Positions 1 to 33,627 of a stretch of DNA of 33,627 bases are shown here, piece by piece. The DNA comes from a virus. Taxonomy: Duplodnaviria > Caudoviricetes. The DNA is taken from positions 1 to 33,627 of the IMG/VR virus record IMGVR_UViG_3300037961_001367; one strand, 5' to 3'. The notes under the pieces were generated by a model, which made no database searches, was not told the origin of the DNA, and saw only the letters and a list, made by a program, of their open reading frames with translations. Both the position numbers and the translations under genes were made by a program. Each line of letters opens with the position of its first letter. Within the stretch, counting starts at the first letter, position 1.

Positions 1-100
1 ACTGATCGTGATGCTAAATCTTCTAAATCAGAAGCAATAGCAGTAATTCTATCTAATTCTGTATTAAGAGTATCAACATCAAAAGCACCTGCTGTTGGGA
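1..100. repeat. Terminal overlap, copy 1 (circular assembly)
   Basis: 1-98 is identical to 33528-33625; base 99 is g versus a at 33626; base 100 matches 33627. Confidence 0.97.
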
Positions 101-407
101 AATCTGTAGTTCTAGCAAATGCTATATCTCTAGTAATGACAACTGTGCTACCACCAGTAGCACCAGTAATACTATTATTTGTTGTTGTATGTATATAGCC
201 TGTAGTACCAGAAGAGTGAGCAAGATTATTCTGTGCATTAGCAGAAGTAGTATAATGTGTTGCTAAAGTTTTTTTAGTACCATCAACATAAAAGTTTAAA
301 TCTGCATCTGCAAAAAACTCAAAAGGTACAGCAAACGCTGTTTGTGTTGCACCTTGCGAAACTGTATATGACACTCTTGGTGTATTATCTGCTGTACTTA
401 TTGTCAT
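1..407 (-). CDS. Tail fibre protein, N-terminal part (T7 gp17-like adaptor domain); continues across the junction into 33527-32303, about 543 aa in total
   Basis: Missing from the ORF track. ATG at 407 gives MTISTADNTPRVSYTVSQGATQTAFAVPFEFFADADLNFYVDG...RTTDFPTAGAFDVDTLNTELDRIT, typical of a gp17 N-terminus. The joined length is 1632 nt = 544 codons, in frame. Confidence 0.9.
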   Translation of the reverse strand, partial: MTISTADNTPRVSYTVSQGATQTAFAVPFEFFADADLNFYVDGTKKTLATHYTTSANAQNNLAHSSGTTGYIHTTTNNSITGATGGSTVVITRDIAFARTTDFPTAGAFDVDTLNTELDRITAIASDLEDLASRS

Positions 408-433
408 GCCTGTATCATACCTTTGTTAAATAA

Positions 434-3400
434 TTAATCAAATGTTTTGTCAAGCGTTCTTCCTAGCTCTTGCATTGAATCTCTCCACCAATAAAACCGT
501 GAAATACCAGTAGCACTTAAAATATCCTTCATGCCTTTTCCTGTATCTCCTGTCGCAAACTCTTGTAATGCAAGAAAATAATCTTGTGCAACAGAGGGTG
601 CAGAGCCTGTAATACCTACTAAAGCTCCAATTTGTGTATCTTGAAACTTAGGATTTATAAAACCAAGACCAATATCAGGCCCACCTAATGCATTAATCGT
701 ATGCATAGAAGTATAATAAATATCTGAATATAATGCCGCCATTCCAGATTGATCAAAAGCTCTCATAAATCTATCTTCATAATCCATTTTGTCCCAAGCC
801 CAAGAAGGAGTTTTCATTTTAACAGCAAAGTAACCCAATCCTATATACATCATTGCTGTTAATGCTCTATTTTTTGCATGACCAGAAACATAAGCAACAG
901 TTATTTTATTGAGCGCGGCAAAAGCGTATGTGTAAAATTGAAAAGGTGCAGAAAGAATACCACTTTCCATACGAGAATATCCTTTAACTCTTGGATCTTC
1001 TGGATAACCCCATTTCTTAGCAATACTGTGTTTTACATAAACTCTACCATCCATCATAATTGGTTTATCAGCAGGAGTAGACATCATAATAGTATTCATT
1101 ATACCGCCTGATAAAGCACCTCCATATCTTTCTTTAGCTATATCATTAGTCCATTCAGATACATCAGCATATCTAGTACCATTTCGTCCCATTTTATGAG
1201 GACTATCTGCAATTAATTTTGCTGTATCTGCATCAATATCATATTTAGCAAGCCATGCTATTTCCATTGGTTTAGCTGTACCATCTTTAACTTTAAGTGA
1301 ATAATCAATTATTGTATGACCCCTTGCCATAGAATCCCACCATTTAAGTATATGTGTAATTGGGCCTAATCCATTACCCATAAAAAATAAATGTTGTGCT
1401 TTATCCCAAAAACTAGGATTCAACATATTTGGTCTATCTGAACCAGACTCAATTCGCATATGGGCTTGACCCATTGCAATCTCAGCCATTTCTCCATTTA
1501 TCTGAGCATCTTTTTTAGACATGTTTCTTGCAAACGAATCGTCCATAAAGTCTAATAAACTATTTCTTATAGTTTTAATTTCATGATTAAGAAATAAAGC
1601 ACCTACTTCTGTGATTGCCGCAAGACCTGCTTGACCTAAATAACTAAATCGTGCCGCTATTTTAAGTGCATTAAATGTAACAAATGACATTTTGTCTGGA
1701 CTATCTATTACTCTACCTACAACCCTTTCATACATAACTGCCATATTCATTACAGCTTCATTTATTTCATCTTGAGTATTGCCATTAATAACCATACGAT
1801 CTGTAATTTCATTTATAAAATCTTCTTGGCTTGTATACCCAAACTTACGTTTCATTTCATACATAGGCATAGTTCTATGAGCATATGCTGTAGCTACCGC
1901 TTGTATATCTGTAACAATAAAATCTTTAACTAATTCATTTGGTATATCTATTTTTCTATGGCGCATATGTTTAGAAACATTAGCACCAAAAAAACCTTCT
2001 TCAAAATCCATAACATCTTTCATGTCCATAATTTCTTTATACACATCTTGCGCTCGTTGTTTGGATTCATCAACTGTAAGTAACTTTTCTGTTACATCTC
2101 TATTCTTACCTTTAAAATAAACATATTTTTTACCTATATAATACTGCTCTAGTATTTTAATAAATCTATCTTTGTTTCTTTTAATAGCTTCTCTATCCCA
2201 GTATCTTGGAAAAAAGTTTTCTAATGCACCTTTTGTTTCTCTTACTACTTTTATTTCATTATCTAAATTTTTAACTCTTCTATTTAAATCAGGTAATCTT
2301 TGGTTAACAAAATATGTTCGTGTATTTTTTTTCAATGGAACGCGAATAAATTTATTTTGTTTTTCATTAAAAACTAAAACACCATTTTCTAACATATCTT
2401 CTATTCTAGCTATATCAGATTTAATTATATCTTGTTTTGCTTGTAGTGGTCTTGAATCCCCTATAAGACCCTCATTAACTAATTTTGCTTCTTGTCGTTG
2501 GAAATGTTTTTTAATTAACTCTACAGCACTTTTTTCTCCTGCTGTTAAATCATCTGTATTATTTATAATATAATGATTTGTCATTCTTTTAGAAAAATCA
2601 GCAAAGGTTTCATCTGCTTTATTGAAACCACCTTTAGCTCCTGTATAATTTCTTACTGTTTTTTTAATTGTAAGTATAGCATCTGATGTTTGGTAATCAG
2701 AAATTTGCAATCTATCTTGTCGCCAAATATCTAACATATCTCTTTTTAGTGCTATAACTTCACCAACATGCTGACCTTTAGCAATAAAAACAGAACCACC
2801 TAAAGCTCTTCCTGCCATTTGAAATGTATAAGCCATGCCATAATCATTAGCTAATTTTAAAGCCATTTCTTTTACAGAATTAGGTATAACTTTACTTGAT
2901 ATAATTGTCTTCATGGGTGTAGGTATAGAATTATAAGCCCACTTTAAAACACCATCAGTAAACATATTTGATACATAATTAATATCAAACTCATATTTTT
3001 CTTTTAATCTTAATCTTTGTTCTATTTCTAATTGTTGTATTTTATCTTGAAACTCAGCAATGCGTGTATTGTTTTTTTGAATTTGATTGCCTAATTTATT
3101 TTCAGCCATTCTTCTAGCATTATTAAAATCTATTGTATGATTACCTGTTAATGGAAGTCTGTTTCCTTGTGGATCAGTTTGTGGCATAAATTTATTACCT
3201 TCAAATAAAGGTCTTAAATGCTCACGATTTTCCATTCTCATAAATTGTTTTTTGCCATTTACATCTATAAAACGAACACCAATATCATTAAATTCTTTAT
3301 CACCTCTCCATGCATTTGCTTCTAAAACTTTGCCTTTCATTTCATAAACTTTTTTTACTAAAGGTAATGCACGTGTTTCAATAAGGTTTTCTAAATCTTT

Positions 3401-4723
3401 TTGTAAAACAATATCAAAATTATCTTTATTAGGAAGTTTTCTAGCATTTATATAATCTCTTACAATTTGAGATTTTTCTTTTGCATTTAAACTATTTACT
3501 TCTTTTTTTAAACGATCTCTTAATTTATTTTTTAAACCTGCTATTTCTTGTAGTAATTCTACTTCTTTTTTTGATTTTCCTATTGCTAAAGTTCTTAGTA
3601 AATCATCAGTACTATTAGCAACAATAGTTTCATCTTTTAAATTATTAGGTGCTTGTCTTTTATTTTTTCTTTCCCAATTATTTATTATAGCTCTTTTTGC
3701 CGCTAAGAACCCTGTATCTCCAGCCGCTTTTAAACTAACCGCATCTGCTAATGCTAATTTTTTTATAGCTTTAAAATAACTTTCAAAATTTCCATATTGT
3801 ACTGGTAAACTTAATTCTCCACTTTTAAAACCATCAGGTTGTTTTTCTATTGTTTTAAAAAACTTTATTGCTTGTGATAATCTATCATTTAATTTTGTAG
3901 CACCTTTTATTTGTGCATCAAATTCTTCAATATCTATTTTTAATTGCTCACTTGTTTTTTGTTTTAAACCTAATTTATCTGGGTCTGTAATTCGTGTTTG
4001 TTTATGCATTTCAATTTGTTGAAAATCAGGATCATCATAAATTTTATTAGCTTCAATAACTTCTTTTTTTGCTTTTGTTTCTATTTGGTTACGCAATTTA
4101 GGCATTGCACCAAAAATTGCACCCATTGCACCACCAAACAAAATACCTGAACCAATAGAATAATAGGCCTCTTCAAAAGAAGCATCAGGATCAAATGGTA
4201 TTCTTAGGGCTTCTTGTCCTGCAACTAATACACCAACTCCTGCTCCTACTCTTGTTGCTGATCTTGCTACCCCAAGAGCAGGGCCACCAAAAGGCAACGC
4301 AATAAAATTAACAGGATCAAAAAATCCTGCAACAAACTGTGAAAATAACGGTGAGTCTGCAAGTATTTCTCTTCTTTGTTGTCCTTGTATAATAGTATTT
4401 TGTAAAAATTTCATATGCTTTTCATTATTAGCACCTGCTAAATATGAATGATATTCTGGCGCAAAACTTTCTATAGCTTTATTAAATGTTTCACTATTTA
4501 AATAATTTTGGTCTACACGTGTATATTCTGGATCACTATGAGCAACAGCCCAGTTTGCTAACGGTGAATATGTATATCCAAATGATGCAGATATTGTTTG
4601 TCCAAATGTAGGATTTTTTCTATAAACACCATTATCATAGTATGTCCTAATATGGTGTGGGTTACTACGCAAAGATGGAACGTAATCTCTATTAAAATCA
4701 AAACGAGGTAAATTTTCACTCAT
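434..4723 (-). CDS. Large internal virion/DNA ejection protein (T7 gp16-like position)
   Basis: 1429 aa, mostly helical, Gly/Ala-rich hydrophobic N-terminal segment, FFPRYWD and PFQFYTY motifs; third of three core genes after tail tubular B. Confidence 0.7.
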   Translation of the reverse strand: MSENLPRFDFNRDYVPSLRSNPHHIRTYYDNGVYRKNPTFGQTISASFGYTYSPLANWAVAHSDPEYTRVDQNYLNSETFNKAIESFAPEYHSYLAGANNEKHMKFLQNTIIQGQQRREILADSPLFSQFVAGFFDPVNFIALPFGGPALGVARSATRVGAGVGVLVAGQEALRIPFDPDASFEEAYYSIGSGILFGGAMGAIFGAMPKLRNQIETKAKKEVIEANKIYDDPDFQQIEMHKQTRITDPDKLGLKQKTSEQLKIDIEEFDAQIKGATKLNDRLSQAIKFFKTIEKQPDGFKSGELSLPVQYGNFESYFKAIKKLALADAVSLKAAGDTGFLAAKRAIINNWERKNKRQAPNNLKDETIVANSTDDLLRTLAIGKSKKEVELLQEIAGLKNKLRDRLKKEVNSLNAKEKSQIVRDYINARKLPNKDNFDIVLQKDLENLIETRALPLVKKVYEMKGKVLEANAWRGDKEFNDIGVRFIDVNGKKQFMRMENREHLRPLFEGNKFMPQTDPQGNRLPLTGNHTIDFNNARRMAENKLGNQIQKNNTRIAEFQDKIQQLEIEQRLRLKEKYEFDINYVSNMFTDGVLKWAYNSIPTPMKTIISSKVIPNSVKEMALKLANDYGMAYTFQMAGRALGGSVFIAKGQHVGEVIALKRDMLDIWRQDRLQISDYQTSDAILTIKKTVRNYTGAKGGFNKADETFADFSKRMTNHYIINNTDDLTAGEKSAVELIKKHFQRQEAKLVNEGLIGDSRPLQAKQDIIKSDIARIEDMLENGVLVFNEKQNKFIRVPLKKNTRTYFVNQRLPDLNRRVKNLDNEIKVVRETKGALENFFPRYWDREAIKRNKDRFIKILEQYYIGKKYVYFKGKNRDVTEKLLTVDESKQRAQDVYKEIMDMKDVMDFEEGFFGANVSKHMRHRKIDIPNELVKDFIVTDIQAVATAYAHRTMPMYEMKRKFGYTSQEDFINEITDRMVINGNTQDEINEAVMNMAVMYERVVGRVIDSPDKMSFVTFNALKIAARFSYLGQAGLAAITEVGALFLNHEIKTIRNSLLDFMDDSFARNMSKKDAQINGEMAEIAMGQAHMRIESGSDRPNMLNPSFWDKAQHLFFMGNGLGPITHILKWWDSMARGHTIIDYSLKVKDGTAKPMEIAWLAKYDIDADTAKLIADSPHKMGRNGTRYADVSEWTNDIAKERYGGALSGGIMNTIMMSTPADKPIMMDGRVYVKHSIAKKWGYPEDPRVKGYSRMESGILSAPFQFYTYAFAALNKITVAYVSGHAKNRALTAMMYIGLGYFAVKMKTPSWAWDKMDYEDRFMRAFDQSGMAALYSDIYYTSMHTINALGGPDIGLGFINPKFQDTQIGALVGITGSAPSVAQDYFLALQEFATGDTGKGMKDILSATGISRFYWWRDSMQELGRTLDKTFD

Positions 4724-7563
4724 TAAAATTGCGCTCCTAAATCTTTATATAAATCCTTATAAAATTGCATTTGTAATTCATTAGCATTTGTAAATGTAGG
4801 TTTACCTAAATCTTTAAAATCCATAACATTATACATTAATGGTTTTTCTACACCATCTTCAGTATAAGGAATATCTAAATCAATAATTTTGCCGTCTGCA
4901 TATGTTTTTCTAAGAACAACAGAAAAAATCATATCCCCAGGATCTCCTGTATCTACAGGCTTTAACATTAATTTTTGCTCAAAAGTGTCATCTGGTTTGT
5001 CAGAAAATAAATTAAATAACCCAGACACAATACTTTGAGAATCAAAAATAATTAAATCTCTTCTTTGACCTGCAATTTCAAGAACTTTTGATAAACTATT
5101 ATTTAAATCTATTCTATTAATTGATTGCCATAAATCTAATGAATCAAATTGCACTCCTTCAAGACTAGGATCTATTTGTGCTACTTCTGTTTCTATTTCT
5201 GTAAGCAATCGTTTTGTTTTTGCTTTGCCAATTCTATTTGCTAAACCAAAAGATAATAATTGAAATTTACCACGTGACTCTGGCAAAATCATAAGATGTG
5301 TAGCAGGGTCTATTAACAATGATAATTGTTTTACAAGCTGTTCTCTTACATCTGAATATTCATTTGGATAAACACCGTCCTTTTTATGCATTAATAAAAA
5401 CTCAACATAAGATGTAGCATAATTATAAATATAAGGATCAGGCACAGCACTATCACCAAGCATATTATTTAAATCTTCTTCTACTAAATCTCTTAATTCT
5501 TTATTTATTTCATTTCTAGATGGAGGTTTGCCTGTAAAATTCATATCTATTTTTTCAGCTAATATACTTTTGTATCCTTCATTTGTATTTCTTTGTAATA
5601 ATTGATCAAAAGCACTTGCTATTTGATCATTATAATTTGGATCACTTTCACTTAAAAATTCTTGAACAGAACTAAACCAATCTAAACTTGCACGAATTGA
5701 TGCTTTTTTATCTGAAGAATACATATTATTTATTATATGCGCTGTTTCTTCATTGTTAGATAATTTTACCCACCATTTAGATAAAGTATCATAAGCAACA
5801 ACATTATTTTCTCCAAGATTAGAATAATTAATTTTTCCAAAATTATTCCAATTTTCAACTAATGATAAAGGTAAATGACCTGTGCTTGCAATTGTGTTTA
5901 TTATTTGATTAGAAACCTCTGCACCTACACTTGCTGGATTTCTAAAAAATACATTCATATTAACATCTGGATTAATTCCTGCCGTTTGTCTTATAATGTC
6001 ATTCATTACAGTTTGTACATTTGTGTCACTTGAACTTGCTGTTCCATCAACAATACTTTCTAAAGCATTTGCATAACTTGAATTTGTTGAAACAGTTGGT
6101 ATTTGTGAAGCAGTACTATTAAGTTGTGTTGCCGCACTATCTAAAGTACCTTGCCCACCTCTTTTTGATAAAACATCTTTAATTTTAGATAAATTAGATA
6201 TATCAACTTTTGTTATATTTGATGACGTTTTTAATTTTTGTTGCAAAGTACTTAAAGATCTTTGACCTCCTATATACATAGAAGACATCTTCAATTCTTC
6301 TTTATCTAAACCTTTTAAACTTTGTGTCCAATTACTTATTAAAGATGCGTTTACCTGTGAATCAAAAGAAGACTTTAAACTATTGTAAACAGCAGTTGTA
6401 AGATTAGCAAAATTTGAATTTTGTTTTAATAACTTTTCATAAACATTATCAAAATTTAAATCATCAAATAATAAATCTTCTAATGATTTTGAATTTAAAA
6501 CATTTACACCTTCTGTTACTCTATCTATTGCATTTTTAATTATATTATTTGATTCAATAGAAAATTCGTTTGTAATATCAAATAACTCTTCAGTACTTAA
6601 ATTTTTTATATCAGTAGTTATATTTGCAATAGATGCTTTTATTGAATTTATTTCTTGTTGTGTTGGATTTGAATCTAAAATACTTTTAAGTGTATTTTGT
6701 ATTTGCTCAGGTAAATTAGAATCTTTTGAAACAGTACGAGTTGTTAATGCTTGATTTATATCATCTTGTAATTGTGCATTATTTTCATTTGAATAAACAT
6801 TTTTTAATTCTTGAACATTAGATATTAATGCTAACTCTTTAACTGATGTTTTTTGTAATAAATCTCCATTAATTTCAGAATATGAATTAGCTAAATCACC
6901 TATCATAGAATTAATATTAGCTATTATATTTATAGTTTTTTGATTTCTATCTGGATCATTAAAATTTATATTTGCTATTGCACTTTTTGCATCTTCATAT
7001 TCTTGACCAAATGCTTCTAAATTTTTCTTTTTTTGTGTTTCTACGTTTAATTGCAACATTCTAGTAGATATATTGCCAAGATAAGCAACACCAACATCTT
7101 TTACATAGTTAGCATATTCATTATCATCACCTGCATTTTTATGTATTTTTGCAATATAGTCTTGAAACTGTGATTCTATTATTCCTGCACCATTTGGTTT
7201 TTGACTATGCAAAGCAAATAACTCAGAAGACTTAGCTTTTAAGTCATTATCAATACTTTGATAAAATCTTTTTCTTGCTAAGTTTTCATAGGCTTGCGCA
7301 CCAATAGAGCCAAAATGTTTTGGTGCTTTTAAATTTTCAAATGAGTTTGTATCTTCATTATAAAATGTAAGTTGTTCATTTGTAAGTTTCCTTGCTTCTT
7401 CTTCACCTTTTTGTTGAGCTACATTTGCGGCTTCTTTAAAAAATGTAGAAGAAATATTACCCCAAGCATTAGCGATTTGATTAGCAGAAGATGCCATATT
7501 TCCATACTTAACAACTTGTATAGGTTGAGATTGATACCTTGATCTTTCAATTTTAATTGCCAT
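4723..7563 (-). CDS. Internal virion protein (gp15-like position)
   Basis: 946-aa helical ORF, TAATG-coupled to the next gene; assigned by synteny. Confidence 0.6.
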   Translation of the reverse strand: MAIKIERSRYQSQPIQVVKYGNMASSANQIANAWGNISSTFFKEAANVAQQKGEEEARKLTNEQLTFYNEDTNSFENLKAPKHFGSIGAQAYENLARKRFYQSIDNDLKAKSSELFALHSQKPNGAGIIESQFQDYIAKIHKNAGDDNEYANYVKDVGVAYLGNISTRMLQLNVETQKKKNLEAFGQEYEDAKSAIANINFNDPDRNQKTINIIANINSMIGDLANSYSEINGDLLQKTSVKELALISNVQELKNVYSNENNAQLQDDINQALTTRTVSKDSNLPEQIQNTLKSILDSNPTQQEINSIKASIANITTDIKNLSTEELFDITNEFSIESNNIIKNAIDRVTEGVNVLNSKSLEDLLFDDLNFDNVYEKLLKQNSNFANLTTAVYNSLKSSFDSQVNASLISNWTQSLKGLDKEELKMSSMYIGGQRSLSTLQQKLKTSSNITKVDISNLSKIKDVLSKRGGQGTLDSAATQLNSTASQIPTVSTNSSYANALESIVDGTASSSDTNVQTVMNDIIRQTAGINPDVNMNVFFRNPASVGAEVSNQIINTIASTGHLPLSLVENWNNFGKINYSNLGENNVVAYDTLSKWWVKLSNNEETAHIINNMYSSDKKASIRASLDWFSSVQEFLSESDPNYNDQIASAFDQLLQRNTNEGYKSILAEKIDMNFTGKPPSRNEINKELRDLVEEDLNNMLGDSAVPDPYIYNYATSYVEFLLMHKKDGVYPNEYSDVREQLVKQLSLLIDPATHLMILPESRGKFQLLSFGLANRIGKAKTKRLLTEIETEVAQIDPSLEGVQFDSLDLWQSINRIDLNNSLSKVLEIAGQRRDLIIFDSQSIVSGLFNLFSDKPDDTFEQKLMLKPVDTGDPGDMIFSVVLRKTYADGKIIDLDIPYTEDGVEKPLMYNVMDFKDLGKPTFTNANELQMQFYKDLYKDLGAQF

Positions 7564-7566
7564 AAA

Positions 7567-8010
7567 TTAACTCATTGTTTTGTAAAAATTCATTCCTGTA
7601 TTTATCATAGTAGAAAATGCTGTCATTTTTGCGGCTTTTAAAGAATAGTCGCCTTCTTCACGCAATCTTTTTTGTTGCCTAGTTAATTGTAAAGACTGTA
7701 ATTTTCTATCACTTGCTAATCTAGTTATATCACCATATGCAGTAGATTCATTTCTTTTTAAATAAGCATCAACAGAAGCACCTTCTACATTTCTAAAACT
7801 ATCAAAATTAATATTTGATGCTTTTGCTATTGCATATTCTTGTAAACGAAAATTGTGTTGTTGTATTGCTTGTATTTCAGATTGTTTTTTTTGATAACCT
7901 ACTTCAATAGCATCAAGATAAGATGCTTTTTTGCTCTGTTCTCCTGCTTCTACTTCTGCTTGAGCTTTTTTAATACCTCCATACAAACCTATTAATGCTA
8001 ATCCAATCAT
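7567..8010 (-). CDS. Small internal virion protein (gp14-like position)
   Basis: 147 aa with a hydrophobic Gly-rich N-terminus and Q/A-rich helices, directly after tail tubular B. Confidence 0.6.
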   Translation of the reverse strand: MIGLALIGLYGGIKKAQAEVEAGEQSKKASYLDAIEVGYQKKQSEIQAIQQHNFRLQEYAIAKASNINFDSFRNVEGASVDAYLKRNESTAYGDITRLASDRKLQSLQLTRQQKRLREEGDYSLKAAKMTAFSTMINTGMNFYKTMS

Positions 8011-10643
8011 TAAATTATAACCTCCGTAATAATACCGTTAACTTGCAAACTTAAAGGTGCAGGTTGTGTAACTGTAACTTGTGGATCTTTACCATAACCA
8101 AGTAAATTAAAATCTCTCTTCCCAGTAACAGGAGTTTTGGGTTGTGATAAATCATCTGTTACTTGTAAAACACCTAATGATACTCCATTAACACTAACAG
8201 ATAATGTAGTATTTAAATCTAATATTACTTTACTAATTGCTCTTGGCTCACCTGTAACTGGCCCTTTATTACTAATTGTATCAATAGGATTTGTTTTAAT
8301 ATTAACATCAAATTTTCTTCCAATTTCCGCAGATGTTAAATCACCATCTACTGATGATACATTTATATTTCCGCTTGCTACTGTAAATTGACCAACATAA
8401 TTTGTTCTGTCTATAACCTCAAGAACTGCACCATTTGCAAATTCTGATGACACATCAAAAACACCAGAACTACCAGTATATTTTTTTGACATATCTAAAT
8501 TAAATAAACTATCAAATTCCATTAGTACTAATTTTTTTGTTGTATCTCCTTTATCGTATTTGCCTACAACAAAAACTTTTTCATCTATAGTACATATAGA
8601 ATGATAAGCACCATTTGGATGTGTAACAAATTCTGACCAACCTGCTCTTTTCTCTGCTCTATTTGAATTAAATACTGCAATAGTTCCATCTACATTTAGA
8701 ACAAATACATATGACTCAGCCCTATCTATTGCGGCTTGCAATGTAGTCATTTGCACTGGATTTTTAATTAAATGTGATGATATCGTAGATACTGCATTAG
8801 CAACATATGAATCTTCTGCGTCTGAATAAATAAATTCTCTTACTATTGAGCCTTCTTTTTGAACATATATAGTAGCACCATCAAATACAAAAGGTCTTAC
8901 ATTTCCTGCACCAAAAGGTGTTTGTCTTCTAATCATAGCATTTGTTGGTGATACAGGATTTTGGTCAAAAGCAGGAACAATAAACTCAGATGTAGAAGTA
9001 AATACCTGTAAATCTCTATTTGAAACAATATGTTTAATAGTATTAATTTCACCAGTACTTGATTTAATTTGTATTGATTCATTGTCTAATGCAGTACCAA
9101 CATCAAAATTAAAAAATTCTCCTGATTGACTACTCCATAAACCATCTGGTTCTCCTAGTGTGCCACCAAACCATAATCTATTTTCATGAAATGCAACAGC
9201 CGCAGGATAACCACGCACTGATGAATATGATTGTTCTTGCCAAGATGTTGTAGCCGCCGCTGATTTAATTTTTGGCGCACCTCCACCATCAGCAGATGAT
9301 GTGGCAGATGCACCTGCTGTAATTGTGTATTCATTTACACTTACAACAGACGCAATAGTTCTAGCTCCATTTAAATTACCAATAGCAATACCACCTACTG
9401 CACCTGCATTTTCTATTGTAATAGAATCTCCTACAGCTAATCCATGCCCTACATGAGATATAAAAACAGTACTAGAGCCTTCAACTGTTCTAAATGCATC
9501 TGCTTGCAACTGTTCAGATATATTTTCTTGTAATGTGCCTGTTGCTTGTGTTGCTGATTGAATAGATGTAATCAAATATTCTATACCATGAATACGTAAC
9601 CTTGAACCAATATGCGTTGAATCTGGATAATTACCCCCTGATTGACTTCCTGTTGTATCAAAATAAGCCGCAGATGTTGTCATAGTTCTTGTGCCAGAAT
9701 CTGCACTACTTGGTGTAATTGTCATGCCTAATGTTTGAAAGGCATTGTAAGGTTGAAATACTCTTTTATTATCTGATCGTGTATCAAATTCAAATGTGCT
9801 TACTGCAAAAGTAGTTAAACTTGTTCTTGTTAATTTTCTAATCATAAATGTTTGGTGAGCTAAAAACATAACATCACCAGATTGAGCATATGTTACTTCT
9901 TGATTATAAGTATCTGTAAATGGAATTGTTGCGCCATCTACATCTGTTGTTATTGTTTGTATTAACGATACCGCACCTGATGAAGCTGTACCATTTGCCA
10001 AGAAATCAATAATAAATATTCTAATTTTTTGATGTTCTAAAGAAATTAAATATCTTTCATCATCTGAAAATATAAATGGCAATAATCTTATTTGTTGTTT
10101 TGTGCCACCACTAAAATTAGTTACTGCTAATCTTGTTGTATCTGTAGAAGTGACTGTTAAATATGTAGCAGAACGAGGATTATCTCTTACAACTGTAACA
10201 ACATTTGATGCAGGGTTTGATACTGTAAAACCACTTATAGCATTTATAGCAGTAAATAAATTATCTGCCGTTGTATTATTGTCTGTATTAGCTCTTACAT
10301 AATGTGTATTACCTACAGAAGCACTTGGTGAAGAACTACCTGCTGTTTCAAATTGTACAGTAATTAATGTACCGTCATCTTTATAAAATTGTATTTTAGA
10401 ACCTGTAGCTATATTAGCATAATCTGTTACAGTTATAGTAAAAGAAGTATTTTCTACAGAAGTATCAAATTCATAAATATGTCGTAATCCTGCTCGTTTA
10501 ATTACACCACCTTCTGCACGAATAAAAACATTTTCTAATCTTTGTGCTGAGTTTGTGTAAATTTGTGTATCTGTTCTTGAAATTAAAGAAGGACTTATTT
10601 CACCAAATTGAAAATTTGTTACAGGAATACGAACCTTTTGCAT
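8010..10643 (-). CDS. Tail tubular protein B / nozzle (T7 gp12-like)
   Basis: NFQFGEISP, YAQSGDVMFLAH and GYPAAVAFHENRLWFGG motifs; 877 aa, beta-rich. Confidence 0.88.
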   Translation of the reverse strand: MQKVRIPVTNFQFGEISPSLISRTDTQIYTNSAQRLENVFIRAEGGVIKRAGLRHIYEFDTSVENTSFTITVTDYANIATGSKIQFYKDDGTLITVQFETAGSSSPSASVGNTHYVRANTDNNTTADNLFTAINAISGFTVSNPASNVVTVVRDNPRSATYLTVTSTDTTRLAVTNFSGGTKQQIRLLPFIFSDDERYLISLEHQKIRIFIIDFLANGTASSGAVSLIQTITTDVDGATIPFTDTYNQEVTYAQSGDVMFLAHQTFMIRKLTRTSLTTFAVSTFEFDTRSDNKRVFQPYNAFQTLGMTITPSSADSGTRTMTTSAAYFDTTGSQSGGNYPDSTHIGSRLRIHGIEYLITSIQSATQATGTLQENISEQLQADAFRTVEGSSTVFISHVGHGLAVGDSITIENAGAVGGIAIGNLNGARTIASVVSVNEYTITAGASATSSADGGGAPKIKSAAATTSWQEQSYSSVRGYPAAVAFHENRLWFGGTLGEPDGLWSSQSGEFFNFDVGTALDNESIQIKSSTGEINTIKHIVSNRDLQVFTSTSEFIVPAFDQNPVSPTNAMIRRQTPFGAGNVRPFVFDGATIYVQKEGSIVREFIYSDAEDSYVANAVSTISSHLIKNPVQMTTLQAAIDRAESYVFVLNVDGTIAVFNSNRAEKRAGWSEFVTHPNGAYHSICTIDEKVFVVGKYDKGDTTKKLVLMEFDSLFNLDMSKKYTGSSGVFDVSSEFANGAVLEVIDRTNYVGQFTVASGNINVSSVDGDLTSAEIGRKFDVNIKTNPIDTISNKGPVTGEPRAISKVILDLNTTLSVSVNGVSLGVLQVTDDLSQPKTPVTGKRDFNLLGYGKDPQVTVTQPAPLSLQVNGIITEVII

Positions 10644-10645
10644 AA

Positions 10646-11230
10646 CTATCTCCTGTTAGTAACAAACCTTGATGTACTTAATTTCCTAGTTGTTTGCTGT
10701 TGAGCATCTAAACTTCTGGCTTTTGCCATTGTCTGTTGAGCCATAACCATCATTTGTTGCGCCATTGCCGCATCTCTAGCAACAGAAGTAGCAAAAGCAA
10801 CAGCTAAAGAATATTCAACAGCTAGGGTAAAATAACTGGGAAACTTATCTTCTCCTGCTCTAAATGTGTAATCTGCTATTAAAGAATCTGTTGCTGTAGT
10901 ATTTGCATATGCTTTATCACCATATACTTGATACTCAATTAAATGATCATTTACAGTAATAGCATGAAGCATTAATAAATCAGACGGCAATTGATATGCA
11001 CGATCATACCGCCCTGTTGGTGCAGAAGATAATAAATTTAATGTTGCTTGATTTGTTGCAAACCTCCATCTTGTATTTGATAATGCTGTTCTAACAATAT
11101 CTTCATACATATTTGTTGCAACAACTGCTTCTGTTGAACCATCATCAAATGATGTTATTGTATCTGCTCCAATAAGAACAAATGCTCTACTACATATATC
11201 TAACGCTGAATCTGCTACTGTACTTGTCAT
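10646..11230 (-). CDS. Tail tubular protein A / adaptor (T7 gp11-like)
   Basis: DICSRAFVLIGADTITSF, WRFAT and YQLPSD motifs; position after the capsid genes. Confidence 0.88.
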   Translation of the reverse strand: MTSTVADSALDICSRAFVLIGADTITSFDDGSTEAVVATNMYEDIVRTALSNTRWRFATNQATLNLLSSAPTGRYDRAYQLPSDLLMLHAITVNDHLIEYQVYGDKAYANTTATDSLIADYTFRAGEDKFPSYFTLAVEYSLAVAFATSVARDAAMAQQMMVMAQQTMAKARSLDAQQQTTRKLSTSRFVTNRR

Positions 11231-11259
11231 AGTGGTTTAGGGGGATTTCTCCCCCCACT
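11231..11259 (-). promoter_or_regulatory. GAAA-tetraloop hairpin between the capsid and tail genes (attenuator or RBS structure)
   Basis: Minus strand reads AGT-G-GGGGGA-GAAA-TCCCCC-TAAACCACT-ATG; there is no U-tract. Confidence 0.55.
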
Positions 11260-11261
11260 CC

Positions 11262-11525
11262 TTAGTCACCATCTGTTTCTGCTATTGCAGTTCCATCAGA
11301 TACGTCTACTGCCGTACCATTATTGGATAACACCGTACAAAAATTTGTTGTAGGTGTGTTTGTATCTGCAACAATAATTACATCACGAACCGCTAACATA
11401 TTTGCGGCATCATTAAAGTAATTAGCGCTATTAACAGTAGCAATAGTATCTGTTGTAGTATATGCCCACAGATTCAGATTTGATGCTCCTGCTAATCTTG
11501 ATAATCCTGATGCACTAAAAGCCAT
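11262..11525 (-). CDS. Putative capsid decoration/cement protein
   Basis: Small beta-rich ORF right after the MCP; AAGGAG RBS favours the ATG at 11525 (MAFSASG...). Confidence 0.65.
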   Translation of the reverse strand: MAFSASGLSRLAGASNLNLWAYTTTDTIATVNSANYFNDAANMLAVRDVIIVADTNTPTTNFCTVLSNNGTAVDVSDGTAIAETDGD

Positions 11526-11536
11526 ATTCAATCTCC

Positions 11537-12352
11537 TTATGAATTATTATCAAGGACTTCATAGATACCATTGTCATCAATAACAACAGCACCCATTGAC
11601 ATCATTGAGGTTGCGAGGTGTGCCACTCTTTCTGGCACATAGTTCAACTCTGTTGATACATCATTGTTTACACCAAGGCCAACAGCAGATGTATGATAAG
11701 CAATATTTTTACCTGCCGTGATAGCCGCAGTTGAAAAAATCTTAAAACCTAAAAACTCTTTCATTGTCATGCCACCTGCAAATGGTAGGTTCTGCTCTCC
11801 AACAAAATCAGATGAAGCAAATTCTGTTATATTAAACAAATCTGCGTATCCTTTTGGATGCATTGCCAAATATCTTTGCCCATCTTCTGGAATATTTGCA
11901 GTACCAAATGTTTCAAATAATGATAACAAATCTGCTTTTGCAAGTGCTGAACCTGTATCATGTATCTGAGTTGAATTAGCACCTGAGTCCATAGCTGTAT
12001 ATAGTAACTCGTCAGTCTTACGACCAAGAGCCGCCGCCGCAGATTGAGCAACAACTTGACGTTCATTAATATTTGTTTTCAATTCATCAAGTTTATCAAT
12101 ATATTCTGCCGCATAAAAGTCCTGCATTGTTACTTCAACAGTGGTATGCGCCAATTCCATTGGTGTCACTAAACCATTTCGTGACTTTGTAGACGCTGAA
12201 CCCTTTGCTATTTTTTGGAAACGAACTGTGTTTCCAGTTACATTACCAACAGTTCTTACAGTGTTGCGCAATTTAGACCCCATTCTCTGGTAAGCCATAT
12301 GCACATCTGATTCAAACTGTTTGATAAAAGCTGTGTCAATACTATTTGCCAT
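11537..12352 (-). CDS. Major capsid protein
   Basis: AFIKQFESDVHMAYQRMGSKLR, YIDKLDELK and AAAALGRKTD motifs; strong AAAAGGAG RBS; lies downstream of the scaffold gene. Confidence 0.9.
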   Translation of the reverse strand: MANSIDTAFIKQFESDVHMAYQRMGSKLRNTVRTVGNVTGNTVRFQKIAKGSASTKSRNGLVTPMELAHTTVEVTMQDFYAAEYIDKLDELKTNINERQVVAQSAAAALGRKTDELLYTAMDSGANSTQIHDTGSALAKADLLSLFETFGTANIPEDGQRYLAMHPKGYADLFNITEFASSDFVGEQNLPFAGGMTMKEFLGFKIFSTAAITAGKNIAYHTSAVGLGVNNDVSTELNYVPERVAHLATSMMSMGAVVIDDNGIYEVLDNNS

Positions 12353-12392
12353 AGTATATCTCCTTTTTACAGTTAAATTTTACTTCGTCTAT

Positions 12393-12441
12393 GCAGTTGT
12401 CTATTTAGGGTCATCTCATTGCAATTATCCAAAAGGGTTGC
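12393..12441 (-). promoter_or_regulatory. Tandem ACCC-N5/6-GAYAAYTGC motif in the MCP leader
   Basis: GCAACCCTTTTGGATAATTGC (12441-12421) and GACCCTAAATAGACAACTGC (12412-12393). Confidence 0.45.
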
Positions 12442-12993
12442 TCAATGATAAATAGGCTGTGACTTTGTATTATAAGACATACTTTCATCAACATTGCAAC
12501 GAAAAAACTGCAAAAACTCATGTTGATTGTGTAAATACTTTCTTTCTATGTCAAAAACAAACCCACACCACGCTAACCAACGCATAGTTTTTTTGTGAGT
12601 ATCAGGAACAAAATTAAAAATAACTTTGAAATTTCCTTGTAAAATATCAATAACTTCAGGACATTTTTTTAAAAATGATAAATAATGTTTATTTAATTCT
12701 TTAGTAGCAAGAAACCAAACTTTGCCTATATCTTCATTAATAGGAGAAACCCCCATCATAGCAATAGGTTTATTGTAGTCTATTAATGTATATGATGTTT
12801 TTTCTGATTCTATAAAGCTATCATAAATAGCTTCATAAGGTGCAACATCATACATTTCTAGTTCTAGTTTGTCTTCATCCCTCAAATTATCTGCAATATA
12901 CGGGATATCATCATAGGTAGCTTTTACTAAAAATAGTTTACCACTTTTGCAAAGGACATTTCTAGCCGTATAAGGTGGCAAAGCCATCATCAA
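12442..12993 (-). CDS. GNAT-like protein of the T7 gp13/DUF2833 type
   Basis: IADNLRDEDKLEL, IAMMGV...GKVWFLAT and FNFVPDTHKKTMRWLAWCGF motifs; start codon uncertain because it overlaps the scaffold end. Confidence 0.7.
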   Translation of the reverse strand: MMMALPPYTARNVLCKSGKLFLVKATYDDIPYIADNLRDEDKLELEMYDVAPYEAIYDSFIESEKTSYTLIDYNKPIAMMGVSPINEDIGKVWFLATKELNKHYLSFLKKCPEVIDILQGNFKVIFNFVPDTHKKTMRWLAWCGFVFDIERKYLHNQHEFLQFFRCNVDESMSYNTKSQPIYH

Positions 12994-13675
12994 TTTCTTT
13001 AATAAACGCAGGGTCTTGTTTAGATGGATTCCAATATCTTGGGTCTTTCATTTTTGCTTGCAACTCTTCTAAACTTACTGTTCCTGCTACCTGACTTCCT
13101 TCTACTGGTAATGAATTTTCTTTTTGCTGATTCATTACATATTCTAAAACTTTAATTCCATCTGCTGATGTTCCAAGATTAGCAACAGAATTATGCAATT
13201 CTTCTGGAAAGTATTTCTTAGAAAACAACCCAACAGCATCTATTCTTTCTTTATGGTTATCTCCTAATTTTTTTTGCTCTTCTTCTTCTGTGGGAAATAA
13301 AGACTCAATAGCATCAACATAAATTTTTATACCTTCTTCAAATTGTTCTTGGCTATATCCATTATCAAATGCTTGCCCTGCCCACCATTGCAAAAGATTA
13401 TTATCTACCGCTTGCGCTTCGTCAATTTCTTTGGGGAGCTTGTAGTCGCCGCTTTTTTCTGGACGGTTTTCGTAACGCTTGGCTTCCGCTTCTGCCAAAA
13501 CTTGCTCACGAATTTCTTTATCCTTTTGACCAAGTTTTGTTTCAAGATTTTCATAAGATTTAACAAGTTCTTCTCCTGTTTTAAATTTTTCTGGCAACCA
13601 TTCTGGTCGTATAGGCTCAGATGTTTCACGTGAAACATTCTCTTCTACAGTCTCTTGTGTTGTTTCTTCAGCCAT
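12962..13675 (-). CDS. Capsid scaffolding protein
   Basis: Acidic helical protein with RPEWLPEKF, LVKSYENLETKLG and MKDPRYW motifs; GAAAGGA RBS favours the ATG at 13675. Confidence 0.85.
   Translation of the reverse strand: MAEETTQETVEENVSRETSEPIRPEWLPEKFKTGEELVKSYENLETKLGQKDKEIREQVLAEAEAKRYENRPEKSGDYKLPKEIDEAQAVDNNLLQWWAGQAFDNGYSQEQFEEGIKIYVDAIESLFPTEEEEQKKLGDNHKERIDAVGLFSKKYFPEELHNSVANLGTSADGIKVLEYVMNQQKENSLPVEGSQVAGTVSLEELQAKMKDPRYWNPSKQDPAFIKEIDDGFATLYG
13622..13637. promoter_or_regulatory. parS: parS site (consensus chromosomal ParB-binding palindrome) within the scaffold CDS
   Basis: TGTTTCACGTGAAACA, an exact match to the canonical 16-bp parS; extends to an 18-bp perfect palindrome at 13621-13638. 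Confidence 0.8.
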
Positions 13676-13934
13676 TTTTATTCCTTTCATGTTTTATCAT
13701 TCTGTTTTCAATTAATCCAACAATATATCTTTGTCCTTCTACATGTCGTAATACATCATTAGTAACAGCAGAACCATGTATAGATTGTGTTGTTATACTT
13801 TTAAGATATGTTAAAACTGCATTTCCTGTAGGGCTTGTAAACAAAGTATGAATGTTAGCATTTATTTGTTTTTCTAATTCAATTGGTCTGGGAAATCCAT
13901 CAATACCTAAATTAGTTTGTTTATTCTGCGGCAA
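13668..13934 (-). CDS. Bbp19-like small head-module protein
   Basis: FTSPTGNAVLTYLKS...EGQRYIV motif, located between portal and scaffold. Confidence 0.7.
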   Translation of the reverse strand: MPQNKQTNLGIDGFPRPIELEKQINANIHTLFTSPTGNAVLTYLKSITTQSIHGSAVTNDVLRHVEGQRYIVGLIENRMIKHERNKNG

Positions 13935-15474
13935 TCTGTTGTTCTCCTTGCATTTGAGCCATTTGCTGTTGCATCTGTTGCATCTGTTGAATTTGCTGAA
14001 TCATCTGATCTCGTTCTATTTTATCTCTTACAAGATTATCTGGAACACCAAATTTCTTAGCAAGATATGCGGCAGATTCTTCAGAATTAATTAAGATATT
14101 CAACATTTCTGGGCCAAATGTACCCCCTACAGTTTGCAGGAATCTAGCCATTGATGAAATATCTTGATTTGCCTGTGCCTGTGAGAGTGGAGAAACAGAA
14201 CGTATTTTAACTTGCCTTCCATTTACAGTAGGCAATTCAATGCGTCCTTGTTTTTTCAGTATATACACAACTCTTTGTAATACTGGTTGTACTAATTCCG
14301 CTTGTAATCTTCCAAAAGCAGAACCAATACGTCTTGAAAGGTCAGCCATACGTTCTGCTATTTCTGTTGCAGTAGCAGGGGTACGATCTGGATTTCCAAG
14401 CATGTCATTATATAAAGCTCTTTTAATATTTAATCTCATATCTGAAAGAATTAAGTTAGCAACATCAAAAGAACCTGCGGCTCTTATGGGTTGTAAACCT
14501 CCAGAGTTAGGTGCTTTAGGTATAACAGTTCCAGGAACTAGAGATATAGTATCTGGGTTTACAATGCCGTCATCATCCATCTGGTATATGCCTGATATAG
14601 CCATCTGTGCATTTTCAAGTATAAGTTCTATAGTAAGGTTAGTAGTTTTAATTGCACTTAATGCATTAATTAATGGCCCTCTTCCATAAACCTCACCTGC
14701 ACATTTAGACCAACGAAAACATATAAAAGGATTAGATCCTAAACCTTTAAATGAATCTTTGCGTATGCATGTTTTTGTAGTTGTGTCTATAACATGTAAA
14801 AGAAACACATCTTCATTTACTTGCGAATAATCTCTCGCAATAACTTCTAGTATTTTTGTTTTAGTATCTGGTGATGATTCTGTATATCTTAATAGTTCTT
14901 CTGTAAATGTACCATTGGGATATAAAATTGGCAAATCTTCAAATCTTACTTTTCTTTCTCTATAGACATGATCTATTTTGTCATCTGGCCCTGTATCTAA
15001 AACCACATGAGGTAAAGGAATAGCAGAGAAAACAACAGGATTAACAGCATCACCTTCTTGTACATGAAGTACTCCTGTACCCACAGCCAAATCCATAAAA
15101 CTTTCGTGAACCTCTTGTCCAAAATTAGAGTTCTGAATAACTTCAAATACATATTCAGTAACTTCATCAAGGTCGTTATTAACACCATCCCTCTCCTCTT
15201 TTGGGACTTCGCTTCCTGCTGTAAAATCTGCCCATCTTGCAAAGTTAGGAACTAATCCAGACTGTAATCTGGATGCAAATTCCTGTACACCAACAACAGC
15301 AGTCTCATCAAATATCTTATCATCTCTTCTTTCTCCTACTGATTCAGTATAAAAAGATTCTCTTTGCGGCAACGCATATTCATAGCACTCTTCAAACAAA
15401 TCTTCAAAATGTTGTCTATGTGCTTTTGCTCTATCATACTTTTCAAGATATTTTTGTGCTATTAAATCGTCCAT
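13921..15474 (-). CDS. Portal / head-to-tail connector (T7 gp8/BPP-1 Bbp21 type)
   Basis: FDETAVVGVQEFASRLQSGLVP, DLAVGTG, RWSKCAGEVYGRGP and TATEIAER motifs. Confidence 0.95.
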   Translation of the reverse strand: MDDLIAQKYLEKYDRAKAHRQHFEDLFEECYEYALPQRESFYTESVGERRDDKIFDETAVVGVQEFASRLQSGLVPNFARWADFTAGSEVPKEERDGVNNDLDEVTEYVFEVIQNSNFGQEVHESFMDLAVGTGVLHVQEGDAVNPVVFSAIPLPHVVLDTGPDDKIDHVYRERKVRFEDLPILYPNGTFTEELLRYTESSPDTKTKILEVIARDYSQVNEDVFLLHVIDTTTKTCIRKDSFKGLGSNPFICFRWSKCAGEVYGRGPLINALSAIKTTNLTIELILENAQMAISGIYQMDDDGIVNPDTISLVPGTVIPKAPNSGGLQPIRAAGSFDVANLILSDMRLNIKRALYNDMLGNPDRTPATATEIAERMADLSRRIGSAFGRLQAELVQPVLQRVVYILKKQGRIELPTVNGRQVKIRSVSPLSQAQANQDISSMARFLQTVGGTFGPEMLNILINSEESAAYLAKKFGVPDNLVRDKIERDQMIQQIQQMQQMQQQMAQMQGEQQIAAE

Positions 15475-15477
15475 AAC

Positions 15478-15708
15478 TTACTCTATTCCCCCAAAATATT
15501 TATTGAAGTAACCAATACCACCACCAGTACCAGTAATTAACGACCTTCTTCCAGTGCCACCCCTGCGTTTACTAATTATTTTTTGTAACGCATCCTGTTT
15601 GGCTTTTTTTGTTTCCTGTTTTGCAATTTCCTCTTGAGACTCTTGCTCAATTTCTACTTCTGGATCTGGTTTTGGCTCTGGTTCTCTTCTTCTACCACCT
15701 AAGCACAT
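15478..15708 (-). CDS. Small virion-associated protein upstream of the portal
   Basis: MC start, Pro/Glu-rich stretch and RRGGTGRRSLITG motif; AAGGAG RBS. Confidence 0.6.
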   Translation of the reverse strand: MCLGGRRREPEPKPDPEVEIEQESQEEIAKQETKKAKQDALQKIISKRRGGTGRRSLITGTGGGIGYFNKYFGGIE

Positions 15709-15719
15709 AGATATCTCCT

Positions 15720-17243
15720 TTACATTCTAGCCCACAACCCTTCTCGTCTGGGTTTTTTTACTTGTCTATTACGAAAAATATCAAAGCTACCTCTAGCATT
15801 AAACGATTTTAGGGGTACTTGTCCAGAAATTAATTGTCTACCCTCTCCTGCACCTAACATTAAATACTGTAAAGCATCATGAATATGAGAAAACATATTT
15901 TTTTCTGGTTTGTCAGCATATCTTTCTCCTGATACCTGCATACGTCTGTATGCATAGCCACCTTGAAATCCTTTTATTAAACTTTGACACCTTCTATCTA
16001 TCATAAAAGCAGGTTTGCCATCAGCCATTTTGGTAAGTTGTGAAGAAACAGACTCTAATCTTAAATCAACACTATTACTTGGTGCAGGATACGCAGTTAA
16101 TCCTGCTCCTCTTAGTATCTGAAATGGTGTAGATTCATCTGTTTGCGCTCTAAAGTCACCTGCTGGATCACCATAAATATTAATTTCAAGGTTATGAAAA
16201 CGAGTAGCTATTTCTTGTCTCAACAATTCTGCAAATCGCACAATACCCATATCAATTGCAACAATTTCAGCTTGTATTAACCATCGCCCTCTTACTTTCT
16301 GACCAAATACAGCCGCAGGTGTAAGTCCAAAGTCTATACCAATATACAAAGGCACACCAATAGCAATAGGTATTTCTTCTTCTGATACATGTGTTTCTGT
16401 TACAAACTGTGGATATACAGGTTTTCCTTCCTGTATTGTACCTAATTTATTCATTACATAAACATCTATCCAAGATTTGGTTTTGCCACGAATAAGATTA
16501 GAATAATAACTATCAAGCATGTTTTTTGTGTTTTCTGCTTTTTTATTATCCTTGTAATCATCTACTTCACCCTTATCATCAAGGGTTTCTATCATAGCAG
16601 GAGGTTGTACATAGAACTTCCAATTGTCAGGTTTGATTAACATCTTTGCCTGTTCCATAGGAATGTGATCAGGAACAGGAACTTCTCCAGACATAATGGC
16701 CCACCAGTGATCTTCTTCTGGTGCGTTGGTATCACAAATAACACCAGACCAAGTAGCACCACCATCACGCATAGAAGGAAACCTCCCACACCTCATAGTA
16801 CAAGCATCAATAATACTTTTTGGTATTTCTCTTGCTTCATTTACCCAAACACCAGTAACCTCAAGAGATAATAATTTTTTTACATCTTCTGGCCTGTCTA
16901 AGGCTAAGAAAATAACCTCAATATCTAAATCACCCTGCTGAATGTGGTGTGTATAGGGAACAGACCAATGAAACTTTCCCCACACACTCTCAGGAAACCA
17001 ATCTAACCAAGTCTTAATTGTTGTTGTTCTTAGTTGTGGATTGGTGTTACGAACAACAGCCCATCTTGTTTTGCGTTTTCCATCTTTATTCTTTTCCTGT
17101 TGTAATGCCCTTCTAAACAGTTCAACACAACAAGCAACAGATTTACCAGAACCAACAGGGCCACGAATACCTCTAAAAAATGTAGAGTCTTTCATAAACT
17201 CTTTAAGCACCTTGCCATCAGGTTTGTACTTAAAATCAGTCAT
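15720..17243 (-). CDS. terL: Terminase large subunit
   Basis: Walker A GPVGSGKS, Walker B VWVNE, coupling motif DTN, nuclease motifs GIDFG, GDPAG and SHIHDALQY. Confidence 0.95.
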   Translation of the reverse strand: MTDFKYKPDGKVLKEFMKDSTFFRGIRGPVGSGKSVACCVELFRRALQQEKNKDGKRKTRWAVVRNTNPQLRTTTIKTWLDWFPESVWGKFHWSVPYTHHIQQGDLDIEVIFLALDRPEDVKKLLSLEVTGVWVNEAREIPKSIIDACTMRCGRFPSMRDGGATWSGVICDTNAPEEDHWWAIMSGEVPVPDHIPMEQAKMLIKPDNWKFYVQPPAMIETLDDKGEVDDYKDNKKAENTKNMLDSYYSNLIRGKTKSWIDVYVMNKLGTIQEGKPVYPQFVTETHVSEEEIPIAIGVPLYIGIDFGLTPAAVFGQKVRGRWLIQAEIVAIDMGIVRFAELLRQEIATRFHNLEINIYGDPAGDFRAQTDESTPFQILRGAGLTAYPAPSNSVDLRLESVSSQLTKMADGKPAFMIDRRCQSLIKGFQGGYAYRRMQVSGERYADKPEKNMFSHIHDALQYLMLGAGEGRQLISGQVPLKSFNARGSFDIFRNRQVKKPRREGLWARM

Positions 17244-17422
17244 AAAGCATCAACATTACGATCTTTACCTACCTTTAATAGCTTTTCTTTAGTGCTATCA
17301 GCAATTGTAGCTATCATTTTATCAGCTTCATAATCAGTACAAAATTGTTCTGGGTGATGCTTTAAATGCACTTTCTTAACAACTATCCTAAGTATTCTTC
17401 TTTCTTCTGGTGTTAGTTTCAT
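17240..17422 (-). CDS. Hypothetical protein
   Basis: 60-aa ORF, ATGA-coupled to terL. Confidence 0.7.
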   Translation of the reverse strand: MKLTPEERRILRIVVKKVHLKHHPEQFCTDYEADKMIATIADSTKEKLLKVGKDRNVDAL

Positions 17423-17506
17423 TTTGTTGTTGTACCTTTTTAGCTAAAAATGTTTGAATGGGACTACTTACATATTGCATGGGTTAATGTTTTGGGTAGC
17501 CCTATG

Positions 17507-17884
17507 CTAAGTTAGATCTATATTCACTTTTATATCACCTGCGTGTAAATGCATGTGCTTTTCTGTAGCCTTATACCCTGCTCTATCTAGTATATCTTTG
17601 CTAGCTTCTAGCTGTACATACTCACTCTTAGCTCCATTTGCTAGCTTCATTATCTTTGCTGTTGCTATTGTAGCATTAATTCCAATCGCATTACTCACTT
17701 GGCTCATCATATACTGTTGCACATGTGGTTGCTTTAAAGCCTTCATAGCTGACACTCTACCTGATTCACCTTTAGCATATCCTGCTTCTTCTGATGCTTG
17801 TTTTATGCTACAGCCTTTTGCTACTAACGTATCCACCAATGCTGTTTGCTTCTGGGTTAAATTGCTCTTAACTGGTACTGTCAT
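17507..17884 (-). CDS. terS: Terminase small subunit
   Basis: LTQKQTALV...SIKQASEEAGY HTH motif and QLEASKDILDRAGYK; upstream of terL. Confidence 0.8.
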   Translation of the reverse strand: MTVPVKSNLTQKQTALVDTLVAKGCSIKQASEEAGYAKGESGRVSAMKALKQPHVQQYMMSQVSNAIGINATIATAKIMKLANGAKSEYVQLEASKDILDRAGYKATEKHMHLHAGDIKVNIDLT

Positions 17885-17890
17885 GCGTCC

Positions 17891-17920
17891 ACTCTAAGCT
17901 AATCCAAAACACCATGTCAA
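17891..17920 (-). promoter_or_regulatory. Sigma70-type promoter for terS, apparently leaderless
   Basis: TTGACA (17920-17915), N18, TAGAGT (17896-17891); the ATG starts 7 nt after the -10 box. Confidence 0.55.
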
Positions 17921-17940
17921 TACCATAATAACACAAATTC

Positions 17941-17957
17941 ATTCGCATGATGCGAAT
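17941..17957. promoter_or_regulatory. Operator-like palindrome between the divergent promoters
   Basis: ATTCGCAT-G-ATGCGAAT, perfect 8-bp arms. Confidence 0.55.
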
Positions 17958-17959
17958 AC

Positions 17960-17987
17960 TTGATAAAAGCTTGAAAGCTTTTATAAT
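17960..17987 (+). promoter_or_regulatory. Sigma70-type early promoter with a palindrome filling its spacer
   Basis: TTGATA, N16, TATAAT; ATAAAAGCTT-GA-AAGCTTTTAT at 17963-17984. Confidence 0.65.
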
Positions 17988-17993
17988 TCATAT

Positions 17994-18445
17994 CATCATC
18001 ATCAAACTCCCTAGCGATTATACCCACTGCGACACGCCCAACAATCCGCAGTACTTGTAAGCCCACTTGAAGTGGTCTTCCTGCGTGGATTGATGGGGGT
18101 CATTGTGGGTTATGGCTCAATAAACCCTATAGGCAAGGGTCGCAGGCAAGTGGGCGACCTCAACCAAAATAGAAGCAACAAGCCGTTCGCACCTGATAAA
18201 AGGTGCAGACCGTTTGTCGCATGCGATTTTGGTTGACCCATAGGGTTTATTAATCCTTGGATTACCATAGTTTGGATAAAATGTATTCAGACTTCTTCAT
18301 CAGATAGATGTAGTAGAAATAATCGTAGAAGTTGGTTACTTCTAAAGCAGTAAGAATCATCAGAGTTGGTTACTCTAAGAGTTGGAGAATGAACTTCAGA
18401 TCTAAAACAACCCTGCTAACAACAGCCCTACTACATCTGTCTACA
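17994..18445 (+). ncRNA. Putative large structured RNA (ncRNA or 5' leader) with three domains
   Basis: No ORF in the track. 122/240 G+C in 18001-18240 by hand count. Many nested helices, including 18119-18130/18240-18251, 18160-18170/18226-18236 and 18302-18316/18428-18442; G-U pairs favour the + strand. Confidence 0.7.
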
Positions 18446-18479
18446 ATATAAATATATTTCTAAATGAAAGGACTTCCAA

Positions 18480-19280
18480 ATGGAATATACAACTAAACAA
18501 ATAAATGATACAATAGAAACAATACTAGGTTTCACTGAAAAACGACCTACTGACAATGTGATCACTTGGCTCGTATATCAACAGTTCAGAGAGCTTTGTG
18601 GTGACTACCAACTCAAAGCTGAAACAAGTGAAGAGTATGACATCAAGACAGGGCAGATCCTCCCAGTAGAGTATGACCCTGTAGGTAAAAGGACATACTG
18701 GGGTGAACGCTTCTATACCCCAATCTTGAATGTACTGTCTCACTACAATGTGAATATACGAACAAAGGCAAATCAATCGCCAGTAGTTCACATGAAGACA
18801 GCGTTAGATCGTCAAAGTATTCAAGACAAAGACAGTACGGACAAGTACAAGTCAGTCAATACTTACACACATGAGGTGCAAGAGGACACTCAGGCAATCA
18901 TGGACGATAACAAGCTCCAACGAGAGAGGGCTGTCTTTGAAAACAACAGAGTGGGTTTTCCTAAGTTCATGGAGTGCGAATTGGCAATGCTAGCCTGTTT
19001 CAAATTGTTCTTCAATTATGAATACATGCACTGGACTAAGCAAAAGGAGCTTGAGGAACGTACAAAGAAATTGGCAGATGACAGACGTTCAGCTAATCAG
19101 TACGTAATGGCACTCCAAAAGAAGCTAACTGAAATCAGCAACGCGGCATCAAGCCTTAAGACTGCTGACGAAAAGAAAGCTAATAGTGCTGAGTTCACAA
19201 TGGTCGCCAAGATGCTAGAAGATGCTAAGGCAGACTCTGCTAAAATGGGTGAGGTAATTGATGCTGAAGTGGTATCGTAA
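18480..19280 (+). CDS. Orphan first early protein with a C-terminal coiled coil
   Basis: 266-aa ORF with RBS ATGAAAGGACT; no family recognised. Confidence 0.85.
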   Translation: MEYTTKQINDTIETILGFTEKRPTDNVITWLVYQQFRELCGDYQLKAETSEEYDIKTGQILPVEYDPVGKRTYWGERFYTPILNVLSHYNVNIRTKANQSPVVHMKTALDRQSIQDKDSTDKYKSVNTYTHEVQEDTQAIMDDNKLQRERAVFENNRVGFPKFMECELAMLACFKLFFNYEYMHWTKQKELEERTKKLADDRRSANQYVMALQKKLTEISNAASSLKTADEKKANSAEFTMVAKMLEDAKADSAKMGEVIDAEVVS

Positions 19281-19368
19281 CCTTAACTGGAAGGTAAAGG
19301 AGGTGATTGAGTTCACCTTCTTTATCCACCTAATAACAGCAATCTTGTTTATAGGTTGCCTACTCTAA
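19261..19368 (+). CDS. Putative 35-aa membrane peptide (MLKWYRNLNWKVKEVIEFTFFIHLITAILFIGCLL)
   Basis: Not in the ORF track. GAGGT lies 5 nt before the ATG; basic N-terminus followed by a roughly 20-aa hydrophobic helix; overlaps the previous stop. Confidence 0.5.
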   Translation: MLKWYRNLNWKVKEVIEFTFFIHLITAILFIGCLL

Positions 19369-19374
19369 TCCTCC

Positions 19375-19409
19375 GCACAACCTGGCTTACAGCTAGGTTG
19401 TGCTAATTT
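19375..19409 (+). terminator. 13-bp hairpin, probable terminator or processing stem
   Basis: GCACAACCTGGCT-TAC-AGCTAGGTTGTGC (one G-U pair) followed by TAATTT, a weak U-tract. Confidence 0.5.
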
Positions 19410-19494
19410 AGTACTCAGTTCTACACCATTGCACAGGAAGGGGGAATGCGCCCAGAAAAGAAATATTGCGACAGCAATTCAAACTCAATCTGCA

Positions 19495-19538
19495 TGAATA
19501 AAATTATTTATTCAATATTTTTTTTATGCTAATATAAT
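19495..19538 (+). promoter_or_regulatory. AT-rich palindrome and -10 box upstream of the DUF932 gene
   Basis: TGAATAAA-ATTA-TTTATTCA at 19495-19514; TATAAT at 19533-19538; the -35 box is weak. Confidence 0.4.
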
Positions 19539-19569
19539 TTACAAACACAAAACTAAAATGGAGATAACA

Positions 19570-20499
19570 ATGCCACTAGACAATACAATTGCAACTAAAC
19601 CTTTGCTAGATAAAATCTATGCCAAAGAATACCACAACCCAGAAGAATATACATTCCCAGTAAAATGGGCTGACTATTGTACATCAACTATAACTATAGA
19701 TGGTGTTGAACATACTGTAGAAAACAAAGAAAGCAGACAGTTAATTAATACAAGGGATATGTGTGTTGTTGGTGAACACAAATCTAAATATGTTGAACAG
19801 CTACATGAACCAATAGTAAACAAGGTTCTTGAAGTAGCTGAGAAACTACATATAGGTAAAGTCATACCCAACATTAGAGTCTATGAAAATGGACGTAAGC
19901 TAAGAGGAGAAGTGTATTTCCCAGAACAATCCTTTGATGTGCGTTCTGGTTTAAATGATACTGTTTGTTTCAAAATGGAGTTCTACAATTCATATTGTGG
20001 CAACTGGAAACTAGGGATCAAAGCCCTTGCTATGCGTTTGATATGCCTAAATGGAATGCTATATGGTCAAGCCATTACAGGTTCTGTTCTTAAACATACA
20101 GCAAACACAAACTATAACAGCTTACTTGAGAACACAAAACACTCATCAGAAATATTTATGAAGAGTGAAGATATCTACAACAAAATGTTACTATCAGGAC
20201 ATACAAAAACACAAGCTATGCAAATGTTTCGTAAATATTTATGTACTGATATTGTAAATGGTCAACGTAAAGTAAATGAAACACAAGTAACAATTCTAGC
20301 AAGACTATTACGAGACTATCGTAAAGAGCTTGGTCACAATGCTTGGGCTACATACAATGCTATGACTGAATGGGCAACACATACTCCTGCATCACAAGAT
20401 AAGAACGCATATCGTAATGAATCGCCAGTAGCTAGAATAAATGACAGTAACAAAAGACATGGAAAGGTAACAAATCTATTAAAGCAGTGGACTATATAA
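19570..20499 (+). CDS. DUF932-family phage/plasmid protein
   Basis: VGEHKSKY, FYNSYCG, MRLICLNG, KHT and NAWATYNAMTEWATH motifs; GGAG RBS favours the ATG at 19570. Confidence 0.8.
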   Translation: MPLDNTIATKPLLDKIYAKEYHNPEEYTFPVKWADYCTSTITIDGVEHTVENKESRQLINTRDMCVVGEHKSKYVEQLHEPIVNKVLEVAEKLHIGKVIPNIRVYENGRKLRGEVYFPEQSFDVRSGLNDTVCFKMEFYNSYCGNWKLGIKALAMRLICLNGMLYGQAITGSVLKHTANTNYNSLLENTKHSSEIFMKSEDIYNKMLLSGHTKTQAMQMFRKYLCTDIVNGQRKVNETQVTILARLLRDYRKELGHNAWATYNAMTEWATHTPASQDKNAYRNESPVARINDSNKRHGKVTNLLKQWTI

Positions 20500-20573
20500 A
20501 AAAAAGGGTGGACAAATTAATGTCCACCCAAGTTCCCAAACACAAAACCAATGACAACAGACAGGGAGATAAA

Positions 20574-20837
20574 ATGATGTCATATAATACTTCTATTAAC
20601 ATACAAGACCTAGTAAAAGCAATGAGTAAATTATCACATGATGAAGTGAGAGAATTGGGTAAAGTAATTTTTCCTAAACAACAAATACCACAACAAGAAT
20701 TGCTAGTAGGTTGTGCCATACAAGAACAAGATAGACTCACAAGTATGGTACATGAAGGTATGGAATATCAAAACGAACACAAAATTGAAGAGGACTTAAA
20801 AAACTTTTCAGCAAATTATGGAGTAATAATAGAATGA
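20574..20837 (+). CDS. Hypothetical protein
   Basis: GGAG RBS before the in-frame ATG at 20574; the track start at 20487 is an alternative. Confidence 0.6.
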   Translation: MMSYNTSINIQDLVKAMSKLSHDEVRELGKVIFPKQQIPQQELLVGCAIQEQDRLTSMVHEGMEYQNEHKIEEDLKNFSANYGVIIE

Positions 20838-21091
20838 AACCAATAAAAGTAAAACGTCCTTGGCATGGTGTTGTATCTATAAGAAGTACACAATGGCAGA
20901 AAGCATGTGATGCAAAAGCAGATGTTGTCATACAATGCCAAGGTGAAGAGATGGTAGTAAGTTATGATGAACTAAAATACCTGACCCCAAGAGGTACGTT
21001 TAGAGATAAGTTTGACAAAACAAAAACGTATGGTCTTGTAGATATAAAATGGAATCCAAACCCAATCACAACACAAGGAAAATTATTATGA
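20834..21091 (+). CDS. Hypothetical protein
   Basis: 85 aa, GGAG RBS, ATGA coupling at both ends. Confidence 0.7.
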   Translation: MKPIKVKRPWHGVVSIRSTQWQKACDAKADVVIQCQGEEMVVSYDELKYLTPRGTFRDKFDKTKTYGLVDIKWNPNPITTQGKLL

Positions 21092-21516
21092 TGTTACATG
21101 AATTAAAACAAGCATATAATATTATACTTACAGTAAGACAGTTAAAAGTTCTAACTGCTGTATCTATACTTAATAAACAATATCCAGATAAAAACAGAAG
21201 CATAAATCACACTACACATAAAAGAATAATGGAACTTTCAAAAGAAGAAAATCCATATGTAAGTAGTACTTTAAATGTTTTGCAGTATAAACATAACTGT
21301 ATTGTTTCTACTCGTCATAATAGTCATGCTTTTGCTCTTGGTATATACAATACCTATGCTATCAATGAAAAAGGAAATGCAGTATTGCAACGTAATAAAC
21401 AAATAATCTTTGACGCAAAAGAAAATAATGCTACAACAAGTTATTATGAAGACATACTTAGCACAACTAGAAACTCTATCGCAAACCACACATGTGGATC
21501 TAGCTTCAGCATTTAA
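21088..21516 (+). CDS. Winged-helix (MarR-like) DNA-binding protein
   Basis: LTVRQLKVL...VSSTLNVL...YAINEKG pattern; ATGA-coupled start. Confidence 0.55.
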   Translation: MMLHELKQAYNIILTVRQLKVLTAVSILNKQYPDKNRSINHTTHKRIMELSKEENPYVSSTLNVLQYKHNCIVSTRHNSHAFALGIYNTYAINEKGNAVLQRNKQIIFDAKENNATTSYYEDILSTTRNSIANHTCGSSFSI

Positions 21517-21694
21517 GTTTGCAGGTATACCTTACTCTACTTACTACAGAAATATGAGAGGAGTAGAGTTAAGGTATACAACTGCAATAAAAGTAAAAGA
21601 TGCCATAGAACTAATAGCCAAACACAAAGAGGTTTATAAAGACAAATGCCTTCCAAAGAAAAAAGCAAAGGGAACTACCACGAAAACAAAATAA
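21446..21694 (+). CDS. Cro/XRE-like HTH protein
   Basis: LASAFKFAGIPYSTYYR...ELRYTTAIKV HTH pattern; start uncertain. Confidence 0.6.
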   Translation: MKTYLAQLETLSQTTHVDLASAFKFAGIPYSTYYRNMRGVELRYTTAIKVKDAIELIAKHKEVYKDKCLPKKKAKGTTTKTK

Positions 21695-22020
21695 AAGAGT
21701 GGCTAGATTCTCTTGGTGTTGTATGTACAAAGCAGATAGCTAGTGGACAGCATGGACACCTACGAGCAGACTTACGCAGTGATATAATAATCAGCTTACA
21801 AACAGAAACATTGTATGTTGAGTGTAAGTACAGAAATGTAAATAAAAAATCACGCTTCCCAAACATTTGGGAGGTGTTAGAAAATAATGACATAGCAATA
21901 TTTAAAAAGAGTGAAGGAGGAAAAAATATAAAACAAATAGTATTAATGAACCAAGATGTATTTGAAAAATACACAGCACCAACACTAAACAAAAACAGAA
22001 AGGAACTGAAAAGTGAATGA
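21646..22020 (+). CDS. Holliday junction resolvase, Hjc-like PD-(D/E)xK nuclease
   Basis: KSKGNYHE, ASG, SDIII and YVECKYR motifs. Confidence 0.8.
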   Translation: MPSKEKSKGNYHENKIKEWLDSLGVVCTKQIASGQHGHLRADLRSDIIISLQTETLYVECKYRNVNKKSRFPNIWEVLENNDIAIFKKSEGGKNIKQIVLMNQDVFEKYTAPTLNKNRKELKSE

Positions 22021-22522
22021 TGTAATAAAATTTGAGTCAAAAGCTATGGTACACATACTGCTTGCAGAAAAATGGGAAGAACCTTTGGAAACTCTTTCAG
22101 AGATTTATTCTGCTTTAGGTGCAACAGATGGTTGCAGTATAGAAAAAGGCAGATATGTTGCACAGTTTACGTTCAAAGCTGATTCCCTTGAGTCAGCAAG
22201 AAAAGCACTTGATAAGTTAGATTGGTATATGACACCTTTACCTAAACAAGAAATAAAAGATAGATTGATAGAATTAAGACATACAAAAAGATGGGATAAT
22301 GACCAAGCAAAAGAAGAATCTAAACAAGCTTGCATTGCAGTAGTCTTAAGAAATCTAGCTTTGTACCCTGCTGATTTGGCAACACTGTCACTAAATACAG
22401 TTGAGAAAGTATGTATGTTTTTCCCACAATTAGTAGGCTTTGAAAGAAGTGTAAGTAATTATTTTCAAGAACGAAAATTTATCAGAAAGCTAATAATAAA
22501 AGAGCTTGACAGATTGCAATAA
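22013..22522 (+). CDS. Hypothetical replication-associated protein, possibly a helicase loader/inhibitor
   Basis: The C-terminal LALYPADL...FFPQL pattern resembles phage loader-type proteins; position in the replication module. Confidence 0.4.
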   Translation: MNDVIKFESKAMVHILLAEKWEEPLETLSEIYSALGATDGCSIEKGRYVAQFTFKADSLESARKALDKLDWYMTPLPKQEIKDRLIELRHTKRWDNDQAKEESKQACIAVVLRNLALYPADLATLSLNTVEKVCMFFPQLVGFERSVSNYFQERKFIRKLIIKELDRLQ

Positions 22523-22534
22523 TGCAATTAGTCT
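22506..22534 (+). promoter_or_regulatory. Sigma70-type promoter for the recombination operon, with a palindrome in the spacer
   Basis: TTGACA, N17, TAGTCT; ATTGCA-ATAA-TGCAAT at 22513-22528. Confidence 0.6.
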
Positions 22535-22540
22535 CAACCT

Positions 22541-22603
22541 GTCAGAACATATGACTTTTACCATTGCCTGTGTAAAAAAAAATATTTCCCCATGTGTTCT
22601 GAC
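22541..22603 (+). promoter_or_regulatory. Structured 5' leader hairpin
   Basis: GTCAGAACATATG pairs with CATGTGTTCTGAC (13 bp, one U-G), starting at the predicted TSS. Confidence 0.55.
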
Positions 22604-22625
22604 ACCAAACATGAAAGGACAAATC

Positions 22626-23573
22626 ATGACAGTAGTACTTACTGCGGCAGAGAAAGACCGCAACAAATATATTGGTGGCAGTGATGTTGCTAAAATTATG
22701 AGTGGAGATTGGTATGATCTCTGGTTAGAAAAGACTGGGCAAGTAAAACACCCAGACTTATCAGATGTATTCCAGGTGCAACTAGGTACAGTAACAGAAG
22801 CATTTAATATTGAATGGTTCTATAAAAATTATCTTACATGTGCAAAACAGAACAAGATAGAAGGGATAAACCCAAGACAATTATTTGGTAAAAAAGATGA
22901 AAGGTTTATGCGTGGCGAATTTGGTAAAAAAGATGAAAGGTTTATGCGTGGCAATCTTGATGATGTATGTATAGATGGTTCAGGTAGGATATGTGCAATA
23001 GAAGCTAAACATACAAGTGCTTTGGGTATGAGATTCAAGAATATGGATGAGGCAATAGAAGAGTACATGCCTCAGATGCAATTCTATCTGTACCTTCTAC
23101 ACCAAAATTTTTCAACTGATGATGACTACTACACAGTAGGTGGATGCTACTTCCCTATTATCTTTGGCAACGTATGGCATTGTGTAAAGGTAAGTAGTTA
23201 TGCAGGGTATCAAATAGATATGGTAGATGCCATCCATAGATTTAAGAAACATGTAGATAAGTTTGACCCAAAGTGTCCAGAAGCAACAGCACCACCAAAA
23301 TATAAAACAAAACAAACTGATGTAGATATAGATAAGATACCTGTAAATGGTGGTATTAAAGTTGATATGTCACAAAGCAATTCATTTATTAATGATGCAA
23401 ATAACTATATCAAAACAAAAAACGAATCAGACAAAACACAAAGCAAACTAAAAGAAACAAGAAAGTTTTTATTAGAACATGTACCTGATAATGCAAGAGA
23501 AGTTTATAGTCCGCTTCTTAATATCAAGCGTGATACTAAAGGTACACTAAGAGTAAATATAAAAGGAGAATAA
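22626..23573 (+). CDS. YqaJ-like viral recombinase / lambda-type exonuclease
   Basis: RNKYIGGSD, GTVTE, GNLDD, IEAK and QMQFY motifs; RBS ATGAAAGGAC favours the ATG at 22626. Confidence 0.9.
   Translation: MTVVLTAAEKDRNKYIGGSDVAKIMSGDWYDLWLEKTGQVKHPDLSDVFQVQLGTVTEAFNIEWFYKNYLTCAKQNKIEGINPRQLFGKKDERFMRGEFGKKDERFMRGNLDDVCIDGSGRICAIEAKHTSALGMRFKNMDEAIEEYMPQMQFYLYLLHQNFSTDDDYYTVGGCYFPIIFGNVWHCVKVSSYAGYQIDMVDAIHRFKKHVDKFDPKCPEATAPPKYKTKQTDVDIDKIPVNGGIKVDMSQSNSFINDANNYIKTKNESDKTQSKLKETRKFLLEHVPDNAREVYSPLLNIKRDTKGTLRVNIKGE
22883..22952 (+). repeat. In-frame tandem duplication with a 36-nt period
   Basis: ATTTGGTAAAAAAGATGAAAGGTTTATGCGTGGC at 22883-22916 and 22919-22952. Confidence 0.97.
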
Positions 23574-23574
23574 A

Positions 23575-24066
23575 ATGAACACAAGACAAGATTATCAAAA
23601 ACAAAACTCAGAACTATGGGACAGACTTTCAACTACTGATCCTGCTTACACAAAGAGTGTACCTGCATCATGGGGTGGACAGATAACTGCTATCAATGCT
23701 CACTACCAAGTAAGAAAGATGACAGATGAAATTGGTCAAGTAGGGAAAGCGTGGGGGTGGAATGCTACCTACGAAACAAAAGACATAAGAAGAGGAGAGG
23801 AAATAATACCTGTTGTTTTTGCTTATGTTACTATCTGGGTGGGCGAAAAGGAGAAAGCTATTGGGCCTATAGCAAGCTGTATGCCCATGATAAATCAAAC
23901 AAGGAAAGACCCACGCGGTAAACTTGATGATGAAGCTCCAAAGAAAGCTATGACTGACGCACTTACCAAAGGCTTATCCCACTTTGGTTGTGACGCTGAT
24001 ATCTTTTTAGGTGAATGGGATAACAATAAATACGTCAACAACGATAACAATGTCACAGATCTATAG
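23575..24066 (+). CDS. Single-strand annealing protein, Rad52/Sak-like
   Basis: GQVGKAWGW and DDEAPKKAMTDALTKGLSHFGCDADIFLG motifs; follows the exonuclease. Confidence 0.75.
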   Translation: MNTRQDYQKQNSELWDRLSTTDPAYTKSVPASWGGQITAINAHYQVRKMTDEIGQVGKAWGWNATYETKDIRRGEEIIPVVFAYVTIWVGEKEKAIGPIASCMPMINQTRKDPRGKLDDEAPKKAMTDALTKGLSHFGCDADIFLGEWDNNKYVNNDNNVTDL

Positions 24067-24074
24067 GAGGAATT

Positions 24075-24515
24075 ATGACAGATACATATATTAAAGATAA
24101 AGGAACTATATCTGGTATTAAAAACAATAGCACAGAAGTAAAATATCAGGGTTCTGTATCTATAGAAGATGCCAACATGCAGTTTATTGTAGCTACAGTA
24201 CAATACGGAAGCAAAGGTAGTAGCACTGGAATCTATCAAAGAATAGGTGAACTCAAACCTAATAGTGATAAACAAAATGAGCAAGACGGAAGACCAGATT
24301 ACAAAGCACATATCAATGTTGTCCATAGACAACCTCATGATGGAGGTTACAAGACTACTTCCAAATACAAAAACTTATCTGTATGGGTGAATCAAAATAA
24401 AGAAACACAAGAAAAATATTTAGGACTAGAGTTTTCATCAAAGGATTTTTCTGATACTTCTTCTGCACCCAAACAATCTAATGCTTGGAAGTCTGAACAA
24501 GAAACACCATCCTAA
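24075..24515 (+). CDS. Single-stranded DNA-binding protein, DUF736-like
   Basis: RPDYKAHI, LSVWVN and KYLGLEFS motifs with a flexible tail; third gene of the exonuclease-annealase-SSB trio. Confidence 0.65.
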   Translation: MTDTYIKDKGTISGIKNNSTEVKYQGSVSIEDANMQFIVATVQYGSKGSSTGIYQRIGELKPNSDKQNEQDGRPDYKAHINVVHRQPHDGGYKTTSKYKNLSVWVNQNKETQEKYLGLEFSSKDFSDTSSAPKQSNAWKSEQETPS

Positions 24516-24519
24516 AAAG

Positions 24520-24643
24520 ATCCTCTGCAATTACTACGTTCCTAGTCCTTTCATGGTTTTTGCAGGGGATTCCATCAAATTAGAGGCTGAAATTTAGCCA
24601 TACAGGGGGGTTAAATACTTTTTATATAGTATAGTAACCCCCT
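24520..24643 (+). ncRNA. Three-hairpin intergenic element; the first loop is anti-RBS
   Basis: ATCCTCTGCAA/TTGCAGGGGAT, GGCTGA/TTAGCC and GGGGGTTA/TAACCCCC stems. Confidence 0.45.
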
Positions 24644-24660
24644 AAATTAAGGAGATTACC

Positions 24661-24870
24661 GTGTATATTACATACATTCTTGTATTAATTTCATTAGAAG
24701 CAAAACCACCATCATTATTTTCTATAGCTTTTAGAGATAAAGATTTATGCTTTGAAGTAGCAAATCATTTAACTAACAAAGGTCTTGGTGATCAATGTTT
24801 TGAAAGGTATAACTATCTTACCTACAGCATACCACCACAAAGACCAGAACAGATAGAAAGTTTACAATGA
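24661..24870 (+). CDS. Small hypothetical protein with a hydrophobic N-terminus and two Cys
   Basis: AAGGAG RBS, GTG start. Confidence 0.65.
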   Translation: MYITYILVLISLEAKPPSLFSIAFRDKDLCFEVANHLTNKGLGDQCFERYNYLTYSIPPQRPEQIESLQ

Positions 24871-25118
24871 CAGAATTTAGAAAACTAGAGCCAACAGAAT
24901 GGAGAGAAGTAGGCAAAGATAGAAAAGGAAGAACTAGATGCGAGTGTCCTCACTGCAAACACATACATCATCTCAACTGGGAACTAACACCTGCACCTGC
25001 TAAAGTATTGTGTGGTTGTGGTATGGAAATGTTGAACCCAAAACATAAAGCAATAGTAGAAAGACTAAACAAAGAATGGGAAGAAGCAAAAGACAGATGG
25101 CAAATCAAACCTCTTTAA
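24867..25118 (+). CDS. Zinc-ribbon protein
   Basis: CPHC...CGC; ATGA-coupled. Confidence 0.65.
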   Translation: MTEFRKLEPTEWREVGKDRKGRTRCECPHCKHIHHLNWELTPAPAKVLCGCGMEMLNPKHKAIVERLNKEWEEAKDRWQIKPL

Positions 25119-25227
25119 CAGCATCACAGAATAAAAAATAAAGCCAATCTTCTGGGGGAACAAACTCAAACGGAATAGGTTCTTTATCTTCTAAATCAAA
25201 AGAAAGCTGTTCACTTGTTGAGTTCAA
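25105..25227 (-). CDS. Possible 40-aa acidic peptide (MNSTSEQLSFDLEDKEPIPFEFVPPEDWLYFLFCDAVKEV)
   Basis: Open frame filling the gap after the endolysin; TTG start with no clear RBS. Confidence 0.3.
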   Translation of the reverse strand: MNSTSEQLSFDLEDKEPIPFEFVPPEDWLYFLFCDAVKEV

Positions 25228-25687
25228 AATGTGGGCCGTCAAAAAATGGTCTTTGTTTTAATTTACGTTTATAATCTATATAAGACATTTGTGCTTCTTC
25301 CATAGACTTGTCCCAATTTGCTATATCTGGAACAGACCAAGCACCACCCCATCTTAAACGAAAATTCTTTCTATCTACTTGTTGACTTGCTTCCTTCATA
25401 GCATCAGCAATATCATCATATACATTAACTTCCCAACAAACCTCACCATTTACATAAGCAACAAGATCAACAGCCCAACTTGTCATATCATCCTGTAATA
25501 AATGATAACTATTCATGGTTTGAGATTTGCCTTGTTGAACTAACTCTTGTTGTCTTTGTATAGTTCTTACGCCTGTAGTTACACCAAAATCTATTTTTGT
25601 TTTTTCAATAGCCAGGATTGTAATATCTACAAGAACTTGATTAACACCTTTTAATCTTTGCAAACTTCTATTTGATAATCTAAACAT
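25211..25687 (-). CDS. Endolysin, M15-family L-Ala-D-Glu peptidase
   Basis: SLQRLKGV, GVRT, SYHL, AVDL, RWGGAW and DGPHFEL Zn-peptidase motifs. Confidence 0.92.
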   Translation of the reverse strand: MFRLSNRSLQRLKGVNQVLVDITILAIEKTKIDFGVTTGVRTIQRQQELVQQGKSQTMNSYHLLQDDMTSWAVDLVAYVNGEVCWEVNVYDDIADAMKEASQQVDRKNFRLRWGGAWSVPDIANWDKSMEEAQMSYIDYKRKLKQRPFFDGPHFELNK

Positions 25688-26142
25688 TAATAATCTCCTA
25701 ATGGCATTTTAAATTGTAACCCAATAGATTTATTTTTTAAACTAATATTAGGTGTCAATCTTCCAGAACCAATATCAATACCTGTTAATGGTCTTATAAA
25801 ATCTAACATACTTTTTGTTCTTCTGCTTATTTCATTTGATCCCTCAGAAATGTCACGACCTTCATTTGTAACTGGAAATAATTCAGAAATACTTTTTGTT
25901 GACATTTTTTCATTATTTAAATTGGAAACAATAGATAACGGTTCTATATTTTTAAACACTTCTAATACATTTACAGGTGTAAATGCTTTCATCTGTGGTT
26001 CACTTTCCTTGGTAAAAGGAACATTATTAACAGAACTATAATCTTTAAGTTTTGCATTCATTGCAGAAAGTTCTTGAAGTTTTTTATTTATTTTTTTGTT
26101 TTCTTTTGCAATTGCTAATGCACTTTTTTTACCTTTAGCCAT
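25687..26142 (-). CDS. Hypothetical protein
   Basis: 151 aa, basic N-terminus, AAGGA RBS, TAATG-coupled to the endolysin. Confidence 0.7.
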   Translation of the reverse strand: MAKGKKSALAIAKENKKINKKLQELSAMNAKLKDYSSVNNVPFTKESEPQMKAFTPVNVLEVFKNIEPLSIVSNLNNEKMSTKSISELFPVTNEGRDISEGSNEISRRTKSMLDFIRPLTGIDIGSGRLTPNISLKNKSIGLQFKMPLGDY

Positions 26143-26151
26143 AACTATTCC

Positions 26152-26445
26152 TTACCATTTAGTTTTATGTGACCAATATCTAGCAGACATCTTACTGGGT
26201 TTAGAATCTTGAGCATTGTGTCTAGCATAATATGATTTCTTTCTTGCTTTATCTTTAGCAGATGTAGGATTTTTACCTGCACCTCTTACACCTTGTTGTC
26301 CAAATCTAATAAGTTTTAATTCATGTCCTTGTTGTGCAAGAACCATATGAGATTTTGTTTTATGATTAGGTGTACGTTTAGGTTTATTAACACCAGATAA
26401 GTTATGTTTTTTTAATAATGATTTTTTTCTATTTTCATGTGGCAT
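26152..26445 (-). CDS. Small basic phage protein
   Basis: KLIRFGQQG, RKKSYYARH and SARYWS...W motifs. Confidence 0.75.
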   Translation of the reverse strand: MPHENRKKSLLKKHNLSGVNKPKRTPNHKTKSHMVLAQQGHELKLIRFGQQGVRGAGKNPTSAKDKARKKSYYARHNAQDSKPSKMSARYWSHKTKW

Positions 26446-26810
26446 TATTTTTTCTTACCTACAGGATTAAAGAATTTCTTTGCACTTCGTGTGGCGAATG
26501 ATGCCGCAACTATACTGCCCAAACTTACCTGATACCAAGTTGGCATCCCAGAGAGCGCAAGGAAACCATCAGTAACTATTTGCCTACCCCACTCGCCACA
26601 AAAAGAAAGTACCATAGGTATTGAAAATAGTAAAGTCAGCCATTCATCTTTCCATGAAGATTGACTGGCTCTCATTGCGGCTAAATCCCAATCAATTTCT
26701 CCTGTTGCTTCTTTCATCTTGATGGTCGCTTCTGCCTTCTGAATAGCAGTGCGACCTTCAAGATAGGAGGAAGCTAATGAACCTACTGATGTAAGTATAG
26801 AAGTTATCAC
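26445..26810 (-). CDS. Holin-like membrane protein
   Basis: SSWKDEWLT motif followed by hydrophobic helices and a basic C-terminus; in the lysis region. Confidence 0.7.
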   Translation of the reverse strand: MITSILTSVGSLASSYLEGRTAIQKAEATIKMKEATGEIDWDLAAMRASQSSWKDEWLTLLFSIPMVLSFCGEWGRQIVTDGFLALSGMPTWYQVSLGSIVAASFATRSAKKFFNPVGKKK

Positions 26811-26935
26811 CTCTTTTTCTTTGCCTTCATTATTTTATCTTGCAATGCTTTTGGCAATGTCTTTTGTTTTTTAGTCATTCCTTTTTTTGGAGGTCTACCT
26901 TTTTTAGACCCATATGTTCCTTTACCCATTGGCAT
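26807..26935 (-). CDS. 42-aa Lys-rich peptide with an AT-hook-like motif
   Basis: Not in the track. AGGAG RBS; MPMGKGTYGSKKGRPPKKGMTKKQKTLPKALQDKIMKAKKKR; GTGA-coupled to the holin. Confidence 0.7.
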   Translation of the reverse strand: MPMGKGTYGSKKGRPPKKGMTKKQKTLPKALQDKIMKAKKKR

Positions 26936-26938
26936 AAT

Positions 26939-27178
26939 TTAGCTCCTATATTTTCTGGTTTTCTTTGCGATTGACTTAGGTTGCGCAACAAACTGCTTTC
27001 CTCTTTTATTGCCCTTAGCTTTTGCTCTGTTTGTTGCCGCTTTCTCCGCAGGAGTAAGAGCTTTCCATGCGGCATCTGGCAGGTAACGTCTTTTACCTTT
27101 TGACGGTTTACCTGATGATGTTCTCCATTTTTGTTTACCCCAATTTTTTAAACTCTTTTGTGATTTGGCAAGAGCCAT
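26939..27178 (-). CDS. Basic protein, C-terminal half of a DUF5872-like family
   Basis: SQKSLKNWGKQKWRT, RYLP and GKQFVAQP motifs. Confidence 0.75.
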   Translation of the reverse strand: MALAKSQKSLKNWGKQKWRTSSGKPSKGKRRYLPDAAWKALTPAEKAATNRAKAKGNKRGKQFVAQPKSIAKKTRKYRS

Positions 27179-27345
27179 TATCTATAACCCCCACCTTTAG
27201 CTTTGTATTGTTTTGCAAGCATTTGTGCTTTTCTTGCTGACCATTGTCCTGCTCTACCACCTTTTGAACCTGCTTTAATTTTAGTAAATAACCTTTTTCT
27301 CATAGTTGGTTTGGTATAATTTCCTGCTTTATTTACTGTACTCAT
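27178..27345 (-). CDS. 55-aa basic protein, N-terminal half of a DUF5872-like family
   Basis: Not in the track. MSTVNKAGNYTKPTMRKRLFTKIKAGSKGGRAGQWSARKAQMLAKQYKAKGGGYR; coupled at both ends. Confidence 0.8.
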   Translation of the reverse strand: MSTVNKAGNYTKPTMRKRLFTKIKAGSKGGRAGQWSARKAQMLAKQYKAKGGGYR

Positions 27346-27614
27346 TTACCATTTCCATTTTTTATAAATACATTACTTGCTATAAATGCACCTATTATAC
27401 CCATATTACTTAGTACCCAAGTATTACCTATAGATGACAAGTGGTCAAGTCTTTCAAGACTAACTAAATCAGACATTAACACACCAATATAAACTGTTAC
27501 AGATATAGCAGAGAACCATACCATGTATCTTTGTTGGTCTTCTTTGGCATTATTATTTTCAAGCCTAAGTTTTTTTTCTTCTATTTCTAGTTCTTCTAAT
27601 TCTTCTTGTGTCAT
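27342..27614 (-). CDS. Two-TM membrane protein, holin candidate
   Basis: Charged N-terminal coil followed by two hydrophobic helices. Confidence 0.6.
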   Translation of the reverse strand: MTQEELEELEIEEKKLRLENNNAKEDQQRYMVWFSAISVTVYIGVLMSDLVSLERLDHLSSIGNTWVLSNMGIIGAFIASNVFIKNGNGK

Positions 27615-27616
27615 AA

Positions 27617-28102
27617 TTATTTCCTATCTAATAAAACTAAACCATATGTAAAAGCAAAAAGAATAGCAGTACCAATACCTATTGTACCTATACCAACAGC
27701 CCACAATATAATTTTTTCTTTTCTTTCTTGTGCTTCATATACCTCTTTCTGTCTGCGTTTACGAATCTGTCCCTCCATAGCTATAAGTTCATCCCATGCT
27801 TTAGTGCCATGAGTGAACATTATAAAAGTTTTGAGTTCGTCTCGTTGTTGGTCTAATTTTTTTTTAGCGGCGAATGCTTCAATAGCTTCCTGCTCTATTG
27901 ATTGACTATAAAAAACTTTAGTAAGTAATGAAGGATTCTTAGCTCGTCTTTCTATATTAGCTACATCAGATACAGCACCCATCCATTTAGATAGGTCTTG
28001 AGTCATAGACTCTAATTCTCTACCTGCCATGAACGCTTTTTTAATTCCCCCAAATGCGGCAGTTGCCGTTGAGATAGCCGCACTTATAGTAAGAGGATCC
28101 AT
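27617..28102 (-). CDS. Helical protein with a C-terminal membrane anchor
   Basis: MDPLTISAA start, coiled middle region, C-terminal TM helix. Confidence 0.7.
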   Translation of the reverse strand: MDPLTISAAISTATAAFGGIKKAFMAGRELESMTQDLSKWMGAVSDVANIERRAKNPSLLTKVFYSQSIEQEAIEAFAAKKKLDQQRDELKTFIMFTHGTKAWDELIAMEGQIRKRRQKEVYEAQERKEKIILWAVGIGTIGIGTAILFAFTYGLVLLDRK

Positions 28103-28105
28103 GTG

Positions 28106-28285
28106 TTAGTCAGCGTCCTTTATTGTTAGTGTACCTGCTTTGACTTGTTTCATTATCTCGTCATAGTGGCGATTGCCTTCTGATATAGGTACACCCATTT
28201 GCTCACCATCAATCGTAGCTTGAATAGACCCAATCTCATCTTTATCTGGAGTTTTTTTAATATATTGTGCATTTTCTATTTTCAT
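28106..28285 (-). CDS. 59-aa tail-fibre-associated small protein
   Basis: Not in the track. MKIENAQY...VPISEGNRHYDEIMKQVKAGTLTIKDAD; ATGA-coupled to the upstream fibre gene. Confidence 0.75.
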   Translation of the reverse strand: MKIENAQYIKKTPDKDEIGSIQATIDGEQMGVPISEGNRHYDEIMKQVKAGTLTIKDAD

Positions 28286-29367
28286 AACTCAGCATCCCAT
28301 TTTGCTCGTCCATAAATATAATTCCAGATAAATGAATGATTACCTCTAATTGTAGCAGAGTTGTTATAGGCAGTACTTAAAAGCCAACCATCTACGACTG
28401 TTGATCCATGTCTAGTAGTAGCATTTCCAGTATTAACCCCAATCGCAGAAGCAGATAGTGTTGGTGCTTGTCTCATAAACTCTGTAAAAGGAGTGTTATA
28501 ATAATATGCTAAAGCATCTGCTCCTGAATAAGCACTGCCTTTATCAAAATAAATATCTTGGTATTGATAGTACCTTTGACACTTAGTTAGTGTAGTACAA
28601 TATGGTTCATGCTCAAATTCCGTAGCTTGTTCTCCAATTTCATACTGCAAGCCCGTCAGTTGAAATGTTGCGTTGTCAGTAGTAACAACTCCATCTTGTG
28701 CATGACCGTATGCCCAACTGCCGTTAACATGAGATATCCAATTATTTTGATTAGAACTACCTCCGTCATACGTTGAACCAGAAGCAAGTTGCCAGATAAA
28801 ACGTAACCCTTCACCATTGTCGTTGTTTATTGTGCCTGATGTGTTGGGAGGTATTGTCCAAGTGACATATTGCCATGTGTTTGCAGAAGCAATAGTATAA
28901 GTATTTGTAACCGTTTGATTTGCGTCAGCCGCATACAAAGTTATTCCAAAAGTTCCTGTGACTGATGATTTAACCCAAAATGAAAGAGTAGTATATTTTG
29001 CATCAGAAGTTCCATATTCCAAAGACTGTAGATTTTGAGCTTCTATATTATGCCTAATAGAATATAATTCGTTTGAATCAATAGAAGTTTCTGGTGTAGT
29101 TGTTGTCCATTTAATACTCCTTGTTAAGCCAGTGTTATCAGGAGCATCCGCAACAGTCGTAAACGTTCCAGCCAACTGATCCATATTAGAAAGCAAAACA
29201 TGAAAACGGTCTGGAGCAAAACCTTCATTAGTTGAACCAGCAGAAATACTTAGATCGTTACGTTGTTGAACTTGTGCCGCACCATTTATAATAAAATTTT
29301 TATTAGCTAACGAGCTACCATTGTTTACGTTGCTTATGAGGTCAGCTAATTCTCTGGCTTTGGTCAT
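28282..29367 (-). CDS. Tail fibre / carbohydrate-binding-domain protein
   Basis: KNFIING...QR, DRF, TLSFWVKS and GLQYEIG...ATEFEH...CQRYY motifs. Confidence 0.75.
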   Translation of the reverse strand: MTKARELADLISNVNNGSSLANKNFIINGAAQVQQRNDLSISAGSTNEGFAPDRFHVLLSNMDQLAGTFTTVADAPDNTGLTRSIKWTTTTPETSIDSNELYSIRHNIEAQNLQSLEYGTSDAKYTTLSFWVKSSVTGTFGITLYAADANQTVTNTYTIASANTWQYVTWTIPPNTSGTINNDNGEGLRFIWQLASGSTYDGGSSNQNNWISHVNGSWAYGHAQDGVVTTDNATFQLTGLQYEIGEQATEFEHEPYCTTLTKCQRYYQYQDIYFDKGSAYSGADALAYYYNTPFTEFMRQAPTLSASAIGVNTGNATTRHGSTVVDGWLLSTAYNNSATIRGNHSFIWNYIYGRAKWDAEL

Positions 29368-29376
29368 ACTATTCTC

Positions 29377-30843
29377 CTAATCCGTCCAAGGGGTAAACTG
29401 TTGTAGACCATACTGCACTGGAACTAACACAGTTTCACTTCCACTAAATGTTATATCCTTCTGAGCTATACCTATAATCATACAAAGCTTGTCTGCCTTC
29501 TGACCTATCCCTGCCGTAGCTGACGCACATATACCATCACCTACTTTAATGTTGCCGCCAGAACCATTACAAAGAATATGTCCGTCACCTAAAACTTCTG
29601 CTTGATGTAAATTATTTGCATAAGTTCCAGACTGCGGAAGCATATCAACATTCGTTACTTTTCCAGAGTATGTACCTAATAACTTTCTTGAATACTTAGT
29701 AGAAGATTTTTGAACAACATATCTTATGCCTCTTTCTAATGATGCTCCTGCATTATTAGTTTTATAATAAACTAGAGTTGTTTCTAAAAGAGTGCCGTAT
29801 GGATAACCATTAGCATTGTCTGCATCTGGTAAAGAAACTTCGTGTCCTGCTGTAAAAGCATTATAAGAAACAGTACCACCAGAGAATGTTATACTTCCTT
29901 GCCCTGAACCATCACCATCATCAATAGCCAAAACTACATTTGTACCAGATGCGTCATCTTTACCAATTTTAACTCTTATTCCAGACCTATTAGTATTGTC
30001 ACCATCATTAAAAACATTCAAAGCATAGCTTGCTACATTCCCATATATTGTTTGTTTGCCATCTGGTTCTACATAAAATACAGTATTGCCGTTTAAATAC
30101 ATTGCCGCTTCAGTATCCTCATCAATCAACAATTGATTATCGTTATCAATACCAAACCTAGCATTTCCAGAGCCATCATTATGTATTACATGAGTACCAG
30201 TAAGTTTTAACTGCTCCACATAACTACCATTCTTTATTTGTTGAATAGTAATTTCACCATCCTCTGTTCCATCACTAGCATCACTTATTTTAGAAAAAAT
30301 TGTAGAATAATTTATATCTTCATTAGCATCATTTAAACCACGAAAGTCTATTCTACCTACACCATCTCCGTCAGCCGCACTACTAGTAGACTTTCTATGT
30401 AAAACTAAATCTGGTGCAGAACTAGAGCTAGTATTCGTGTTTTCAATTATTACTTGGTCTGTTGTGCTATCACCAGTAATGTGTAATGTTCCTGCCGTTG
30501 GACTAGCAGTACCTATGCCCACCCTGTTGTTAGAACTATCAACCTTAAACGTAGGGCTATCTACGCTAAAGTCACCAGTGAAAACTCCACTATTAGTTTC
30601 AAATGTTGAGAAGCTCACAACCTCTAATATGTCTCCAGTACTAGCACCACTTGCCAAAACAACATCAGAACCATTGGTAGCTGTAAAGTCTGCTGAAGCT
30701 AATTTAATTCCATTAAGATATATGTCTAACATACCTACAGTATAACCAGAAGTCGCAAAGGAAGTCTGCCCAGAAGTAGCAGTAAATGTATCTCTTGTCT
30801 GTGTTGCTTGTGGGGTGGGTATGTTCCCTAGATATCCTGCCAT
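29377..30843 (-). CDS. Tail fibre/spike protein with a possible C-terminal chaperone-like domain
   Basis: ATSGQTSF...YLNGIKL, NNRVGIGTASP, FTAGH and GNIKVGDGICAS motifs. Confidence 0.75.
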   Translation of the reverse strand: MAGYLGNIPTPQATQTRDTFTATSGQTSFATSGYTVGMLDIYLNGIKLASADFTATNGSDVVLASGASTGDILEVVSFSTFETNSGVFTGDFSVDSPTFKVDSSNNRVGIGTASPTAGTLHITGDSTTDQVIIENTNTSSSSAPDLVLHRKSTSSAADGDGVGRIDFRGLNDANEDINYSTIFSKISDASDGTEDGEITIQQIKNGSYVEQLKLTGTHVIHNDGSGNARFGIDNDNQLLIDEDTEAAMYLNGNTVFYVEPDGKQTIYGNVASYALNVFNDGDNTNRSGIRVKIGKDDASGTNVVLAIDDGDGSGQGSITFSGGTVSYNAFTAGHEVSLPDADNANGYPYGTLLETTLVYYKTNNAGASLERGIRYVVQKSSTKYSRKLLGTYSGKVTNVDMLPQSGTYANNLHQAEVLGDGHILCNGSGGNIKVGDGICASATAGIGQKADKLCMIIGIAQKDITFSGSETVLVPVQYGLQQFTPWTD

Positions 30844-31121
30844 TACTTTATCTCACCTGCTTTATCTCTTGCGGCTCTATCTTTATAATCACTTCTAGCA
30901 GTAACTAATTTTACAAAGTCTGCTTGATTACTTGGGATTGGGTCTGTGAAACTATCATCATTCATAAGTTTCGTTGTCCACTCAGACTGCATCCTTTTCC
31001 AACAGTTATTTACCTTGCCTGTCATTGCCGCCTGTAACCACGCATCTAGGTCTAGCAAATCATTCTTCAGAATTGTTTGTTCTGTGTCTGTAAGTTCTAC
31101 AGTTAATGTTAGTTTTGCCAT
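30843..31121 (-). CDS. Small protein associated with the C1q fibre gene
   Basis: 92 aa, AAGGAG RBS, TAATG-coupled. Confidence 0.7.
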   Translation of the reverse strand: MAKLTLTVELTDTEQTILKNDLLDLDAWLQAAMTGKVNNCWKRMQSEWTTKLMNDDSFTDPIPSNQADFVKLVTARSDYKDRAARDKAGEIK

Positions 31122-31131
31122 TTCTTTCTCC

Positions 31132-31941
31132 TTAACATACTAAATAGCCAGAAAAATTTGTCCATGTTGCGCTACCTTCTACGTGACTGTGGTTAGGACT
31201 GCCGCCATACTGTTTGATTTGGAGATATGCAGTGTCACTTGCATCCATGTCCGTCAAAAAAGAACTACTCCAAGTCCAAAAAGCAGGGTCTGAACTAAAG
31301 TCGTCTGTTGCTAATAATTTATAATGATCCCTGTTAGAAGTTCTAATATATAACAAATAATATTCAGCACCATTATCAACCAAATCTATTCTTACATGAG
31401 CGTTAAATTGGTATTTTCCTGTTACAGGTGCAGTGAATGTGTTTGATGAAAAATCTGCATTGTTGTCAAAGACCTCCGTGTCAAAGGTAATAGTTGTGTC
31501 AACATTTCTATCAAAGTCTTGACTAGCAGATTTTGCAACTAAAAAAGCAGATTGATTAGGCATAGTCACATGACCATCTGCATCAATCCTCATACGCTCT
31601 GTATCTTCAGTTTCAAAAGTCATAAAGTTATCGCCATTGGTGCGATTGCTAGTTATTGAAACAGAATTAGCATCAGAGTTTGCATCAGTACTATTTATCA
31701 TTCTTATCTTACTACCAGTGCCACTAGCAGTAGCATTGTTTCTAATTTGTAAACTTTCACTAACTGAACCAGAAGCAGTGGTAACAATTTCCGTTGTAGT
31801 ATGTGGAGAAGCAGTACCTATACCAACTCTATTATTACCGCTATCTACTTTTAGTGTAGAAGTATCAACAGTCATATCTCCTGTTACTGTAGCCGCAGTG
31901 GTACTTAGTAGAACAGCTTTTGAACCTATGTAACCTGCCAT
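31132..31941 (-). CDS. Tail fibre protein with a C-terminal C1q-like head
   Basis: NNRVGIGTASP and ERMRID shaft motifs; SAF...ITFDTEVFD...FTAPVTGKYQF...FSGYLV C1q signature. Confidence 0.8.
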   Translation of the reverse strand: MAGYIGSKAVLLSTTAATVTGDMTVDTSTLKVDSGNNRVGIGTASPHTTTEIVTTASGSVSESLQIRNNATASGTGSKIRMINSTDANSDANSVSITSNRTNGDNFMTFETEDTERMRIDADGHVTMPNQSAFLVAKSASQDFDRNVDTTITFDTEVFDNNADFSSNTFTAPVTGKYQFNAHVRIDLVDNGAEYYLLYIRTSNRDHYKLLATDDFSSDPAFWTWSSSFLTDMDASDTAYLQIKQYGGSPNHSHVEGSATWTNFSGYLVC

Positions 31942-32288
31942 TATACATCTTGCTCCATAATTGAAAGAATTACGTCTACTGCTCCTGAACCAACAACCTG
32001 TAAAGTATTTCCTGTTTCCATAACCATCTTACCATCCAGTAAAGAAAGTGTACTACCTGCTGGTATTGGTGCATTAGTTACAATTTCACAAGCCTGATTT
32101 GCTTCGTCATTGTTACCTGCTCTATTAGCAGTAGTAGTATTTAAAGTTACTGTTGTAGTTACCTGACTACCTGTAGTATTTCCAATAACCAATCCAAGTA
32201 TAATTGTAGTTTTGCTACTTGCTACAGTGTAAATTGTATCAGAACTTGTTACCCCTGCTTTAGTAACTACTTTAAAAGTGTTTGCCAT
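31941..32288 (-). CDS. Small beta-rich tail-associated protein
   Basis: MANTFK start and IPAGSTL...KMVMETG motif; AGGAG RBS. Confidence 0.75.
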   Translation of the reverse strand: MANTFKVVTKAGVTSSDTIYTVASSKTTIILGLVIGNTTGSQVTTTVTLNTTTANRAGNNDEANQACEIVTNAPIPAGSTLSLLDGKMVMETGNTLQVVGSGAVDVILSIMEQDV

Positions 32289-32302
32289 ATTATTCTCCTA
32301 TA

Positions 32303-33627
32303 CTAAGCCAAAGCAATACTTAGAGCTATTACTTCATCTGAGGTTGCTATTGTGCCTGTGCTTGCAGGTAAAGTAAGGGTCACATCCCCTGTAGATGCAG
32401 GCCCAATAAGTGTTGCCTTGTTTGTTCCATTGTCGCTATCTTCAAAGAACTCAATAAACCCTGCTGAAGTAGAACCATTCTTAACAGATATACCCGCATT
32501 AATTACTGGCTTACCAGTTACAGTTAAACCTGATAATGTACCTACAGAAGTTATATTTGTTTGAGCCGCAGTTTGTAATGTTCCTGCTAATTGTGTGGCA
32601 GTAAGTTTTCCTGTACTTGGATTGTACGTTAAATTCCCATCCATTTCTAAACCAACATTACCTGTAGTAGAGGTAGCATTTTCTACAAAAGTAATAAGGT
32701 TATCTTCATCTGTGCTTTCATTATCTGTAACCAAAACATGAGATGAATTAGTAGCGTTAGTTACTGTTACTCCTGCAATGACTGTATTTAACGCTGTACC
32801 ATTAACAGTTATAGCATCTGCTTCTAATGTGCCATCCACATCAACATTGCCTGATATATCTAAAGATGCCGCCGCTATCTCACCACTGGCTGTCAATGAA
32901 GTTATATTAGGATTAGCTCCTGACCCTGCAAGAGTAGCCATATCAGCTATTACACTACTTGTGGCAAGAAGGTTTAAGTCCTCCACTATTGCACTTGTAG
33001 CCAAAAGATTAAGGTCTGCAACAATATCAGAAGTAGCAAGGGTATTAAGATCATTTACAATATCTGTAGTTGCTAATGTATTTAAATCAGAAACTATGTC
33101 ATCTGTTGCAAGTTTATTTAAATCACTAACTATATCACTTGTTGCAAGCGTATTAAGATCACTGACTACATCACTTGTGGCCAGGGTGTTTAAGTCTGAA
33201 ATTATATCACTGGTAGCTAAGGTATTAAGATCAGATACAAAGTCACTGGTTATAAGTGACGCTACTCCTGCAACAGAAGAAACATTAGATGCTATACCTG
33301 CTACTGTTGTAACATTTGAACTTATACCTGCAACAGTTGTGACATTAGAACTTATACCTGCTACAGTATTTATGTTTGTTGTAATAGCAGATAATGAATT
33401 TACATTTGCAATTGTTGGCCCTGCTTCAGCCGCACCAGTAGAAGCATTAAAGCCTAAAACAGTTCCTTTTCTTGAAGCTAATGCAGGTAACTCCATAGAC
33501 ACTTCGCTGTCATAATCAAGAAGTCTAACTGATCGTGATGCTAAATCTTCTAAATCAGAAGCAATAGCAGTAATTCTATCTAATTCTGTATTAAGAGTAT
33601 CAACATCAAAAGCACCTGCTGTTGGAA
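32303..33627 (-). CDS. Tail fibre protein, C-terminal part (continuation of 407-1)
   Basis: The frame is open to the window end and joins 1-407 through the terminal overlap. Confidence 0.9.
   Translation of the reverse strand, partial: PTAGAFDVDTLNTELDRITAIASDLEDLASRSVRLLDYDSEVSMELPALASRKGTVLGFNASTGAAEAGPTIANVNSLSAITTNINTVAGISSNVTTVAGISSNVTTVAGIASNVSSVAGVASLITSDFVSDLNTLATSDIISDLNTLATSDVVSDLNTLATSDIVSDLNKLATDDIVSDLNTLATTDIVNDLNTLATSDIVADLNLLATSAIVEDLNLLATSSVIADMATLAGSGANPNITSLTASGEIAAASLDISGNVDVDGTLEADAITVNGTALNTVIAGVTVTNATNSSHVLVTDNESTDEDNLITFVENATSTTGNVGLEMDGNLTYNPSTGKLTATQLAGTLQTAAQTNITSVGTLSGLTVTGKPVINAGISVKNGSTSAGFIEFFEDSDNGTNKATLIGPASTGDVTLTLPASTGTIATSDEVIALSIALA
32920..33375 (-). repeat. 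Coding tandem repeats in the fibre shaft: about 4 x 10 aa and about 9 x 12 aa
   Basis: NVTTVAGISS-type units followed by DIVSDLNTLATS-type units; boundaries approximate. Confidence 0.9.
33528..33627. repeat. Terminal overlap, copy 2
   Basis: Matches 1-100 at 99 of 100 positions. Confidence 0.97.

Follow-up and report, generated by a model that had tools for sequence, protein, structure and literature searches.

A folded element in the gap right of terS in a marine podovirus: a candidate template-strand promoter or priming site

What does the strongly folding DNA that separates the small terminase gene of a marine phage from its first early gene do, and on which strand does it act? The window, i.e., the whole stretch of DNA analyzed here (33,627 nucleotides), is a complete circular genome of 33.6 kb with its first bases repeated at its end. 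Pfam and PHROG profile scans recovered the complete gene set of a T7-type podovirus, a marine tailed phage, in which no transfer (conjugation) gene was recognized. As an earlier note on this DNA had observed, no polymerase, primase or integrase was recognized among the proteins scanned, and the same was true of helicases. Among cultured phages, the nearest in terL is Pelagibacter phage EXVC031P Hodr (OQ414635.1), whose terL is 64.5% identical.

The folded element sits in a divergent gap. Its left edge is formed by the terminase small subunit gene, terS (17507..17884, minus strand; PHROG 2538, E 5e-11), and the first early gene starts at 18480 on the plus strand. A promoter-like site for terS, a sequence motif with TTGACA at 17920-17915, lies at 17891..17920 on the minus strand, and in 44 of 46 relatives TGTCAA stands 22 to 87 nt ahead of terS. 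Downstream of the first early gene, profile matches identify a DUF932 gene (19558..20499, plus strand), a RusA-like resolvase and a YqaJ/RecE-like exonuclease (22506..23573, plus strand). The conserved extended −10 motif TGCTAATAT at 19527..19535 on the plus strand (TGCTAAACT in locus L002) is likely the ordinary double-strand promoter of the DUF932 operon.

Each helix that was checked lies where it had been listed for this gap, including the 12-bp helix (18119-18130/18240-18251), the 11-bp helix (18160-18170/18226-18236), the ACCCAC/GTGGGT pairing and the 15-bp stem of the third domain, D3, the last with one G.T pair. The GC content is indeed raised (0.50 to 0.51 versus 0.34 for the genome). 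The RNA fold of 17995-18460 reaches a shuffle z score of −8.2 on the plus strand and −7.8 on the minus strand, and the windows starting at 18001 and 18121 are the two strongest-folding of 279 genome windows on both strands. For the whole leader, the minus strand, i.e., the template strand of the first early gene, folds better than the plus strand (−206 versus −189 with RNA parameters and −102.5 versus −88.6 with DNA parameters), and it does so in the leaders of the window and of its relatives L001 and L002 with RNA and DNA parameters alike. The earlier argument that G-U pairs work on the plus strand applies only to D3, a hairpin at 18269-18293 and the terminator, and not to the leader as a whole. 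A helix between TCAAACT and AGTTTGG is likewise present, with a terminal G.T, but we do not accept it as a basal stem closing D1 and D2, as this stem (the 17990s with 18270-88) appears in short folds and retains only about 0 to 3 expected pairs in full-length folds.

On the minus strand, the predicted template-strand fold consists of a rod, D1 (18011..18117), and a three-way rod, D2 (18114..18256), which comprises the 12-bp and 11-bp helices and two hairpins. The distal arm of D1 carries TTGTTG-N16-TATAAT (18017..18044, minus strand), with TACAAT in place of the hexamer in L001 and L002. In the predicted minus-strand fold, the first T of TATAAT closes the basal helix and the remainder is largely unpaired, so that the hexamer lies at a helix end; by this model, it is a candidate pre-melted −10 box. 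The 10-bp hairpin at 18269..18293, predicted on the plus strand only and containing two G.T pairs there, is a candidate mRNA-leader hairpin. To the left lie a palindrome, P1 (17941..17957), that is terminator-like on the minus strand and unchanged in L001 and L002, and a second palindrome with A/T flanks, P2 (17964..17983), that overlaps the promoter proposed previously. Fold and comparison together define D3 (18300..18450, plus strand) as an optional 151-nt module that has the 15-bp stem at its ends and two hairpins with the same TGGTT loop. The ends of D3 are terminal inverted repeats, and the module may have been gained or may have been lost through a hairpin-driven event. No Rfam match was found anywhere in the window at E values up to 1 (Rfam 15, including the IMES motifs and ribozymes), and a blastn search of the folded region against 50,697 phage records gave no match.

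The window's own clade (three IMG/VR contigs and two metagenome contigs) was too small for covariation. L001 and L002 encode an ORF that is 89 to 90% identical to the window's first early gene product, ORF266. The plus-strand promoter TTGATA-N16-TATAAT is present in the window (11 of 12 positions match) but is not conserved: L001 and L002 have 7 extra spacer bases and TATATT in this region, and P2 is kept there with a longer loop. D3 (18300-18450) is absent from both loci, so although the reported fold of about 450 nt is real in the window, there is no conserved 450-nt RNA of three domains. Two of the base changes in L001 and L002 break pairs in D1 and D2. In sequencing run X8, D1 and one D2 hairpin are kept, the D2 5′ arm has 8 changes and the 3′ half of D2 is replaced by 110 other bases. 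D3 is internally shortened in X8 and X12, where it has one further plus-strand G.U. Runs X1 to X5, from which the window DNA may itself derive, and X7, which is identical to it, were left out as support.

To obtain a wider sample, we searched by terS and confirmed 591 relatives in 27 of the 64 parts of IMG/VR (about 1,500 estimated), the best 80 of which were analyzed. Counting the window and Hodr, 73 upstream regions exceeded 300 nt; a first gene could be called in 66 of them, the other 7 were dropped, and the 66 reduced to 46 nonredundant leaders: 33 with a first gene of 128 to 166 aa and 13 others, including the window's clade. Little sequence is common between clusters, and most leaders contain a folded block. 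With DNA parameters, 41 of the 46 leaders fold better as the template strand, and with RNA parameters 39 do; this strand is also favored in all 17 hand-grouped clusters of short-gene loci, compared with only 12 of 33 first-gene coding sequences used as a control. The window element has no sequence similarity to the rods of these relatives; what links them is position and strand bias. One long-gene relative, L005, has an 853-nt leader (3150-4000) of several tandem hairpins, two of them near-identical repeated units, with no strand bias.

The mismatches within the stems lean the same way. When strand-neutral Watson-Crick skeletons were compared across the 33 short-gene loci, 80 mismatches were G.T on the template strand and 17 on the coding strand, and a looser count gave 189 versus 44 (4.3-fold). 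Shuffled sequences gave 222 versus 124 (1.8-fold) and coding controls gave 74 versus 66, indicating that composition accounts for part of the G.T bias and not for all of it. Informative mismatches in 12 long-gene leaders were also distributed 35 to 10 toward the template strand; as the loci are related, none of these counts are independent. The window locus itself has only 2 versus 1 (template versus coding strand). With four relatives aligned together, two-sided changes occur at 35 of 74 pairs, and RNAalifold run on nine GC-rich leaders returned 23 pairs from a poor alignment. The G.T bias alone cannot separate DNA from RNA.

Each first gene was then aligned to its own upstream DNA, taken as the reverse complement. 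A significant inverted gene match was found in 32 of the 46 loci, usually extending about 60 to 70 nt into the gene, and in seven loci (L008, L018, L020, L037, L048, Hodr and L046) the copy covers the whole gene. In the five clean whole-gene cases (the first five named), the leader of 770 to 870 nt is a noncoding inverted copy, about 80% alike, that spans the gene to +455 to +482, just past the stop; in L008, for instance, the copy lies upstream of a first gene at 2718-3131. The copy has no open frame and its longest perfect run is 17 bp, and it tracks its own gene (e.g., a score of 286 versus 24 to 30 against the genes of four relatives). In Hodr (L086), the fold-back spans about 11780-12855. 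The arms of Hodr and L046 overlap the terS coding region by some 255 nt and share its strand, with scores of 242 and 212 versus shuffle maxima of 26 and 27, albeit with many gaps. Two coding sequences are thus predicted to be mutually complementary in these phages. No inverted copy of ORF266 or of the DUF932 gene was found in the window, and neither the window locus nor its clade has an arm over the ribosome site or gene.

The substitutions between arm and gene show the same asymmetry: transitions leave G.T on the template strand in 356 cases and on the coding strand in 44, and 30 of the 32 loci lean to the template side (Hodr itself has 5 versus 5). Counted on the template strand, the mismatches of the five clean cases are G.T (157), G.A (117), T.T (61), G.G (43), C.T (33), A.A (23), A.C (19) and C.C (6), a ranking that parallels how stable these mismatches are in DNA. 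Because cytosine deamination alone does not explain the excess of G.A and G.G, we infer selection for a duplex on the template strand. A DGR template repeat was rejected as the source of the copy, which is inverted and whose changes hit A, C and T; moreover, no reverse transcriptase was recognized in profile scans of the window. A whole-gene inverted copy that tracks its gene is strange under any mechanism, and its presence in relatives, including the cultured SAR11 phage Hodr, is a more surprising result than the window locus itself.

Short hairpin loops offer some discrimination between DNA and RNA. PMC13037366 describes GCGNAGC and GCGNNAGC as DNA mini-hairpins found at the G4 and ssiA priming sites and at N4 promoters and reports that the RNA form of a tetraloop mini-hairpin melts at a much lower temperature than the DNA form. 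Among the relatives, c[GNA]g triloops occur 10 times on the minus strand and once on the plus strand (shuffle mean, 1.0), and GCGAAGC occurs 11 times on the template strand and never on the coding strand. Of the RNA-type loops, cUUCGg is absent from both strands and GNRA is even (3 on the minus strand versus 4 on the plus strand). Some loops lean the opposite way, namely, GCGCAAG (11 on the plus strand versus 2 on the minus strand), cG(N1-3)Ag (5 versus 0 for the plus strand in 13 long-gene leaders) and GCGNNAGC (9 versus 5 loci, plus over minus). The window leader has no c[GNA]g loop.

Because the template strand gives the best fold and many relatives carry an inverted gene copy, we tentatively propose, at a probability of roughly 0.45, that 18011-18256 works as folded single-stranded DNA (ssDNA) of the template strand, serving host RNA polymerase as a promoter or priming site like the Frpo elements of plasmid F. 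The template strand would become single stranded through 5′-to-3′ resection of a genome end near terS, by a host nuclease or the phage YqaJ protein, or else through strand-displacement replication; the YqaJ/RecE-like exonuclease is a candidate source on this model. Contig ends within 300 nt upstream of terS number 12 in the best 80 of the 591 relatives versus about 5 expected, with 3 just downstream, an excess that fits a genome end there and that could also be an assembly effect. Host RNA polymerase would use the site only while the template strand is unpaired, with the distal arm serving as the nontemplate strand, for which the window locus may offer TATAAT/TACAAT at the helix end. The RNA product would be the first-gene mRNA, possibly doubling as a primer for second-strand synthesis. 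In loci whose copy spans the gene, the fold would restore a transcription unit in duplex form, and any RNA read through from double-stranded DNA (dsDNA) would bury its own ribosome site.

Promoter boxes reconstituted in this manner are unproven, as −10-like hexamers show no excess over mirrored controls: across the 33 relatives, they occur in 16 distal arms and 15 coding arms, with 21 and 19 in the respective controls. Matches at five of six positions number 7 in the distal arm and 2 in the coding arm. Candidate −35/−10-like pairs are present in some clades with no family-wide excess, and no universal −35/−10 position was found in the rods.

Comparison with known elements places the candidate near, and outside, an established group. 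On plasmids, leading genes are driven by stem-loops of the transferred template strand that are active only as ssDNA and may also prime second-strand synthesis; PMC9849209, PMC11541004 and PMC12672017 assign the plasmid F elements Frpo1/Frpo2 and the ssi1-3 elements of ColIb-P9/pESBL to class 1, klcA and ardA to class 2 and the M.EcoGIX ssDNA promoters to class 3 (see also bioRxiv 10.64898/2026.01.09.698686). The phage elements resemble Frpo/ssi in being long imperfect stem-loops directly upstream of the first-expressed gene with a favored template-strand fold, a feature that is strong in the family and thin at the window locus. When the same mismatch test was applied to plasmid F as a positive control, it gave 5 versus 0 for Frpo1 and 3 versus 0 for Frpo2, template over coding strand. 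The gene order is also similar: in F, Frpo1 is followed by ygeA and a DUF932 gene, and the phage element is followed by the first gene and then DUF932 or ArdC (ArdC genes follow in L008 and Hodr). In contrast to the plasmids, the phage carriers are tailed dsDNA phages in which no conjugation genes were seen, and in relatives the phage stems reach the gene start or cover the whole gene, which the F hairpins do not within the 20 coding bases examined. A blastn search of two relatives' rods against 72,556 plasmids found no match. With no homology, no conjugative context and unproven boxes, the element appears Frpo-like by anatomy and not a member of a class. These plasmid ssDNA promoter papers cite the work of Masai and Arai from 1997.

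Other systems are more distant. Like the G4/ssiA priming sites and the N4 promoters, the relatives carry loops of the GCGAAGC/CCGAAGG type on a single strand, but those sites are short hairpins read by a primase or phage polymerase, whereas the phage fold-backs are 250 to 1,200 nt long, neither enzyme was found in the window and the window locus lacks such a loop. Hodr shares the layout of terS, fold-back, first gene, ArdC and YqaJ; it differs in having a 147-aa first gene and a whole-gene fold-back that runs into terS, in an interval that carries no annotation. Sense-strand RNA is the active form of the ColE1 RNAII primer and of mRNAs repressed by fold-back, such as hok. Likeness to them extends to a structured nucleic acid near a possible origin and, in relatives, to a ribosome site buried by a distant arm, but the mismatch pattern here favors the opposite strand and Rfam gave no match. 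The earlier suggestion of a priming site or origin comes close to our preferred reading, as folded template-strand DNA and not as RNA of the ColE1 RNAII type.

To our knowledge, ssDNA promoters have so far been demonstrated on conjugative plasmids, whose DNA arrives as a single strand. We know of no single-stranded stage in these phages, which counts against the ssDNA reading. At the window locus, the lack of a gene-covering arm and of a c[GNA]g loop, the few informative mismatches and the dissimilarity to the family rods also count against it. If the reading is true, double-stranded marine phages expose and use ssDNA, which would suggest how phages with no recognizable primase or polymerase start transcription and replication. 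We regard as rather doubtful, though conceivable, the wider proposal of an abundant marine dsDNA podovirus family with a programmed single-stranded stage at the leading end of the genome, in which the template strand would fold on a noncoding inverted copy that evolves along with the first gene, rebuild the complete transcription unit as a duplex and prime replication without a phage primase, the window representing a promoter-only form. The fold-back is directly testable, since the cultured SAR11 phage Hodr carries it. No published description of it was found in the titles and abstract openings of open-license PMC articles and bioRxiv preprints.

The functional fold might instead be that of a minus-strand RNA. 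Such a leftward transcript, running antisense to the first gene or heading the terS late operon as a long leader, would fold back and gate early or late expression. G.U pairs on the minus strand fit such an RNA equally well, the window's TTGTTG-N16-TATAAT reads leftward in dsDNA, P1 is terminator-like on the minus strand, and the copy in Hodr and L046 overlaps the terS coding region on the terS strand. We consider this explanation unlikely nonetheless: DNA-type triloops are enriched and RNA-type loops are not, and none of the 33 loci has a leftward sigma70-like site at +15 to +135 of the first gene.

A DNA structure with no transcriptional role is improbable. It could be a single-strand origin or primosome site, a self-priming 3′ hairpin at the genome end, or a packaging or N4-type cruciform, and the failure to find a primase, helicase or polymerase speaks for it, together with the surplus of contig ends near terS. 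So does a strand excess of TAGCG (15 on the minus strand versus 4 on the plus strand), which presumably resembles the CS-6 box of ssoA. Rolling-circle single-strand origins of the ssoA type have CS-6 and RSB boxes and accompany a Rep nickase; here, the ssoA-type boxes TAGCG[AT] and TTTATGC occur at 7 versus 3 and 1 versus 2 loci, respectively, and no Rep was recognized in the profile scans of the window. On the opposing side are two virion proteins of 1,429 and 946 aa, for which no Pfam match was found, and the course of the stems, which keep to the ribosome site and the start of the gene and in seven loci run along all of it to shortly beyond the stop; this course points to expression.

Similarly improbable as the main function is a plus-strand mRNA leader whose pairing to its own ribosome site and coding region is undone, by opening or by cleavage of the RNase III type, to time translation of the first gene. 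In relatives, the stem does cover the ribosome site and start codon, and in the window plus-strand G.U pairs occur in D3, in the hairpin at 18269-18293 and in the terminator, to which X8 and X12 add their one in D3. However, the long stems on the plus strand hold A.C and C.U eightfold more often than G.U, and the ribosome site is not strongly buried in the window's clade (paired 0.46 to 0.73 in L003/L001). An mRNA-leader effect on the plus strand may exist alongside the ssDNA reading as a secondary one.

Very improbable is the idea favored in the earlier note, a plus-strand noncoding RNA of about 450 nt that is transcribed from TTGATA-N16-TATAAT and bound by ORF266. The strong plus-strand fold, the empty Rfam search and the near-consensus promoter of the window genome agree with it, but neither the promoter nor D3 is conserved in kin whose ORF is 89 to 90% identical, L005 combines a homologous ORF with an unrelated leader, and the family-wide asymmetry is toward the minus strand. 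A single RNA run was among the 20 runs holding the stretch, available as contigs only; it yielded one identical 181-nt contig inside ORF266 (19026-19206) and none over the folded structure, which, for one small run, is weak evidence either way. Nothing was found for the lysis or persistence switch that had also been suggested.

On the preferred ssDNA reading, ORF266 would be regulated cargo and not a binding partner, and D3 would be an optional leader module. The predicted ORF (18480..19280, plus strand) encodes 266 aa, mostly helical. It had been called an orphan, and it does lack a named family (nothing named in Pfam, PHROGs or the ESM Atlas; no tblastn match in 50,697 phage records), but it has about six or seven close relatives, six of them at 58 to 97% identity, and L005 carries a homolog of 276 aa in the same position (E 5e-16). 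Its structure model is poor (pLDDT 52). From its position among DUF932 and ArdC genes, ORF266 would most likely be an establishment or antidefense factor.

The short first genes of the relatives (128 to 166 aa; 30 aligned) form an unnamed two-helix hairpin family, as modeled by AlphaFold (pLDDT 81), with nothing named in Pfam, PHROGs or the ESM Atlas, no match to the model at E values up to 0.001 in PDB or BFVD and no tblastn match of one member among plasmids. Comparison of ORF266 with this family was borderline (E 0.011; probability 3.9%). In the longer first genes of other clades, the second helix ends in a similar aromatic-G-aromatic pattern, a weak link to the short family.

The peptide reported after ORF266 was borne out: a conserved 35-aa peptide with a hydrophobic C-terminal half (19261..19368, plus strand) has a frame that stays open in all three close loci that reach it (L001, L002 and L085; six base changes each). 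The terminal hairpin is also real; with 13 bp at 19375..19403 on the plus strand and a T-rich run following it in L001 and L002, this terminator-like hairpin is likely the terminator of the ORF266 unit. Small hydrophobic peptides just after the first gene were observed in L006, L008, L020, L026 and L079 as well as in the window; exclusion factors are a possible role. Farther downstream, the start of the YqaJ gene (22441-22680) is the third-strongest folding window on the plus strand (z, −3.0), and the YqaJ protein (22506-23573) contains a tandemly duplicated stretch of about 12 residues near positions 80 to 100.
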